IMG/VR virus record: IMGVR_UViG_3300047678_000431
Location: 1-64,000 of that record
DNA: 64,000 nt
Reading direction: 5' to 3' (one strand)
Source: a virus
Shown: piece after piece, positions 1 through 64,000 of the stretch
How the letters are laid out: each line of letters starts with the position of its first letter
How positions within the stretch are numbered: the first letter of the stretch is position 1
Made by a program: the position numbers and the translations under genes
The notes under the pieces: generated by a model
Seen by the model: the letters and a program-made list of their open reading frames with translations, nothing else
Databases searched by the model: none
What the model was told of the DNA's origin: nothing

Positions 1-216
1 CCCCGGGCGGCGGTTCTCGATCCGACATACGATCGCGGCCTGAGCATCGAACGTGCCGTCTTCGCGCATTTCACTTATGCAAAATTTGCGCGAGGTGAAG
101 GGTTGTCGGAAACGTTTCAACTGTTGCGGCGATCGTGGATGCAGGCCGTGGCCGGTCAATCCCTCGCGTTCGACGCGTGTATGGAGACGGCGGCCGTTCT
201 CCTACAGTATTCCTAG
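1..216 (+). CDS. 3' end of hypothetical protein (partial, runs off window start)
   Basis: Frame 1 is open from base 1 to TAG at 214-216 (PRAAVLDPTYDRG...AVLLQYS); converges on the 213-677 gene. Confidence 0.55.
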   Translation, partial: PRAAVLDPTYDRGLSIERAVFAHFTYAKFARGEGLSETFQLLRRSWMQAVAGQSLAFDACMETAAVLLQYS

Positions 217-677
217 TGCGCGTGATGTTTCGCGAAATACGCCGGGGCGTTTGCGCAAAAGGTTTTCGGGGGGGTCGATCCTAGGCATCCGAAGACGACG
301 GCGATCGGGACCACGCGATTCGCGGGCGTGTAATAGTATCGCGTGATGAGTTCGTATCCACTGTCGGCAAAACGTTGCGGCGCAAGAGTCTTGCCGGTCG
401 CCGTCTTCCACGCCTGCCGGTAGTTCGCGGCGAGATAATCGAGTTCGTGCAACGCGGAATCTGAATCCGCATTGCGCCAGTCGTCGCCGGTTGTGATTGC
501 GTGCGTGCGTTCTTGCGTGCGTGCGTGCGTGCTTCCATACGAATGTTGATAGGCGGCCGATCCGACGGTTGTATAATCGAGAAGACCGGCCTGAGCGGAT
601 TGGTCCGCGATCGCGCTCGTCGCGCAGGTGAGAGAGAGAAGGGCCGTTGCAATCGTTGCCGTGATGATGTGTCGCAT
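213..677 (-). CDS. secreted hypothetical protein
   Basis: Sec-type signal peptide (MRHIITATIATALLSLTCATSAIA); AAGGAG RBS upstream; contains a tetramer array read as THARTQERTHA. Confidence 0.75.
   Translation of the reverse strand: MRHIITATIATALLSLTCATSAIADQSAQAGLLDYTTVGSAAYQHSYGSTHARTQERTHAITTGDDWRNADSDSALHELDYLAANYRQAWKTATGKTLAPQRFADSGYELITRYYYTPANRVVPIAVVFGCLGSTPPKTFCANAPAYFAKHHAH
498..533 (+). repeat. tetramer array A, (TGCG)n with TTCT/TGCT variants, 9 units
   Basis: tgcg tgcg tgcg ttct tgcg tgcg tgcg tgcg tgct, inside CDS 213-677. Confidence 0.9.
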
Positions 678-689
678 ATGTCGATCTCC

Positions 690-1082
690 TTATCGTGCGC
701 GCCGGGCATAGTAGCGCCATTCGGCACTGTGATGGCCCTCGCCGTAGTATCCGCCGCGATGGTCCTCGCCGTACCGAGATGGTTCGTCTTGCCCGACGGC
801 GCCCCCTAAAACGGCCGTGATGACCGTTGCGACGATGCCGCCGACGGATACCCGCGCGGCCGGTGCCGGTGCGTATCCATCGCGATCGCGCCCGCGTTCT
901 TGGTTGTCTTGGTGATCGCGCCGGAAGTGTGCGAGTTCCGCGTCGCTCGGCATGTCGACCGGGCCGTTGTCTTGATATGCCGGTCGGTCCTCGTGTTCAT
1001 AGGCGAGGGCCGGATTGACGGCGGCAAGCATGCTGCCTGCGATGATGGCCGATCCGAGAATCATTCGAAGTGATGTGCGCAT
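690..1082 (-). CDS. secreted low-complexity hypothetical protein
   Basis: ATG at 1082 with AAGGAGG RBS; signal peptide ending ALA; D/R/G/Y/H-rich mature part. Confidence 0.7.
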   Translation of the reverse strand: MRTSLRMILGSAIIAGSMLAAVNPALAYEHEDRPAYQDNGPVDMPSDAELAHFRRDHQDNQERGRDRDGYAPAPAARVSVGGIVATVITAVLGGAVGQDEPSRYGEDHRGGYYGEGHHSAEWRYYARRAR

Positions 1083-1141
1083 GGTTTGCCTCCTTGGCAT
1101 TGCGCCAGGGCGTTTTCTGCGCCCGGCGATCTCCTGAAGAT

Positions 1142-1170
1142 ATTGTCTCACTTCTCACCGAGGCAAGCAA
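1142..1170 (-). promoter_or_regulatory. cassette promoter P1 (degenerate copy)
   Basis: Minus strand TTGCTT-17-GACAAT with a GCCTCGGTGA box in the spacer. Confidence 0.55.
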
Positions 1171-1209
1171 GCAACCGAACGAAAACGAAACAAAGGAAAG
1201 GAATCGTTT

Positions 1210-1238
1210 TTGTCGATACCCCCCCTATTCACTATTAT
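1210..1238 (+). promoter_or_regulatory. sigma70-like promoter for the 1261 gene
   Basis: TTGTCG-17bp-TATTAT, divergent from P1. Confidence 0.55.
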
Positions 1239-1260
1239 GAATAAAGGGGTACGGTTTTGC

Positions 1261-2001
1261 ATGCTCGTTACTGAAAAAATGTTCGAGGATCTTTCGAAGG
1301 ACGCTTTCGATATACTGAACGCCTTGGCAAAGAATCTCGCGCAATCTGATACGAAGTTTATTCCGATTCCGAAACAAGTTGATCTCGGCGCGCCACATCG
1401 AAAATACAAAGGCATTAACGAATTGATCGACCGTCGCTTAATTAGTAAACGCGGCGACGGACGCGGCGCCTCATATACGATCGTCGTCGATATTGACGCA
1501 GTGCAAAAGAAGATGCAAGAAGCGGTGGCGAAACGATTGATTGATTCGAAACCGAAACGCGAAATAATCCAGCTAGGGCCGCGCATTCACGATGACACGA
1601 AAAACCTTATGCAACCTCTAACAACGGTCGCCGAGGTGCAACAATTAACCAATCCGACGCACGTGCAACCTGTTTCGCGCGGCGGACATCTCCCGACGTT
1701 TTGGATCTTGAAAGATTTCGTCGAGATCGTTGAAAAGACGTCGAAACGAATGATGATGGACCGCACCGATACAATCAACAAAGAAATTCACAAACTAAAA
1801 ATCGACTTAATGAAAAACAATCAGTTGGACATGGAACATCTGACGATTCAAGAACTCGGACGGCTCAACTCGGAACGACGTCTCATGCGGCGCGACATCG
1901 CGGTTCAGGCCGTCAAAGAATGCGCGGCGATGCCGCAATTTAGTCGATACGATTGGACAAACATCGTCTCGGTTCACCCCGACGATTATTTGAACGATTA
2001 G
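1261..2001 (+). CDS. putative winged-helix DNA-binding protein
   Basis: N-terminal helix-turn-helix plus wing pattern (GINELIDRRLISKRGDGRGASYTI); AAAGGGG upstream; AT-richer than neighbours. Confidence 0.55.
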   Translation: MLVTEKMFEDLSKDAFDILNALAKNLAQSDTKFIPIPKQVDLGAPHRKYKGINELIDRRLISKRGDGRGASYTIVVDIDAVQKKMQEAVAKRLIDSKPKREIIQLGPRIHDDTKNLMQPLTTVAEVQQLTNPTHVQPVSRGGHLPTFWILKDFVEIVEKTSKRMMMDRTDTINKEIHKLKIDLMKNNQLDMEHLTIQELGRLNSERRLMRRDIAVQAVKECAAMPQFSRYDWTNIVSVHPDDYLND

Positions 2002-2240
2002 CCGAAAAGGTGCGTTTGTTCTTCGGGTTCGCCTAGCCGCGTCGCGCGGACGAATTCGAGATCGGATAACCAAGACGCCGAACGTTCAATCGTTTGTTGA
2101 ACCGCGACGTCGAATCCCTGGCCGTGGTTCTCTCCCTTGCAAATGCACGTGCATTCGGGATGCTTCGCGTCATAACATTGCGCATCGCAGCGGCCGAGGC
2201 ATTGCCCGCCGCTGCCGTATGCCGCAATGAGTGTCGCCAT
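1998..2240 (-). CDS. Cys-rich zinc-binding phage protein
   Basis: CDAQCYDAKHPECTCICKGENHG motif; TAATG overlap with the upstream gene. Confidence 0.7.
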   Translation of the reverse strand: MATLIAAYGSGGQCLGRCDAQCYDAKHPECTCICKGENHGQGFDVAVQQTIERSASWLSDLEFVRATRLGEPEEQTHLFG

Positions 2241-2686
2241 TAGAACGCGACCTTGTGCATCGCGTTGCGAGCGATCTCGACGGGTGTATCGCCGTAGCAA
2301 TTCGACACGTCGGGATTCTCGCAAACGAACCGGGTGATAAAGTCGGCGGCCGTCTCGTCGTCGATCTCGCGGGTTGCGTTGATATACGCGCCGCAACGAT
2401 ACACGACCGGGCCGTCGGCGGTCATCACCATGTTACTGTCGCCGTACTCGGTCGACTCGTTTTGTCCGTCATAATGGGTCGAACCGACAAGACCGGCGGC
2501 AAGTGCCTCGACGGTATCGGTCGTCGGGCCGTTCGTGTAGCGAATGCTGATCGACGATCCCATTGAATACCGCGAGATCGAGACGGAGAATTTCGTCGCC
2601 GGGAACTCGGCCTTGAGGGCCTTGCGGATCATTTTCGCCGCGACTGCCGTGTCGAGTGAGGTCTTTGCGATCGTGAGTCCGTTCAT
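2240..2686 (-). CDS. LPD29 (large polyvalent protein-associated domain 29)-like protein
   Basis: AAKMIRKALKAEFPATKFSVSISRYSMGSSISIRYTNGPT resembles the LPD29 signature; AAGGAG RBS. Confidence 0.7.
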   Translation of the reverse strand: MNGLTIAKTSLDTAVAAKMIRKALKAEFPATKFSVSISRYSMGSSISIRYTNGPTTDTVEALAAGLVGSTHYDGQNESTEYGDSNMVMTADGPVVYRCGAYINATREIDDETAADFITRFVCENPDVSNCYGDTPVEIARNAMHKVAF

Positions 2687-2726
2687 GTCATTCGCTCCTT
2701 CATAGTGAGTGCCGTTCCGTGACCTT

Positions 2727-2756
2727 ATTATCTCACAGAGGCAATCACCGAGGCAA
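2727..2756 (-). promoter_or_regulatory. cassette promoter P2
   Basis: Minus strand TTGCCT-18-GATAAT (TGn extended -10) with tandem boxes GCCTCGGTGA and GCCTCTGTGA. Confidence 0.75.
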
Positions 2757-2773
2757 GGGACCAAGCGGAACCT

Positions 2774-3022
2774 TTACGATCGCTTTTCCGCCTTTATTGA
2801 TTCTTCGACATGTCGAATCGCTTCGTGTAAACACCCGGAAAGATGTGATGCCATCACGCCGAGTTGAGGCAATCCGCCCGACTTCTCGATCGCTTGATTG
2901 ATTAGCGTTTCCGCCTCTTTGAGGTCTTTCACGTGTTTCTTTCGAAGGCGGGTATTGAGGCCGAGGAGGACGCGCACATCGCCCCCAAGTCGCTCGGCCG
3001 GTGTCCATTCCCAGTCGGTCAC
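2774..3022 (-). CDS. hypothetical protein
   Basis: GTGA overlap with the upstream gene; helical composition. Confidence 0.55.
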   Translation of the reverse strand: MTDWEWTPAERLGGDVRVLLGLNTRLRKKHVKDLKEAETLINQAIEKSGGLPQLGVMASHLSGCLHEAIRHVEESIKAEKRS

Positions 3023-3279
3023 TTCGACGCCTGTGATTCACGCATCTCGGCGAGCATGTGATCCTTTTCGTCTTGAATCTTTGCGAGGTCGATCTCAAAG
3101 AATTCGGCGAGCAGTTGCTCGGTTGTTTGCGTCGTGCGAGTCCACCGGCCGTATGTTTGCTCGACCTCGCAAATTGCGAATCCCTTTTCGTTCTTCATCC
3201 AGTCGAGGAACTCGCCGATCGTTTGACTATGGTCCTTGACGTTGCGCATCTTGTCATGTTCGGGATAATGGTTTTGCAT
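3019..3279 (-). CDS. hypothetical phage protein
   Basis: Translationally coupled (TAATG); SQTIGEFLDW...LLAEFFEID motif typical of small phage proteins. Confidence 0.7.
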   Translation of the reverse strand: MQNHYPEHDKMRNVKDHSQTIGEFLDWMKNEKGFAICEVEQTYGRWTRTTQTTEQLLAEFFEIDLAKIQDEKDHMLAEMRESQASK

Positions 3280-3539
3280 TATGATTCATCTCCGGCATCC
3301 GAACAGAGTTTGCCCTTCGTCAATCGGCGAACGGTTGCCGGGCCTTTGGGATCTTCCTCGACATATGCGTCGAGTGATTCCCATTCTTTCGACGCATTGT
3401 AGAGGGCAAGGATCGTGCCGAGAGTGAGATCGTTCCAGTAGCTTTCTGAATGCCAGTCGCACCAATTCATGAGGTGCGCGGTTGTCTCGCGGGTAAGGTC
3501 TTCCGCCCGGCGCGGCATAAGGACGTCGACTGCGCTCAT
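3279..3539 (-). CDS. hypothetical protein
   Basis: AGGAG RBS; coupled to the next gene. Confidence 0.65.
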   Translation of the reverse strand: MSAVDVLMPRRAEDLTRETTAHLMNWCDWHSESYWNDLTLGTILALYNASKEWESLDAYVEEDPKGPATVRRLTKGKLCSDAGDES

Positions 3540-3552
3540 GATGTTTCTCCTA

Positions 3553-3885
3553 TCAGCGGCGGCGGTTAAAAGTGACGAAAAGGCCGGTCATCTCTTCAAA
3601 GAGATCTTGCAGCATGTCGGCATAGACGCCCGCATGCGATTGAAGGGTCGTATATTCGCCCTTACGGACGCGCACGCTCTCGATGGTGTAAAGGTCGTCG
3701 TCGGTCAGCGTGACGCGGACGAAGGTCACGCGTTTGGGGTTTTGCCCGATGTGGATGCCGACGCCGTTGCCGGAGATGAAGACCTTCTTCGTGCCGGTCA
3801 GCAAGATGAACTGATTGCCGCCGAGTTGGCCCATGATCGTTTGTGCGATTTCTTTTTGTTCTGCTGCGCGTTCCGTTGCTTCCAT
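3553..3885 (-). CDS. conserved hypothetical phage protein (QLGGxxF...DxY...FExxTGL family)
   Basis: IAQTIMGQLGGNQFILLTG...DDLYTIE...LFEEMTGL; AAGGAG RBS. Confidence 0.75.
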   Translation of the reverse strand: MEATERAAEQKEIAQTIMGQLGGNQFILLTGTKKVFISGNGVGIHIGQNPKRVTFVRVTLTDDDLYTIESVRVRKGEYTTLQSHAGVYADMLQDLFEEMTGLFVTFNRRR

Positions 3886-3904
3886 GATGTCGCTCCTTCG
3901 TGTA

Positions 3905-3950
3905 GTGCCTCTGTGAGAATAGTATCTCACAGAGGCACCTAAGCAAGCAA
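3905..3950 (-). promoter_or_regulatory. cassette promoter P3 with perfect 14-bp inverted repeat
   Basis: GTGCCTCTGTGAGA-6nt-TCTCACAGAGGCAC (3905-3938) spanning the -10 GATACT; -35 TTGCTT 18 bp upstream. Confidence 0.8.
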
Positions 3951-3954
3951 GCGA

Positions 3955-4188
3955 CTACATCAAGGATTTACGATTCAGGCTTGCGGCCTGCGCTTTCCGA
4001 TGGCGTTTCGCGCAGGGTTTGCATTTCGTTTTTCCGGGGACGGCGGGCTCATCCGCGCAGGTCACGCATACGCCTTGCCGTTTAAGGCGCTGGTATCGCG
4101 TAAGGAGGTAGGACGCCGCGACGCTCATGCCGAGGCGATCCGCCCGTTTGCGCGCTTTCGCGACGACCTTGCTTCGAGCCGTTCCCAT
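3955..4188 (-). CDS. basic zinc-finger protein
   Basis: CVTC...CKPC with a K/R-rich background; similar to 27753-27950. Confidence 0.65.
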   Translation of the reverse strand: MGTARSKVVAKARKRADRLGMSVAASYLLTRYQRLKRQGVCVTCADEPAVPGKTKCKPCAKRHRKAQAASLNRKSLM

Positions 4189-4193
4189 GCCTG

Positions 4194-4364
4194 CTATGCG
4201 TGCGCGTGTTTTTTCGCAAACGCGGCGCGTGCTTCGGCCTCGACCTCGTGCATCGGGCGGCCATTGCGTGCGATCGCCTTACTGAAATCGTATTCAGCGG
4301 CCATGCCGTGAGCGTTAAGGCTGAAGTCGTCCGATGAATCGTTTGTCGTATTCATCACTTTCAT
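4194..4364 (-). CDS. short BrnA-like antitoxin (N-terminal part only)
   Basis: Overlaps the brnT 3' end; MAAEYDFSKA motif typical of BrnT partners; no C-terminal RHH; start 4364 or 4355. Confidence 0.55.
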   Translation of the reverse strand: MKVMNTTNDSSDDFSLNAHGMAAEYDFSKAIARNGRPMHEVEAEARAAFAKKHAHA

Positions 4365-4668
4365 ATGATTCCGATTTCCGCGCCGAGATAAAACGCGGGA
4401 TAACTTTTCCAAAATGCTTGCGATTGACATATGTCACCGTGAGGTAAAGCGCGCGAGTGATTGATTTTCCGACGAATGTGTACCGCGTTTCGGTGCGATA
4501 TGTGCCGTCGGCATTTAGGATATATTCACCGTCGAGGATAATGTCGACATCCTCGGCGTCGATGATCAAGAGTCGTTTGTCCTGATAGGCTTCAAAGGCT
4601 TCTTTGAACGAAACGCCGTGATCACGAAGGTTCATTCGGGCCTTGATCGGGTCTTGAGCGTAATCCAT
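4315..4668 (-). CDS. brnT: BrnT family (DUF497) RNase toxin
   Basis: DPIKARMNLRDHGVSFKEA...ETRYTFVG...RFISARK match BrnT motifs; GGAGG RBS. Confidence 0.8.
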   Translation of the reverse strand: MDYAQDPIKARMNLRDHGVSFKEAFEAYQDKRLLIIDAEDVDIILDGEYILNADGTYRTETRYTFVGKSITRALYLTVTYVNRKHFGKVIPRFISARKSESYESDEYDKRFIGRLQP

Positions 4669-4671
4669 GCC

Positions 4672-4722
4672 GTGCCTCCGTGCTATGTATATATTATATC
4701 ACAGAGGCACCCCCGAGGGCGA
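4672..4722 (-). promoter_or_regulatory. cassette promoter P4
   Basis: Minus strand GCCTCTGTGA directly followed by TATAAT; the inverted copy CACGGAGGCAC doubles as the brnT RBS. Confidence 0.75.
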
Positions 4723-4739
4723 GTAGGCAAGCCGATCCT

Positions 4740-4928
4740 TTACGATTGGTCGAATGGGGAGCACTCGACCGCCGGAACGCGCATGATCACGCCCTCGCCG
4801 AGGTCGATCTCGACCGTCTCGCCGTCAATGGCGACGAGCTTTCCCATGATGGCGCCTTCGTTCGTCGTAATGATGTCGCCAAGGTACAGGGGAGCGCCGA
4901 ACTCCCCGAAGATCATCTCATCGGGCAT
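4740..4928 (-). CDS. small beta-barrel protein resembling the YajC cytoplasmic domain (no TM helix)
   Basis: LYLGDIITTNEGAIMGKLVAIDGETVEIDLGEGVIMRVP; TAATG coupling. Confidence 0.5.
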   Translation of the reverse strand: MPDEMIFGEFGAPLYLGDIITTNEGAIMGKLVAIDGETVEIDLGEGVIMRVPAVECSPFDQS

Positions 4929-5110
4929 TACCGGGCCTCTTGCCACACGAAGACTTCGGTGCCGCCTTTGACCGGCCGCGTGTAGGCCGAGAATTCGCTT
5001 CCGGGGTATTTTGCCTTGAGCGCGTTGCGGACTTCTCCGGCCGTGATCTTCGTCGCGTAGATCTCATGAAGTGAGGGTTCGCGTGAGTCGATTTCTTTAA
5101 TGTCTCGCAT
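4928..5110 (-). CDS. short LPD29-like protein
   Basis: AGEVRNALKAKYPGSEFS aligns by eye to AKMIRKALKAEFPATKFS of 2240-2686; AAGGAG RBS. Confidence 0.55.
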   Translation of the reverse strand: MRDIKEIDSREPSLHEIYATKITAGEVRNALKAKYPGSEFSAYTRPVKGGTEVFVWQEAR

Positions 5111-5131
5111 GATCGCGCTCCTTTGTGTGCC

Positions 5132-5174
5132 GCCTCTGTGATTCCATTATCTCACAGAGGCACATCGGGCGCAA
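5132..5174 (-). promoter_or_regulatory. cassette promoter P5 with inverted repeat
   Basis: TTGCGC-17-GATAAT; GCCTCTGTGA-10nt-TCACAGAGGC. Confidence 0.8.
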
Positions 5175-5191
5175 TCGACTATGGCAAGGCT

Positions 5192-5626
5192 TTACATTGC
5201 CGCCTTTGCGTGCGCGAGTCCGTCGCCTTCGCATTCGAAACATGTGCCGCCGTTGATATGTTTGAACGCGGCGATGATTCCGGCGCCCCCGCACCGTGCG
5301 CATTTGCCGTTCTCGACATATTCGTCCCGGATTGCCTTGCGGTTTTTGCGATATTCTGCGGCGGCACGCATTGACTTCGCGTGATTCGACTTGCGGCTTC
5401 CGAGCGTATCATACGATGATTGCCGTTCCGCGATCCCGATCGTCCGATAATGGTCGCCGTCGGCTTCGTCGATTAAGATGCAAACGAATTTCCAGGTTTT
5501 TGATTGATCGAGCGCGCGGGCGATCGCGTTTGCGAGATCCGTCTCGGTTTTGATTGTAAACCGATCCGTCTCCGCTGATCCGCCTTGTAGGTCCTGGGTC
5601 ACGAGAATCTTTACCGTACATTCCAT
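5192..5626 (-). CDS. protein with C-terminal DnaJ-type zinc finger
   Basis: CARCGGAG...CFECEGDG (CxxCxGxG twice); AAGGAG RBS. Confidence 0.7.
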   Translation of the reverse strand: MECTVKILVTQDLQGGSAETDRFTIKTETDLANAIARALDQSKTWKFVCILIDEADGDHYRTIGIAERQSSYDTLGSRKSNHAKSMRAAAEYRKNRKAIRDEYVENGKCARCGGAGIIAAFKHINGGTCFECEGDGLAHAKAAM

Positions 5627-5648
5627 GTCATTCGCTCCTTCGCTGACC

Positions 5649-5692
5649 GCCTCTGTGATCTCATTATCTCACAGAGGCCATCACCGAGGCAA
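5649..5692 (-). promoter_or_regulatory. cassette promoter P6 with three boxes
   Basis: TTGCCT-18-GATAAT; boxes at 5649-5658 (inverted), 5669-5678 and 5681-5690. Confidence 0.8.
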
Positions 5693-5774
5693 TCGCGGCG
5701 CGTATCGGGGGCGTAAAGTTTCCCGTCGATTATCCGATTCATTGATCGACTCGCATTTTTCTAGGAGAACCCTT

Positions 5775-6224
5775 ATGCCCGTGAATCCGACCTGGGCGAA
5801 TCATCCCGAGATTGCATCGTACTCATGGAGTGCTTCGCGTAACGGGATCACGTTCGCCGTTCAATACCCGCCCGACGCCGAGGAAACGCCCTTGCGCAAG
5901 GTCTTCACACCCGAACCGCGCGAAGATCATACCGTCTGGGTCGTGCCCGCCGGTGAATCCTTGCGCGTCGACGCAATTCCCGAACGCGACGGGTTGCCGC
6001 CTGCCGGATATGAATACGACTCGGGCGACAAGATGATATGGCAACATCGCGTTTTGAATACGTCGCTCACGGTATTCGAGGGCGCGCCGGAACAAAAGAT
6101 TCATTTCGAGACGCTGATCTTCGGCAAAGAAACCGCGAACGGCGACGTGCATATCACGCAGCTGTATCCCGACGGATCACGCATCGAACACAAATCGCTT
6201 GCGGAAGCGATGTCGGTTAACTAA
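5775..6224 (+). CDS. hypothetical protein, first gene of the putative appendage module
   Basis: AGGAG RBS; beta-rich with a C-terminal LYPDG motif. Confidence 0.7.
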   Translation: MPVNPTWANHPEIASYSWSASRNGITFAVQYPPDAEETPLRKVFTPEPREDHTVWVVPAGESLRVDAIPERDGLPPAGYEYDSGDKMIWQHRVLNTSLTVFEGAPEQKIHFETLIFGKETANGDVHITQLYPDGSRIEHKSLAEAMSVN

Positions 6225-6247
6225 ATCCCGCGCCTTCTCACCTGATC

Positions 6248-6300
6248 AAAAAGACGTTACGCCTGGCATATTGCCCGCGTGACGTCTTTTTTTGTTGCCC
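6248..6300 (+). terminator. intrinsic terminator-like hairpin with TTTTTTTGTTGCCC tail
   Basis: AAAAAGACGTTACGC...GCGTGACGTCTTTTT then a T run; the same 14-nt tail occurs at 39126-39139. Confidence 0.65.
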
Positions 6301-6315
6301 TTTTGGAGATGCGAC

Positions 6316-7158
6316 ATGTCGAACTCTGGCCTCGGATACCAAGACCAAGCCCTTCAGGGTTTACTGAATGCAAAGGTCGTCGAAGCGCGCGAATTCACGC
6401 TCGTCAATACGACATCGAGTACGGCGATCACCGCCGTAGGAACGGCGACGATAACGGTGGGATCGGCGACGAATATCGCCGTCGACCAGAACCTCACGGT
6501 CGACACCGGCACGAATCAAGAAACGGTTCTCGTGACGGCCGTATCCGGCACGAGTGTCACGGCCTATTTTACGAAATCGCATTCCGCCGGATTCTCCGTC
6601 GTCGCAAAGGTTTTGCGTCAGCCGTGTATCATCGCCGACCCGACGACGCAAGCCGCGATGGTAGGCGTGACTGCGAAAGGCGTGCAGCAGCCGTACGGCC
6701 TGCAAACGGTCGAGATGAACAACGCGGGGCGCAACCTGATGACCCTTGTTTGCGATGCGCAAACGATCGGATCGACAAGCGAAACGCTTCTTTCATTCGT
6801 GCAGAATCTTGGAACTGTCGCAACGACCGGAAACAATTACACCGTATCGACCGGAAAAACGCTACGCATTCAATCGGTCAATGTCATGGCGAGTAATACA
6901 TCCGGCACGCTCACGCCGACGGCCGTGAGTTCATCAATTCGCATGCGCGTGAATCCGAGCGGCGCTGTGACAACGTCGTCCGCTTTGCGTGCAAGTGTTC
7001 AAACGGGGCTCATTTCAGCGCAATCAAACGGCAATCCGCCGTTCGGGATCGCCGGGGAAATGGAAATCCCCTCGGGTTGGACGATCGGATTCTCGCGTCA
7101 AGATACGACCGCAAGTCTTCTCATCGTTACCGTCAGCATCATCGGCTACGAATTCTAA
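6316..7158 (+). CDS. putative virion structural/appendage protein
   Basis: GGAG RBS; T/S/V/G-rich all-beta composition; C-terminal VSIIGYEF. Confidence 0.6.
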   Translation: MSNSGLGYQDQALQGLLNAKVVEAREFTLVNTTSSTAITAVGTATITVGSATNIAVDQNLTVDTGTNQETVLVTAVSGTSVTAYFTKSHSAGFSVVAKVLRQPCIIADPTTQAAMVGVTAKGVQQPYGLQTVEMNNAGRNLMTLVCDAQTIGSTSETLLSFVQNLGTVATTGNNYTVSTGKTLRIQSVNVMASNTSGTLTPTAVSSSIRMRVNPSGAVTTSSALRASVQTGLISAQSNGNPPFGIAGEMEIPSGWTIGFSRQDTTASLLIVTVSIIGYEF

Positions 7159-7186
7159 TTCCGCGCGCTTGCCTTGAGGTAACACG

Positions 7187-10100
7187 ATGCCGATCATCAT
7201 GCTTCCCGGATTAGATTACACCGGGTTTATTTCCGCGAACGCAAGTTCTATCATTGCAAGCACGCAAACGAAAACGCTCAATGCGGCGGCAATTCTTGCC
7301 AAGACGATGACGCAAAATATCGGCGCCGGTATGGACATCGTGCGCACGACGAACACGCTCATCGGCGCTGCAATGGTCGTTCGCGCGACAACCTCGCAAA
7401 CGATCACGGCCGCTGCACATATCGCGATTACGGCCACGCAATCAATGGGCGCCGGAATGCGCATCGTCCGAACGACGACGACGACGATTCCCGCCGCGAT
7501 GACCATTGCGGCAACGGCAACGCGCACGATCGGTGCGGGGATGTCGGTTTCGCAAAAGTTGACGACGACCATCGCGGCCGCATCGGTCATTTCGATCACG
7601 ACGAGCGCGTCGATCGGTGCGGCGGCGCATATCGCCGCGACGGCACATGCGAACATTGCCGCCGCGATGGTGATCCTCGGCCAGGGTAACGCTACGATCA
7701 CCGCCGGAATGAAAGTCTCACCGGCGATCACCGCGACGATTGTCATCAACGCCGCAAGCCGGATCGCTGCGAAGGGGTCGACCGCGATCAATGCGGCCGC
7801 GAGAATTTCCGTCACGCAACCGATGTCCATCGGTGCTGCAATGCTGATCAAGGGAACCGGAACGGCGACCATAGGCGCGGGCCTCGCAGTCGCGGCAAAG
7901 GCCACAACCTCGATCAACGCGGCCGCGAATATCATGGGCGCAATCACGACCACGAAGTCGATCAGCGCCGCGATGATTATCGCCGCGAGCGCAAGCGCGA
8001 ATCATATGGGTGCGGCCGCTCTTATCTCGGCGAAGGTCACACAGGCGGCCGGTGCCGGTGCGATGATCGCATCCACCGCAAAAACCTCGATCGGTGCGGC
8101 CGCCGTCGTCGTCGCAAATTTCCACCAAGGAATCGGCGCGGCGATGATCGTTAAACCGGTCACCCTTGCAACGGCATCAATGAACGCCGGAATGCTCGTG
8201 ATCGCCACGGCGACCCGGTCGATCGGTGCGGGGGCGCGCATCAAGGCAAAGGTTACCTCGACCATCGGTGCCGCCTCGACCCTTTCGGCTACCGGATCAA
8301 CGTCGGCCGGTGCGTCCGCGATCGTTCTTGCGACGACCTCGCGGACCCTGAGTGCAAATCTCATCATCATCACGAGCACGCTTGCAACGGTGAACGCGGC
8401 GGCGACGGTGGCGGCGAAATTCTCGCAAACCGCGTCGGCGGCGGCAATCATCTCGGCCACCGGCACAATGCAATCGTCGGCGGCGGCGGTGATCGTGCAA
8501 TCGACTACCCTTTCGGCCGGTGCGGCGATGGCCGTGTCGGCGCAATCCTCGCAAAGTATCGGCGCGGGGATGATCATAGCGGCGACGTCGACCGCCTCGA
8601 TCGGTGCGGGGGCGCTCGTCTCCATTACGACGACGGCCTCGGCGGGTGCGGCCGCGATCGTTCAATCAACCGCGTCAACGACCATCGAAGCGGCGTCGCA
8701 AATTTCAAACACCGTTACGGTGAGCATGTGGGCCGGTAGCCGCATTCAAAAGACGGAAACGCTCGCGATGACGGCCGCAATGATCATTCAATCGACCGTG
8801 ACGCCTTCGATCGGTGCGGCGGCGGTGATTGCGACGACCGTCAATGCGACCACCGGTGCCGCGATGGCCGTGCAAGCGCAATCAATGCGAACCCTCAATG
8901 CCGGGGGGATTATCTCGCAACAAATCACCTCATCCCTTGGCGCAAACCTGATCGTTCTCGGAATCGGGAAACAGTCGGCGGGTGCCGGTGCGATTGTCCT
9001 CGGGAACGGCGTTGCGACGGCGCGAGCGGGTGCAGTGATCGCGGCGATCGGTTCGACCTCGATCGGTGCGGGCATGTTGATCGTCGGCAAGGGCCTCGCA
9101 ACGATCGGGGCCGCGTCGCGGATCGTGACATCGGGGCACATGGCCCTTCACGCCGCCGCCGTAATCGCCGTAACGGGGGTAAAATCGGCCTCTGCGGCCG
9201 CTGCGATCTCAAACCGGCTTATGATGTCGATCGGCGCCGGAATGACCGTCAGAGGCAAATTGAAGACCTCGATCGGTGCGGCGATGACGGTGCAAGAGCC
9301 CGCACGCATGTCCCTCTCGGCGCAAATGGCCGTGCGCGGTATCGGTCGGACCTCGATCGGTGCGGGAATGGTCATTCGTCCCTTTGGGACGACGGTCGCG
9401 ATGATCGGTGCGGCGATGGCCGTCGCATCCGAGACGACGACCTCGATCGGCGCGCATGCCTACATCATGCAAATCGCATCGAAAACGATCGGTGCCGGTA
9501 TGCATATCGTGAAGGGTGGAAACATCGTCACGATTCTGGCCGAGATGTATATCTCGATCAAAGTGCAGCAAAGTATCGCCGCCGGTATGCGCATCGTTGC
9601 AACCGGCACGACCTCGATCGGTGCCGCATCTCGCATCGTTGCAACCGGCACGACCTCGATCGGTGCCGGTGCGAACATTGCCATGATGGCGACCCGGTCA
9701 ATCGGTGCGGCCTCCTATATCGTCACGCATCACACGCAAGGCATCGGCGCGGCCGCAAGGATTACCGCGCGAGGTTCGACCTCGATCGGTGCGGGCATGC
9801 GCATCGTGCGCAATGTCTCGATGTATCTCTATGCGGCTTCGGCGATCTCGGTCACCGCGACAAAGAGTCTCGGGGCGGCGATGAAGATCGTCGATCGCGA
9901 GCGTCTCACACTTGGGGCCGCGTCCTACATCACGCAATCCACGAGCGCGTCGATCGGTGCAGCCGCGATGATCGAGCAAATCGTGCAAGAGACGATCTCG
10001 GCCGGAATGTGGATCGTGCAACCGGGTTCCGCCTCGATCAACGCGGCGATGATGATCCTCGGCGTCACACATGCATTCATGCAAGCTCGCGCGATCATTA

Positions 10101-10357
10101 TCGCACGCGCGACCATGAACCTCAGTGCGAATGCGCAGATTTCGCAAACCGAAGAGATCTCCATCGGTGCGTCATCCGCGATCTCGATTACGACCGAGGC
10201 GACCATCGGTGCGGCGGCACTCATTGCGATCGTTGATCGTGTGAGTATCGGTGCGGCGATGCGTATCGGTCGCGGCAATCCGCAACACAAGGCAACGCGC
10301 CGCATTCTTTCTGTCACCATTCAACGCGACATCGAAGGCCGCACCTACTGGGTCTGA
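7187..10357 (+). CDS. 1056-aa protein made almost entirely of 14-aa repeats (TxTxSIGA[A/G]MxIxx)
   Basis: About 70 tandem 14-residue units; near-perfect 42-bp DNA duplication near 9590-9670; GAGG RBS; no signal peptide. Confidence 0.8.
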   Translation: MPIIMLPGLDYTGFISANASSIIASTQTKTLNAAAILAKTMTQNIGAGMDIVRTTNTLIGAAMVVRATTSQTITAAAHIAITATQSMGAGMRIVRTTTTTIPAAMTIAATATRTIGAGMSVSQKLTTTIAAASVISITTSASIGAAAHIAATAHANIAAAMVILGQGNATITAGMKVSPAITATIVINAASRIAAKGSTAINAAARISVTQPMSIGAAMLIKGTGTATIGAGLAVAAKATTSINAAANIMGAITTTKSISAAMIIAASASANHMGAAALISAKVTQAAGAGAMIASTAKTSIGAAAVVVANFHQGIGAAMIVKPVTLATASMNAGMLVIATATRSIGAGARIKAKVTSTIGAASTLSATGSTSAGASAIVLATTSRTLSANLIIITSTLATVNAAATVAAKFSQTASAAAIISATGTMQSSAAAVIVQSTTLSAGAAMAVSAQSSQSIGAGMIIAATSTASIGAGALVSITTTASAGAAAIVQSTASTTIEAASQISNTVTVSMWAGSRIQKTETLAMTAAMIIQSTVTPSIGAAAVIATTVNATTGAAMAVQAQSMRTLNAGGIISQQITSSLGANLIVLGIGKQSAGAGAIVLGNGVATARAGAVIAAIGSTSIGAGMLIVGKGLATIGAASRIVTSGHMALHAAAVIAVTGVKSASAAAAISNRLMMSIGAGMTVRGKLKTSIGAAMTVQEPARMSLSAQMAVRGIGRTSIGAGMVIRPFGTTVAMIGAAMAVASETTTSIGAHAYIMQIASKTIGAGMHIVKGGNIVTILAEMYISIKVQQSIAAGMRIVATGTTSIGAASRIVATGTTSIGAGANIAMMATRSIGAASYIVTHHTQGIGAAARITARGSTSIGAGMRIVRNVSMYLYAASAISVTATKSLGAAMKIVDRERLTLGAASYITQSTSASIGAAAMIEQIVQETISAGMWIVQPGSASINAAMMILGVTHAFMQARAIIIARATMNLSANAQISQTEEISIGASSAISITTEATIGAAALIAIVDRVSIGAAMRIGRGNPQHKATRRILSVTIQRDIEGRTYWV

Positions 10358-10381
10358 TTTCCTCGGAAAAGGGGTTTCGAA

Positions 10382-13243
10382 ATGCCTACCACTGCAACCG
10401 CAACAATCGCAGCCGCCGCGCAAATCGGATTCAATAACAACGGCCAATATCGCGCGGCCCTTCTCGCTGATCATCCGGTCCGCTTGTACGAACTTAATGA
10501 CGTCGGCGGACCGGCGCGCGATACATCCGGCAACAACGGTCCCTCGGGAACGTATGGTTCATCGGTCACGCAAGCGCCGAGCATTTGCCCGAGTGATTAC
10601 GGCGGTTTCAGCGCACGTATGCCGCTTGCCGCGAATACCTCATATGATGCGAATGCGATCGTTGAGTTTCCCGACGATCCGGCGATCAATTTCAACGGGA
10701 CATCGTTTTCCGTCGAGTTTATTTATTCATGGCCTTATACCGGAGCGGGTTCGCCCAATTTTGGCGGGCAAAATTGCTATTTTGTGAACTTGCAGGACGA
10801 AACCGGACTCATGGTCGGTCATCCTCCTGGTAATTCAAAAAATATCGTCAATGTGAACGGCGTGCAAGTCGCTTCGGGTATTCAAGATCTCTTTGCATAT
10901 GATCAACCGGTTCATCACGTGTTTACATATGATGCCGTCGCGCAAATGCTTTATATCTATGTCGACGGATACTTGATCGAATCCGTACCCGCTGCGCCGG
11001 GGACATTCAACTCCGGGACCGGTTTACGCATCGGTCAACGCGGCACGGGTTCGCAACCGACGCAAAACTCCGACTTTCAATACGTCTCGATCTTTAATTA
11101 CGTGTTAACACAATCGCAGGTGACAAATCACGCAAACGCCGCCGGGATCAATAATTATAGTTATACCGGCGGCGGAAGTGTTCTTCGTTCTGCCGGTGCA
11201 TCCGCAAAGATCGGCACGAACCAAGATGAAAACTATCAGCGCGCCGTCATTGCCGATCACCCTCTTCGGTATTATCGCTTAAACGATACGAATTCGACCG
11301 CACTTGACACATCGGGCAACAATGGCCCCTCGGGAACGTGGGGAACTTCAGTTCTGCATGGCGGGAGTATTGTCGCCTCGGATTATGTCGACGGTTCGGC
11401 GCAATTCCCGTCCTCCGGCAATACCTCGCCCGATCCGAATTCGATCATCACGTTCCCGGAAGATCCGCCTATTCAATTCAACGGGACATCGTTTTCCATT
11501 GAATATTTTTACACGTGGAACGCCGATAATTCGAATTTCAGCGGACAAGAATGTTCCTATATTAACCTCGAAGACAATACTGGCGTTCGCGTCGCATTTC
11601 CGCCGAGTCAATCGCTACAAACGAAGGTATATTTCAACGGTGCGGTCGCATTGACGACCGGGCGCGGCGCATATATCGGCGTGCCGAATCATTGCGTCAT
11701 CACGTATAATGCGTCGACCTCTTTACTGAGTTATTATCAAAACGGATTACTGCAATCGACGGCAACCGTCAACGGCGCGACGTTTAACTCCGGGATCGGA
11801 TTGCGATTAGGTCAACGCGGTACCGGGACGCTGCCCGCGCTCAATGGCGACCTTTCCGACGTCGCGATCTATGGATCGGCCCTCTCTGCGACGCAAGTGC
11901 AGAACCATGCAAACGCCGCTGGCGTCAATAGTTACCCCGGCGGCACGGTCACGCGATATGTCGGCGCCGCGATGGCGATTGCGACGCATTCTTTAGGAAC
12001 AACCTCGATCAATGCCGCGATGATGATCAATGTGTCGGGAAATGCGACTATCAACGCCGCCGCGCACATCGTCAGTAAAGGCATGACATCAATCGGCGCC
12101 GCTTCTCGCATTTCGGTTCCCGCTGCGACGAAAACCATCGGTGCGGCAATGGCCGTCGCGATCAAATCGAGCGCGTCGATTCTTGGTGAGATGATTGTCT
12201 CGGCGAAGATCACGCAATCAATGGGCGCGGCAATGCGCGTCACGAAAACGGTGCAGCCGACAATCGGTGCGGCGATGGCCGTGCAACAATCGACGTCGCA
12301 GTCGATGCGCGCGAATATGGTCGTGCGCATGCCCTCGAGTATGACAATCGGTGCGGCAATGCATGTTGCGGCCTTGCCGATGACCACCCATATCGGTGCG
12401 GCGATGGCGATTGTCGATGTCGGGTACGCGCAAATCGGTGCGGGTATGCGGGTACTCGGGGTCGTGAAGAAAACGATCGGCGCGGCGATGCGAATCTCCG
12501 TGGGGAATACCCTCTCGATGAATGCCGGTGCCTACGTCGTGACGGCGGTCCAGCAAAGTATCGGCGCTGGTATGTGCGTGAAGGCGAACTTCCATGTCTT
12601 CATCGGGGCCGCAAGTCGCATCGTGAACTCGAACACGAAGTCGATCGGTGCGGCGATGTTGATCGGGGTGCCGGGCACGCTCGGTATCATCGCAGAAATG
12701 CACGTCTCGAAGGTTGCGAAGGTGTCGATCGGCGCGGCGATGTTCATATATGGGACCGTTCGTCAAACGATCGGTGCCGGAATGTCGATCATCGCAACGA
12801 CGCAAAAGTCGATCGGTGCGCGTGCAAGCGTCGTGAACGTCGCAACACAAACGATCGGTGCGGCGATGAACGTCATTCCGACGAACTACGTGCAAGGCGG
12901 CGCCGGGATGATCGTTGCACAAACGGTGCAGCAGTCAATCGGCGCGGGCATGATGACCTTTCAAATCGAGAACACGTTCCGCGTTCTCCCGGCAAACATG
13001 CGCATCATCGCAAACGGCACGATCTCGATCGGTGCCGGTATGATGATCGCCTTCGAAACCGGGGTCATGTCCATCGGTGCCGGGATGATGATCTTTGCAC
13101 CGTTCGTTCCGAACCTCGCGGCGAATATGTACGTCGTGAATATCGGTTCGATGTCGATCGCGGCGGGCATGCGGATCGGCCGTGTGACAACGAGTTTCGT
13201 GAATCGCGAACTCTACGCCGAGCCCTATTACGGTCAAGACTAA
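10382..13243 (+). CDS. two LamG/concanavalin-A-like domains plus about 30 of the same 14-aa repeats
   Basis: Duplicated YxxAxxADHPxRxYxLND...DTSGNN...HxVxTY...YxxG...vaIy...L...QVxNH; SIGAAM repeats in the C-terminal half. Confidence 0.8.
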   Translation: MPTTATATIAAAAQIGFNNNGQYRAALLADHPVRLYELNDVGGPARDTSGNNGPSGTYGSSVTQAPSICPSDYGGFSARMPLAANTSYDANAIVEFPDDPAINFNGTSFSVEFIYSWPYTGAGSPNFGGQNCYFVNLQDETGLMVGHPPGNSKNIVNVNGVQVASGIQDLFAYDQPVHHVFTYDAVAQMLYIYVDGYLIESVPAAPGTFNSGTGLRIGQRGTGSQPTQNSDFQYVSIFNYVLTQSQVTNHANAAGINNYSYTGGGSVLRSAGASAKIGTNQDENYQRAVIADHPLRYYRLNDTNSTALDTSGNNGPSGTWGTSVLHGGSIVASDYVDGSAQFPSSGNTSPDPNSIITFPEDPPIQFNGTSFSIEYFYTWNADNSNFSGQECSYINLEDNTGVRVAFPPSQSLQTKVYFNGAVALTTGRGAYIGVPNHCVITYNASTSLLSYYQNGLLQSTATVNGATFNSGIGLRLGQRGTGTLPALNGDLSDVAIYGSALSATQVQNHANAAGVNSYPGGTVTRYVGAAMAIATHSLGTTSINAAMMINVSGNATINAAAHIVSKGMTSIGAASRISVPAATKTIGAAMAVAIKSSASILGEMIVSAKITQSMGAAMRVTKTVQPTIGAAMAVQQSTSQSMRANMVVRMPSSMTIGAAMHVAALPMTTHIGAAMAIVDVGYAQIGAGMRVLGVVKKTIGAAMRISVGNTLSMNAGAYVVTAVQQSIGAGMCVKANFHVFIGAASRIVNSNTKSIGAAMLIGVPGTLGIIAEMHVSKVAKVSIGAAMFIYGTVRQTIGAGMSIIATTQKSIGARASVVNVATQTIGAAMNVIPTNYVQGGAGMIVAQTVQQSIGAGMMTFQIENTFRVLPANMRIIANGTISIGAGMMIAFETGVMSIGAGMMIFAPFVPNLAANMYVVNIGSMSIAAGMRIGRVTTSFVNRELYAEPYYGQD

Positions 13244-13261
13244 CCGAACAATCAAGTAAAC

Positions 13262-13290
13262 AAGGGGGCCGGGCAACCGGCTCCCTTTCT
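13262..13290 (+). terminator. GCAA-tetraloop hairpin, identical to 45871-45897
   Basis: AAGGGGGCCGG-GCAA-CCGGCTCCCTTT. Confidence 0.7.
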
Positions 13291-13304
13291 CTTGGAGTGA
13301 TCCC

Positions 13305-13733
13305 ATGCCGAAGAAGAAGACCGGGGCACATATTGTGATTCCGAAAGACTCATTCGAAAACGCCGATCCGCTCGGTGAGGCATACGGCGGCGACGGCACG
13401 GGAAAAGGCGCATATCGCATGCCGACCGGCAATTCATGGTCGACGTATGACATGTTCGTCGGAGGTTGCTCGGTCCTTGAGCTTGCGGCGCAAGATCCCG
13501 ACGGCGAGGCCGTCATCCTTGCCGAAATTGAGCTTATGCGTGAGGAGATGCGCCGCAGGCATCCCGGCCTTACGGATTATGAATGCGATGAAATGCGCCT
13601 TTGCGATCTCGTGAAGAAGGCCGGGCTCATCGACGGGTCGGCGCCCGGCCTCAAACTCGTCTCAGATATTTCGTTGCGATGCCGATCGTTACATCTGACG
13701 GGCGCGCAACGCGTCGCATTTCAGAAGAGGTAA
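13305..13733 (+). CDS. hypothetical protein
   Basis: GGAG RBS; ORF in an operon-like run. Confidence 0.6.
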   Translation: MPKKKTGAHIVIPKDSFENADPLGEAYGGDGTGKGAYRMPTGNSWSTYDMFVGGCSVLELAAQDPDGEAVILAEIELMREEMRRRHPGLTDYECDEMRLCDLVKKAGLIDGSAPGLKLVSDISLRCRSLHLTGAQRVAFQKR

Positions 13734-13736
13734 CCG

Positions 13737-14213
13737 ATGAAGAATCGCGCTCACGCGAGTTCACTATCGCAAATCGAAACAGCTATTGTTCCTGAAAATG
13801 CCCTCGCCGGTTCACGTGTTGCGTTGCTCGTCAATGAACGCCCTGTCTCGCTCCTTTCATCGGATGTCACGTCCGAATATAACGCCGACGGCCTTGAGAT
13901 TCTCACGATCGTCATGAAGACCACGCGCGAAGCCATTGACACGCCGGACGTGAACGCTGCGGTTTCTCTCGCGTGGAAAGGGTTTGCCCAAGGCGAGAGC
14001 GTCGCAATCCGATTCCCCGGCGGTTCGCGTTGCGGACTTGCTCGTATTGAATGGCTCTTTCTTGGCGATCTTTCGATTCCCGGACACGCGCAGTTTGAGG
14101 TGACCGCGCTTGTCGATATTCGTGATTCCCGAAAACCGGGTCTTCCGGTGATATACGAAAAAGGCGAGAAGTTTTTTATCGACACCGTATGGTGCGAGAA
14201 AGTTTTGCAGTAA
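13737..14213 (+). CDS. hypothetical protein
   Basis: GAGG RBS; tight spacing. Confidence 0.6.
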   Translation: MKNRAHASSLSQIETAIVPENALAGSRVALLVNERPVSLLSSDVTSEYNADGLEILTIVMKTTREAIDTPDVNAAVSLAWKGFAQGESVAIRFPGGSRCGLARIEWLFLGDLSIPGHAQFEVTALVDIRDSRKPGLPVIYEKGEKFFIDTVWCEKVLQ

Positions 14214-14217
14214 CACT

Positions 14218-14628
14218 ATGAGCGCACCCGTAGAAGAACTCGACGACACATCGACCGATTCCGAAACCGTCAAGGACGCCGCGTTTCCTCACGAACATAG
14301 CGGCATAAACCTTGACCCGACGCACGAGTACGCGATGCTCGCTAATCAGCACGGTCAGCAGGTGCAAATTCACTTCGACCGCGACGATATGATCACCGCA
14401 ATCCGTCAGCGTATCGAAGAAGGCCCGGGCTCACTCCTTGCCTTGCGCAATGTCGACACCGGCGATCAGTTTCATTTCTTTTCCGACATTACGCTCGCGC
14501 AAACGTACTCAAAAGCACGTCATGATGAGATGCTCGCCGAGGCGAAGGCCGCGCAGGATAAGGCGCGAGAAGAAGCAGCGGCCGCAAACCGTCGCGTCAT
14601 CGTACCGAATCAACGTCACCGCAACTGA
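14218..14628 (+). CDS. hypothetical protein
   Basis: Tight spacing; TGATG coupling to the next gene. Confidence 0.65.
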   Translation: MSAPVEELDDTSTDSETVKDAAFPHEHSGINLDPTHEYAMLANQHGQQVQIHFDRDDMITAIRQRIEEGPGSLLALRNVDTGDQFHFFSDITLAQTYSKARHDEMLAEAKAAQDKAREEAAAANRRVIVPNQRHRN

Positions 14629-14834
14629 TGAACTACATGCTCGAGCATGGGATGCGCGCCGTCTTTTGCGGCATTGCCATGACTTGTTTTGTTGCGTCGG
14701 GCCTGCTCTCGTTTCGCCTTTTGTGCATTGAGTCTCGCCGTGGGTATCTCGACGGCGATAATCGGCTCGTCTATGCATATTATGCGCTGATTGCCGGATT
14801 CGGAACGTTCTTCGCTTTCCTCGCTTTCCCCTAA
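14628..14834 (+). CDS. small membrane protein (2 TM)
   Basis: Two hydrophobic segments. Confidence 0.6.
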   Translation: MNYMLEHGMRAVFCGIAMTCFVASGLLSFRLLCIESRRGYLDGDNRLVYAYYALIAGFGTFFAFLAFP

Positions 14835-14844
14835 GAGGTAGCTC

Positions 14845-16743
14845 GTGAAAAGATTGCTTTCATGCGTTCTTGCGTGCGTGTATGCGTGCGTTCTTGCGTC
14901 TTGTGATAACACGCCGACTCCGCAACCGATCGTCGTAAGCCCGACGCCCGTCGTCTCGGCCGCCCCGATCCCGACGCAAGTACCGACGGCCACGCCGACG
15001 CAACCGCCGACGCAACCGCCGACGCCCGTTCCGACAATCGCGCCGACTCCGATTCCGACGGTTGCGCCGACCATTGCGCCGACGCCCATTCCGACGATTG
15101 CGCCAACCATTGCGCCGACCATCGCCCCGACGCCGGTGCCGACAATCGCGCCGACGCAGAGTACTACCCTCGCGCCGACCCCGGTTCCCACCGTGGCGCC
15201 TACCGTGCGCCCGACGCCGATCCCGACGGTTGCCCCGACGCCGGTGCCGACTGTTCGACCGACGCCGATTCCGACGGTTGCCCCGACGGTTGCGCCGACA
15301 CCGATCACGATCATCATCTCGCAGGGAACACCGACGCCGTCCCCTATGTCTGCCCCTACTGGAACGCCGACCTCTGTTCCGACTACCTCGCCGATCGTAG
15401 GGGCGGCACCGGCACACTGGGCGAGTTTGTACGGGGAATTCGATTGCACGACGGCCGCGAATTACACGCCCGCGCAGTGGGCCGTTCTCGGGCAATATAT
15501 CAATATCAGCGACCGCGTTTGCGCGCCTGAGATTGCGAGTGCCGAAGCCGTCGGCGTGACATCGGGCACCTACACCGATCCGACGCTGCCGTGTACCGCG
15601 ACGTCGACGACGTCATGTTATAGCTTCAATGAGGCGTCGAACTATTCGTCCGCATCATGGGCGCGGACGTGTGGCGGCGCGCAAATCTACCTCGGCGACC
15701 CAAGTGACGGGCACAATACCCGCACGAACCCCGGCGCGCGGTCGCTCGTGACGGATTTTCAAAACTACGCCGTTTTGCCATTTAAGCAAGCGGGCGGCCA
15801 GTTTATCCTCGCCGATAATTTATACAAACCGACGGCCGACGGGGAATACACCGGCAGGCCCGGGGGAACGCCGGTGAGCGGTTCGGCGGCTTGGTGTAAT
15901 TACACCGATGCAACGTGGATCGCGAATTATACGACGTTCTTTTCAGCCCTTTCGCTGCCGGTCATGTATAACGGCGACACCGAGCCCGATCTCGCGGCGA
16001 TCACGGCGTCGCCGCAAGTCAAATGGGGGATGTGCGAAGACTGTCTCTCATTCGGATTCAACGAATCGGCGGACCCCGGTCGCCTCAAAGAGCGCCCGCC
16101 GTTCTGGCAAAACGAACTCGGCGCGGGTTTGGTGACGATGGGAAACGGAAAATCCTGGTTCGTTTTCACGCACGGATACAACGAACCAAAAAACAACGAC
16201 GTTCAGAACTATGTCCTTGCGTCATTATTATTGATTTATGAGGACGGAAAAACCGGGTGGATGATGGACGGTGACACGAAGAGCGGCATCAATACGCCGG
16301 TCGGGGTGTACTTCGTTCCGACGCAACCTCTTGTCGCATCAAATGCGATCACCTCGATCGAATCGCTTAACGTCGGGGGCGCGTATGTGCGCGAGTATGC
16401 CGCGTGTTATCTTTACGGCAAAAGCGTGGGCGCATGCGCGGCCGTCGTCAACCCGAACCCCTCGGGATCGGTGCCGATGCCGAAGCTCTCTCGCGCGTAT
16501 GCCGGGTCGGTTTCGATTGATAATTGGTGCGGCACGGCCTCGGCGCCGTCAAACCTTGGGGGTTCGTATTGCTATAAGGGCGCGACGACGCAATGGGGCG
16601 ACACGGGGAGCGTCTCGATCGTTCCGGCCGTCGTTCCGGCCGTTATTCCACCGGCCGAAGCGTACATCTTCACACAGAACGCAAAATCCGGCGGGTCGCG
16701 CCGTCACCATACACGGCGGCGACTGATTCAAGGGCATTCCTAA
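14845..16743 (+). CDS. predicted lipoprotein: Pro/Thr linker plus putative glycoside-hydrolase-like domain
   Basis: Lipobox LAS-C; about 165 aa PT repeat; aromatic/Cys-rich catalytic-size domain (FILADN, WGMCED, YVREYAAC). Confidence 0.65.
   Translation: MKRLLSCVLACVYACVLASCDNTPTPQPIVVSPTPVVSAAPIPTQVPTATPTQPPTQPPTPVPTIAPTPIPTVAPTIAPTPIPTIAPTIAPTIAPTPVPTIAPTQSTTLAPTPVPTVAPTVRPTPIPTVAPTPVPTVRPTPIPTVAPTVAPTPITIIISQGTPTPSPMSAPTGTPTSVPTTSPIVGAAPAHWASLYGEFDCTTAANYTPAQWAVLGQYINISDRVCAPEIASAEAVGVTSGTYTDPTLPCTATSTTSCYSFNEASNYSSASWARTCGGAQIYLGDPSDGHNTRTNPGARSLVTDFQNYAVLPFKQAGGQFILADNLYKPTADGEYTGRPGGTPVSGSAAWCNYTDATWIANYTTFFSALSLPVMYNGDTEPDLAAITASPQVKWGMCEDCLSFGFNESADPGRLKERPPFWQNELGAGLVTMGNGKSWFVFTHGYNEPKNNDVQNYVLASLLLIYEDGKTGWMMDGDTKSGINTPVGVYFVPTQPLVASNAITSIESLNVGGAYVREYAACYLYGKSVGACAAVVNPNPSGSVPMPKLSRAYAGSVSIDNWCGTASAPSNLGGSYCYKGATTQWGDTGSVSIVPAVVPAVIPPAEAYIFTQNAKSGGSRRHHTRRRLIQGHS
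14855..14898 (+). repeat. tetramer array B, 11 units
   Basis: tgct ttca tgcg ttct tgcg tgcg tgta tgcg tgcg ttct tgcg, encoding the signal-peptide core CVLACVYACVLA. Confidence 0.9.
14911..15400 (+). repeat. coding Pro/Thr repeat (CCGACG-rich)
   Basis: PTxxPT repeats in the lipoprotein linker. Confidence 0.85.
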
Positions 16744-16838
16744 AACAATCGAACAATAAAGATCAAAGGTCAGAGGAAATCTCTCGACCTGCCTGTGAAC
16801 ACGCCGACCGGGTGCATCTGTCGCGGCGTGTTCACAGG

Positions 16839-17276
16839 TTACTTCGTAGTCTTTACCCCGAATTTCAATCGCGGTTCGCGGGGTTTTGCTGTGATGTTTG
16901 CAAGGATCTCCGGCAGGCGGCCGCCGTATTCTTTGGCGATTTTCGCCATCGAGGGGTATTTTGTCGCATATGTGATCGTCTGCGAGGGGTGAATCTGTCG
17001 AATCGCCGTTTGTCGGAGATCGCTCGGAACGCTCAAGTGTAGGCATTCGCGATAGAACGCTTCATACACGTCGTTTGGCGCTTCGTAATCGGTCTTTATG
17101 TCGAGTTCGATTTTATAGGCATCATTCGCGCGCTTCTTCGCATTACTTTCGACCATGCGGCGAATAAGTTCACGCTCGATTGTCGCGATGTCATCATTCA
17201 TTTCGTCGCGTGTCGAGCGCAGATAGTTTAACCGATCGCCGAGCGCGGTATCGGTGAGCGTCTTCAGATCTTCCAT
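16839..17276 (-). CDS. coiled-coil hypothetical phage protein
   Basis: GAGG RBS; N-terminal coiled coil; loosely Gp157/Gam-like organisation. Confidence 0.6.
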   Translation of the reverse strand: MEDLKTLTDTALGDRLNYLRSTRDEMNDDIATIERELIRRMVESNAKKRANDAYKIELDIKTDYEAPNDVYEAFYRECLHLSVPSDLRQTAIRQIHPSQTITYATKYPSMAKIAKEYGGRLPEILANITAKPREPRLKFGVKTTK

Positions 17277-17300
17277 ACCTCAAAGATCGGACGCGTCGCC

Positions 17301-17705
17301 TTATTTCTTAGTAAGGATCGGCGGCGGTGAGATCGAGAGTCGCTCAAGAATTGCCCGATGATGACGCGCGTGCCGGTGCCCAAACATCGACCCGAGCCAT
17401 GTCTCATTGCAATTCGGCGAGGCATTCATCGCTTCGGCAAACGATCGCGGAGCCGCGTCGTGATACCCGCACGCCTTGCACTCAATATCGAGGCGGGGAT
17501 CGGTTGCATCTTGCACGGCATGAGCAAGGGCGAAGACGACCTCGGCAATATCGCAGAAGTTTCCCTCAAGTTGATCCGGCGGCGATAGGTCCGCGAGATT
17601 CACGCGTGCTGCGCGCCGGTCCATCTCTTCCATAAGTTGCGTGTACTCGTGCGGTTCAAATTCGTCGACGTGATAAAGAGATGAAATCGGCATCCTATAT
17701 TTCAC
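17301..17705 (-). CDS. hypothetical protein (CxxC)
   Basis: Coupled minus-strand run. Confidence 0.6.
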   Translation of the reverse strand: MKYRMPISSLYHVDEFEPHEYTQLMEEMDRRAARVNLADLSPPDQLEGNFCDIAEVVFALAHAVQDATDPRLDIECKACGYHDAAPRSFAEAMNASPNCNETWLGSMFGHRHARHHRAILERLSISPPPILTKK

Positions 17706-18048
17706 CGTCGTTCAATTCGGGAAACTCTTTTTCGAAAGCCGCATGAAGGTCTTGAATATCCATGCGGGCATTGTCGCAAATAGATGGGCCGCGTTTTCCG
17801 GCTTCCGACTCGGGATATTTCTCGCGGAATCGAATTGCGTACGCACGCATCTCGCGCATGAGGGAGAGTGCGTCCCATATCATGCGCCCGAATTCACGCT
17901 CGTTCACCTGTGGTTCGCTAAAAGCCGGTGCATTGATCGGGCGCGGAATCTTGGTTGCATCGACAACGATATTCTTGTCCTGGCGCGCTCGTTTGCGATT
18001 GAAATTCATGGCAAAATGACCCCTTTGTTCCTTGCATATTACATCCAC
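17695..18048 (-). CDS. hypothetical protein
   Basis: Overlapping minus-strand run. Confidence 0.55.
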   Translation of the reverse strand: MDVICKEQRGHFAMNFNRKRARQDKNIVVDATKIPRPINAPAFSEPQVNEREFGRMIWDALSLMREMRAYAIRFREKYPESEAGKRGPSICDNARMDIQDLHAAFEKEFPELNDGEI

Positions 18049-18497
18049 CGTTCGAGTACTCCGGGTTCGTCTTGCGCGCGAATGGTCGTCCGTTGAAGGT
18101 GAATCTCCGAAAACGCCGCGCGCATCATATCGAGCGTGTTCGATGCAAGCTGCGCCCTTGTCTTAAACGAACCCTCGGTCGTGGCAAAGGAAAGCGCCGC
18201 GATATAATGCCGAACCGAATCCTTCATCCATGACGGATCGAGAATCGTCCATACCGGCAACGTCGGCGGAAGACCGAGAACCTCGCGTTCCTGGTCAATT
18301 ACTTGGCGCATCCAGCATGCCGCATGATTCCAGGTGAAAAGCGATCCGTATGCATCGCCGACTTGAAATACCGAAACCGGAACGCATCGTTCTCCGATCT
18401 CCTCGTCGCAGTGCCGACATATCGTCTTCGCTCGTTTGCCGATATTGTCGTCGCTAATCATGCCGGTCGACTGAATCGAGGTGTTCGGTTTAGGCAT
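18039..18497 (-). CDS. zinc-binding hypothetical protein
   Basis: CRHCDEEI...WNHAAC (CxxC...HxxC); ATG overlaps the upstream stop. Confidence 0.6.
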   Translation of the reverse strand: MPKPNTSIQSTGMISDDNIGKRAKTICRHCDEEIGERCVPVSVFQVGDAYGSLFTWNHAACWMRQVIDQEREVLGLPPTLPVWTILDPSWMKDSVRHYIAALSFATTEGSFKTRAQLASNTLDMMRAAFSEIHLQRTTIRAQDEPGVLERWM

Positions 18498-18786
18498 ACG
18501 CGAAAGGATTTTGCAAAGCTCGAATAAGGCGACGTGTGCCGTATTGCCTTTGCCATTCCCGCAGAGCCTCGCGAGGCGATACATTATAAAACCGCGCGAC
18601 GTACTCGCGCGCCTCTTCGAGAAGTCCGATACTACCGTGCGCGTAAAGGCAATCGTACACATACGGCGCGTGCGAAAAGAGATTCACCGTTTCGACCGGG
18701 TGGGGGTTCGGCACGATGATTCGCAGTCGTCCGAATCGCGTTTCGATGTCAATGACAGAGGCCGGAAAGCCCTCTGCGATGCTCAA
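18490..18786 (-). CDS. hypothetical protein (start uncertain)
   Basis: Fills the gap between the XRE gene and 18497; protein-like C-terminus; no clear ATG. Confidence 0.4.
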   Translation of the reverse strand: MSIAEGFPASVIDIETRFGRLRIIVPNPHPVETVNLFSHAPYVYDCLYAHGSIGLLEEAREYVARFYNVSPREALREWQRQYGTRRLIRALQNPFAYA

Positions 18787-18817
18787 TGCGATTTTCTCAT
18801 TCGCCTCGATTAGGCGA

Positions 18818-19087
18818 TCACCGAGGCGCGTCCTCGCGGATGGCCGAGCCCTTGCTTGCTTTTGCTTGATTGTAGAGATCGGTAATGAAGGCCGGATCGA
18901 CCTTGAAGAGTTCTGCGATGCGTTTGAGGTTGCGGACGTGAGGGATTGCGTGCGCATGTTCCCACATGGAAACGCTAACCCGCGAGACACCAAGGCGTTC
19001 GGCAAGGGCCGTCGACGTTAGCGGTAAGCTTCGACGCGCATTGCGCAAAAATTCCGAGAAAGCCGTCGGCGGCGAATAGCGCAACAT
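18818..19087 (-). CDS. XRE/Cro-C1 family HTH regulator
   Basis: FLRNARRSLPLTSTALAERLGVSRVSVSMWEHAHAIPHVRNLKRIAELF. Confidence 0.85.
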   Translation of the reverse strand: MLRYSPPTAFSEFLRNARRSLPLTSTALAERLGVSRVSVSMWEHAHAIPHVRNLKRIAELFKVDPAFITDLYNQAKASKGSAIREDAPR

Positions 19088-19193
19088 GCAAAGAATCCCA
19101 CGGGTGCAGTATATGCCTGTAGTATCGGCATATCCCGAGGATTCGTTACGTGGAAGGCCGAGCAAGCGCGCCGATTGAATCTCTGTTCGGTAT

Positions 19194-19517
19194 ATGCAAG
19201 AAGATATTTCATCCGAGCCGATTCCTCCGAGTGTGGCCGACCGGGTATTCTTCACGAAGGCGCAACTTATCGAAGTGCTTCGAGCGTTGCCCGACGATAT
19301 GCCCATATTTCTTGCGATCGGAAACGATCAATGGAAAACGAAATTTCCAATGACATCCTATTCTTTTAGTACGACATTCCGTGATGGCGTGATTTTGTCG
19401 TTTGATCCGATTGGTCTTTCTCGCCTACTTGCACGGGTTAAATATGAACTGTTGCCGGAGACTGAGGAACTCGATCAAGGGTACGGTGAAGATTTCATCC
19501 CTGATGCCGATTTATAG
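19194..19517 (+). CDS. hypothetical protein
   Basis: First gene of a divergent run; TKAQLIEVLRALPDDMPI is a common phage N-terminal motif. Confidence 0.6.
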   Translation: MQEDISSEPIPPSVADRVFFTKAQLIEVLRALPDDMPIFLAIGNDQWKTKFPMTSYSFSTTFRDGVILSFDPIGLSRLLARVKYELLPETEELDQGYGEDFIPDADL

Positions 19518-19520
19518 ATC

Positions 19521-19805
19521 ATGAACCTTTTCGTCAGTCTTTTGGTCGGCGCATGGACCTTGTCTCCGATCGTCGCAGGTTTCATGATGGATCGCGCTAT
19601 GCGTAAGGCCGAAGCGATCGCCGATGTTCACGAAAAAGAACACGAGGGAGCGATTGCGGCTCTCCGGTTGCATCTTAAATATATGACTGAGGGATTGACG
19701 ATCTCTCGCGACAACGAGCGCAAATACATCAACGCGATCGAAGTATTGCGTCGCGAGAATGCAGACTTGCGCGTTGCGAATGCGGAGATGAAAAACGCGA
19801 CATGA
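19521..19805 (+). CDS. membrane-anchored coiled-coil protein
   Basis: N-terminal TM then coiled coil. Confidence 0.6.
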   Translation: MNLFVSLLVGAWTLSPIVAGFMMDRAMRKAEAIADVHEKEHEGAIAALRLHLKYMTEGLTISRDNERKYINAIEVLRRENADLRVANAEMKNAT

Positions 19806-20233
19806 GTGCAACGCAGTTTTTCGGTGCGATGATCGCCGCATGTGTCGCAGGTATGCACATCAATCGTTTATATCATAGGTGGACCGAGCCCGCATGGCGC
19901 AAGGCTTCGCGATTGTATGCCGATCAGTTGAATGAGTATGAAGACAAAGTTGCGGGACTCACCGCGCGCAATAATGTGCATGCGCAAGAATTACGGCATG
20001 AACGGGAACAATTTCGCATCCTTGGAATTGAATTAAAGAAGATGCGAACGACGTGCAGTGATTTACGAAATGAACTCGGGATTGCGAAGTATGAACGCGA
20101 TGGGTATCTCGAACGATTGCTCTTGTCACCTGAACAACGGCACCCGTTTATTGTCGAAATGAATCGCAAGCGTGATCAACAGACATATGGAAAAATCGTA
20201 AAGAAACCGACGGATGTGCCCCCTAAAGTGTAA
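19802..20233 (+). CDS. membrane-anchored coiled-coil protein
   Basis: ATGA overlap; N-terminal hydrophobic stretch and heptads. Confidence 0.6.
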   Translation: MSATQFFGAMIAACVAGMHINRLYHRWTEPAWRKASRLYADQLNEYEDKVAGLTARNNVHAQELRHEREQFRILGIELKKMRTTCSDLRNELGIAKYERDGYLERLLLSPEQRHPFIVEMNRKRDQQTYGKIVKKPTDVPPKV

Positions 20234-20257
20234 AGAGTTGCGGCCGATCATTTCGAT

Positions 20258-20536
20258 ATGAATAAACTCGGACCGAAGGCGTCAATCTCGCTCACCAAAC
20301 GCGAACGCGAAGTCCTGGTCCTGGTCGGTTCGGGTGCCTCAAATATGGAGATCGCCGCCGATCTCAATATCGGGTATGAAACCGTGATCACGCACGTTCA
20401 AAAGGCGATCGGTCGATTGCGTGCCCGGAATCGGATCGAGGCGTATAGTATTGCCTTGAGATCCGAGATGATCAAGATCTCTGAGATTCCGATCGGGAAG
20501 ATTCCGCGCGTGAACCGCGAAGTCGTGCCTCGGTGA
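20258..20536 (+). CDS. stand-alone LuxR-type HTH regulator
   Basis: LTKREREVLVLVGSGASNMEIAADLNIGYETVITHVQKAIGRLRARNRIEA. Confidence 0.9.
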   Translation: MNKLGPKASISLTKREREVLVLVGSGASNMEIAADLNIGYETVITHVQKAIGRLRARNRIEAYSIALRSEMIKISEIPIGKIPRVNREVVPR

Positions 20537-20754
20537 GTCTTTCCTGGTATGTGCATTGCTCCGTTCTCGGATGTGCTGATGATAAGTCGATCTCTCTACC
20601 AAATCATGCAATATCTGTCGATGAGTTTGCGCGAATTCTCATGACGGTTCATGCATGGGGAATACAAGTGATCTCGGCCGGTCCTCCATTAGATGCGCGG
20701 TACTTTTGCCCCGATCATACCAAGGATTCCGCCGCGAATAATCTCAAGGGTTGA
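20533..20754 (+). CDS. small zinc-binding protein
   Basis: CSVLGC...GW-like...YFCPDH; GTGA overlap. Confidence 0.6.
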   Translation: MSLSWYVHCSVLGCADDKSISLPNHAISVDEFARILMTVHAWGIQVISAGPPLDARYFCPDHTKDSAANNLKG

Positions 20755-20757
20755 CGA

Positions 20758-21072
20758 ATGCCACATGTACGCCTTGCATCCAAGAGATGCGCGACCTGCA
20801 TCTTCAATCCGCAATCGGGTTTTGACCTCGATGAATTGCGTAAACGCTGGCGGAATCATGGGCATCAAACTTGCCATCAATTCTATATTCAAGGACAGCG
20901 TAAGCGTACCGCTAAGGGCGAAAGTCGTGACGTATGGTGTCGAGGGTTTTGGGATAACGAAATGCCTGCGGATCAAAAAGAATTGCTCACGCAATGCTGC
21001 CTCGTCGAGATCGTTCCGCAAAAAAGTCCGCCGGTCCGCAAATGTGCGACCAAAGTCTCACCTTCTCTCTAG
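20758..21072 (+). CDS. Cys-rich hypothetical protein
   Basis: CATCIF...TCHQ...WCRGF motif. Confidence 0.65.
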   Translation: MPHVRLASKRCATCIFNPQSGFDLDELRKRWRNHGHQTCHQFYIQGQRKRTAKGESRDVWCRGFWDNEMPADQKELLTQCCLVEIVPQKSPPVRKCATKVSPSL

Positions 21073-21172
21073 GATTTCGAAAGTATCAGCAAATCGTGGT
21101 TTGGTGATATTAGGAGAGACTAAGGACGAAGGACGATCCTCGCGCTCCTGCTTATTGAGGTTTTCCTAACGT

Positions 21173-21568
21173 ATGCAAGCACCTATTCCGCAACTAAAAG
21201 AAGGCGCATTCCCTCGGTTTGTCGACGGAATGACCGGCGAAGAGTACATTGCCGCGCTCGCTGATGGAAATCCCGGCGCCGTGGACGCAATAGTCAATAT
21301 GGTGTCAATTACGCAAAAGGCGTTTCCGAATGCGCCCGGCGGGGCACTCTGCGGCGTTCTCTTGCTCGATGATTTTGGAATTTATGGTCCCGACATATGG
21401 CGGTTGTTCAAAGATTGGTCGGATCGAAACCCTGTGTATATGCTCGGGATATTGACGCTCGCAAAGGTCGGTTTGTTGAAGATTGATCTTGACGCGAAAG
21501 GCCCGAACCTCGACAATTTACTCGAAGCAGTTCGTGAAGTGATCCCGGAATTTGCGGGTTTGCACTAA
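21173..21568 (+). CDS. conserved hypothetical phage protein
   Basis: LADGNPGA...LLLDDFGIYGPDIWRLFKD motif. Confidence 0.7.
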   Translation: MQAPIPQLKEGAFPRFVDGMTGEEYIAALADGNPGAVDAIVNMVSITQKAFPNAPGGALCGVLLLDDFGIYGPDIWRLFKDWSDRNPVYMLGILTLAKVGLLKIDLDAKGPNLDNLLEAVREVIPEFAGLH

Positions 21569-21570
21569 TT

Positions 21571-21897
21571 ATGACGGAACCGAATTCAATAGATGATCAA
21601 TTCGAGCGCGAACTCGCAAAAATGATTCCTATTGTCGATGCTCTTCAAAAGATCGAACAATATGCCGAACAAGAAAACAATCATTTCCTCGCGGCGGTTT
21701 TTTATCTCATTCGCTGCGGTGATTGCGAAGCAGCGCAAAAGGCGATTGCACTAATGGAGTTAGCGGACGATTTTTCCGGGGAGCCGCCGCATTCCGAAAC
21801 ATACCGAAAAAATCTTATTGATCAACGCGATGAACTCACGCGTGATCGCATCCCGATTTTCGGGATACTCATGTTCGAGGGCGAAGGTCGTGTATAA
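21571..21897 (+). CDS. hypothetical protein
   Basis: Operon spacing. Confidence 0.6.
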   Translation: MTEPNSIDDQFERELAKMIPIVDALQKIEQYAEQENNHFLAAVFYLIRCGDCEAAQKAIALMELADDFSGEPPHSETYRKNLIDQRDELTRDRIPIFGILMFEGEGRV

Positions 21898-22197
21898 GTG
21901 AAGTCACCGTTTACGCGCGAAGAAGTTGACACTCGAAGCATCCACATCGAAACGCTTTATTCTCTCGAAAAGGGCAAAGGTTTTGTCGGTATTCTTTGGG
22001 GCGATAATGTCGCGCAATTAACACCGAACGAAGCGCGCGAACACGCATTGAAAATCATTGAAGCCGCAAGCGTTGCCGAACAAGACGACATCACAATGAA
22101 ATGGTTGCAGCAACGTGTCGGCGTTGACGATATGGACGCCGCGCGAATGTTGCAAGACCTTCGCGCCATTCGCACCGGCATACGCGAGAAGGAATGA
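21898..22197 (+). CDS. hypothetical protein
   Basis: QLTPNEAREHALKIIEAASVAEQD; abuts the previous stop. Confidence 0.65.
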   Translation: MKSPFTREEVDTRSIHIETLYSLEKGKGFVGILWGDNVAQLTPNEAREHALKIIEAASVAEQDDITMKWLQQRVGVDDMDAARMLQDLRAIRTGIREKE

Positions 22198-22322
22198 ATC
22201 GCGTACAAAAAATTTGCGTTTGCATCATGATATGGTGCGCGATCATGTTTTGTTGGTCGGCGATGATGTGCATGCGATCTCTCGTGTTATTGCAACACGA
22301 GTCGCTCCTTCACGAAAAATAG
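22194..22322 (+). CDS. 42-aa single-TM protein (not in ORF track)
   Basis: ATGA overlap; MNRVQKICVCIMIWCAIMFCWSAMMCMRSLVLLQHESLLHEK. Confidence 0.45.
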   Translation: MNRVQKICVCIMIWCAIMFCWSAMMCMRSLVLLQHESLLHEK

Positions 22323-22400
22323 AAAACGCCCTTAATCTTTTTTCCTAATTGCCGATAGCTTTTAGAAGAGAACCGCAATAAGTTCTTCACTGCTTAGGAT

Positions 22401-22643
22401 ATGGGAGATTCGTACATCATGGCCTCGACAATGACACCCGATCGCACGACGATGAAATTCTCGATAAACGTCGGGACGGACGTCGGTTCGATCGTTCGCA
22501 ACGCGGCATTCCACATGCGTCTTTCCGAGAGTTCGATTTTTGAAGTCGCGCTCAAACAGATTTTTCACGGTAAGACCGAGGCGCAACTCGAGAAGTTTTT
22601 GCGCGACAATGGTGCATCGTTGCGCCGAAATGCGCAGGGTTAA
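22401..22643 (+). CDS. ribbon-helix-helix-like DNA-binding protein
   Basis: MKFSINV strand followed by two helices (SESSIFEVALK); the true start is probably a downstream ATG after GGGAG. Confidence 0.55.
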   Translation: MGDSYIMASTMTPDRTTMKFSINVGTDVGSIVRNAAFHMRLSESSIFEVALKQIFHGKTEAQLEKFLRDNGASLRRNAQG

Positions 22644-22646
22644 ACG

Positions 22647-23105
22647 ATGAGCCGGTTCGATGATGGTGATTATGACACCGACGACTATGGTGAATTGCGC
22701 ATGTATGGATGGGAAAACGCAACGAACCGCGCGTTTAACGGAAAGCGCGGCCTCGTCGTGTTGCAAGAGATGGAACGCGCGCTCCTTGCGTTGCCCCAAC
22801 CTCGTTTGATTGCGAATTATGTCGCCCATGAGGGTGAAGTCTGCGCGGTTGGCGCTTTTGCAAAATACAAAGGCGTCGACCTCGCGGAATTTGAGGCACT
22901 AGATGAAGACGAAGCCGATTCAAACGATACAGCAAATCTCGGCATTCGTGCCGGTATGCAACGCACAATCGCATGGACGCTCGCACATATGAACGATGAA
23001 GTTTGTTCGAGAAAAACGCCGGAAGAACGATTCGAATATGTTCTTGGATATGTGCGCAGCATGATTCTACAGAATCCGCATCATCTTTCGCCGGTAGACG
23101 CGTGA
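22647..23105 (+). CDS. conserved hypothetical phage protein
   Basis: MSR..D...GKRG..L.E...AL.ALP..RLI...GEVCAVGA motif. Confidence 0.75.
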   Translation: MSRFDDGDYDTDDYGELRMYGWENATNRAFNGKRGLVVLQEMERALLALPQPRLIANYVAHEGEVCAVGAFAKYKGVDLAEFEALDEDEADSNDTANLGIRAGMQRTIAWTLAHMNDEVCSRKTPEERFEYVLGYVRSMILQNPHHLSPVDA

Positions 23106-24385
23106 TGTTCGCATTTGCACCGATCCTCGCAACCCTTATCGCCGGTCAATCGGCGTTTGGATATTCGCAGTCGATCGGTGAGAATATTCACATCGACGAC
23201 CCGGTTGGTCAGTGGCAAAATTATGATTTCATCGAGCGCCTTCTGATCGGCATGGGCGTGCGATCGGTGCGTTCAAGTCTCACGATCCTTCCGGGTCCAT
23301 CGAACGCATATGCTTCGTTCATGACAAAACTCGCCGCCGATGGCATCACATCCGATAATATTGTCGGGCCGAATATCACGACGACGGCGCAGATTCAAAC
23401 GCTTTTGAGTTATGCGCCGGGCGTGATCTCGCTTGAAGGGCCGAACGAGCAGGACATCTGCTGCAACGATTCCGCGTGGATTGCGCACGATCAGGCGACG
23501 ACCGCCGCGATGGCGCCGATACACGGAGAGAATCCGGCGATGACCATCATCGCACCGTCGGTCGCAAGCAACGATCCGGCCCTTCTCGGCAATCTCGCCG
23601 GTGAAGTGCAATCGGGCAACATGCATCCGTATCGCGGATCGTTTATTCCTGAATCGCTCGGGTGGGGCGGTGTTTTTTACGGACAAGTGTACGGGAGTCT
23701 CGCATATAATATTGCGGCCGCGCAACGCAGCGCCGTCGGCCTGCCGGTCATATCAACGGAAGAAAGTTACACGACCGGGACGGTGTCCGAATCGACGCAA
23801 GCATCGTACGACGAACGGTTCACCCTTTGGGCGTACATGCACGGCATTTTGAAGCAATATCTGTATGATCTCCTCGATGATAGCGAGAGCTTCGGGGTCG
23901 CGCGTCTTGACGGTAGCTTGAAGCCGTCGGCGTACGGATTGCAGGGACTTTTCAGGATTCTTGCCGACTCGCAACCCGCCTCCGGTATGTGTTCTCTCGA
24001 CGTGAGTATCACGACGACGGTGCCCTATGATGCTCTTCTTCTCTGCAAGAGTAATGGCGAGCAAGATCTCGTTCTCTGGCAACCCGCACAACTGCAAGAT
24101 CCGCAAACCCTCGCGTCAACTCCGGCCACGCCCGCGCCGGTCACGGTTACCGCAAACACAACGGGACCGGCGATCGTCTATCTTCAATCGGCATCCTATC
24201 AATGGTCAAATGCAGTGCCGACGTCAAGTGGTAACGTGTCCGGCCGACTCACCGAGCGTCCCTTGATCATTGCGTTTCATGCGGCTTCTCCCGTCGTGAT
24301 TCCGCCGTTGCCGATCATGGGCACGGGGTTGATCCACGGGCACCCGATACCACCCGGCCGCATCCACGTATCGCCGGGGGCTTGA
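23105..24385 (+). CDS. exported clan GH-A-like glycoside hydrolase (TIM barrel)
   Basis: Hydrophobic N-terminus; EGPNE acid/base motif, GNMHPY, PVISTE nucleophile, FGVARLDGSLKPS. Confidence 0.75.
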   Translation: MFAFAPILATLIAGQSAFGYSQSIGENIHIDDPVGQWQNYDFIERLLIGMGVRSVRSSLTILPGPSNAYASFMTKLAADGITSDNIVGPNITTTAQIQTLLSYAPGVISLEGPNEQDICCNDSAWIAHDQATTAAMAPIHGENPAMTIIAPSVASNDPALLGNLAGEVQSGNMHPYRGSFIPESLGWGGVFYGQVYGSLAYNIAAAQRSAVGLPVISTEESYTTGTVSESTQASYDERFTLWAYMHGILKQYLYDLLDDSESFGVARLDGSLKPSAYGLQGLFRILADSQPASGMCSLDVSITTTVPYDALLLCKSNGEQDLVLWQPAQLQDPQTLASTPATPAPVTVTANTTGPAIVYLQSASYQWSNAVPTSSGNVSGRLTERPLIIAFHAASPVVIPPLPIMGTGLIHGHPIPPGRIHVSPGA

Positions 24386-24419
24386 AAGATCGCGCCCGTG
24401 CGCGGCTAAGAATGAAAAC

Positions 24420-24659
24420 ATGAAGAATCCGTTTGATTTCCACAAGCCGACGAGTGAAAGCAAAAAGAAAATGCAATCTATACGCGTGAGGTGTGTCGGA
24501 TTGCATAAAGCTCTTTTAGAGCATGTTCCCGAGTCGCGAGAACGTAGTCTTGCGATTACGAATCTTGAGCAGGCGGCGATGTGGGCAAATAAGGCGATCG
24601 CGTTTAATCAACCCGAAGAGGTGGTCGAGGTTTCCCCGGATTCCCCGGTGTCAACCTAA
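24420..24659 (+). CDS. Acb2/Tad1-like hairpin protein (putative immune-signal sponge)
   Basis: FDFHKP...VPESRERSLAITNLEQAAMWANKAIA resembles the Acb2/Tad1 hairpin consensus. Confidence 0.65.
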   Translation: MKNPFDFHKPTSESKKKMQSIRVRCVGLHKALLEHVPESRERSLAITNLEQAAMWANKAIAFNQPEEVVEVSPDSPVST

Positions 24660-24848
24660 CCCGTTTCGCTGCATCGCTTCGACCTGTTCGCGGACGGTCG
24701 TATATTGCTCGCCGGGGCCGTATCGCCACACGTAGCCGGTGACGATCGACTTCTTGCACCGATAGATGTCGAACTGACCGTCACGCTTCACGAATTTGCA
24801 ACACTGATCGCTTGGGTATCGCGGCCCGGCGTCTTTCTCCGTCAGCAT
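24651..24848 (-). CDS. hypothetical protein
   Basis: PRY...C..C.F...FDIYRC...RYG motif; last gene of the minus run. Confidence 0.6.
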   Translation of the reverse strand: MLTEKDAGPRYPSDQCCKFVKRDGQFDIYRCKKSIVTGYVWRYGPGEQYTTVREQVEAMQRNGLG

Positions 24849-25091
24849 TTAGGGCGGATACCGCCGGGCGGTCTTTCCTTCGCAATTTCCGCGCAAGGCC
24901 GCACGCTTGCAATGCGTGCGAATGGCGGTTCGCGGCCGGATATGCCGCGCGCTTCGGTGAGATCGCGGCGCGCTGCACATGCGCGAATCGGGTATCTTCG
25001 GTGACGAGATTGCAAGGATAGGGGTCGAGCGTTGTGACATACGCAGGATTCTCCGATCGCTGGCGGCCCGTACGGCGATGATGTCGATCAT
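24849..25091 (-). CDS. basic hypothetical protein
   Basis: Only positional support (ATGA overlap upstream, TAAATG downstream). Confidence 0.35.
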   Translation of the reverse strand: MIDIIAVRAASDRRILRMSQRSTPILAISSPKIPDSRMCSAPRSHRSARHIRPRTAIRTHCKRAALRGNCEGKTARRYPP

Positions 25092-25417
25092 GTCGACGCG
25101 GAAGGTTTTTCCTTTCTCTTGCGTTCACTCCTTTCCGCAAATTCTTCAAGTACGCGATTCGGTATCGTATCAGCTGGCCGAAGGAAACACATCATGCACG
25201 TGTCGATGTCGCACAGGCTTCCGCGTTTGTCGACTTCTAGATAATGGGAGTAGGTTTTCGGGCTCACAAAATGTATGGGCGGTCGAGTCTCTTGGGGCGT
25301 CGTTAGGTATTCGATGGATTTTTCAAGGTCTTCGCGGGTAAGGGGTAAGGTTCTGAAATTGTTTTGAAATGTGTACGGATGCAACATCCCCTCGAACTGG
25401 TTCTCCGCATCGCTCAT
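25088..25417 (-). CDS. hypothetical protein
   Basis: GGAG RBS, ATGA overlap; CDIDTCMMC. Confidence 0.6.
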   Translation of the reverse strand: MSDAENQFEGMLHPYTFQNNFRTLPLTREDLEKSIEYLTTPQETRPPIHFVSPKTYSHYLEVDKRGSLCDIDTCMMCFLRPADTIPNRVLEEFAERSERKRKEKPSAST

Positions 25418-25791
25418 TCGTTTAACTCCATGCCTTTATCGTCGCATCGCGCAAGGAATCCGCCCTCACCGAAATCAGCGGGATTACCATTATAATCGCA
25501 ATTTAGATCGTGCTGCGCGGCCTCTTCGTCTTTGCATTGCATGCAGTCGATCGGGTTGCATCCGAAGCGCAATTTGTGGAACGCAATCATGATGCGCGTC
25601 TCGATCATGTTGAATTTCTTCGCTTCGTTTGCGGTAATAATCCCCGCTCGTTTTTCCGAGAGGTTGTTCAGCGCCTCATTATGCAGTGATGGCATATAGT
25701 AGAGCGCGGTGAGCGTTGTCCCGAGCGCAAATCGGCGATAATCGCCATGCGTGATTGTTTCGGGTTCGGCATTGGCAATATCAAAGGCCAC
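25414..25791 (-). CDS. hypothetical protein
   Basis: AAAGGGG RBS before GTG; CNPIDCMQC. Confidence 0.6.
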   Translation of the reverse strand: MAFDIANAEPETITHGDYRRFALGTTLTALYYMPSLHNEALNNLSEKRAGIITANEAKKFNMIETRIMIAFHKLRFGCNPIDCMQCKDEEAAQHDLNCDYNGNPADFGEGGFLARCDDKGMELNE

Positions 25792-25873
25792 GGGTACCCC
25801 TTTCAGGTGCGTTTTTTCTTTTTATCGTCCGATAGCTCAAAAAGAACACACCGTCTCGGAAGGACGCTCTCGC

Positions 25874-26791
25874 ATGAATCTCCGCCCGATCCTCGCTGAT
25901 CTCCTCACGTTTATCGCCGAGGAAATCGGCAAAGTCGGCAGTGTGCTTCACACGCCGAAGAACGCCGTCACCCCTTCGCCTGTGAAGCACGTCATGAATG
26001 TGACGCCACCCGATCCCCTCGTCGTCGGGCCGTTTAAGAATACGCCCGCATTCCCGCTCGTGCATGGGACGATTCCGCTGATCATTCCCGACCCCTCACG
26101 TATCGTGCAATCCGATCAACAAACGACGCTCGCGTACGCGATTCTCGCGCATAACTCGGCATTGCCATTCGGGCCGGACGGATTGGTTCCGAACCCGCTA
26201 CGCGGCACGCCGCTCGATAACGGATCGGTCATTCATAAGATCGACTTCGCGACCGCAACAAAGATCGCGCAAGCGATCATCGCGACGACAAAGAATGAGA
26301 TCGACCTCGTTTTCGCGATTGGTCAAATCGCCATCGAATCGGTTTTTGATCCCCTTGCGGAAAACGGCAACTTCCAAGGGTCGAACAAAGAGAAAACGCT
26401 CGATGGATACGATCTTGGTCTTTGCCAACTCAAAGACCGTTACGTCATCGGCGCGCACGTCACGAACCCGAACGGCGTTCAGTGGATCGTGACAACGGCT
26501 GAAGAGGCCCGCACCGTTTCTCTCGACCCGGTCACGGCGCTTCCGATCTTCGTGCAGAAGCTCGCGGGCTTATTAGCTTGGGCGGATAAGACGATCCCGC
26601 AACTTTCATCGAACATCAACCCGAAATTCAGAAACCGCTATTATCTCGCGGCCGGTGCATACAATTTCGGCGAGAACGGCGTTCTCTCGGAGATCGCAAG
26701 CGGTGGGGATCTTGCCCATTGCGCGCACGTCGCTTCCCTGTCGGGAAGTTTTGCCCGTATCCTTGCACTGCCGAACCCGTTCGCGCCGTAA
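25874..26791 (+). CDS. lytic transglycosylase (SLT/lysozyme-like)
   Basis: Motifs I-III: IAIES, DLGLCQL, AGAYNFG; AAGGA RBS. Confidence 0.75.
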   Translation: MNLRPILADLLTFIAEEIGKVGSVLHTPKNAVTPSPVKHVMNVTPPDPLVVGPFKNTPAFPLVHGTIPLIIPDPSRIVQSDQQTTLAYAILAHNSALPFGPDGLVPNPLRGTPLDNGSVIHKIDFATATKIAQAIIATTKNEIDLVFAIGQIAIESVFDPLAENGNFQGSNKEKTLDGYDLGLCQLKDRYVIGAHVTNPNGVQWIVTTAEEARTVSLDPVTALPIFVQKLAGLLAWADKTIPQLSSNINPKFRNRYYLAAGAYNFGENGVLSEIASGGDLAHCAHVASLSGSFARILALPNPFAP

Positions 26792-26802
26792 GGCCGGACG
26801 AC

Positions 26803-27756
26803 ATGGCGGACCTCTATGAAACGACCTTGCGGCTCGCGTGGACGAAGGATGAAGATACCCTTCTTCTCCTGGCCGCAAAGTCGTTACCGCGCAAAGATCT
26901 TGCGACGCTTTTTGAAAATCGGACGTTTGGGGCGTGCATTTCCCGATTGCAAAAGCTCAAGCACGGCGATCCGAAGCCGACTTCACGATGGTCGGCGGAT
27001 GAGCAATCTATTCTGATCGAATCATATACGCACGGGGGCATTCAGGCCGCAAAATCGGCCCTTCCCGGCCGGTCGGCGTGGTCGATACAGTGCCGCCTGA
27101 CTGCGCTACATTTGTACGAGAAAGTCCCGCCCGTGCCGAAAGAAGACCTCTGGACGATCGAGGAAGACATCGCGATCTCGATCGGATATAATACCGGCGG
27201 TTCGCGTGGGGCGCGGGAAGCGGTACCACACCGGACGCCCGGTGCGGTATCCGCGCGCATATCACTGCTCAAATCGCGCGGCGTGACGATCAAATACGCC
27301 ATGCACGCCCCGATTGAACACGTCGACGTATCGGTCGCCGTATCAGATCCTAAACCTGACGCGCCTACGATTGAAGATCCGCCGACCGAGCCAGGTTCGG
27401 TTCTGTATGATCTTCGCCGGAATCAACCCGCGACGAAATATCACGTATGGCGATCAGCTGCGCAGCCCGCTCGAGTGCCTCATGAGAATGATGCCGATCC
27501 GCAAGATCTTCCCGTCGAACGTGAGCCGCTTGCGGAATCGGGTCAGTCGAGCGTTATTGATCGCCTATCCGATCCGCGATGCGCGGAACACATGGAATAT
27601 ATTCGACGTCGATTGCAGTATCTGATCAGTTCGCTCGCCGTCCAACTCGATTGGCGGCCGGTCGTGATCGCGCGCGCGGTTCAGGTGATTGCGGCGCGGA
27701 ATTTCCGCCAAGAGATCCCGATCCTTGACCGAAAAGCGTCGATCGAGAACCGTTAA
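26803..27756 (+). CDS. protein with three Myb/SANT-like repeats
   Basis: WTKDEDTLL...NRT, WSADEQSIL...GRS, WTIEEDIAI...HRT. Confidence 0.7.
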   Translation: MADLYETTLRLAWTKDEDTLLLLAAKSLPRKDLATLFENRTFGACISRLQKLKHGDPKPTSRWSADEQSILIESYTHGGIQAAKSALPGRSAWSIQCRLTALHLYEKVPPVPKEDLWTIEEDIAISIGYNTGGSRGAREAVPHRTPGAVSARISLLKSRGVTIKYAMHAPIEHVDVSVAVSDPKPDAPTIEDPPTEPGSVLYDLRRNQPATKYHVWRSAAQPARVPHENDADPQDLPVEREPLAESGQSSVIDRLSDPRCAEHMEYIRRRLQYLISSLAVQLDWRPVVIARAVQVIAARNFRQEIPILDRKASIENR

Positions 27757-27950
27757 GGATTCCTTGACAGTTGCCGCTCGGCGCGCTTCTTCTCGCGTGA
27801 TCGTTTTCTGCGCGCGGCGCCCTTCTTGGAACACTCGGCGCAATACCCGCTCGGCGTGGTCGCCGGAACCTGGCAACAGTCACGGCAATGGCCTTTTTCC
27901 TCGGCTTTTGCGCGGTACACCCTCTGATGGATTGCTTGTTTTCCTGGCAT
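27753..27950 (-). CDS. basic zinc-finger protein
   Basis: GHCRDC...YCAEC; GGGGGAG RBS; paralog-like to 3955-4188. Confidence 0.65.
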   Translation of the reverse strand: MPGKQAIHQRVYRAKAEEKGHCRDCCQVPATTPSGYCAECSKKGAARRKRSREKKRAERQLSRNP

Positions 27951-28011
27951 AACTCCCCCGATCCGTCGATTGCCTGCTCCTATTGTACGCCTCGGAGAGA
28001 ATGGATGCAAT

Positions 28012-28281
28012 TCATCGACCGTCAATCTTCAGACAAAAGGACGGCCGACGACGCGAACTCACGCAACTCGAATCGGACGCCGGGGCTTGCCCCAAAGACG
28101 GCCGCAACTGTTCAAAGATCTTTTCGCCGAGTGATCGACTCGTGACGATGACCGGGGACGGGCCGCCGAGGCCAAGATCAAAAGCGGGGATACCTTCTCC
28201 GAGTTTGGGATCGACCGCGATGATCGCATAGAGTTTTTTGGCACTCTGGCCGGGTTGAATGCCGTCGAGGGGCGAGGTCAT
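28012..28281 (-). CDS. hypothetical protein, possibly frameshifted near the 3' end
   Basis: LYAIIAVDPKLGEGIPAF N-terminus; an alternative frame gives GVRFELREFASSAVLLSED*. Confidence 0.5.
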   Translation of the reverse strand: MTSPLDGIQPGQSAKKLYAIIAVDPKLGEGIPAFDLGLGGPSPVIVTSRSLGEKIFEQLRPSLGQAPASDSSCVSSRRRPSFCLKIDGR

Positions 28282-28634
28282 GGGTGAAGATATTCCTTTC
28301 GCGCGTCGCCGTTTGGTCGGCGTCGATGCGTCGTCGGGTTTCGATGCCATCCGTCGGGCTCGCGTTGTTCAGGGTAATTCCACGTATTCAGGGCGACGAG
28401 GGCCTTAAAGACGTTCGCATAGTCGAACATATCATCGTAAACGCCCCATGTGGTCCCGGGGCGTACCACGCAAAGGCGCGCAACGTCGTAGGACATTGAT
28501 TCGATATAGAGTACCGTACCGTCGGCGAACTCGCGCGAGGCGACCGATTGCGGCACGATTCCAGGCGTTTGCAGGATGGACCCGTCGTCGAGCGTCTCGC
28601 GCTCACCGGGTTCTTTCTCTCCCCACGCTACCAC
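28278..28634 (-). CDS. conserved hypothetical phage protein
   Basis: YDDMFDY...EPDGWHRNPTTHRRRPNGD motif. Confidence 0.7.
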   Translation of the reverse strand: MVAWGEKEPGERETLDDGSILQTPGIVPQSVASREFADGTVLYIESMSYDVARLCVVRPGTTWGVYDDMFDYANVFKALVALNTWNYPEQREPDGWHRNPTTHRRRPNGDARKEYLHP

Positions 28635-29122
28635 GAGACGGTGAAGATCTTCTTGCCGAGATGCGCATCGAGAAACGCCGCAACGTTTGTCACCTGGGCG
28701 ACGCTATACATGCTCGATCCGTGTGGTTGATTAAAGGCGGCGAGAATTTGATTTCGCAATTCCGGCGTGAGTTCGGGATGAGGATAGTCGGGAATGAGGT
28801 CGTGAATTCGCTGTACGGGCGCCGGGATGAAGGCGCTTTCTTGGTCCTCTTCGTTTTCGAAAAGGGCTGATTTTAACCAAGAGACTTCCCCGACCCATAC
28901 GCTCGGCGTTTCCGCAAACTTCTTGAATGTATCAAGATCGTCTCGGGCACCTGTCGAGAGAATATGCAACCGGTTGGTTCGATTTAACATCTCTTGAGGT
29001 GAATCATTCGGCGTGCCGAGCCCGCAGAAGTAATGCGATCCGAGTGAATTCCCGAGAAAGAGAAGAAAGTCGTCTTCGGTTAGATCTTCGGTTACGACGT
29101 GAATGTGGAGATCGGCGGACAT
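28628..29122 (-). CDS. hypothetical protein
   Basis: MSADLHIHV...TPSVWVGEVSWLK...FTVSW. Confidence 0.7.
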   Translation of the reverse strand: MSADLHIHVVTEDLTEDDFLLFLGNSLGSHYFCGLGTPNDSPQEMLNRTNRLHILSTGARDDLDTFKKFAETPSVWVGEVSWLKSALFENEEDQESAFIPAPVQRIHDLIPDYPHPELTPELRNQILAAFNQPHGSSMYSVAQVTNVAAFLDAHLGKKIFTVSW

Positions 29123-29178
29123 ATGCAACCGGCCTTTCGTCGATGGGATCAAGATCCTTGCGCCCGTCGGTCCTGTTT

Positions 29179-29763
29179 CTAGAAGTCTCCGGGGGCGACT
29201 TGGCAACAGAGAAACCCTTGCGATCTCCAAAGATCGACAACGGAATCCCGATCGTCAAAAAAACAGAGGATGCGATCGCGATCCTCGGTGAGCATATTGT
29301 TCAACCATTCGCGTTTGATCTCTACGTCCGGGCGAAAATCTTTGTGATCGCGCATCATAAACAGATCGAAATGAATGTCGTGCATTGCTAACCAGGCAAG
29401 CGTTTGCGACTTGACCTCATCACTTCGCCCCGACCATATCCAAACCTCGACGCCTTGACGTTTGAGGATATGGAAGATTTCAATGAGTTTGATATTCGGG
29501 GTATCGCGCGTGTATGCGAGGTAGAAATTGCTCCATCGCGTGTCGTCATCGACGCCTTCTTCATCAAGGAGATGTCTACGATGCGTGACATCCGCGAGCG
29601 TGCCGTCGAGATCAAAGATGACGATCGGTCGACGTAATCCTTGGCAATCATAATGATTCGGGATTGATTGTTTCGCAGCGATCTTGAGAAGATCTCGCTC
29701 ATGACGCAAGAGATTTAACTCGTTTCGGAGTCGGGCGTTCTCATCTTTAAGGGGTTCAATCAT
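29179..29763 (-). CDS. HAD-family phosphatase (T4 PseT/PNKP phosphatase-domain type)
   Basis: IFDLDGTL, SGR, MR...D.RPD..IK, FDDR, QVAPGDF. Confidence 0.9.
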   Translation of the reverse strand: MIEPLKDENARLRNELNLLRHERDLLKIAAKQSIPNHYDCQGLRRPIVIFDLDGTLADVTHRRHLLDEEGVDDDTRWSNFYLAYTRDTPNIKLIEIFHILKRQGVEVWIWSGRSDEVKSQTLAWLAMHDIHFDLFMMRDHKDFRPDVEIKREWLNNMLTEDRDRILCFFDDRDSVVDLWRSQGFLCCQVAPGDF

Positions 29764-30031
29764 TCGAAAGATTCCTTTCGCATTGTTCAAGAATCTCGTC
29801 GATAGTTAAACACGTTTCGTTTGGCCCTGCGCGATTGAATTTCACGTATGACGCATCATCGCAATCGACTGCACTTGTGCCTTTCTCAATTACCCTCGCG
29901 ATTCGAGGATCAGTTGAATACGGCGGGGGCGTCCATCTCTTGCATGAAACGGGAGCGTCGCAGATTGACGACCATTCTAATAGATATGACCGGCCGTCGG
30001 AGTGCGTCAGATGAACGAGGGTTCTACCCAT
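29756..30031 (-). CDS. conserved hypothetical phage protein
   Basis: LEWSSICDAPV...NRAGPNETCLTIDEI. Confidence 0.65.
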   Translation of the reverse strand: MGRTLVHLTHSDGRSYLLEWSSICDAPVSCKRWTPPPYSTDPRIARVIEKGTSAVDCDDASYVKFNRAGPNETCLTIDEILEQCERNLSND

Positions 30032-30464
30032 TCGATTCGCGCATTCTCTTTGAAATTTCTCGCTCGATATACCATCGAGCCTTTTGCAAGTCTTCGATGT
30101 CCTTGCCTTTTTCGTCAGCGCGCCAGATATATTTGATCGCATTTCCGATATTGAATCCCATATGTTCTGTAATGTCGATGCATTCAACGCCGCTCGGATG
30201 CGTATTGTAATGCTTCGGATGATGGATTTTCTCACCCTCGGGATTGCATCGGTGCGCTTCATGTGAATCGTACCCGGCGCCGCACTCATCGCATCGTTTG
30301 GTAGTTAACGGAGAAACTCTATTTGACTTTTGCGCATCTTTGATCGGCGGCTTCCGAATCGAATCAAAGTACTCTTCGCAATTATGATCATTTTCCAAAA
30401 CAGAGACGTAAGGTCCGCCGCACCTCATGCATCGCACGGCGCCTTTGACGAATGCTTCAGTCAT
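30024..30464 (-). CDS. DUF3310 (T7 gp1.7 nucleotide-kinase-like) protein with N-terminal Zn ribbons
   Basis: IHHPKHY...VECIDI...FNIGNAIKYIWRA..KG...EDLQKARWYI. Confidence 0.85.
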   Translation of the reverse strand: MTEAFVKGAVRCMRCGGPYVSVLENDHNCEEYFDSIRKPPIKDAQKSNRVSPLTTKRCDECGAGYDSHEAHRCNPEGEKIHHPKHYNTHPSGVECIDITEHMGFNIGNAIKYIWRADEKGKDIEDLQKARWYIEREISKRMRESNG

Positions 30465-30898
30465 AGCGGCAAATCACCCCGTTTCTGTTTCTCATTGATC
30501 GCCTCAACGTATTCATCTATCTGCCTTTGCAAGATCGAGGCGCTGGCTAACTCGAGCGCATACATGACCAAGGTCGCCATGAAGAAAAATGCAAGGGCTA
30601 ATCCGCCTTGAGATTTCACAATGTCGCTTGCGTGTGCAAAAGCCGTTCCGAGGCCCGCGATCGCAATCGTGATCAGGTACATCACCCCCGTCATCGCGCC
30701 ATTACGAAGCCGGTTGCGCCATTCTTCGAAGAGATGGCCGGACGAGAGGGCGCTCGTCCGTTCGAGGAGCTTGACCTGTGGGAAAAGTGAGCAAAACGCC
30801 TGCGAGACATCGGCCGGAAAGAAATATGCTCTTTGCCCGAGTTCGCGCAGGCGAGCGGCCTCCTCGTCGCCGTCGACGGTCGGATCGAGGTTGCGCAT
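30461..30898 (-). CDS. membrane protein (2 TM)
   Basis: Two hydrophobic helices; GGAG before ATG 30898. Confidence 0.6.
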   Translation of the reverse strand: MRNLDPTVDGDEEAARLRELGQRAYFFPADVSQAFCSLFPQVKLLERTSALSSGHLFEEWRNRLRNGAMTGVMYLITIAIAGLGTAFAHASDIVKSQGGLALAFFFMATLVMYALELASASILQRQIDEYVEAINEKQKRGDLPL

Positions 30899-31063
30899 GC
30901 TCCAACATTTCCGAAATCGGTCTTGAAATAAGAGAACCGGCTTCGCGAAATTCCTACCGTGCATAAAAAATGCGCGAAAGGGAAGCTATTGAAACGCGAG
31001 GCGCGCCCGTGTACGATTGTATCCGTGAGAATTCCCGAACGGGTATTCCCCGCATGGCGGCCG

Positions 31064-31504
31064 TCAAAACGGGATCTCCCCGTCAATCTCATCGTCGCTC
31101 GGTTGGTATTGCGACGCATACTCGCTCGCGGTTGCATGCTCACGATGTCCCTGATCGTAACTCGATCCTCCCGCTGACCCGCTTTCTTTGCGGTCGAGCA
31201 TTTGCATCGTGTCGATGACGATCTCGGTTGCCTTGCGTTTGTTTCCGTCTTTATCTTCGTAGTTACGGATGACCAGGCGCCCCTCGACGAGAACGCTCGA
31301 TCCTTTTTTCAGATACGTGTTGCACGTCTCGGCGAGTTTTTCCCAAGCCGTAATGTCAATGTATGTCGTTTCGTCGCCGTTTTTCGTGCGGCGATTGACG
31401 GCAAGGGTAAACTTTACGACCCCGGCGCCTGACTGCACGTACCGAATTTCGGGATCACGCGTGAGGTTACCGACCAAGATGACGCGGTTGAAACTTCCGG
31501 CCAT
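31064..31504 (-). CDS. ssb: single-stranded DNA-binding protein
   Basis: NRVILVGNLTRDPEIRY...KKGSSVLVEGRL...acidic tail ending EIPF. Confidence 0.97.
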   Translation of the reverse strand: MAGSFNRVILVGNLTRDPEIRYVQSGAGVVKFTLAVNRRTKNGDETTYIDITAWEKLAETCNTYLKKGSSVLVEGRLVIRNYEDKDGNKRKATEIVIDTMQMLDRKESGSAGGSSYDQGHREHATASEYASQYQPSDDEIDGEIPF

Positions 31505-31806
31505 TATCCGTTTTTCTCCAATTTCTCCGGCATGCCGCGAAATACGCGGACCCCTTGCTCGTCTTCTAGGCGAATAAGTACGGCGTCCCGTTGCATGCCG
31601 CGCGCCTTGATTGTAATACCGACAACGCCGTCCGCGTTTGGGATCTCCACGAGGTCGATCTCGATACGATGGCGGTCGCCGCCCTGGTCGCGAAAGCTAA
31701 ACTCGGCGCTTGATTTCTCGTGCGAGTGAATGACGGAGGTCGACAAGTCGATCTCGGTCGGACCCGCGACGGTGATATATTTCGGCTCGCTCGTATCGGT
31801 ACCCAT
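31504..31806 (-). CDS. hypothetical protein
   Basis: AAGGAG RBS; TAATG coupling to ssb. Confidence 0.7.
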   Translation of the reverse strand: MGTDTSEPKYITVAGPTEIDLSTSVIHSHEKSSAEFSFRDQGGDRHRIEIDLVEIPNADGVVGITIKARGMQRDAVLIRLEDEQGVRVFRGMPEKLEKNG

Positions 31807-31857
31807 GCCGCTCCTTTAGGTCTTCGGGGATGTTAAGTTTTACATCGGCGAAATTCT

Positions 31858-32139
31858 TTAGACCATGAGCGATGCGCGCGTTTTTTTTCCGATTACACGA
31901 GGCGCATCGCTCTCGTGCATCGCCTGAAGTTCGACGTCCTCGATACAGTATTGCAGACTCTCCGGGCGACCGGATTTTGCATATTCGGCCTGAAGCTCCC
32001 TTGCTTGCCGGACAACCTGCGGCGGGTAGCGCCGCTCGGCAATTTGATCCGGCTTAGGCGAAGACCGCGCGATCTCATAGCTCGCGAATCCAAGACCCCC
32101 GATTCCGACTGAACCTGCGAACAAGGCGAATACACGCAC
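31858..32139 (-). CDS. membrane-anchored hypothetical protein
   Basis: GTG start after GAGG; N-terminal TM. Confidence 0.5.
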   Translation of the reverse strand: MRVFALFAGSVGIGGLGFASYEIARSSPKPDQIAERRYPPQVVRQARELQAEYAKSGRPESLQYCIEDVELQAMHESDAPRVIGKKTRASLMV

Positions 32140-32223
32140 GAAACGAGCCCTCGTTTGATAAGTAGGCGCCGCAGCACATTGCGCGTTTTTTATGCACTTT
32201 ACCTCTAGGCATCCGAGGTTTTC

Positions 32224-32967
32224 ATGAGATCGTACGGCGTCAAGTCTCGGGACTTTCATACCGAGCGTTTTGGCCTTTTCGTCCCGGATCGTCCGGCCGT
32301 CGGATTACTCCCGACGACGGTTGAATATCAATATCTCTTTTCGCCCGTTGACGATCAAGGCGATTTTTCCAGTTGTATTTTCCACGCGAGCAAAGGCATT
32401 CTCGACGCGATCATTCGGAAGCGATCGAAGGTCGATCCGGGTGTATCTTGGCGCGCGTTATATTCCGCAACGAAGCATCTGTTCGAATCGAATGATCTTG
32501 CCGATGACGGTGCGGTTATCGAACACGGCCTCAATTTGCTCATGCAATACGGATACGTCGAAGAATCCGCGTGGACCGATGTCGACGTCACCCCCGACAA
32601 TGTGTTGACTCCGGTGCCCGATGATCTCTTCGTGAAAACCGATACGGTCACAAGTATTCTTCGCGTCGGTATCAACGAAGAAAGCTTTTGTCACGCGTTA
32701 TATGGTCACGGCCCGATTATCATCGGCGTGAATTGGCCGAGTGCGTGGGAATTTCCAACCGATGCGAGCGGCATTCTTGATCCGAATGTCTCCGACATTG
32801 CGGGCGGTCATTGTGTCGTCATCACCGGGTATCGCCGACAGTCGAACGTCACGTATTATCACATTCGCAATTCGTGGGGCACTGCATGGGGTGATCGCGG
32901 TTATGGGTGGATGCCCGCAAGCGGACTCGGGTTCGTCACAAACGCCTACACCGTTCAAATTCCCTAG
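32224..32967 (+). CDS. papain-like (C1) cysteine peptidase
   Basis: DQGDFSSC (Gln/Cys), GGHCV (His), RNSWG..WGDRGYGW (Asn); GAGG RBS. Confidence 0.9.
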   Translation: MRSYGVKSRDFHTERFGLFVPDRPAVGLLPTTVEYQYLFSPVDDQGDFSSCIFHASKGILDAIIRKRSKVDPGVSWRALYSATKHLFESNDLADDGAVIEHGLNLLMQYGYVEESAWTDVDVTPDNVLTPVPDDLFVKTDTVTSILRVGINEESFCHALYGHGPIIIGVNWPSAWEFPTDASGILDPNVSDIAGGHCVVITGYRRQSNVTYYHIRNSWGTAWGDRGYGWMPASGLGFVTNAYTVQIP

Positions 32968-32984
32968 CACGAAGGAGCGCCGCG

Positions 32985-34721
32985 ATGCCGTCATTGATTT
33001 CCTCAATACAAAAAAGCGTCGCGCGCATCCTCGCCGGTCCCGACATTAACATTCCGCGTAAAGGTGCGATCTCTCCGGTTTCAATCAAACAAGATCGTCA
33101 GTTTATGGACGGCGGTCGGATCGAGCCGCGCAACATCATTGCGCGCAATAACCTGCAATCGCTTGCCGAGCGTGATGATGTGATCGTCGCCCTTCGCCGC
33201 GTGTTGCGCAACGGTATCGGAAATCTCAAATGGCACATAGTCCCCGATATTGACGCAATCGAAGCCGACATCAAGCGATGGAAATCGACCGTTGCGCTGA
33301 ACCTTGCCATGCCGGGCATGCACATGACGTTTCATCCGCAGGCGATGACGCATGAGTTTTATGCTGGTGCAACCGGTGAGTTGCGCGATCTTCTCGTTTC
33401 TGAAGCTGAAACAGGTGCCGAGTTCGAAACCTCGACGCGATTGCATCAATTTTTCGAAAACATTCTCGCCGCGCATAGCGTGATCGCGGAAAGTCACGTC
33501 GCCGAGGTGAAGTCCCTCTTCGATAAACCGAACGCAAATGACACCTGGAGAAGTTTCATTTCGCGGGTTGTTGATCAGTTGTCGCTCTTCGATGCCGCTG
33601 CAATCGTGAAGAATCCGATGATGAACGAAGATCGCATCGGTGAGATCTATCTTCTGCCCGGCGAAGACGTGCGCGTCTATCGTCGGCGCGATCTTCTCCA
33701 ACCGATTCCGCCCTTTACGGCGTTTGATTGGTCGGTCAATGATCGGATCTTCGCGTATTTCAATGCGTTTGAAATGTGCTATATTACCGCGAACCCGCAG
33801 CAGAACGGATACGGGAAACCGCCGCTTGAGGCGCTCGTACAACAAATGCTCGGATCAATTTCCGGTGATCAGTATCTTCTCGAATTCTTCGCAAATAATA
33901 ACATGCCCGCCGGTATCTTTGACCTCGGCCCGAACGTTGATCAAGGTGAACGAGACGCAGTCGAAACGCACGTGAACAATCAAGCGCGCAAAGGTTTGCG
34001 GCGCATTATGTTCGTGTCGAACATGGATGGCGTCAAGGGATTTATGCCCATGCCGCAGCAGCCGATGAAAGATAATGACATCGTCAACATGTTCGACATG
34101 TGGACGAAGCGAAAAGCTGCCGTCTTTGGGCTTTCTCCGAATGACATCGGACATACGCAAGATATGCATCTTGCAAATGCGGATAATCAAGCCGAACTGA
34201 CGCAATCTCGCGGCATTGATTCGATCGCCAAAGCAATCGAGAACGAACTCAATGTCCATATCGTCAAAGGTACGATGTGGCGCCGTAATAATCCCGAAGA
34301 CGTCAATGATCCGACCGGTATTCCGATGCCGGTCTTTCCCTTTCAAGACGTACGATTCGAATTTATTACCGGCGAGAAGGATGAGAACGCCGATCTCTCT
34401 GATCGTGATCTCAAACTTTGGGGCATGGGCGCCCTGTCGACAAACGAGATTCGCAAGTCGCATGGATTGCCGCCGGTCCCCGGCGGTGATACGCATGTCG
34501 TCAATCAGCAGGTGACGATGAAAGTCGATGACCTGCCGAATCTTCCCGCGCCGACGCAAATGGACACTGAGGTCCGCTTGCCCGATGGCCGCGAGCGTGA
34601 TGAACGTCCAGGCGCAAACGCGCAGCAAAACGAGCAAAGACCGCCGACGCCGTCACCGGAACAGGCGGAAAAAAACCTTACCGCGTTAGCTCATAAGCTC
34701 GCGCAGATCGTCAAAGGGTGA
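32985..34721 (+). CDS. portal protein
   Basis: KPN...W..F, YGKPPLE, FF.NNNMPAGI, AVFGLSP..IG, STNEIRK..GLPPVPGGD; first in the head module. Confidence 0.9.
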   Translation: MPSLISSIQKSVARILAGPDINIPRKGAISPVSIKQDRQFMDGGRIEPRNIIARNNLQSLAERDDVIVALRRVLRNGIGNLKWHIVPDIDAIEADIKRWKSTVALNLAMPGMHMTFHPQAMTHEFYAGATGELRDLLVSEAETGAEFETSTRLHQFFENILAAHSVIAESHVAEVKSLFDKPNANDTWRSFISRVVDQLSLFDAAAIVKNPMMNEDRIGEIYLLPGEDVRVYRRRDLLQPIPPFTAFDWSVNDRIFAYFNAFEMCYITANPQQNGYGKPPLEALVQQMLGSISGDQYLLEFFANNNMPAGIFDLGPNVDQGERDAVETHVNNQARKGLRRIMFVSNMDGVKGFMPMPQQPMKDNDIVNMFDMWTKRKAAVFGLSPNDIGHTQDMHLANADNQAELTQSRGIDSIAKAIENELNVHIVKGTMWRRNNPEDVNDPTGIPMPVFPFQDVRFEFITGEKDENADLSDRDLKLWGMGALSTNEIRKSHGLPPVPGGDTHVVNQQVTMKVDDLPNLPAPTQMDTEVRLPDGRERDERPGANAQQNEQRPPTPSPEQAEKNLTALAHKLAQIVKG

Positions 34722-34725
34722 AAAC

Positions 34726-35052
34726 ATGGCTAATACTTGGAACGTTGCGGCAAACGGGGCCGTCACACTCAACGGAACCGCAATTCCGAACACGTATTTC
34801 GTCAAGGTCGCCCTTGAATGGAATACCGAGTTGAGCAAGATCGAAACGTATATTGAAGTCGAGGCCCCGAACGTTTCGGAAGACAATGCGATCGACCAAG
34901 TCCTTGCGGTCTTGCCCGGATCGCCGACGTACGCTTCACTCGGCGGATACACGCCGCGCACTCTGTATCGTTCGGCGCTTGGCGATACGATCTCGCTTGC
35001 CGCGATTAGTGTCGTGCAGCAGAATACGCGCCCGGATAAGCTCGGCGTATAA
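34726..35052 (+). CDS. hypothetical protein
   Basis: Directly after portal; RBS-like AAGGG. Confidence 0.65.
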   Translation: MANTWNVAANGAVTLNGTAIPNTYFVKVALEWNTELSKIETYIEVEAPNVSEDNAIDQVLAVLPGSPTYASLGGYTPRTLYRSALGDTISLAAISVVQQNTRPDKLGV

Positions 35053-35137
35053 ACAACGTGCTGCCCCTCGAGTTTCGGCGAGGCGCGGCGGCTCGGAGAA
35101 CGCGCAGCGGCGGTGCCTCCTGCGTCCCCTGACGCGT

Positions 35138-35187
35138 GGTCGCGATCGCCGTCGCTTCTCCGGTGATCGCGACCTTTCTCTCTCTTT
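35138..35187 (+). terminator. terminator-like hairpin
   Basis: GGTCGCGATCGCCG-9nt-CGGTGATCGCGACC plus a pyrimidine tract. Confidence 0.55.
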
Positions 35188-35196
35188 CGAGGCGCT

Positions 35197-36090
35197 ATGC
35201 ATACACTCGAATTCGACCTCGGCATGATTGCGATTAAGAGTCGCAAGCCGGTTCGCGAAGTCATCAAAGCGTTGCAAGATCACTGGAATCTTCCGCGATA
35301 CGCCCCAAACCTGCGCAAGGCGGCGGGGGATGACGACGGTTCGAGTACGGCTGGAAATCATGACATCCCGGAGATCGGACGACAAGAGGCCGCTTTTTAT
35401 AACGCTCTCACCGCCGGTCAAAAAGAGGCGTATGCCGCCATCCGGGAACTTGTCAATCGTTTGCATGAAAGCAAGGGCGGATGGGCCGGGATTAACCCCT
35501 GGGACATCGACGAACCGATTGATCAGTGGAAAGACAACGCATTTTATGAACTCGCAACGCATCCGATGCGTGCGTATATGGTCGGTCAGATGCTTGCGAC
35601 CGATGCAATCGACAATGGCCTCGCGCGGCCAGTTTTGCCGACCGACACGCAAGCGATCGAATTCTTAAATTCATATGCGTTCAACGAGATTCAATCGGCA
35701 TTCGATAACATGAAGTCGGATCTTCGCAACGCGCTCATTCAGGGGATGCAACGCGGGGACAACCCGCGCGAGGTTACGCGTGCGCTTCATGACACGATCA
35801 GCGGATACGAAATCGACTGGGATCTCATCGCAATCACCGAAACCGCGCGCGCCGAGAGTCAAGGCCGACTTAACGAACTTACCGATCAAGGTTATGAGTA
35901 CGCAATCGGATCAAGTGCGCACGACTCGCGCACCTGCGAAGATTGTTTGCGCCTGGTCAACGATGTGGTCGTCGATGTGAAAGATACTGTCGGCGTTTCA
36001 AATTATGGGCGCAAAAAAGCTGACTGGGTGACATGCATACCGCTACATCCGCGATGCCGTTGCGTATGGCTCCCCTACTCGCAACCGTGA
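35197..36090 (+). CDS. head morphogenesis protein (SPP1 gp7 / Mu gpF family)
   Basis: IAITETARA, DSRTCEDC, IPLHPRCRC. Confidence 0.9.
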   Translation: MHTLEFDLGMIAIKSRKPVREVIKALQDHWNLPRYAPNLRKAAGDDDGSSTAGNHDIPEIGRQEAAFYNALTAGQKEAYAAIRELVNRLHESKGGWAGINPWDIDEPIDQWKDNAFYELATHPMRAYMVGQMLATDAIDNGLARPVLPTDTQAIEFLNSYAFNEIQSAFDNMKSDLRNALIQGMQRGDNPREVTRALHDTISGYEIDWDLIAITETARAESQGRLNELTDQGYEYAIGSSAHDSRTCEDCLRLVNDVVVDVKDTVGVSNYGRKKADWVTCIPLHPRCRCVWLPYSQP

Positions 36091-36098
36091 GGAATACA

Positions 36099-36614
36099 AT
36101 GCCAACACTTTTAGAAGTTTTACAGCCGAACCCGACGGCGGCGGACATTATGATCAAGGCACGCACGGTCGGCGAACTCGTTTTGAAATCAGAAGACGAA
36201 GTTTCGATTGATAGCGGAACCGGCGGTCATGACATGCCGAACGGGTCGTATGAACGAGCGATCTCCCTCGCCGGTGGCCCGACGATCAAGGCAACGCCTT
36301 GCCCGAGCAGTCAATCCGGCCCGTATTACGACGATTATTCGCCGAATGGCGCATACCATTCGCCGCACGTCGTCGGCACGTTCCCTGATCATACGATCGT
36401 CGGATGCGACGCGTGCGATCGGTACTGGAAAGTGCCCTATGAAATCAAAGATGACGAGGGTCGTGCGACCGTGATGACGGGTGAGCCCGAGGCGCGCGTC
36501 CGCGCATTTATGGACCCCGCCGCTGCGAAGGACGCCCTTTCCGATCCGCCATTTAACCCGGCATCTGCCGTCGACGATCCGACCCCGTCCGCCGAGGGCG
36601 GCGAAACCGTATAA
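36099..36614 (+). CDS. head-module hypothetical protein
   Basis: GAGGA RBS; acidic; YWKVPYEI.DD...GEP. Confidence 0.6.
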   Translation: MPTLLEVLQPNPTAADIMIKARTVGELVLKSEDEVSIDSGTGGHDMPNGSYERAISLAGGPTIKATPCPSSQSGPYYDDYSPNGAYHSPHVVGTFPDHTIVGCDACDRYWKVPYEIKDDEGRATVMTGEPEARVRAFMDPAAAKDALSDPPFNPASAVDDPTPSAEGGETV

Positions 36615-36639
36615 CCGCTCTCACGAAGGGGACTTTGCA

Positions 36640-37359
36640 ATGTATCAATCAGCTTTTACCTCGCAAGAACTCACGGATCACTATCCGGTCAGCACGACCC
36701 CGCTTCTGCTCAAGACGATCGCGCAGGTCGACGACCTTATTCAGCAGGGCGTGATCAGTGACAACGAACTTCGCCAACTCTTGCCGATTATCGGGGCCGC
36801 AATGGACCCGAACGTCGAGAAGGTCACCGTCGGCGGCGCAACCTATACCGGAACGGCTGGCGGCGTCACGCGCACGTATTTCGCGATTCCGCTCTATCCT
36901 CTGCCGACCGGCAGTGCGGCAAATCCCCGTGGCGTCTATTTGAATCAATATCCGCAGAATCCGCCGGGCGGCCGTCTGACGCAAACGAATTACATTAGTG
37001 AAAACGACATGGTCAAGAATTACGTCGGGGGATCGGCCGCAAACCCGCCGACCGGCCACGTGGTCACCGATACGCAAACCGAACTCGATCAATCGAATTA
37101 CGTGACCTTAGTCGCGCCGGTTGCGAGTGCAAGCGTGATCCCGAATGTCTTGTTTGAAATCTATTGCGAAGCGACCACGACCGCCCCGTCGACGCTCATG
37201 CGATACCTAGTCGCAACGCGCGTCGCTCCGGGCGCAACCGTCATCGACGGGAACCAAGTCGCTCGCGCCTACACGTTGCCCGCGCATACCGGGTTTGCGG
37301 TCGACAAGTCCGGTTCGACGCCGGTTGCAATCCCCGGACCTCGTTCGTTCATCATCTAA
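36640..37359 (+). CDS. putative head decoration/structural protein
   Basis: AAGGGG RBS; T/P/Y-rich beta composition; position in the head module. Confidence 0.5.
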   Translation: MYQSAFTSQELTDHYPVSTTPLLLKTIAQVDDLIQQGVISDNELRQLLPIIGAAMDPNVEKVTVGGATYTGTAGGVTRTYFAIPLYPLPTGSAANPRGVYLNQYPQNPPGGRLTQTNYISENDMVKNYVGGSAANPPTGHVVTDTQTELDQSNYVTLVAPVASASVIPNVLFEIYCEATTTAPSTLMRYLVATRVAPGATVIDGNQVARAYTLPAHTGFAVDKSGSTPVAIPGPRSFII

Positions 37360-37365
37360 ATTCAT

Positions 37366-37662
37366 ATGGAATTTGAGATCGGGCGACAAGATCGGGCGAC
37401 GCTGCCAATGGCACGCGATAAGATGGGATCTAAAGATTCGGTTGTCGTGCATGTAAAAGTCTTAAGCGATGATTTACGTGAAATTCAGGAGACGACGCGT
37501 GCGGTCACACGCGCCGTCGCTGATGCTCGCGTTCATGGCAAACAGATTAGCGTCGTCGTGACGGACGAAAAAGTTCAAATGAGCATCGGCGACATGAAGC
37601 AACTTGCTTCGTATGTCACGGCTGAAGTTATGAAAGCCCTGCACATCCCCTCGCCGACTTAA
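37366..37662 (+). CDS. hypothetical protein
   Basis: Operon spacing. Confidence 0.55.
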   Translation: MEFEIGRQDRATLPMARDKMGSKDSVVVHVKVLSDDLREIQETTRAVTRAVADARVHGKQISVVVTDEKVQMSIGDMKQLASYVTAEVMKALHIPSPT

Positions 37663-37694
37663 AACATCCTTTACCGAGTGAAAGGGTTCCCGCG

Positions 37695-39041
37695 ATGCAA
37701 TTACAGCATCGCCGATTTTTCATTCCCTTTGCTAAGGAAAAGATCGACAAAGAACGTCGTATCGTCTGGGGCATTGCGCAAGAAGAATCGGTTGATACAC
37801 AAGACGACCGCCTCATGTACGATGCGTCAGTCGCCGCGTTTTCTGCGTGGGCCGGAAACATTCGCGAGCAACACGATGATAGTAAAGCCGTAGGTCGAGC
37901 GATTGAGATTATCGCCGATCCAAAAGCGAAGACCATCACCGTCGGCGCGCGTATTTCGCTCGGTGCCGAGGATACGTGGCAAAAGGTTCTCGATGGTACG
38001 CTTACCGGTTATTCAATCGGCGGCGTTCTTCAGGAATTTGCGCTCGACTATGATCCTGAATATCAGAGAAATATTCGCAACGTGACAAAGTACGAACTGT
38101 ACGAGCTTTCGCTCGTCGACGTTCCGGCGAATTCAGGTTGCGTGATTACCGCCGTGCAGAAGCGCGGTACACATCTCGTCGCGACCGACGTGCTTGCGCA
38201 CAGTCTCGGCGCGCTAACTGCGAGCGACGTGCTCAACATGAAGAAAGCGAGTCAACCCATGCCAAACGCAAAGCGCGCCAAGGTACAAACGATCGTCAGC
38301 TTCGCCAAATCACTCGGCGCGAACGATGAGGTTATTCTTCTTCGCACAAGCGACCTAAGCAAAGCAAAAGACGGAAGCATCGTCTTGAAGTCGACGGCTC
38401 CCGTCTCGGGCATTATTCGCAAAGATGATCTCGACGCCGACGGTTATACCGATGAATCCGATGACACAAGCAGCGAGAACGAACCCGAACAAATCGACTT
38501 TGAGCAACATGCCGAGAACGCCGCAAAGATGCATAAAGCATTTTGCAAGATGGGCGGCATTGACGACAACGAAGGCCATTATCTCGAATCGACCAAGGAA
38601 GACGGCGATGACGATATGGCTATGGGTGACGAGCCAAAGGATGACCCGTCGGGCATGAAGTCGCGTCGTTTACGCCGCGAAAAAGCGCGTCGCATCGAGG
38701 CCGCAAAATCGGCAACGCAAAGCAAACTTGAAGCGCAAGTCGCGGCGTTGAGCGATCAAGTTGTTGCCTTGACGAAGACCCTTTCCTCCGGCGGATCAAC
38801 GACAGCCGTGACCCCGCGCGTCGGCGCCGGTCAAGCTGGTACCGTGGTCGAGAAGGGCGGCGTCGCCGTCGCGAATTCGCAAGAAGCGCGCCTCGCCGAA
38901 CTCAAATCCAAGGCCGCCGAGATGGTCAAGTCCGGTTCTAAAGGTCTTACCCAAAAAGATCGCGCCGAACGCGACGCAACGCTTAACGAGATTCTATCTC
39001 TTGAGACGGCGATCCGCGCAGGTTTCGACCCGAAAGCCTAA
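37695..39041 (+). CDS. prohead protease (XkdF-like/HK97-type) fused to a scaffold-like C-terminus
   Basis: RRIVWG...VDTQDD, NIREQH...AVG, GTLTGYSIGG, ELSLVDVPAN; acidic/coiled-coil tail. Confidence 0.9.
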   Translation: MQLQHRRFFIPFAKEKIDKERRIVWGIAQEESVDTQDDRLMYDASVAAFSAWAGNIREQHDDSKAVGRAIEIIADPKAKTITVGARISLGAEDTWQKVLDGTLTGYSIGGVLQEFALDYDPEYQRNIRNVTKYELYELSLVDVPANSGCVITAVQKRGTHLVATDVLAHSLGALTASDVLNMKKASQPMPNAKRAKVQTIVSFAKSLGANDEVILLRTSDLSKAKDGSIVLKSTAPVSGIIRKDDLDADGYTDESDDTSSENEPEQIDFEQHAENAAKMHKAFCKMGGIDDNEGHYLESTKEDGDDDMAMGDEPKDDPSGMKSRRLRREKARRIEAAKSATQSKLEAQVAALSDQVVALTKTLSSGGSTTAVTPRVGAGQAGTVVEKGGVAVANSQEARLAELKSKAAEMVKSGSKGLTQKDRAERDATLNEILSLETAIRAGFDPKA

Positions 39042-39095
39042 GTCCGCTGACGCGCGCGCCGTGTAAGAACGCGCGCGCGTTTCCCGTCCCTTTGT

Positions 39096-39139
39096 AGTCG
39101 CAAGCGATCGTTTAGATCCTGCGGCTTTTTTTGTTGCCC
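39096..39139 (+). terminator. hairpin plus TTTTTTTGTTGCCC in the capsid leader
   Basis: AGTCGCA...TGCGGCT then a T run; a second hairpin at 39050-39080. Confidence 0.55.
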
Positions 39140-39157
39140 GCCCGTGGGAGATAAACC

Positions 39158-40219
39158 GTGTCAACATCGCAATTAACTGCGGATTATGTGCTTCAGAGCC
39201 TGCAAGGCGTCGATGCTCTTATCCGTAAAAGTGCAACCCCCGTTCTCGGCCTCGAAGTCGTTCGCCAGGATTTAGAGAACGAACTCAAACTCGCTGCAAA
39301 CCTTGATACGCCGCTTCGTAATCGAATGAAGCGTATCAAAGGCGAAGGCAAAGCGCACGCATTCTATCAGCTGCAATCGAATCTCGATTCGACCGGCCAA
39401 GTTCGATTCTTAGGAACCGACGCAACGAACGGCGTGTTCGCAAAGGGCGGCCTTCCGAACTCTGTCGATGCGCAATACAATTACATCGCCCGGCCGTACG
39501 CAAACGTCGGCGACGTAATGACAATCCCGTTCCAAGACATTGCGCAAGATGCTTCGTATATCGAAATCAAGGCGCAGCAGAAACGCGTGAAGATGCTCAA
39601 CACCGGGTTGATTGAAGAATACTTAATCATCAACGGAAATAGCGACACGACAAGCGGTCTTGAGTTCGACGGTCTGCTCACTCAGATCTTAAACGGCGGA
39701 TATAATATCCTCGACGTGAGTGCCGCCGGTGGTTCGCCCCTGCGATACTCTTTGATCACGCAAGAGCTTTTCCGCATCAAGAAGGCGGGCGGACGTACGC
39801 GCGCGCTGATCATGTCTTACTCGATGAAAGCAGCGTTGACTGAGCTTCTCGGTTTGTACTACGCAATTCGCCAAGTAGGCACCGGCGGCGGTACGAACTA
39901 CGCGGGCGGCTTCTCGACCGAATCGTGGGACTTCGGAACCGGATCGGTCGACCTCATTGACGATCAGTATATGATCCCCGATCCTGTGACCGGTCTTGAG
40001 CGCATCATCTTCATCGACGATGAAACGCCCGATGACAAGAACGGCGGAAACGTCATTCAAATGGTCGACGTCGATCCGATTCATTATCAGGATCTTGCGA
40101 CCATCGCGACCGCAGAACGCGGCATCGTGTATGAAACGACTCAGCTGATGATCGGCATCCTGCAATTTCAGGGCCTTATCACCGGATTCAATCTGTCGTT
40201 AACTCCGACGATCGCCTAA
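39158..40219 (+). CDS. major capsid protein
   Basis: Follows protease; RQDLE...DTPLRNR, EEYLIINGN...EFDGL; 353 aa; terminator after it. Confidence 0.88.
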   Translation: MSTSQLTADYVLQSLQGVDALIRKSATPVLGLEVVRQDLENELKLAANLDTPLRNRMKRIKGEGKAHAFYQLQSNLDSTGQVRFLGTDATNGVFAKGGLPNSVDAQYNYIARPYANVGDVMTIPFQDIAQDASYIEIKAQQKRVKMLNTGLIEEYLIINGNSDTTSGLEFDGLLTQILNGGYNILDVSAAGGSPLRYSLITQELFRIKKAGGRTRALIMSYSMKAALTELLGLYYAIRQVGTGGGTNYAGGFSTESWDFGTGSVDLIDDQYMIPDPVTGLERIIFIDDETPDDKNGGNVIQMVDVDPIHYQDLATIATAERGIVYETTQLMIGILQFQGLITGFNLSLTPTIA

Positions 40220-40228
40220 TTGCAACAC

Positions 40229-40264
40229 GCGCGCGGCGAATCACTTCGCCGCGCGCCCTTTCTG
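40229..40264 (+). terminator. terminator after capsid gene
   Basis: GCGCGCGGCGAA-TCAC-TTCGCCGCGCGC followed by CCTTTCT. Confidence 0.65.
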
Positions 40265-40277
40265 TATTGGGGCCGCA

Positions 40278-41261
40278 ATGAGTCTTCCGTCCGTTTCTCC
40301 GGCGACTCCGATTATCCCGACGCTCGGGTCGTTTAATAAACCATTACCGCATACGAATTTGAAGACGGTCAAACGATTGCTTCTCGGCTTGCCGCTGGAC
40401 GTATTCAAAGACGAAGACGGCCGCCTCACAACGTTTTATGAAATGATCGAGGAGACGCTTATCCCTGAAGCGTCAAATCGCATCGCGCGGTTCTGTCGGA
40501 CAAATTTCGATTACACCCGCGAGACATGGTTTTTCAACGGCACATATTCGCATGAGTTGGTTCTTCCTCGGCGGTTTATCGTCGCGGTGAATCTCGTCAT
40601 GTTGCGGTATTTGCCCTCGGCGATATGGTATCGGTTTGTGCGTCCGCGTTTCCTTGACGGAAGTGAATTCACCGCGATCGGCGGCATCGAGCCCGCCCTT
40701 CCGGGACCTGAAGAGCTTCCACCGGCGCCGACCGGTGTGACGTACGAACAAACGGTTCAAGATATTATTTATACTGGTATCGAGGACGCGGATCTCTTTG
40801 TCGATCGACGTCGGCGAACGATTACGATCCCGCCGCGTGTCCTTTACGCGTCCGTACAAACCCCCGAATGGAATTACACGTTTTTCAACGCGACGATGAA
40901 TGTTGAAACCCATTTCACTTATGGGTTCCCCCCGATTGCATACACCGACGGCCGACCGTTGATTTTTGATCCGGTGACCGGTGTCATGTCACTGACGTCG
41001 CCCCCGACGGAAAGTTGTCCCGGTGGCGCGCCGGTTGATTGGTCATCGGGCATGCCGAAGGCGATTCAACAGGCCTGCGCGCGCATTGTTCTCGCCGATA
41101 TTCTTCGGCGTCTATGGCGCGGCATTTCCGGCGGCCTTTCGTCGATTTCGGTCGACGGCGCGTCGGAGTCTTATGGAAATTCGCCCTTTGGTGGCGAGGC
41201 GGAGCGCGAAGAAGCGCGCGCTTTCGAACAACTCAAACCCTTCGCGATTCTCATGCTCTAG
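40278..41261 (+). CDS. head-tail adaptor
   Basis: LI.EAS..I..FC, V...YGF...P.AIQQAC, S.S.DG.SESY. Confidence 0.75.
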   Translation: MSLPSVSPATPIIPTLGSFNKPLPHTNLKTVKRLLLGLPLDVFKDEDGRLTTFYEMIEETLIPEASNRIARFCRTNFDYTRETWFFNGTYSHELVLPRRFIVAVNLVMLRYLPSAIWYRFVRPRFLDGSEFTAIGGIEPALPGPEELPPAPTGVTYEQTVQDIIYTGIEDADLFVDRRRRTITIPPRVLYASVQTPEWNYTFFNATMNVETHFTYGFPPIAYTDGRPLIFDPVTGVMSLTSPPTESCPGGAPVDWSSGMPKAIQQACARIVLADILRRLWRGISGGLSSISVDGASESYGNSPFGGEAEREEARAFEQLKPFAILML

Positions 41262-41271
41262 GAGGCACCAA

Positions 41272-41769
41272 ATGCAAGCCAAAGTAAAAGTTTTCTCCGC
41301 TCACCGCGAAGTTCGCGCGTGCGTCGGTCGCACATGGGACAAAGACGGCAAGCTCACGATGTTCTATCGTGATTTCGTTCCGAAGAATGCAAAAGCGACC
41401 ACCGGTGAAGCATATCTGACACCGGAGGAAGCAACGTTTTTAGTCGATTCGAAAGAGAATCAAAAACGCGCCGCGAGCGGTTCGCCTCATTATTGGTACC
41501 CGGCCGGTGTTCCGCTCGGAATTCCCCTTGATAAGGACGGTTATTTTACGCCCGCACTCAACGATACCACGACGAATATCAACGATTCTCGTCAATCCGA
41601 GGCGGCCGAAATCGTCAAACGCGAGATGGAACAAAAGATCGCCGAAGCGCAAGCGCGCCACGATCAAAACCTGATCACGGCGACTGCCGATGCCGAAGAG
41701 AAACGCGCGAAAACAAAAACGACAAAAGAGAAAGTTTCGCAAGAAACACCTTCGCACGAAACGGAGTAG
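41272..41769 (+). CDS. hypothetical protein
   Basis: AGGAGG RBS. Confidence 0.65.
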   Translation: MQAKVKVFSAHREVRACVGRTWDKDGKLTMFYRDFVPKNAKATTGEAYLTPEEATFLVDSKENQKRAASGSPHYWYPAGVPLGIPLDKDGYFTPALNDTTTNINDSRQSEAAEIVKREMEQKIAEAQARHDQNLITATADAEEKRAKTKTTKEKVSQETPSHETE

Positions 41770-41773
41770 ATTC

Positions 41774-42277
41774 ATGAATGCACAGAGGGCCTCGAGGTTA
41801 TACGCGGACCTCGGGTCTGTGCTTTTATGGGAACATGCTATTCCCGCCGATCCTGAAACGGTCGACCGGGCAACCGGCACGCCGCGCCTTACGGCTGGCG
41901 GTCGTCGGCACGGCAAGGATGAAGGCCATTTCGGCGAGACGTTTCATCCGCCGTATTCGGTGTATGGATATTTGCAGAATAAGATCACGACAACGTTCTC
42001 CGAAGTGTACGGCGTTGTCGACGATCACACGATGCAACTGACGGTTCCCGCAATCATCGTTCCGAGTGTTGCGGATGGTATTCGCGCGCTCCCGGTCGAC
42101 CTCAATATCGCGTACGAGAACGGCCAGTTCGTCACGCATAAGAAGGGTGAGACGTGGGCGCGCGATCGCTTCCGTCACTTAAAGATCACGTACATCGTTA
42201 AGAGTACCGCCGTCCCGATTATCTGTCGCAATGCAACGGTCGCATGGCGCATGCTCGTCGCGGCGGACACGCTGTAA
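41774..42277 (+). CDS. putative head closure/stopper protein
   Basis: Synteny; beta-barrel-like composition. Confidence 0.5.
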   Translation: MNAQRASRLYADLGSVLLWEHAIPADPETVDRATGTPRLTAGGRRHGKDEGHFGETFHPPYSVYGYLQNKITTTFSEVYGVVDDHTMQLTVPAIIVPSVADGIRALPVDLNIAYENGQFVTHKKGETWARDRFRHLKITYIVKSTAVPIICRNATVAWRMLVAADTL

Positions 42278-42287
42278 GGGTGAAAAT

Positions 42288-42920
42288 ATGGGCCTCGATG
42301 ACTTTTCGGGAATCGCAGGCTATGAAGTAACGGCGGATGTGAAAGGCCTCGACGGCGTCGTGACGACGGTTGAAAAAGGCCTCGACGCGATCCTCGACCT
42401 TCGTCGCGTTGTTCGACAATATCTTGCCGAAGCGCAATCGCAGGCCGTACGCAACGTATCCGGGATTGAAGTGCAATATAGCGGCGGCACGTTTACGATC
42501 AACCGGCAAACCGGCAAACTCGTGCGATCTATTCAGATTTATGATAGCGGCCCGCTTTCCGGTTACGTTGTGGCCGGTGCGAATTACGCATCCGCACTCG
42601 AAAACGGATCACCCGCGCGAGATATGAAGCCGTCTCTTCTTGGGAAAATCATTCCCTTTCCAGTTACCGGGACGACAAAAGAAAAGAAACAGGCGGTCGC
42701 CGACGGCAACGCGACTGCGATTCAGAAATACGGTAGCACCGGCCGAAAAACGCGTGTCGAGTATATCGCGTTCCGCAAAGTCGGACCAAATTCAAAAGGG
42801 TTTATTATTCCCGCGCAGCCCCCGCGTCCGTTCATGCAGGCCACGGCCGAAGTGATCGGGCCGAAGTTTTCGCGCGCCGTTGCCGACGCATTCGCGAAAT
42901 TCATTACCGATAACCCATAG
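42288..42920 (+). CDS. neck/tail-completion protein (HK97 gp10-like)
   Basis: RQTGKLVRSI, YASALENG, PAQPPRPFM. Confidence 0.8.
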   Translation: MGLDDFSGIAGYEVTADVKGLDGVVTTVEKGLDAILDLRRVVRQYLAEAQSQAVRNVSGIEVQYSGGTFTINRQTGKLVRSIQIYDSGPLSGYVVAGANYASALENGSPARDMKPSLLGKIIPFPVTGTTKEKKQAVADGNATAIQKYGSTGRKTRVEYIAFRKVGPNSKGFIIPAQPPRPFMQATAEVIGPKFSRAVADAFAKFITDNP

Positions 42921-42929
42921 GGGCAAGCT

Positions 42930-43637
42930 ATGCCGGTTCAAGTTTCGATCGACTCGCCGACGACCGATTATCGTCAACGCGATCTTCGTGATCCGAATAA
43001 TAAAGAAACCATATGGCCGGTTCCCCACGATGCGAAAATCGACATTGGTGCGGTCATTGATTCCGGCCTAAAGATTCTCGGTATCGACGACGTGCCGGTC
43101 ATTCAAGACGGTGCGTTTGACGATTCACTTCTCACGAATAAACACGGACAATCGGTGCCCGTCGTGTCGATCATGCGCACGGCCGACATCACCGCGCGCG
43201 AGGCGCTGGGTGGTCGCATTGGCACGTTTATCGGCGGCGAAAGTCCGCTTCTTGATCCGTGCGGGATCGTGCCTGATGGCGAACCGGTTGATCTCTTCGC
43301 AGAATTCTCCGTCGTAACGCTCGACGTGACGATCACCGATTTCATCGGGTACCGCGCAAATCAAATGTATCTCATCATTAAGTACGTCATGATGACCGCG
43401 CAATCGGTTTTGCATAAGCTCGGATACGTTGATCTCAAACGCCTTAACGGTGTTGATCAAGTGCAATCAATCGACGCCCCCGCTGGCGGATTATTACATA
43501 CGCGAACGCTCACGTACCAAATGAAACACCCCGATTTCGTTGCCTCGCTTCCGACCCTTGTCGAGCTAGTTAAGCAACGCGTCGAGACGCTGCCTGTCGG
43601 CGTGTCTACTGGACCGACTCTCGGCACCGACATCTAG
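42930..43637 (+). CDS. putative tail terminator
   Basis: Synteny, immediately before the sheath. Confidence 0.55.
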   Translation: MPVQVSIDSPTTDYRQRDLRDPNNKETIWPVPHDAKIDIGAVIDSGLKILGIDDVPVIQDGAFDDSLLTNKHGQSVPVVSIMRTADITAREALGGRIGTFIGGESPLLDPCGIVPDGEPVDLFAEFSVVTLDVTITDFIGYRANQMYLIIKYVMMTAQSVLHKLGYVDLKRLNGVDQVQSIDAPAGGLLHTRTLTYQMKHPDFVASLPTLVELVKQRVETLPVGVSTGPTLGTDI

Positions 43638-43680
43638 TCGCTGCCTCGTTTTTGCATCCCTCTACAAAGGAGCACGCTCG

Positions 43681-45273
43681 ATGGGGATCTTTTCTTTCAA
43701 CGGCCAGAACGTTTATGCGCCGCAAGTTCTTGTACGCACGGAGATCGGCGCGAATCGCGCGTTGACGTTGCTTCCGAACGGTGTCATCTGTTTCGTCGGC
43801 GCCTCCGACGGCGGTCGGCAAAACGGGATATATCAATTCAATGACCTACCATCCGCGCAGCGTCTACTACGATCGGGCGACTTGCTCGATGCAATCGTCG
43901 CCGCCGTAGGCGAAGGTGCGAGCGCCGGTTTCGTTGCCGTGGTCGCGAACACGAAGACGAGCGCATCGAGTACGATCGACGGGTCGACCGGTGAAGTCGC
44001 GACCTTATCTTCGGGCGATCAAGGATTCTACACGAACTCGATTTCATATAAGATCGCCGCCGGAACAAATAGCGGTTTTGTCTTCACGCTCACCTATCTC
44101 GATCAGAACAATAACACGATCACCGTCGGCGGCCCGGGTACCGCATACGATAATCTCGTCGACATGGTCGCATTGCAGACGCTGCTCGTGAATAATTCCG
44201 TTGTCACGCCTCCGGCATCGACGAACTTGCCTCCGGTTGTGACGTTGACCATTACGACAAACGGTGTTCCGAGTAGCACGGTCGGATTCGTGACCCTGGC
44301 GGGCGGCACCGGCACCGGTACCGATGCGCTGACGCAACCGGAGGTCGAAGCAGCCGTTGACGAGCTTGCAGACGTCCCCTTCGACATCGGCCATCTTGTG
44401 AAGTGCTATAGCTTCGCGATGCATAATTACGCCGACACGTTCGGCGGTCAGAAGATTGCGCCGTTTGGAAAGTTGCGCCGGTGGATTCATCAAGCGCCGC
44501 TTACCGGCGCCTCGGCAACGAATTCAAAGGCGGTCAATTCAGAGGCCGTCGCAAACTCCGTCATCGCGGCCGCGAACGCGATCAATTCGATTCGTTCGAG
44601 TTCGATGGTGCAGCAGGCACTCGTTTACAATAGCGGCACCGGAAAGCAGGCGTGGATGGATTTCGCGCCGCTCGTGTGCGGACGTGCATCCTTCGTCGGC
44701 GCAAATGACAACTGGGGACCGGCCTCACCGCTCACCAAGGTCGCGTTTCAAACCGTCCTCGATGTCGATTATGTTGCGCTTGCCACAACCGGCGACGTCG
44801 ATCGCGCACTTGAGGCGGGCGGATGGATATTCGAACGGAATAGCCGGGTCGCGACGCTTGGTTCCGTGCAGACGATTCAGTCGGTTACGACCGCACCGGT
44901 CGACCCGAACACGGGCCGTCCTTGGTTGTATTCCGAGTTCTCGATCGTGCGCGTTGCCGACGCGGTTCTTGCAAACGTCAAGGCCACGATTGAAACGCAA
45001 ACGCCGCGCGCAATCGGCGGCGGTAATACGCCGAAGACGATGGCCGCGATCCTCTCTGATGTCGTCGACGTGCTCGAAGCGGCGAAAGATAATCAATGGA
45101 TTATCTCTTATGATCGGTCCTCGATCACGATCAGTACGATCGGCAACCTTGGCGATGCCGACATCGTCAATTATTCAATGGTACCGACGCCGCCGCTCAA
45201 TCATATCGGCGTCACGCAAACGCTTCTCGCCTTCTCCGCGCAATTAACTGCCGGGAATACGGTCAGCAGCTAA
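43681..45273 (+). CDS. contractile tail sheath protein
   Basis: FVGASDGG, LRSGDLLDAI, LAGG, QSVTT...EFSIVRVAD, PTPPLNHI. Confidence 0.9.
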   Translation: MGIFSFNGQNVYAPQVLVRTEIGANRALTLLPNGVICFVGASDGGRQNGIYQFNDLPSAQRLLRSGDLLDAIVAAVGEGASAGFVAVVANTKTSASSTIDGSTGEVATLSSGDQGFYTNSISYKIAAGTNSGFVFTLTYLDQNNNTITVGGPGTAYDNLVDMVALQTLLVNNSVVTPPASTNLPPVVTLTITTNGVPSSTVGFVTLAGGTGTGTDALTQPEVEAAVDELADVPFDIGHLVKCYSFAMHNYADTFGGQKIAPFGKLRRWIHQAPLTGASATNSKAVNSEAVANSVIAAANAINSIRSSSMVQQALVYNSGTGKQAWMDFAPLVCGRASFVGANDNWGPASPLTKVAFQTVLDVDYVALATTGDVDRALEAGGWIFERNSRVATLGSVQTIQSVTTAPVDPNTGRPWLYSEFSIVRVADAVLANVKATIETQTPRAIGGGNTPKTMAAILSDVVDVLEAAKDNQWIISYDRSSITISTIGNLGDADIVNYSMVPTPPLNHIGVTQTLLAFSAQLTAGNTVSS

Positions 45274-45286
45274 ACCGATACCACAT

Positions 45287-45323
45287 ACGCCCGCAGGTGA
45301 TACTACTGCGGGCGTCTTCTTTT
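45287..45323 (+). terminator. hairpin between sheath and tube
   Basis: ACGCCCGCAG...CTGCGGGCGT then CTTCTTTT. Confidence 0.55.
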
Positions 45324-45339
45324 GTTTAGGAGATTTCCT

Positions 45340-45861
45340 ATGGCTGGACTCGGTTCGCTCTCGAGCCAAATTTCCCAACAGCTCGGCAGTTTTTCGCTAC
45401 CCGGCGCGCTCGGTTCGAGCATGCAAGCAGACGGTTCAAAAACAACGACCGCCGTCAATATTGCAATCGTCATCAATGGCGTCGTGCAAGGCCTCATACG
45501 ATCGTTACGATTCGAAGAAAGCTTCGATCAACATCCGGTCAAGGTTGTGGGAGGCGCGGTCGCGGCCGCAATTATCCCCGGCGTCTATACCGGTTCGGCA
45601 AGCGTGTCGAAAGTGTTTCTCTTTGGCGTCGATCTCAACACGGCATTCGGCGGAAACGTCCGACCGATTAGCGGCAAGTCGCAAACGACACAAGACTTCA
45701 CGAAGTTGTATTTCAATATCGTCGTGTTAGATAATCAAGGCAATCCCTTGCAAATCTTCCACGATTGCGCACTTAACTCAGTTTCAACGTCCGTCGAAAT
45801 TGACGGTGTGATCATCATGGAAGAAGCGTCCGTTGTGATCCGTTGGAGCGAAAAGGACTAA
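45340..45861 (+). CDS. tail tube protein
   Basis: After sheath; I.ING...G.I.S, FNIVV.D, .C...S.S, .IMEE. Confidence 0.8.
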   Translation: MAGLGSLSSQISQQLGSFSLPGALGSSMQADGSKTTTAVNIAIVINGVVQGLIRSLRFEESFDQHPVKVVGGAVAAAIIPGVYTGSASVSKVFLFGVDLNTAFGGNVRPISGKSQTTQDFTKLYFNIVVLDNQGNPLQIFHDCALNSVSTSVEIDGVIIMEEASVVIRWSEKD

Positions 45862-45870
45862 CAGGACACG

Positions 45871-45900
45871 AAGGGGGCCGGGCAACCGGCTCCCTTTTCT
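45871..45900 (+). terminator. GCAA hairpin, identical to 13262-13288
   Basis: 27-bp exact match. Confidence 0.7.
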
Positions 45901-45912
45901 TTGGGAGGCATC

Positions 45913-46659
45913 ATGTCTAAGTCGGCACTTATGGAAAAGAATTACGCCGCAGATATTTCACGGCTCGCAGCAGCGGCGGAAAACATCGGCAATCAGTTAC
46001 AGAGTGGCAACGTTGCAATTCGCGAGATCGAAATCAAGACCGCTGACATTTCCGTCGGCGATGAAGTTCCGGTTGAAATGCAAGGGGCACCCGAAGCGGC
46101 TCCTGTTCAAAAGATTTCAAACGCGGATGAGTCTCTTCCGAAAACAGATATAAAGACGACCATACCGCGCAAACGCGCGACCAAGAAAACGCCCGAGCCT
46201 GCACCGGCGCGCACGCTTACCGATGCCGAAATCATCGAACGCGTGCGGCCTTTTGTCGATTCGAGTTACCTCCGACCGATCTTCATTTCAAAACCGGTTA
46301 TGGGACGCGTATTTATTGCGATGTATCCCTCGTATGGCGAACTTGTCGGGGCGGAAAAGTTGCTCGGAACTCCATCGGGTGACGAGAATTCCGTGCAAGA
46401 GTATATGGTTCTCGCCGAGTTTTCCGCCGCATTTAAGGGATGGCTCCCCGAACATGATCAAGGCGTCATGACGATTCTTTCCTATCCGGGCGATCTTGAA
46501 AAATGGCCGAAGCTCAACAAGGTCGAGTTCCTCAATAACATATGGCCCGCAATGCGATCGGTTATCATTCCCGAACTCGTGCAGCAGTATTACACATGGA
46601 AACATGACGTCACGCCGACGGATGATGAAATGTCAAAATTCTTCGGTCTGGTGAAGTAG
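45913..46659 (+). CDS. tail assembly chaperone (G)
   Basis: Between tube and tape measure; GGGAGG RBS. Confidence 0.7.
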   Translation: MSKSALMEKNYAADISRLAAAAENIGNQLQSGNVAIREIEIKTADISVGDEVPVEMQGAPEAAPVQKISNADESLPKTDIKTTIPRKRATKKTPEPAPARTLTDAEIIERVRPFVDSSYLRPIFISKPVMGRVFIAMYPSYGELVGAEKLLGTPSGDENSVQEYMVLAEFSAAFKGWLPEHDQGVMTILSYPGDLEKWPKLNKVEFLNNIWPAMRSVIIPELVQQYYTWKHDVTPTDDEMSKFFGLVK

Positions 46660-46874
46660 CGTCTTTTTTCCTTGGACTCTATCAGACTTGGAATCGCATG
46701 CACGACTTTCCGTGGAGCGCCAAGGAAATGACGGCCGTGCATTTTCTGTATATGCAAAAGTGTGAAGAGGCAATCGGGCATCGTTCCGGTGCTGGCGGAA
46801 CGCGATCGCGACATATTCAGGGAAATGCGGCGTTGTATGACACGCTCGAACGGAAGATACAGGCAAAGGGATAA
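46629..46874 (+). CDS. -1 frame extension of the tail assembly chaperone (T part of G-T)
   Basis: The -1 frame is open 46629-46874 (…GEVASFFLGLYQTWNRMHDFPWSAKEMTAVHFLYM…QAKG*); candidate slip A-AAA-TTC at 46635-46641. Confidence 0.65.
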   Translation, partial: NVKILRSGEVASFFLGLYQTWNRMHDFPWSAKEMTAVHFLYMQKCEEAIGHRSGAGGTRSRHIQGNAALYDTLERKIQAKG

Positions 46875-46883
46875 GGGTTTTTC

Positions 46884-49220
46884 ATGGCTGAAGCGATTGT
46901 CAAACTCGCGATCGCGGACGCTGCGACGGCTCGCATTCGCACGATTGCCGGTGAACTCAAAGACCTTGCAAAAGCGGCAAAAAGTGCCGGTATGCCGGAC
47001 GCGGCCGTCCTCGGACGAGGCGCCTCGCAGTTGCGCAATGTTGCGGACAACTTCGGTTCGGCAAAACGTGAGGCCGACGCCGCCGCTGGCGGATTCTCGA
47101 AGGCGAAAGAAGCTCTCGGCGCGTTTACGAATTCTGCCGGTCTTGGTTTTGCGAAGAGTTTCATCGGTCTTGGTGGCGCGGTTGCGTTTGCGGCCGCTGC
47201 CGGTAAGGTCATCGCTGATTCAATACGCCTCGCATCGGAATTTGAACGCGTATCGCAGCGCGCAACATATTCCCTTGCATTAGGTCGCGGAAATCTTGCG
47301 GCGCAAGTGCAGCAGTTGCAACGCGCGTCGATGGGTTACTCGGCGTATGGCATGAACGGCATTCAGGCCGCCGAGATGATCGGGACCTACGGACAGGCAT
47401 CCGGTGCGACACAAGGTCAGTCGATTGCCGCCGGACGGGGCATCGCGACGTTCTCGCGCATCATGGGCATGGACCCGAGTGTCTACGCCGGGCAAATGGG
47501 CCTTCTCTCGCAATATGCGGGAAAAGACGTCGACGCGAATTCCCGCGCCATTTTCGGCGCGGCGCAATCGGCTGGTGATGCCGGTCGGCGTCCGACGGAG
47601 TTGCTCGGAAACGTTGTCAATCTTTTGACGCAAATTCAGGCATCGAACCCATACGGGAAAGATGGATTGAAATCGGCTCTTTCCGAAGTTGTCGGGATTT
47701 CGAATCTCGGTGGTTTCTATCAATCAACGCAAGGTCAACAAAACGCGATGGCAGGTGCGAACGCACTCGGTTCATCAATCGGCGGAAGTCCATACCTTAC
47801 GCGCCTTGCGTTGCGTGCCGGTTTGAGTCTTGAAGACATCCAAATGGGCACCGGCAACATCGCCGACATCTCAAAGATCACGCAAGCGATGTATAAGGAC
47901 ACCGGCGGAAATCGTGCGATCATGGGCGCGCAGTTTTCGAAGATGGGTATCACCGGAAATAACGGCCGAGCGTTGCTCGATTGGGCGATGGCGCATCAAG
48001 GCAATCTCATGGGCGCATCGAGTCCGATGGCGCCCGCCGCCGTGCAAAAGGCCTTAAAGCAGTACCAGGATTCTATTCCCGGTCAGCAAGACCGCATCAA
48101 AGCGAAGTTCGAAAACGGCGAGATCACCGCCGGTGACGCAATCCTCAAGGCAATCATTCCAAAACTCGCGGCGTTGACGGATGCTTTCTCGAATTTCGTG
48201 CATACCTACCCGGTCGCTATGGGCGCGGTCGCTGCCGGTCTTGCGGCCGTTGCGCTCGCTCTTGCATTGCGAGGCAAAGGCGGCCCGGGGCTACCGAGTC
48301 TTCCCTTTGGGGGGAAACCTCCTATAATCCCGGGGGCTGGCGGCGCGGGAGCAGCTGCCGCCGACGGTGCGGCGGGCGGCGGTGTGATTTCAACCGTTGC
48401 CGGTTTTGTATTAAAGCGACTCGTGCCCGTTGTCGGCCTGGTCTTGGCGTTGCGTGGTAATACGGAAACGCAAGCGGAAGATGATTCAGCAATCGCGCAA
48501 GATTCTGCGCGTCGCGATAAATCATTTCGCATGCACCTGAATTCTCCAAGTAGCTCGAAGATAGATCTCAAACGATGGCTGTATGCAATTCGCTCGCGGG
48601 AGTCGGCGAACAAAGCGCATCCGTATGGCGATTATGGCGTCGTCAATAGTATCGGGGCGATGGGTGCCTATCAGTTTATGCCCGACACGCTCATGGGCGG
48701 ATACGATTCAAAACACGTCTGGCATAATGGATATGCGCAGAGCATGGACCCGAAGCTCCTGCAAAAGCTCGGGCGCGCAGGGTTCGCAAAACATTTCCTT
48801 GCCGATCACGACATGCAAGACCGTTATGCCGCGAACATGATACAAAACGGGTTCGCGCAAGGCGTCCGCAATCTTCACGATTACGGTGCGTATCATCTCG
48901 GGGGATATGGCGGCCTCCTAAATCTGCGGCGTGGTCGCGGTGACGATCCGAGATATGGTGACGGTCAGTCGACCTTGAACCAAGAGGGCGACGCGATGGA
49001 CTACGGTTACGCGCACGCTCCTTCGCAATTCATCTCTTATCAGGCGCCGAGTGCTGCGAAATCAAACGCGCATCATCCGGCACATCAAAACGGTCAACAT
49101 CATTCGGCCGCAACCGTTGCGCCCGGTCACGCACATGTCACGGTTCCGGGTGGTCATAAGATCAAGCTCACCGCAACGCTTGAGCCGTCACGTACCAAGG
49201 CAACAACCTATCGCAATTAA
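46884..49220 (+). CDS. tape measure protein with C-terminal lysozyme/transglycosylase-like domain
   Basis: Long Ala/Gly-rich helical protein; AIRSRES...GAMGAYQFMPDT. Confidence 0.85.
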   Translation: MAEAIVKLAIADAATARIRTIAGELKDLAKAAKSAGMPDAAVLGRGASQLRNVADNFGSAKREADAAAGGFSKAKEALGAFTNSAGLGFAKSFIGLGGAVAFAAAAGKVIADSIRLASEFERVSQRATYSLALGRGNLAAQVQQLQRASMGYSAYGMNGIQAAEMIGTYGQASGATQGQSIAAGRGIATFSRIMGMDPSVYAGQMGLLSQYAGKDVDANSRAIFGAAQSAGDAGRRPTELLGNVVNLLTQIQASNPYGKDGLKSALSEVVGISNLGGFYQSTQGQQNAMAGANALGSSIGGSPYLTRLALRAGLSLEDIQMGTGNIADISKITQAMYKDTGGNRAIMGAQFSKMGITGNNGRALLDWAMAHQGNLMGASSPMAPAAVQKALKQYQDSIPGQQDRIKAKFENGEITAGDAILKAIIPKLAALTDAFSNFVHTYPVAMGAVAAGLAAVALALALRGKGGPGLPSLPFGGKPPIIPGAGGAGAAAADGAAGGGVISTVAGFVLKRLVPVVGLVLALRGNTETQAEDDSAIAQDSARRDKSFRMHLNSPSSSKIDLKRWLYAIRSRESANKAHPYGDYGVVNSIGAMGAYQFMPDTLMGGYDSKHVWHNGYAQSMDPKLLQKLGRAGFAKHFLADHDMQDRYAANMIQNGFAQGVRNLHDYGAYHLGGYGGLLNLRRGRGDDPRYGDGQSTLNQEGDAMDYGYAHAPSQFISYQAPSAAKSNAHHPAHQNGQHHSAATVAPGHAHVTVPGGHKIKLTATLEPSRTKATTYRN

Positions 49221-49231
49221 AGGGGGAATTT

Positions 49232-50041
49232 ATGCCGGTCGTTCCTGGCCTTACGGGCGCCATTCCCTCACCTTTGCAGGCAATCGACGACGTCGTCTCG
49301 GTCTATACGACCCGGGCGACGGAGTCGAAGGCGATTATGAATGCGCAGAGCGAGGCGCTCAACAATCGCATCGGACAGGTTGCGTCGATTCTCAATGCGA
49401 CGCCCGTCAATCCACGAATCACACTCACGCTCGAAGGTACGGCGGCAAATAAGAACACGAACGTCGTACCGTTTGCGCCACGCGCACCCGGATCACCCGG
49501 ACGTATCCCGCTTGTGTCGGCAAAGAATCAAGCGGCGCCGAGTATCAATGCGACCCTCGTCTTTGACGTCGTGATGGGTTTCAATGGGTTTGCTCAGAAT
49601 ATTTCGTACACGTTTTCGCCGAGACAAACAACGCACCAAACCGCAGGCGGTTTCTATGTCGACGAGTTTGGTCTTGCGCCGGGGTCACTCGCAATCGACG
49701 TACTCGTCGCGACGACAAACGATCTTCAATCCCAACTTTCGCAATTCACCGCAATCCTAGAGACTGCAAAGAAGGCAAATCCGCTTTCGCCTTCCTTTGC
49801 GCAGGTGTTGCGGTATGTGAATGCATTCGACGGGCGCGCGTTTTTGCTCACGCAAACGCGTCTCGATGTGCGCATGCAAAACGACCGCCCGAATCAATTA
49901 CTTATTTCGCTTTCCGCCGACATCCTCACCGATTACTCGGCATCGCAACAACCCGGCGGCGCCTCACAGGTGGCGACGACAATCAACGGCAGTCAACAAA
50001 CGCAGATTTATCAGTCGATCGCGGATTACGTTTCGGTGTAG
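49232..50041 (+). CDS. baseplate/tube-initiator protein
   Basis: Synteny; QTAGGFYVDEFG motif. Confidence 0.6.
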   Translation: MPVVPGLTGAIPSPLQAIDDVVSVYTTRATESKAIMNAQSEALNNRIGQVASILNATPVNPRITLTLEGTAANKNTNVVPFAPRAPGSPGRIPLVSAKNQAAPSINATLVFDVVMGFNGFAQNISYTFSPRQTTHQTAGGFYVDEFGLAPGSLAIDVLVATTNDLQSQLSQFTAILETAKKANPLSPSFAQVLRYVNAFDGRAFLLTQTRLDVRMQNDRPNQLLISLSADILTDYSASQQPGGASQVATTINGSQQTQIYQSIADYVSV

Positions 50042-50064
50042 AAGAAAAGAGAAGGAGTCGCATT

Positions 50065-51474
50065 ATGACGATGGATTCGTCGATTGACCGTACGCAGGCG
50101 CGCGTAATCGCTATTTGTTTTGACGGAACGGTTCTGCAATTAAACGAGATTGAACAAATCAACGTTACGAAGTCTGATACCGGCGACGCGGGTGAGTTTA
50201 CGATCTCCCTTGCGCTCGGCCTAAATCTTCCCGCTGCCGTGAAATTGCAGCCGATGGATTATATCGCAATCTTTGTCGGCCGCAACTCGACATCGACCGG
50301 TGGTTCAAAGGCGGCGGGCACGAATTCTGATCCGTTTCCGGCCCTTGGTCCGAGTAACGTGCAAGGCCTTACCTATGGGGCCGAAGGCGCGCAGATTACC
50401 AAGACCCTCGGCGCATTCTCCTCGTGTCTCATGATCGGGATGCTTGACGTCGTCCATGAGACGCAAACGTTCCAAGGGCAACCGACGGCGACGCTCGAGC
50501 TTCGGGGACGTGACCTCACGAAGATCTTCCTCGACAACGATACCTTCGTACAATATTCGATTCCCGCGAGTGATCCGAATAATGATAACGGCGTCGCGAG
50601 CCTTTTGCAGATTCCGCTACGGACCGCAACGAGCGGAACGCGTCTTCTCCTCGACATCTTAAACGTCTTTTGTAAAAAGAACCCTCCCTCGATCATCCCG
50701 TATTCGGGCGCAGGCGGCGCGCAAGCCGTTAACACGGCCGGGTATCTCACTGGTGATGCACTTGCGCAAGTGCAGGCGTACGGGTATAACTGGGACCGGT
50801 TTATTTCGACCGCACATCTCGACATCAATTTCGTGAGTCTCTCGTCGGACTTCTTCCCGACGTATTCCGTACAAAGCGGAAGCGTGTGGGCGAATTGCCT
50901 TGAACTTCGGAACTTTCCCGTCTGCCGACTCTATGTCGACGAACTCGGTAATCTCATCTATGACGATCAATACACCGTATGGACGAATCCTGCGATCGCC
51001 GGAACGATTGAAGCGGCCGATGTGCGCAGTTCTGAGTTTTGGCAAACCGACGAAGATCTTCTCACCGCGATCACGGTAATTCCCGCGCTTGCGAACTGCG
51101 CCGTCAGTGAGATCGCGGCATTGTTATCGACGGCGCGATCACGCGTCCCGGTTGACAAGGATACTATCCAGCGATTCGGTTACCGATGGACTTCGTTTGT
51201 TTCGCAATATGATTCCGTCAAGGCATTTCAGACGCTCGATAAACGTTTCAAGGCCCTTTGGCTATTGCATAACACGTTGACGCGCGGGCGCGTTATCGTC
51301 AAAGGTGATGCGAAGTTCCGAGTCGGTCAACGGTATCAGCTGAATTTCGGAGGGGCAAACGCTGCAACGCAATTCCGTTCGTGGTATGTGACAAACACTG
51401 ATCACAATTATCAGTTTGGTTCCGATTACACGACGACCCTTGAATTGCGTTACCCGTTGCCGGTCGCAAAATGA
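50065..51474 (+). CDS. baseplate hub protein
   Basis: GEFTISL, PMDYIAIF, LRGRDLTK, IQRFGYR, FRVGQR, YVTNTDHNY...TTTLEL. Confidence 0.75.
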   Translation: MTMDSSIDRTQARVIAICFDGTVLQLNEIEQINVTKSDTGDAGEFTISLALGLNLPAAVKLQPMDYIAIFVGRNSTSTGGSKAAGTNSDPFPALGPSNVQGLTYGAEGAQITKTLGAFSSCLMIGMLDVVHETQTFQGQPTATLELRGRDLTKIFLDNDTFVQYSIPASDPNNDNGVASLLQIPLRTATSGTRLLLDILNVFCKKNPPSIIPYSGAGGAQAVNTAGYLTGDALAQVQAYGYNWDRFISTAHLDINFVSLSSDFFPTYSVQSGSVWANCLELRNFPVCRLYVDELGNLIYDDQYTVWTNPAIAGTIEAADVRSSEFWQTDEDLLTAITVIPALANCAVSEIAALLSTARSRVPVDKDTIQRFGYRWTSFVSQYDSVKAFQTLDKRFKALWLLHNTLTRGRVIVKGDAKFRVGQRYQLNFGGANAATQFRSWYVTNTDHNYQFGSDYTTTLELRYPLPVAK

Positions 51475-52388
51475 TAGAACAAGGTCGATATAAGAATCAA
51501 AGCTGTTTCAATTATACTGAGACGATTGCCGCGCGCGTGCTGTACTGTTATCAGCTTCCCGATAGTGATACGAAATCACGTGTCTTATATGCGCAATGTG
51601 CCGCCCTCGATGGGCGATCCACGTGGAAGGCACGGGTCGCATCCAGTTTCGGCGTCTCGCGCAATGTTCGCCGTGGCACGATCGTCGCGTTGAGTTTCAT
51701 CTCGGGTCTTTCAAATTACCCCGTCATTATCGGGCACATGCCGAACGAAGAAACGAATCCGGGTTCTGCGAATCCGCTTCCCCCTCCGCATATGACGCCC
51801 TCGGATCAAGTCTACTACCATCCCGAAACCGGCGCGTTTCTCAAGATGAGTTCCGCAAAGGCGACGCCGACGGACCCTGGCCCCGATAACGCTCCCGGGT
51901 TGATCGACATCGAACTTGCGTCGGGCGCTGCTTTCCATTTGAGCGAAAGCGACGATCGGACATACGGGAGCGTGACGCTCAATATGCCGTCGGGTGCGAC
52001 CTTGCAGCTTGCGGACGCGAGTTCGAGTTCGTCGGCGTTCACGTTGACTTTGCCGTCGGGCTTCTCGATGCAAGTCGACGCAAGCGGAAACCTGATGATG
52101 CAATCCCCCGGCACGGCGCACATTGAATCGACCGGCCCGATGACGATTGATTCTTCGGCGAGTGTTGAGGTTTCCGCGCCGTCGGTTGCCTTGAACTCGG
52201 CGAACGTTGCGCTCGGCGGGACCGCCGGATCGGGTCGTCAGCTTGCGTTTCAAGATCAACTGCAAGAAGTGCGAGACTTTCTCGCGGTTCACAATCATAG
52301 CGGCGTGCAGGGCGGCCCGGGAAACACCGGTCCGCCGGTAGGCGCGCCGATCGAGCCGACCGGTACGACGAATACAAAAGCCGTTTAA
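51471..52388 (+). CDS. baseplate spike (P2 gpV / Mu gp45-like)
   Basis: N-terminal OB-fold (GTIVALSFISG...PVIIG); beta-helix repeats; C-terminal HNHSGV iron-binding motif. Confidence 0.85.
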   Translation: MIEQGRYKNQSCFNYTETIAARVLYCYQLPDSDTKSRVLYAQCAALDGRSTWKARVASSFGVSRNVRRGTIVALSFISGLSNYPVIIGHMPNEETNPGSANPLPPPHMTPSDQVYYHPETGAFLKMSSAKATPTDPGPDNAPGLIDIELASGAAFHLSESDDRTYGSVTLNMPSGATLQLADASSSSSAFTLTLPSGFSMQVDASGNLMMQSPGTAHIESTGPMTIDSSASVEVSAPSVALNSANVALGGTAGSGRQLAFQDQLQEVRDFLAVHNHSGVQGGPGNTGPPVGAPIEPTGTTNTKAV

Positions 52389-52397
52389 GGGGATGCC

Positions 52398-53960
52398 ATG
52401 AGGTCACTTCGCGCAGCACTCTTTTTGATCTTTCTCCTTGCGGCCGCAATCCCGGCGACGCTCGTCAATGCGCAATCGGCGACGTATGTCTATGCGCCGC
52501 AGTTTGTCGATGCGAACAATCACCCGCTCGCGGGCGTGACCGTCATTCTCTATAATCACGGCGCAGCGCAAAACCCGGGTAATGTCATCGCATCGGGAAC
52601 AACCGATTCGACCGGTCATCTCTCCCCCGGCGTAACGCTTGAGATCGGCAGTGTGTATGATTTCACAACGTCCTCACCGGCTGTGCCGCAAGGACAGTTC
52701 ACGGCGACGGCTCCGCGTCAATTAGTCTTGATCCCCGGTCCTGCCGGTCCGACCGGGCCGCCTGGTCCGGCGGGATCTCCTGGTCCGACGCTTCCCCCGA
52801 TCACCATTACCGGCACCGGCGGCGCGACGGTCACGCAACCGACACCCGGCGCGTATGTCATTAACGCCCCGACGGCCGCGCCTGCGGGTGCGGGCGTGCC
52901 GACCGGCGGTGGATGCGTCTCGCTGAACGGATCAACGAATCCGAACACGCTGACGAATACCGGATATACATGCGGTGCGTATAACACGGGCGCGTTCTAT
53001 ATCCCGGCCGTCGGATCGTCTGTCGGGATCACGACCGAGCCCGGGAACGCCGCGTTTAATGCGGGTACACCTCTTACGATTACCGATGGTACAAATATCA
53101 TCGACGGGCACGTGACGACCTCGACCTCAAGCTATAGCGCGCAATCGTTTACCTTTACCACCGACCGCATTATCCACGGCACGGCCGGGCAGTTCATGGG
53201 CGCATATTCGCAAATCTCGAGCGGATCGTATTCGTCCGGTATGCCCTTTACCGCCGGTGATGCGAATATCGTTTTCGGAGGCACGCCCGCCGCGCCGACG
53301 TTGTCTCTGGCGACAAGCCCGTCGATCACTGGCACATATTTTGCCCTCGCCGGTTCAAGTGGGACGTTGAACTACGGTATCTATATCGGTGGACCGTCAA
53401 CGGCGAATTTCCCGCATGCAATCGGCATCACGAATGACGCGGGAAACAATACAACGATCGGCGTCGATGATACGCACTCGGTTGCCGGAACGTCGGGAAG
53501 ATGTCTTTCGATTGCGCAAGACAATTCCGGTACTTACAAGGGCGAGTTACTTGGCCTTGATTGTTCGGGGAATCTTGGTATCTTGGGTGCGTACACATCG
53601 GCGTCGAGTCGTCATCTCAAAGACAATATTTCACCCTTTAGCACGGATGAATTGCAACGCGTTCTTCATTCGACCAAGATCGTGAAGTATTGCTATAAGT
53701 CAGAACATTGCAAATCGCATGAAACACGTGAAGTCGGAATCATCGCAGAAGATACGAGTTCACTGATTGCCGGTTCGAAACACGATCATCTTGACGTCGG
53801 CACGATGGCGAGCGTCTCGTTCTCGGCGTCGCAATACAACGACCGGCGAATTGTCGATCTTGAATCCGTCATTCACTATCTTCGCATCGCGATTTTTGGT
53901 CTATTGATCATAAATTGCGCGATCGTCTTCCATCTCTTTTATCGCAATCGAGGTCGCTAA
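52398..53960 (+). CDS. fibre-like protein with signal peptide, collagen stretch, peptidase S74 chaperone domain and C-terminal TM
   Basis: Signal peptide ending VNA|Q; (GPx)6; SSRHLKDNI...KYCYK...GIIAED; hydrophobic IAIFGLLIINCAIVFHLFY then RNRGR. Confidence 0.75.
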   Translation: MRSLRAALFLIFLLAAAIPATLVNAQSATYVYAPQFVDANNHPLAGVTVILYNHGAAQNPGNVIASGTTDSTGHLSPGVTLEIGSVYDFTTSSPAVPQGQFTATAPRQLVLIPGPAGPTGPPGPAGSPGPTLPPITITGTGGATVTQPTPGAYVINAPTAAPAGAGVPTGGGCVSLNGSTNPNTLTNTGYTCGAYNTGAFYIPAVGSSVGITTEPGNAAFNAGTPLTITDGTNIIDGHVTTSTSSYSAQSFTFTTDRIIHGTAGQFMGAYSQISSGSYSSGMPFTAGDANIVFGGTPAAPTLSLATSPSITGTYFALAGSSGTLNYGIYIGGPSTANFPHAIGITNDAGNNTTIGVDDTHSVAGTSGRCLSIAQDNSGTYKGELLGLDCSGNLGILGAYTSASSRHLKDNISPFSTDELQRVLHSTKIVKYCYKSEHCKSHETREVGIIAEDTSSLIAGSKHDHLDVGTMASVSFSASQYNDRRIVDLESVIHYLRIAIFGLLIINCAIVFHLFYRNRGR

Positions 53961-54337
53961 TGTCCTCACCGCAAATTGACGTCGATCCGAATATTACGAT
54001 CATCACACCCGACTCGGCACTTCCACTGCCGCCGGTGATTTCGCAAATCGGTCAGATCACGACGAACGTCATTTGCGTGATCTATCCGCCGACGGTGACG
54101 ACGGCCGCCGCGATCGGTCAGATTTTGCTTTATCGCGCACCGACGCCGCATGGTCCTTGGACCCTCGTCGATCAACGGACGATTTCCGACATCTCTCGGA
54201 AAAACAACCTTTTCGACACCGATCCCCTTTTCGGTATTACGTCTTACTATGGGGCGACGGTCATTGATACCGTCGGAAACGCTTCGACGTTGTCCGTTCT
54301 TCAGCAGATTTCACCCGCCGCATCTTCGGGGTCTTAA
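53960..54337 (+). CDS. FnIII/Ig-like small protein
   Basis: LYRA...GPWTLV, F.D, YYGATVIDTVGNAS. Confidence 0.6.
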   Translation: MSSPQIDVDPNITIITPDSALPLPPVISQIGQITTNVICVIYPPTVTTAAAIGQILLYRAPTPHGPWTLVDQRTISDISRKNNLFDTDPLFGITSYYGATVIDTVGNASTLSVLQQISPAASSGS

Positions 54338-54342
54338 CGTCT

Positions 54343-55155
54343 ATGTCGTTTTTTTATGCGACCGATCCGACGGTCATTGCGGGGATACCGGCCGCAACGA
54401 CGACGGTCGAAAGTCCGATGCTCTTGTCCGTCGGGCAGGCAAGCGGGATCGGGGTTGCCTCGGCGCTCCTTCCTGATCAAGTGACGAATGCGTCGGTTGC
54501 GTCGATGCAGCTTTTGCGTACGCTTCCCGGCGGGATGCAAATGCCGGTGGATACCCGAGACGTCGATCGCAATTCGCGATGGATGAACCTCTTCGATCAA
54601 AACCCGGCCGATGGTCAGATTGCGACATACGCGGTCGTCGCCATTTCTGAAGACGGCACGCAATCGAGTGAATCAAATTCGATTACATACACGGCGTACG
54701 GAAATCCGCCGCCCCTCGCGTCGGCCGGTGGTATTTCAGCGGGGGCGCTTGGGACCTACCCGCTTCTCGGGAGTGATGTCTATATCAACCCGATTTCCGG
54801 TGAGGCCGTCATCGGTCCGAATGGTGACCTCTTGACGGTCAACGGCCTCGCACTCCTCGGCCAGGATCTCAATACGCGCATTCGCACGAAGATCGGCGAA
54901 CTCGTGTTTCACCCGGATTTCGGCCTGTTTGGTGGCCTGATCGGAAGCGGTCAATCCGATCCCGCGACGATGGCAAACACGCTGCGCACGCGGGTCATTG
55001 ACGCGATCACGGCTGACGCGCGTGTCTATCAGCTTGACGAGGTTATCATTGCGCACCCGTATTTTGACGGGTGGCAAATCTCATACCTTGTGTATGCGAT
55101 CGGCGTCGAGGACCCGCTACGCGGAAACCTTGTGTATCCCTATTTGAACGGCTAG
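54343..55155 (+). CDS. FnIII-like domain fused to a baseplate wedge/sheath-initiator (gp25/DUF2634-like) domain
   Basis: YAVVAI..DG..S..SN; GDLLTVNG...QDL..RIRT..GEL.FHPDFG...D.RV. Confidence 0.75.
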   Translation: MSFFYATDPTVIAGIPAATTTVESPMLLSVGQASGIGVASALLPDQVTNASVASMQLLRTLPGGMQMPVDTRDVDRNSRWMNLFDQNPADGQIATYAVVAISEDGTQSSESNSITYTAYGNPPPLASAGGISAGALGTYPLLGSDVYINPISGEAVIGPNGDLLTVNGLALLGQDLNTRIRTKIGELVFHPDFGLFGGLIGSGQSDPATMANTLRTRVIDAITADARVYQLDEVIIAHPYFDGWQISYLVYAIGVEDPLRGNLVYPYLNG

Positions 55156-55175
55156 GCTTCGCGCTTTTTCTCCCG

Positions 55176-55211
55176 TGCTTGCGTGCGTGCGTGTATGCGT
55201 GCGTTCGTGTT
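55176..55211 (+). repeat. tetramer array C, 9 units, intergenic
   Basis: tgct tgcg tgcg tgcg tgta tgcg tgcg ttcg tgtt. Confidence 0.9.
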
Positions 55212-55240
55212 TTTGCGTACCTTCGAAAGGCGGCGCCCGG

Positions 55241-56548
55241 ATGTCGACATCCACCGTTTCAACGACGTTTTCGACGACGAATCCATCGGCGTCGCTGCCG
55301 TCCTATCCGACGGCTGCCGAGATTCTGATCGGTATTCAACAATCGGTTCAAAAACTCAATGGACTTATCACAAATTTCAATGCGGGCGGCGTGACGGAAA
55401 CCTACCTTGAAGGACTCTCGATCCTTTTAGGTTCGGATTCTTCGACGTTGCCGAATGTGACGATCGAGGGGGCTTATGAACTTCTCGCAACCGTGGCCGA
55501 ATCGGCCTATGCATCCACCGCAAAAGGACCGGCACTTGATCTCAAGGGCCTCGATGTCGGCGTTGAACGCAAGCAGGCGACCACCGCGACGGCACCATTG
55601 CAATTCGCTCTTCCCCAACCGGCGACCGCGCCCGGTTATGTTATAGCGGCGAATACCATTTGCAGCGCAAACCCGGCCGACCCGACGCAAGGCCCGATTC
55701 TCTTTCAAACGACCGAGGCCGTCGTCGTCCCGACGGGGCAAACGCTTGCCCCGAATACCGTGCCGAGTGTGGCGATGGTCGCCGGTTCAAACGGTAACGT
55801 CATCGCCGGTGCGATCAATACCTGTATCACAAACGGTCAGTTGATTGTCACGAACCCCGGCAAGGCAAGCGGCGGGACCGATACCGAGATTGACGACGGC
55901 AATGATGGGGGGTATCGCAAGCGCGTCCTTGCCGCGATCCCAAACTCCTCACAATGCACGATCGCGGCCATCGAAAACGATGCGCTCGCGTTTCCGATTA
56001 CCTCGGCCGTTCTCGTAGAAAATACCGCTGACGACGGCGTCACGCGGGAGCTTGGGCGCGGACAACTCTACATCGACGACGGGTCGGGTGATCTCGGCAG
56101 TAGCTCAAACCCAAATTATGCATCGTTTGTCGCATTGCAAAACGCGTTTGATACGGGACTTTACCGCGCGGCCGGAACGCAAGTGCATGTTCGGGGTTCC
56201 GAATCGGTTGCGGTGGTTATTTCGCTTTCCATTACCGCAAGTACGCAAGCGATTACCCTCGGCGCATCCGAGGCGAGTATTGCATCCGATGTGCAGTCGG
56301 CGATTTACTCCTATGTTCAATCGCTTGTGATGGGGCACCCTGTTGACGTTGCGTCGATCGTTGCAATCGCAAAGAATGTCTTGTATAACGGCGGCGATAC
56401 GAATGAGGTCGCAAACGTCAACGTTTCAAGCGTGCTCATCAATGGATCGAATTCTGATTTCACGCCGCAAGTGTATCAGCTTCCGCGCGTGCTCCCGAAC
56501 ATCTCGTCGATCACGGTCAACGTGACCGGCGTGTCTTCCTACGTGTAA
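55241..56548 (+). CDS. baseplate J / Mu gp47-like protein
   Basis: ITNFNAGGV, TAKGPALD..G...GVERK.A, AGSNGNV.AG.I, GGTDTE.D...YRKR. Confidence 0.92.
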   Translation: MSTSTVSTTFSTTNPSASLPSYPTAAEILIGIQQSVQKLNGLITNFNAGGVTETYLEGLSILLGSDSSTLPNVTIEGAYELLATVAESAYASTAKGPALDLKGLDVGVERKQATTATAPLQFALPQPATAPGYVIAANTICSANPADPTQGPILFQTTEAVVVPTGQTLAPNTVPSVAMVAGSNGNVIAGAINTCITNGQLIVTNPGKASGGTDTEIDDGNDGGYRKRVLAAIPNSSQCTIAAIENDALAFPITSAVLVENTADDGVTRELGRGQLYIDDGSGDLGSSSNPNYASFVALQNAFDTGLYRAAGTQVHVRGSESVAVVISLSITASTQAITLGASEASIASDVQSAIYSYVQSLVMGHPVDVASIVAIAKNVLYNGGDTNEVANVNVSSVLINGSNSDFTPQVYQLPRVLPNISSITVNVTGVSSYV

Positions 56549-56563
56549 TCAGAGGGGCGCCGT

Positions 56564-57226
56564 ATGAGCTTTCTTTCGAGCCCGGCATCGTTGCTCGCGC
56601 AATTCTATCCGATCGCGCCATTCAATTTCGAAGCGCCGGTCGATCCCGGTGCAAACGTGCCCCCGATGCAGGCGATCTTACGTGTTGCTTCTGAGCGCCT
56701 CGCGCAAATGGAAAGCGACATTCTGCTTCTCCTCTCGCAAATGACGGTACAAGAGGCCGCCGGTCGGTATCTCGATTTACATGGCGTTCTCTATGGCATC
56801 CCGCGCATCATTGCGCCGAATTATGAACTCGATGGTCATTATCGCGCGCGCATTCTTGCCGGAACAAAGAAGCTCACGATTCCCGCAATTCGCGCCGTCG
56901 TGCAATCGTATTATCGGTCGATCTTACCGGCAAATCAGCAACCGACGGTCGACGTGTATGACTTGCAGAGTAACCCAACAAAGTCGGCCGCCGCAAATCT
57001 CGTCATTTTTCAATTTTGCATCGACGTCGATTTTCAGGTTCTTGCATCAACGGCGTTCTTCTTCGATCGTTCTTATCTTGATACGAACGATTTTCTTATG
57101 GACTCGGGTGCTACGAAAAACACGCCGAGCGACCCGATCCTTGCCGCGATTGTGAACGCGACAAAGGCCGCAAACACGGAACCCGTGTGGATTCAACGTT
57201 TTCACTTTGTCGATTCATACTCTTAG
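56564..57226 (+). CDS. baseplate wedge protein (gpI/gp48-like)
   Basis: AAGRYLDLHG.LYGIPR...E.D..YRARIL. Confidence 0.8.
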   Translation: MSFLSSPASLLAQFYPIAPFNFEAPVDPGANVPPMQAILRVASERLAQMESDILLLLSQMTVQEAAGRYLDLHGVLYGIPRIIAPNYELDGHYRARILAGTKKLTIPAIRAVVQSYYRSILPANQQPTVDVYDLQSNPTKSAAANLVIFQFCIDVDFQVLASTAFFFDRSYLDTNDFLMDSGATKNTPSDPILAAIVNATKAANTEPVWIQRFHFVDSYS

Positions 57227-57235
57227 GGGGAGCCG

Positions 57236-58600
57236 ATGCCTGCACTGCGCACGTTTTATCAGTTCGGCATGCAAGGCCGTTCGCAAGACTGGAACAACGA
57301 CGGATATAACGTCGGTACCCTTGTCGGCGAAGTTATGGCGGCGTTCGTCGGCGAGACGGAAGTTCGCCCGTCGGTCAACGCGATCACCGTCGTTCCCGGA
57401 TCGGGCCTTTCGGTTGTGGTTGGCGGTACCGGTCAAACGGTATTCGTCCGCGATTCAAATGGGAATTTGCAGCTTGCCGATTATCTCCCGGCGGATACGA
57501 TCACCCTTGCGGCGGCCGACCCTTCGCAAACACGCATCGACCTTTTGAGTTTCGTCTACCTTGAAGGCGATGGCGGCGATTTCAATGTCGCATATGAATC
57601 GCCATCGGGGACGATAACCCAACCCCCGAATGGTGTCGAGACGCATTACGTCGCGCGGGGCGTTCAAATTACGTTAACCGAGGGAACGCCCGGGCAACCG
57701 GCCCCGGCAACCCCTGCGGGAAGCTACCCGCTCGCACATATTCAAATTCTCGCAAACGCAACATCTCTCACGACGGCGAATATCAATGTCGTCGTGCCGA
57801 CGCTCTCGCAGGCGTTACAGAGTGCCGGGTCCGCATCGAATACGACGTATTCGTCAGTGGATAATTATATCGCGTTTGACAACGTCGGGCCGAATCAAAT
57901 CGGCCTGCGACTTGTAAAACCTTATCCAACGTTTTATCAGTCCGACGATGGGTCGATCAAGTTTTCAATAACTCCGGCAACCGTCACCGAACCCGCGCTC
58001 GGTGACCCGATCACCTTACACGCAACGGTCGACCTCGCCGCCGCCACCGCCGCCACGACAATCGGATCGTCGAGTTCCCTTGCATTTAATGCCGGGGTCG
58101 TCTTTTACCGGCAACGCGGCAACGCTGGCACGAATGAAGCGGGGCTTGAACCGGGAACGCCTCTCGCACCGTATCCAAGCGGCGGCACGCAGTCGCCGAG
58201 CCCCGGCGACGCCTCGATCTCGCCGGTCGGGTGCTTTAATGGTGCCGTCGCGTTTAATTCGTCATATACGGGGCCGCAAACGATTCAAGCCGAGTTTGTC
58301 GTCATGGTCAAACCCGGTGCCGGTGCGCAAACCGTCGGCGGCGCGAATAGTAATAATGCGACGTTAAGCAATGGAACGTGCGCGGTGTATTTTGACAATA
58401 CCGCCGTGTCGACGCTCACCGGGCCGACCAATAATACGTTCACGTGGTCCGCAACAATTCCCGATGATGGTCATCCGCATATCATCGTTTTTCATATCAA
58501 CTATAATGGGCCGATCACCGCGCAGTGGAATGTTTGGTTGCCGCTTAGTGCGGGCGGGGGCGTTGACGCAACCAAGATCGGAATGGTAGGGCCGACATAA
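57236..58600 (+). CDS. tail fibre (baseplate-attached)
   Basis: GLSVVV, TLAAAD....RIDL, GTP...AP.TP....PLA.I N-terminal attachment motifs. Confidence 0.75.
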   Translation: MPALRTFYQFGMQGRSQDWNNDGYNVGTLVGEVMAAFVGETEVRPSVNAITVVPGSGLSVVVGGTGQTVFVRDSNGNLQLADYLPADTITLAAADPSQTRIDLLSFVYLEGDGGDFNVAYESPSGTITQPPNGVETHYVARGVQITLTEGTPGQPAPATPAGSYPLAHIQILANATSLTTANINVVVPTLSQALQSAGSASNTTYSSVDNYIAFDNVGPNQIGLRLVKPYPTFYQSDDGSIKFSITPATVTEPALGDPITLHATVDLAAATAATTIGSSSSLAFNAGVVFYRQRGNAGTNEAGLEPGTPLAPYPSGGTQSPSPGDASISPVGCFNGAVAFNSSYTGPQTIQAEFVVMVKPGAGAQTVGGANSNNATLSNGTCAVYFDNTAVSTLTGPTNNTFTWSATIPDDGHPHIIVFHINYNGPITAQWNVWLPLSAGGGVDATKIGMVGPT

Positions 58601-59103
58601 TGACGTTGCAAGAAGAAATCAGCGATCTTGTCGATGATGGAGAAAAGCGCGGTCGCATGTATAGCGATCTCGCAAAACAATCGCGCGATCTTTATCACGC
58701 GACCAAACTTGCATTGAGCGTCGCCGATAATCTCGATATTCCCGGATGGCATATCGAACGTGTGCCGATCCCTCTCTTCGGGGTCGAAATGCGATTATGC
58801 GAGGCGACTGAAGTCGGCGTGAAATACCATTTAAGCCGTGATGAAGCGTATGACATCACGATCGTCGTGCAACGTGGTCTTTTGCACGTGGAGTATCCCG
58901 ACGCAGGCGAAGCCGGTACGTTCGAAATGGATGCTGGCCGCATGTGGTATTTGCCCGCAAATGTCGCGCGAACGACCTTCTCCGCAGAAGTGCCGACCAC
59001 GCTCTTCGCGATACTGTACGGAAGGCCTCAAGATCGTGGAAGAACCGATGCCCCAAAGTGGCCCTTTGTCGCTGAGCCCTTGGATAGCAGAAAAGATCAT
59101 TAA
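58600..59103 (+). CDS. cupin-like protein
   Basis: H...E...VVQRGLLHV...MDAGRMWYLPANVAR. Confidence 0.5.
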   Translation: MTLQEEISDLVDDGEKRGRMYSDLAKQSRDLYHATKLALSVADNLDIPGWHIERVPIPLFGVEMRLCEATEVGVKYHLSRDEAYDITIVVQRGLLHVEYPDAGEAGTFEMDAGRMWYLPANVARTTFSAEVPTTLFAILYGRPQDRGRTDAPKWPFVAEPLDSRKDH

Positions 59104-59410
59104 GCTTTCTGAGGCGACTTCGCAACTTGCGGCGCTGGGGCAAGCGACGAATGAACGGGTGAATTCGAATTCAAGCCAACTGATAAAGCTCGAATCCGAA
59201 ATCGACCAACTCGATAATCTCCCCGATCGCGTTAAGGCGCTCGAAGACTATAATGCGGCGGACGTCGCGCGCGCGAATAAACGCAAAGAAGATCGCGAAG
59301 CGCGTCAGTCCGACATTCTCAAAGAATCCGCAAAGGGCCTCGCTACGGCGGCCGGTGGATACCTTGTCGCGCAATGGCCGACGATTTACAAATGGTTTAT
59401 GCATCACTAA
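59048..59410 (+). CDS. coiled-coil protein with hydrophobic C-terminus (holin/XhlA-like)
   Basis: Heptads, RVKALED, C-terminal hydrophobic stretch; precedes endolysin. Confidence 0.5.
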   Translation: MPQSGPLSLSPWIAEKIIKLSEATSQLAALGQATNERVNSNSSQLIKLESEIDQLDNLPDRVKALEDYNAADVARANKRKEDREARQSDILKESAKGLATAAGGYLVAQWPTIYKWFMHH

Positions 59411-59419
59411 GGGGACGAC

Positions 59420-60166
59420 ATGAGTATCATCACCGCGCATTGGTCTGCGACGTCGCCCGATGATTCGGGCGTGTATCACCGGCTCGGCGATTATCATGCT
59501 GAGTTCGGATTGATCAAACCGTTGTCAAACACGGTCTTGACGCATTGCCGAAATGCAGTCCACCCGGCCGATGTGCCGTGGAGTGATCTTTCACATATCT
59601 TCGCGGTTTGGAAGAATTACAATTTCGATACGGCGACATCATACGGGACGTGGATGTGGAATCACGATTTCCGTGATAATACTCCGAATATTGAAGTCGC
59701 CGCGTTGTGTATGGGTGGGTCGGATGTTTGCACGACCGATTTCGGCGCGCATCCGTTTACAAAGGCGCATGCGTGGATGATGGCCGGTGTCATTGCGCGG
59801 ATCGCAAAACTCAAAGGCATTGATCCGATGCAATCATTCGAGGCGGTCAATGGGTACATGAACGGGCCGCTCTTTGCGGTTTCCACGCATGGCGAGCGTG
59901 CGTACCAAACGGAGAATATGCAAGTCGAGAACGCCGATCGTGGATACTCCGGGTATCGCGGATACGGCGCGTATTCTGCCGACCCCGACATGCGATGGGA
60001 TCTTGACGTCCTCGACGTTGCCGATCTCAAGGCGCTCGGAAGTTTTCAAACCGCATACGCTGCGACGAAATCTTCGGCGGCATGGCTACGCAACGCGGCC
60101 GCGTCGATTATTCACGCAAACTACACGGCCGACATGTGGGGCCTTGACGTGGCCGTCGCGCGTTAA
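59420..60166 (+). CDS. endolysin, N-acetylmuramoyl-L-alanine amidase-like
   Basis: IITAHWSA, DYH, H...W..N, V.THGE.A, RWDL Zn-amidase pattern. Confidence 0.7.
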   Translation: MSIITAHWSATSPDDSGVYHRLGDYHAEFGLIKPLSNTVLTHCRNAVHPADVPWSDLSHIFAVWKNYNFDTATSYGTWMWNHDFRDNTPNIEVAALCMGGSDVCTTDFGAHPFTKAHAWMMAGVIARIAKLKGIDPMQSFEAVNGYMNGPLFAVSTHGERAYQTENMQVENADRGYSGYRGYGAYSADPDMRWDLDVLDVADLKALGSFQTAYAATKSSAAWLRNAAASIIHANYTADMWGLDVAVAR

Positions 60167-60441
60167 ACCTTCGAGCGATGATTCGCGAGCATGTCTGTGA
60201 TGGCGTGCTCGATGAGTGTTTGCTTCTTTACCCCGGTCCGTTTGTAGAGGGCATCAAGCTCGAGCCAAACGGATTCACTCAAACGCACGGACATGGGTAC
60301 GGTGGCTTTTGGCCCCGTGCTTGTTTGCGTGCGTGCGTGCGTGCGTTCTTGTATGTGTGTTTTCGGACTCGTGGCGAGGTCTTCTAACGAGACAGCGCCG
60401 CTTGAGTTCTGGGCATGTTGACGGGACGCACGCGCGCTCAT
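60163..60441 (-). CDS. ribbon-helix-helix DNA-binding protein with disordered N-terminal tail
   Basis: TVPMSVRL-SESVWLELDALYKRTG-VKKQTLIEHAITDML; ATGA overlap with the ATPase. Confidence 0.85.
   Translation of the reverse strand: MSARASRQHAQNSSGAVSLEDLATSPKTHIQERTHARTQTSTGPKATVPMSVRLSESVWLELDALYKRTGVKKQTLIEHAITDMLANHRSKV
60318..60365 (+). repeat. tetramer array D, 12 units, inside the RHH gene
   Basis: tgct tgtt (tgcg)5 ttct tgta tgtg tgtt ttcg. Confidence 0.9.
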
Positions 60442-61304
60442 GGTGTTTCTCCGTGCCCGAGGGCGTGAGCGGCACGGGTGACGTGCCGGATGTGAATGCG
60501 GGTCGACTCAAGATCGGCCGCGTAGGACATGGCTCGGTTCGCGATCGTACATGCAATACGCGGCACGCCTCGCGAATATTCGTAGAGTAAGGCGATTGCG
60601 CCATCGTCGAAAAGGTTCTTCTTCGCCCCGGCGACTTTAAGCCGGTGCGCAATCATTTCTTCAAGGTCGTGAGCATCGAGGCGACTGAGTTGCGTGTGCA
60701 TCGTCAAACGCGAATGAAACGCGGCATTGCCTTTGAGCACGTCGATCATTTCGGGATTCTGTCCGAACAGAAGAATTTGCACAAGCGGTCGGTCGACGGC
60801 GGTCATGTTACAAATCGACAAAAGCGCGTGAATGCCGGTCGGTCGTAAGAGATGCGCGTCGTCGAGTAAGATCACGACGGTATCGCCTTGCTCATGCTGC
60901 CGCCACGCTTCGGCCTCGAGCTTGCGTAGGGACGTTTCACTTTTTGCCCGCTCGCGCGTTTCAATCCCGAGATCGCGATTGATTTCGAGATGTATTTGCG
61001 CCTCGGTTTGCCGGGCGCCGCCGGGAACCCGGTAGAGTGACGCAACAGAATTGCGCTCCCCTGCTTCGCGGGCGAACAGCGATGCGAGCGTCGTTTTGCC
61101 TGTACCGATTTCGCCTGAAATACAGGCGATACCGAGGCGTCCGTTTATGACGTCGCGGCCGTGCTCGAGCGCCTCGCGCATCGAGCTTGTCACGTATGCG
61201 AATTTCGCATGCGGTGAAATCCGAAACGGATACTCTTTGAGATCGAACCATGTGGCGTAGGGCGAGAGCGTTTCCTCGCAGGGGGTCGTTTTGAATGTAT
61301 CCAT
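60438..61304 (-). CDS. ExeA/GspA-family AAA+ ATPase (soluble domain only)
   Basis: Y..WFDLKEYPFRISP N-terminus; Walker A GEIGTGKT; Walker B ILLDDAH; LFGQ; SR finger; SRGVPR. Confidence 0.92.
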   Translation of the reverse strand: MDTFKTTPCEETLSPYATWFDLKEYPFRISPHAKFAYVTSSMREALEHGRDVINGRLGIACISGEIGTGKTTLASLFAREAGERNSVASLYRVPGGARQTEAQIHLEINRDLGIETRERAKSETSLRKLEAEAWRQHEQGDTVVILLDDAHLLRPTGIHALLSICNMTAVDRPLVQILLFGQNPEMIDVLKGNAAFHSRLTMHTQLSRLDAHDLEEMIAHRLKVAGAKKNLFDDGAIALLYEYSRGVPRIACTIANRAMSYAADLESTRIHIRHVTRAAHALGHGETP

Positions 61305-61314
61305 CTTCTCCGCT

Positions 61315-61346
61315 TGCGTGCGTGCATTCGTGTATGCGTGCGTGCG
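61315..61346 (+). repeat. tetramer array E, 8 units, directly upstream of the ATPase RBS
   Basis: tgcg tgcg tgca ttcg tgta tgcg tgcg tgcg. Confidence 0.9.
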
Positions 61347-61378
61347 TCTCTTTTTCCTCAAAGTAAGGAGTCCTCGTT

Positions 61379-61750
61379 ATGAACGCGACCACATCGCAGG
61401 CCCTCGGGTTCTCGCTCAATTTCGTCATCGGTATCGTCGTCGGCGCGCTTGCGTCAAAGTTCACGCCGATCGCAAAAACGCAAGGCGCAATCGTCGGCAA
61501 TGAAGTCGGAACGGTCGTCGTCAATTCGGTCAATGCGGATATGGCGCCCGAATTGCGCCCGGCGGTTCTCGCGGAATTGAAGTCGATCGCGACGACCCTT
61601 GAGGCGAAGTCGCAAACCGTCGCGCAAACAGCCTCGCAGATTCTCACGAAGGTCGCCCCCTCGATTCCAACGGCGACTTCGGATCAGATTGCGCAAGTGC
61701 TTGCCGATTTCGTACTCACCTTTGAGGCCGGGTTCATCGCCGAACTCTAA
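61379..61750 (+). CDS. membrane protein, possible holin
   Basis: AAGGAG RBS; N-terminal TM, helical C-terminus; near the endolysin. Confidence 0.5.
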   Translation: MNATTSQALGFSLNFVIGIVVGALASKFTPIAKTQGAIVGNEVGTVVVNSVNADMAPELRPAVLAELKSIATTLEAKSQTVAQTASQILTKVAPSIPTATSDQIAQVLADFVLTFEAGFIAEL

Positions 61751-61751
61751 A

Positions 61752-61791
61752 CGCACGCATGCATGAAAGCAAGAACGCACGCATGCATACA
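61752..61791 (-). repeat. tetramer array F, 10 units, opposite orientation
   Basis: Minus strand tgta tgca tgcg tgcg ttct tgct ttca tgca tgcg tgcg. Confidence 0.88.
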
Positions 61792-61924
61792 CACCCTAAA
61801 GTTCGTTTCTCGGGCGCCGATAGAGAGGTATCGCCGTTTTCCGCACGATGCACGTTCCGTACTGACGCGCTTCGTGCGCAGAAGCGAGCGGCGATCCATG
61901 AGCGGCGCACGGAAGCGTAGCACT

Positions 61925-62023
61925 GCCCGCCTGTTTTCTCTCTCCGTGGGAACAGGCGGGCGTTCTTTCTTTTGAGCCGTGAGAAAACGCGTGATGACGT
62001 TGTTTTCTCACGGCTCTTTTTTT
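61925..62023 (+). terminator. two tandem intrinsic terminators
   Basis: GCCCGCCTGTT/AACAGGCGGGC + T-rich tail; GAGCCGTGAGAAAAC/GTTTTCTCACGGCTC + T7. Confidence 0.8.
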
Positions 62024-62066
62024 GTCTCTTCCGCCTTGATTTTCCGGGGTTTTTCGTGCAAATGGG

Positions 62067-62095
62067 TTGATCTTACGTCATATGTTTGTTATACT
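62067..62095 (+). promoter_or_regulatory. sigma70-like promoter for the recombinase gene
   Basis: TTGATC-17bp-TATACT. Confidence 0.7.
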
Positions 62096-62152
62096 TTACA
62101 AAGCCGATGGTTATAGGGTTTTCCATTGGTTTTCGGAAGGGAATTTTCACAC

Positions 62153-63499
62153 GTGGCGATCTCAGAACTTAAAGCCGTATCCGCGAAATCAGCGTGGGAT
62201 CAAGCGGTTGCGTGGAAGGCCTCGGCGCCTCCGCAACTGCTTGCGCGATTCATCGAAAAGGCGACCGACGGAAAGGTCAAAGGCGATCAGCTTTTGCAAC
62301 TTTTGGCCGAATATTTTCGGCTCGGTATAGCGCCCGAAACGCATTTCATCGTCGGCAATCTACGCGGGAAAGACGAGAAGGCAAAGCTCGTCATCACGAT
62401 CACGCTCAATGCGATGCTCGTGCTCGCCGAGCGCGATCCGAATTTCGGGTCGATTCAAGATGGCGAAGTCGAATTTGAATCCGACGGCCTTGCGCCGAAA
62501 TGGGCGACCGCCTACGTCCGGCGGAAAGACATCGCCGAGCCGTTTGTCGCTCGGTTGCTTTATCGCGAATATGTCGGCAAAGATTTCAACGGCAAAGTCT
62601 CCGGCGTGTGGCGTGACAAGCCCGTCTCGATGCTGTGCAAATGCGCCAAGGCGGCCGCGTTGCGTCTCGCGTATCCGACGGCGCTCGCCGGAATCTTCAT
62701 CCCCGAAGAACTCGAACGCGAGGCCGTCGACGCGGTGGATATGATCCGCGATACCTTCGCGCGCCACGAACACGCGGGCGCCGTGGTCAACACGGGAACG
62801 GGTGAAGTCATCAAACGGGCCGAGGCCGTGCCGTCCGCGCAATCCGAAAAACCGCCAGTAGAAACGCCGAAGGATTCTGATCCGGTACAAACACCCGCCG
62901 AGGCGGCAAAACCCGCGCCATCGCCAAAGGACGCGCCGGAAACGGCACCTGCGAAGCCTGCCGTGCCCCTGGTTTTCCGAGGCATCGACTCGCAAGATAT
63001 GCGCGGCCCGCTTATCCGTAAGGCATACGAGCTAATGGGCGTGCCGATTGCCAAACAATCGCACGAGCAACATCTAGCGGTCATCCGCCAGGTTTCGCAC
63101 GCGATCGGTCGTCCCGATGGGGCGGTCCCGACAGAATGGGCGGATTTTGAACTCGCCGAGCTTCGCAAGTATGTCGATTACCGGACCAAAGCGCAATCTG
63201 CGATCGCGGCCGATTCGGTCAAGTCTGCGGAAGAACCGCCGAAAACCGAATCACGCTCAAAAACGCAATCTCGCCGCGACCCGCACGCAATGACGGCCGT
63301 GATGGCGCAGATGATCGAGCGCGACACGGAGATTTACGGCCTCGATGAACACACGATCGCCAATATGTGCAAAGATATATCAAATGGCGCCCTCTCCGAT
63401 TGGCGAGAATTCTCTCGCGAGCAGGCGGCGCATCTTTTGGACACGATCCGCGCCTTCGCCGAATCGCGCGGTCTACAGAACAACCGACGGACGGGGTGA
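62153..63499 (+). CDS. RecT/Red-beta family single-strand annealing recombinase with long C-terminal extension
   Basis: WATAYVRRKD, REY, W.DKP.SML.K.A...ALR.AYP...G..IPEE. Confidence 0.88.
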   Translation: MAISELKAVSAKSAWDQAVAWKASAPPQLLARFIEKATDGKVKGDQLLQLLAEYFRLGIAPETHFIVGNLRGKDEKAKLVITITLNAMLVLAERDPNFGSIQDGEVEFESDGLAPKWATAYVRRKDIAEPFVARLLYREYVGKDFNGKVSGVWRDKPVSMLCKCAKAAALRLAYPTALAGIFIPEELEREAVDAVDMIRDTFARHEHAGAVVNTGTGEVIKRAEAVPSAQSEKPPVETPKDSDPVQTPAEAAKPAPSPKDAPETAPAKPAVPLVFRGIDSQDMRGPLIRKAYELMGVPIAKQSHEQHLAVIRQVSHAIGRPDGAVPTEWADFELAELRKYVDYRTKAQSAIAADSVKSAEEPPKTESRSKTQSRRDPHAMTAVMAQMIERDTEIYGLDEHTIANMCKDISNGALSDWREFSREQAAHLLDTIRAFAESRGLQNNRRTG

Positions 63500-63815
63500 T
63501 CGCCACGATCTAACCCTTCCCGGCCGTCGGTCAGCAAAGGCGTACTCTCTTCAAAGGGTGCGTTTTTTGCCATCTGCGGGAAACTTTCTTCCCCGAAAGT
63601 CTTGCCGAAATCAACCCTTTTGCGTTACGATTGCGCGTACACGTCCCAATCCAGGCAAAACAAAAGACCCCGGTGTACCAAGCCGGAGTCTTTTGCGGAA
63701 AACGTTGCTCCCTCTGGCGATTCGAAGCCGAAATTCTTCGAACCGTTGCCGAGAGCGATGGAGCCCGGAACCGGGACAAACAATCATCCATATAGCTTTT
63801 TTCGAGGAAACCCAT

Positions 63816-63959
63816 ATGATCGTTCGCCGTCGGCGCAGCGTCGCCGCTGCATTACCCGAGCGCCATCTACAAGATACCATTTCGAGGCGCCGGACGCAAG
63901 AACTTTACAAAAATTTGCGCCTCCCCGCCCGGCAAGTAACCGGAGGGTCGCAGGCATGA
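63816..63959 (+). CDS. 47-aa basic hypothetical protein
   Basis: GAGGA RBS; ATGA overlap with an ORF starting at 63957 that runs off the window. Confidence 0.45.
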   Translation: MIVRRRRSVAAALPERHLQDTISRRRTQELYKNLRLPARQVTGGSQA

Positions 63960-64000
63960 GCTACGGGACCTATACGGCCGCGATGCTTTCCATCGAACCG

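What the first reader, a model, noticed from the sequence alone, without database searches (positions are those of the whole stretch)
60163..61791. Candidate new partition/segregation system: ExeA-type AAA+ ATPase + RHH protein + tetramer 'centromere' arrays
Seen: a translationally coupled two-gene operon (ATPase 60438-61304, then a 92-aa protein with a disordered N-tail and C-terminal ribbon-helix-helix). Three of the six (TGCG)n-type arrays sit at this operon: inside the RHH gene (D), directly upstream of the ATPase RBS (E) and about 450 bp upstream in inverted orientation (F). Established: NTPase gene + small RHH adaptor + short tandem repeats at the operon promoter is the layout of type Ib (ParA-ParG/omega) and type II (ParM-ParR) partition loci. 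The ATPase here is not ParA (no deviant KGGxGK Walker A), actin-like or tubulin-like. It is the ExeA/GspA clade, related to the DNA-filament-forming MuB/TnsC ATPases. It has no TM or peptidoglycan-binding C-terminus and no transposase or T2SS neighbours. Inference: a phage-plasmid segregation or positioning system with an AAA+ motor class not among the classical par types.
Basis: partly seen in the sequence, partly recalled or inferred. Interest (0 to 1): 0.88.

Follow-up and report, generated by a model that had tools for sequence, protein, structure and literature searches.

The report
Phage ExeA-like ATPase with RHH partner
An 85-kb phage from moss metagenomes carries an ATPase of a secretion-system family whose usual membrane partner is replaced by a small DNA-binding protein, next to unusual 4-bp-periodic DNA arrays; it may be a new way of handling or segregating phage DNA, but that function is untested.

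Summary
On the minus strand, an intact AAA+ ATPase gene (60438-61304) overlaps by ATGA a 92-aa gene (60163-60441). That protein has a disordered tail and a C-terminal ribbon-helix-helix (RHH).

The complete 85-kb phage genome has exactly seven period-4 (TGCG-type) arrays, against about 0.03 expected. Three of them lie at this operon. The genome has no integrase, rve transposase, ParA, ParB or TubZ.

New here:
- The ATPase belongs to a well-supported clade (100/100) that is sister to bacterial GspA/ExeA ATPases.
- In about 130 of 160 bacterial loci, the coupled downstream gene is a GspB-type membrane protein.
- In the only two clade members whose context I could read (this phage and contig L003), the coupled partner is instead a tail-plus-RHH protein.
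- The clade also has a conserved PGGxRQTE insertion in the region that contacts DNA in related AAA+ ATPases.

So a DNA-directed ATPase-adaptor pair is well supported. The partition reading stays an attractive analogy to delta-omega and ParF-ParG, at about 0.3. Plasmid lysogeny is unshown, RHH-array binding is untested, L003 lacks such arrays, and four arrays sit far away inside or between unrelated genes.

This scan has noted other ExeA-like/RHH pairs on other DNA. I did not check those notes.

The parts
60438..61304 (-). ExeA/GspA-clade AAA+ ATPase, 288 aa, with intact Walker A (GEIGTGKT), Walker B (LLDDAH), HSR arginine-finger motif and GxPR sensor-2; clade-specific PGGxRQTE insertion at residues 94-101
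60163..60441 (-). 92-aa partner: disordered N-terminal tail (residues 1-49, short helix at 19-22) and C-terminal ribbon-helix-helix (50-92); its start overlaps the ATPase stop as ATGA, with a GGAG Shine-Dalgarno
60310..60373 (+). Array D: about 12 tetramers T[GT][CT]N with a (TGCG)5 core, inside the tail-coding part of the RHH gene. Its 30-mer is identical to one in array G in the TerS-like gene.
61303..61358 (+). Array E: fills most of the 74-bp gap between the ATPase start (61304, minus strand) and the divergent gene 61379-61750; it abuts the ATPase Shine-Dalgarno
61744..61799 (-). Array F: inverted copy that begins at the base after the stop of gene 61379-61750. Together with E it brackets that gene as a 36-nt, 78% inverted repeat.
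490..541 (+). Array A: inside a minus-strand gene (213-677) for a protein with a signal peptide; it is read there as ...THARTQERTHA...
14851..14906 (+). Array B: encodes the hydrophobic core and lipobox of the signal peptide of the 632-aa lipoprotein gene 14845-16743
55164..55223 (+). Array C: in the intergenic gap between the virion-module (probable tail/baseplate) genes 54343-55155 and 55241-56548
61379..61750 (+). Divergent 123-aa gene with an N-terminal TM helix and no known family, bracketed by arrays E and F. Whether it belongs to the system is unknown.
61974..62016 (+). Perfect 15-bp inverted repeat followed by a T-run: likely terminator of the gene-90 unit. It separates that unit from the RecT/O/DnaC-like early operon, whose promoter-like site is at 62067-62095.

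Best explanation
This is a two-protein, DNA-directed AAA+ module derived from the GspA-GspB (ExeA-ExeB) pair.

Shown:
- The ATPase is intact and belongs to a distinct clade sister to bacterial GspA.
- Its translationally coupled partner is a tail-plus-RHH protein instead of the membrane scaffold GspB, both here and in one distant relative.
- The genome has seven 44-56-bp arrays of about 11-12 tetramers, three of them at the operon.

Inferred:
- RHH dimers bind cooperatively along the arrays, about one dimer per 8 bp, as MetJ, omega and ParG do on tandem short repeats.
- Binding at array E, which abuts the ATPase ribosome-binding site, autoregulates the operon.
- The flexible N-tail docks onto and regulates the ATPase.
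- The ATPase oligomerises on DNA through its ISM region, where the clade has gained a conserved R-Q-T loop.

Most likely use: keeping a non-integrating phage genome positioned or segregated. The adaptor-bound arrays would locally switch off a DNA-bound ATPase pattern. This is the logic of delta-omega and ParF-ParG, and also of MuA clearing MuB from nearby DNA (my own knowledge of the Mu target-immunity diffusion-ratchet model).

I put the general statement (RHH couples the ATPase to DNA) at about 0.5-0.6. I put the specific segregation/positioning role at about 0.3.
For: - ATGA overlap plus Shine-Dalgarno.
- The clade P0001-P0007 plus L003 has 100/100 support against 24 bacterial GspA-type sequences.
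- L003 has a coupled 114-aa partner whose only Pfam hit is RHH_1 across nearly the whole model (E 0.046). It aligns with our RHH domain at pairwise E 0.096.
- 131 of 160 bacterial and metagenome loci have a coupled partner starting M-S-I-I-x-D/E-A-L-K-K. The proteobacterial ones carry PF16537 T2SSB. The literature confirms GspA-GspB co-location and natural fusions (PMC9239104).
- The fold is closest to the DNA-binding AAA+ ATPases Cdc6/ORC, TnsC and MuB.
- The catalytic motifs are invariant.
- The clade-specific PGGxRQTE insertion sits at the start of the helical insert after strand 2.
- Seven arrays against about 0.03 expected, three within 1.5 kb of the operon.
- No integrase, transposase, ParA, ParB or TubZ.
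- A lambda-like O/DnaC-like replication module and no phage DNA polymerase was seen among the genes scanned, which points to host-replisome use.
- An XRE-type HTH gene sits at a divergent junction.
Against: - No evidence that the phage is temperate or episomal.
- No homologue of the RHH was found in 1.84 billion representatives, so linkage rests on two loci.
- L003 has no tetramer arrays, only a pair of 26-nt direct repeats upstream.
- Four arrays lie inside or beside unrelated genes, and the TerS-like HTH protein also carries one in its own gene, so another protein could be the binder.
- No canonical promoter is near any array.
- All characterised relatives of the ATPase act on envelope assembly or transposition.
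- DNA binding by this ATPase is inferred from its clade only, and its net charge is not raised.
Confidence: 0.3

Rival explanations
1. The RHH is only a transcriptional (auto)repressor. It sits on the arrays near the 5' ends of a handful of genes: its own operon, gene 90, a secreted protein, a lipoprotein, a tail gene and terS. The ATPase keeps a GspA-like envelope role, for example interfering with host secretin or pilus assembly (superinfection exclusion) or helping release.
For: - Six of the seven arrays lie within about -40 to +150 nt of a gene start.
- Omega-type RHH proteins are global repressors (own knowledge).
- The nearest relatives of the ATPase are GspA and PEP-CTERM-type envelope ATPases.
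- The operon follows the virion genes and lies beside a small membrane-protein gene.
Against: - The GspB-type partner that links GspA to the envelope is absent, and a DNA binder sits at exactly the coupled position in two divergent members.
- The ATPase has no TM or peptidoglycan-binding part.
- There are no promoters at the arrays.
- Array orientation relative to the genes is mixed.
Confidence: 0.2
2. The arrays have nothing to do with this operon. They are ORF-neutral dispersed DNA elements. A tetranucleotide repeat encodes the same 4-aa repeat in every frame and has no stop codons. They would serve as recombination linkers between gene modules, as Z-DNA- or hairpin-prone structural elements, or simply spread by gene conversion. 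The ATPase-RHH pair would then have an unrelated function.
For: - All arrays are alternating pyrimidine-purine tracts.
- They lie in coding and non-coding DNA on both strands.
- D and G share an exact 30-mer.
- D and E flank the ATPase gene as direct repeats, and E and F flank gene 90 as inverted repeats.
- The phage encodes RecT.
- The T-strand RNA can form 12-bp G-U-rich hairpins.
Against: - Three of the seven cluster at one operon that encodes a protein of a fold known to bind tandem short repeats.
- The 4-bp phase with T at every fourth base persists through substitutions over 44-56 bp, which suggests selection on a periodic contact pattern.
- No length variation was seen among the metagenome contigs.
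Confidence: 0.2
3. The pair is a replication factor: a split ORC/Cdc6-like initiator or loader (AAA+ plus a separate DNA-binding subunit) that acts on the arrays as origin or auxiliary sites.
For: - Best structural and sequence matches include Cdc6/ORC1 and TIGR02928 at 8e-10.
- The operon adjoins the RecT/O-like/DnaC-like replication module.
- Earlier unchecked notes of this scan read ATPase/RHH pairs on other DNA as replication cassettes.
Against: - The genome already encodes an O-like initiator and a DnaC-like loader in the adjacent operon.
- The arrays are dispersed over 85 kb, have no adjacent AT-rich unwinding region, and partly lie in coding DNA.
- The pair is transcribed opposite to the replication genes.
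Confidence: 0.12
4. A MuB/TnsC/TniB-type transposition target selector, or a defence, anti-defence or toxin-antitoxin pair.
For: PHROG_296 'DNA transposition protein' at 9e-16. TnsC and MuB are among the best fold matches. Some plasmid relatives sit next to DDE transposases. There is a weak BrnA-antitoxin hit for the RHH.
Against: There is no rve transposase in the complete genome (Mu-type DDE models were not searched) and the record has terminal repeats rather than host flanks. There are no meaningful PADLOC matches. The gene order and the ATPase family do not fit known TA pairs.
Confidence: 0.08

Closest known systems
GspA-GspB (ExeA-ExeB) secretin-assembly pair of type II secretion, including the short cytoplasmic GspA forms and the XrtA/PEP-CTERM-associated ATPase (TIGR03015)
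   Same: Closest sequence relatives, at about 30% identity and full length. Shared N-terminal [FY]xL-x3-PF motif. Shared AAA_22 core with Walker A GEIGTGKTT. A partner gene is translationally coupled immediately downstream.
   Different: The partner is an RHH DNA-binding protein, not a membrane protein with the MSIIxDALKK N-terminus and a T2SSB domain. There is no TM or peptidoglycan-binding part and there are no secretion or polysaccharide neighbours. The clade is separate (100/100), with a PGGxRQTE insertion, HSR instead of NQR, and DDAH instead of DEAQ.
Type Ib partition loci: delta-omega-parS of pSM19035 and ParF-ParG-parH of TP228 (from my own knowledge)
   Same: The gene order is NTPase first, then a small RHH protein with a flexible N-tail. 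Contiguous short repeats lie at the operon's 5' end and at further sites on the replicon. In those systems the RHH doubles as a repressor.
   Different: The motor here is an AAA+ ATPase, not a ParA/deviant Walker-A ATPase. The repeat unit is 4 bp (or 8 bp), and the arrays also lie inside coding regions. Plasmid status, DNA binding and stabilisation are all untested.
MuB / TnsC / TniB transposition ATPases
   Same: Same AAA+ clade and fold, with a helical insert after strand 2 (Foldseek 7ufi, 7m99, 8xvb). These ATPases coat DNA and are switched off locally by a site-bound partner.
   Different: No transposase and no transposon ends. Sequence similarity is weaker than to GspA (PHROG_296 at 9e-16 against TIGR03015 at 2e-36).
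Orc1/Cdc6 initiators
   Same: Top structural matches (1fnn, 2qby, 7jgr). AAA+ core plus lid.
   Different: No winged-helix domain. DNA recognition would be supplied by a separate RHH protein. The phage already has an O-like initiator and a DnaC-like loader.

Membership tests
ExeA/GspA family (AAA_22; TIGR03015-like) | AAA_22 ATPase domain above Pfam's gathering score, with intact Walker A and B motifs | tested here: met
   PF13401 at 59.4 bits against a cut-off of 27. The motifs are invariant in A1.
ExeA/GspA family (AAA_22; TIGR03015-like) | N-terminal [FY]-x-L-x3-P-F motif shared with bacterial GspA-type proteins | tested here: met
   WFDLKEYPF here, against FYxLKExPF in the bacterial relatives.
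ExeA/GspA family (AAA_22; TIGR03015-like) | Score above the curated cut-off of the equivalog-type model TIGR03015 | tested here: not met
   125.6 bits against a cut-off of 324.5.
ExeA/GspA family (AAA_22; TIGR03015-like) | Coupled GspB-type partner (MSIIxDALKK N-terminus, TM, T2SSB domain), or a C-terminal TM plus peptidoglycan-binding region | tested here: not met
   The partner is a 92-aa RHH protein. The ATPase model is AAA+ plus lid only.
Type Ib partition system (ParA-type ATPase + RHH adaptor + centromere) | ParA/MinD-type ATPase with a deviant Walker A | tested here: not met
   The ATPase is AAA+. There is no AAA_31 or CbiA match in the genome beyond a sub-threshold P-loop hit in the DnaC-like gene.
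Type Ib partition system (ParA-type ATPase + RHH adaptor + centromere) | Small RHH centromere-binding protein with a flexible N-tail, encoded downstream of the NTPase | tested here: met
   Layout and fold are supported. The RHH assignment rests on three sub-threshold lines.
Type Ib partition system (ParA-type ATPase + RHH adaptor + centromere) | Tandem repeat centromere bound by the adaptor | tested here: inconclusive
   The arrays exist and cluster at the operon. Binding cannot be tested with these tools, and arrays are absent from L003.
Type Ib partition system (ParA-type ATPase + RHH adaptor + centromere) | Resides on, and stabilises, a low-copy extrachromosomal replicon | not testable with these tools
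   The only facts available are the absence of an integrase and the terminal repeats of the record.
MuB/TnsC/TniB transposition ATPases | Cognate DDE transposase and transposon ends | tested here: not met
   No rve match in the complete genome. The record has a 127-nt terminal repeat and no host flanks.
Orc1/Cdc6 initiators | C-terminal winged-helix DNA-binding domain fused to the AAA+ module | tested here: not met
   The 288-aa model ends with the lid domain. TIGR02928 scores 38 bits against a cut-off of 181.
Known anti-phage defence systems (PADLOC) | Match to a defence-system protein model | tested here: not met
   Only P-loop-length hits at E about 1e-3.

The most novel reading that the evidence does not exclude
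A further class of DNA-segregation or positioning machinery. An ExeA/MuB-like AAA+ ATPase, evolved from the GspA-GspB pair by swapping the membrane partner for an RHH adaptor, would act on dispersed period-4 centromere-like arrays to maintain a non-integrating phage genome. Possibly it is one branch of a wider set of AAA+/RHH modules that this scan has also flagged on other DNA.
Probability: 0.22. Interest if true: 0.9.

Novelty: new variant of a known kind. Interest (0 to 1): 0.62.

Why it matters
All established bacterial DNA-partition systems use ParA-type, actin-like or tubulin-like NTPases. An AAA+ motor with an RHH adaptor would be a further type. It would show that the 'DNA-bound ATPase cleared by a site-bound partner' logic of MuB/MuA can be used for segregation.

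Even if the role turns out to be regulatory, the partner swap from GspB (membrane) to RHH (DNA) within one ATPase family is a clean natural example of re-targeting an AAA+ switch. It also gives the poorly understood GspA/ExeA ATPase a tractable soluble relative.

The seven period-4 arrays are ORF-neutral and tolerated in signal peptides and disordered tails. They are an unusual way of placing DNA sites in a compact genome.

Tried and rejected
The contigs of the six closest ATPase homologues (P0002-P0007, up to 86 kb) could not be read. The listing of cluster members gave no accessions.
IMG/VR holds no relative of the ATPase, RecT or gene 87.
- An 18-mer of the array core found only a chance coding match in IMG/VR.
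- GenBank phages: no ATPase hit, and the portal protein is only about 21% identical to anything.
I stopped that step. The resemblance between SLEDLA / SIADELA and SIIxDAL therefore remains an untested impression.
- Arrays as intrinsic terminators: hairpins plus T-rich tails exist in the T orientation, but positions and strands do not fit transcription-unit ends, and shuffles fold equally well for five of the seven.
- Arrays as operators at sigma-70 promoters: no promoter within 200 bp.
- Polarity of array orientation around the genome: compatible with two switch points, but that pattern is expected in about a third of random arrangements.
- Phase variation by slippage: no length variants in the contigs of four runs. 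Joints linking D to E had sides under 30 nt and are probably repeat artefacts.
- No RNA holder was listed.
- Rfam gave only a sub-threshold chance hit, and there are no tRNAs.
- L002 is a giant-virus RFC-like gene and is irrelevant.
Full report
**What the DNA is.** The window is the first 64 kb of an 85,173-bp IMG/VR virus record that CheckV rates complete. Its ends repeat 127 nt, which fits a circular or terminally redundant genome. The same sequence is present without differences in contigs of several moss-metagenome runs.

My gene calls and PHROG/Pfam scans give this layout:
- portal at 32985-34721;
- a long plus-strand virion module running to about 60.2 kb;
- the minus-strand pair studied here;
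- a divergent small gene (61379-61750);
- a hairpin terminator (61974-62016) and a promoter-like site (62067-62095);
- RecT, an O-like initiator, a DnaC-like loader, a helicase, a RusA-like resolvase, a DnaQ-like exonuclease, and a TerS-like HTH protein with TerL at 78.5-80.8 kb.

**The observation.** It is correct in every point I could test.
- The ATPase (60438-61304, minus strand) starts at an ATG preceded by GGAGAAG.
- Its TGA overlaps the ATG of the 92-aa gene as ATGA, with GGAG 7 nt upstream.
- Pfam AAA_22 is above threshold. TIGR03015 (the XrtA/PEP-CTERM ATPase, an ExeA-type model) aligns end to end at 2e-36 but scores below its cut-off.
- The AF2 model (pLDDT 88) is an AAA+ core with a two-helix insert between strands 2 and 3, plus a lid. 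It has no membrane or periplasmic part.
- Foldseek and profile searches put it among Cdc6/ORC, TnsC, MuB and RuvB.
- Walker A, Walker B, the HSR arginine-finger motif and the GxPR sensor-2 are invariant across its close homologues.

**The small protein.**
- It is disordered to residue 49 except for a short helix at 19-22. A strand and two helices follow.
- The only Pfam hit is RHH_3, just below threshold.
- The best Foldseek hits are almost all RHH proteins, though none is individually significant for a 40-residue domain.
- Language-model neighbours are all RHH families.
- One gene caller started the protein at M50, giving 43 aa. The ATGA overlap, the Shine-Dalgarno sequence and the same tail-plus-RHH build in L003 favour the 92-aa form.

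**The arrays.** A scan for at least nine consecutive tetramers T[GT][CT]N finds exactly seven arrays in the genome, against about 0.03 in simulated sequence.
- A, 490-541: inside a secreted-protein gene.
- B, 14851-14906: encodes the signal peptide of a lipoprotein.
- C, 55164-55223: a gap between two virion-module genes.
- D, 60310-60373: the RHH tail-coding region.
- E, 61303-61358: the 74-bp divergent gap, abutting the ATPase ribosome-binding site.
- F, 61744-61799: inverted, starting right after the stop of gene 61379-61750.
- G, genome 78609-78660: outside the window, in the N-terminal tail of the TerS-like gene.

Each array is 44-56 bp with T at every fourth base. Most end in TTCTTG. D and G share an exact 30-mer. 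A tetranucleotide repeat encodes the same four residues in all frames (THAR or CVRA) and has no stop codons, which explains how the arrays sit inside ORFs. All are alternating pyrimidine-purine tracts. Three of the seven lie within 1.5 kb; my scan-statistic estimate for that is about 0.03, which is suggestive but not strong.

**What the relatives show.** This is the main new evidence.
- The six closest homologues (42-56% identity) come from metagenome contigs of up to 86 kb.
- About 160 more distant loci (about 30% identity), from Omnitrophota, Planctomycetota, Hydrogenedentota, Nitrospirota and proteobacteria, were fetched.
- In 131 of these loci a gene starting M-S-I-I-x-D/E-A-L-K-K, followed by a TM helix, lies immediately downstream, usually overlapping the ATPase stop.
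- The proteobacterial versions of that gene carry the T2SSB (GspB) domain. This is the GspA-GspB pair described in the literature (PMC9239104).
- On plasmids, relatives lie in exopolysaccharide loci or next to DDE transposases.
- A maximum-likelihood tree separates our protein, its six close homologues and the soil contig L003 from 24 GspA-type sequences with 100/100 support. L003 is on a long branch.
- L003 (36% identity) has an ATG 8 nt before the ATPase stop. This opens a 114-aa protein with a long tail and a C-terminus (TNIRLGEK...LIEFALHRLLEDL) whose only Pfam hit is RHH_1 over 37 of 39 model positions (E 0.046). It aligns to our RHH domain at pairwise E 0.096.

So both clade members with readable context have a coupled tail-plus-RHH partner where the sister group has GspB. 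The clade also carries a conserved four-residue insertion, PGGx(R/K)(Q/H)T, at the start of the helical insert. That is the part that contacts DNA in ORC, TnsC and MuB by my own knowledge. The clade has HSR and DDAH where GspA-type proteins have NQR and DEAQ.

**What this does and does not show.** It makes a functional ATPase-RHH pair likely (I estimate 0.6-0.7) and a DNA-directed role plausible. It does not show partition.
- Neither RHH has any detectable homologue.
- L003 has no tetramer arrays, only two 26-nt direct repeats upstream of the ATPase.
- No sigma-70-like promoter lies near any array.
- The genome lacks an integrase, rve transposase, ParA, ParB and TubZ. It has an XRE-type HTH at a divergent junction and uses lambda-type O/DnaC-like replication genes. 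This is compatible with a non-integrating temperate phage, but a lytic lifestyle is not excluded.
- PADLOC gives nothing.

**Mechanism I consider most likely.** RHH dimers coat the arrays. Binding at array E autoregulates the operon. The tail engages the ATPase, which assembles on DNA. The pair positions or segregates the episomal genome in the manner of delta-omega or ParF-ParG, with a MuB-like ATPase in place of ParA. I give this 0.3.

The rivals are:
- an RHH repressor with an envelope-directed ATPase (0.2);
- arrays unrelated to the operon, as ORF-neutral recombination or structural elements (0.2);
- an auxiliary replication initiator (0.12);
- transposition, defence or toxin-antitoxin (0.08).

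**Other notes of this scan.** The scan holds unchecked notes of ExeA-like/RHH pairs on other DNA: Asgard chromosomes, an Anaerolineae megaplasmid and a soil phage. They were read there as partition or replication modules. I did not test whether those are homologous to this clade.

Noticed in passing
genome 78508-79161 (outside the window; L165:3508-4161): The TerS-like HTH protein has an 84-residue low-complexity N-tail that contains array G. G shares an exact 30-mer with array D, and both encode QERTHARTQT. A separate 20-nt alternating CG-rich tract lies at 78585-78604, just upstream of G.
   Followed up: partly
window 14845-16743: A 632-aa predicted lipoprotein. Its signal peptide and lipobox (MKRLLSCVLACVYACVLASC) are encoded by array B. 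Interruptions of the TGCG phase keep arginine codons out of the peptide. A long Pro/Thr-rich linker follows, encoded by 12-48-nt tandem repeats (14971-15299).
   Followed up: partly
loci L004-L162: Short cytoplasmic GspA-like ATPases of Omnitrophota, Planctomycetota, Hydrogenedentota and others are almost always translationally coupled to a partner with the invariant N-terminus M-S-I-I-x-D/E-A-L-K-K. The same motif is found on proteobacterial GspB proteins with a T2SSB domain. It is a likely ATPase-docking peptide.
   Followed up: partly
window 61312-61347 and 61751-61786: Arrays E and F form a 36-nt, 78% inverted repeat that brackets the whole 123-aa membrane-protein gene. In a plus-strand transcript the 5' leader and the 3' end could pair.
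   Followed up: no
window 18818-19087 and 20258-20536: An 89-aa XRE-type HTH gene sits on the minus strand at a divergent junction, and a LuxR/GerE-type regulator lies nearby. These are candidates for a lysis-lysogeny or early switch in a genome that has no integrase.
   Followed up: partly
window 60305-60385: Summed contig depth jumps from about 12 to several thousand over array D in all four moss-metagenome runs. TG/CG-type simple repeats from other organisms are therefore abundant in these samples.
   Followed up: no
L003:609-634 and 685-710: A pair of 26-nt direct repeats (81% identical, ending ACAAATCGGG) lies 104 and 28 nt upstream of the ATPase start in the only other clade member with readable context. 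This is a possible operator that differs from the tetramer arrays.
   Followed up: no
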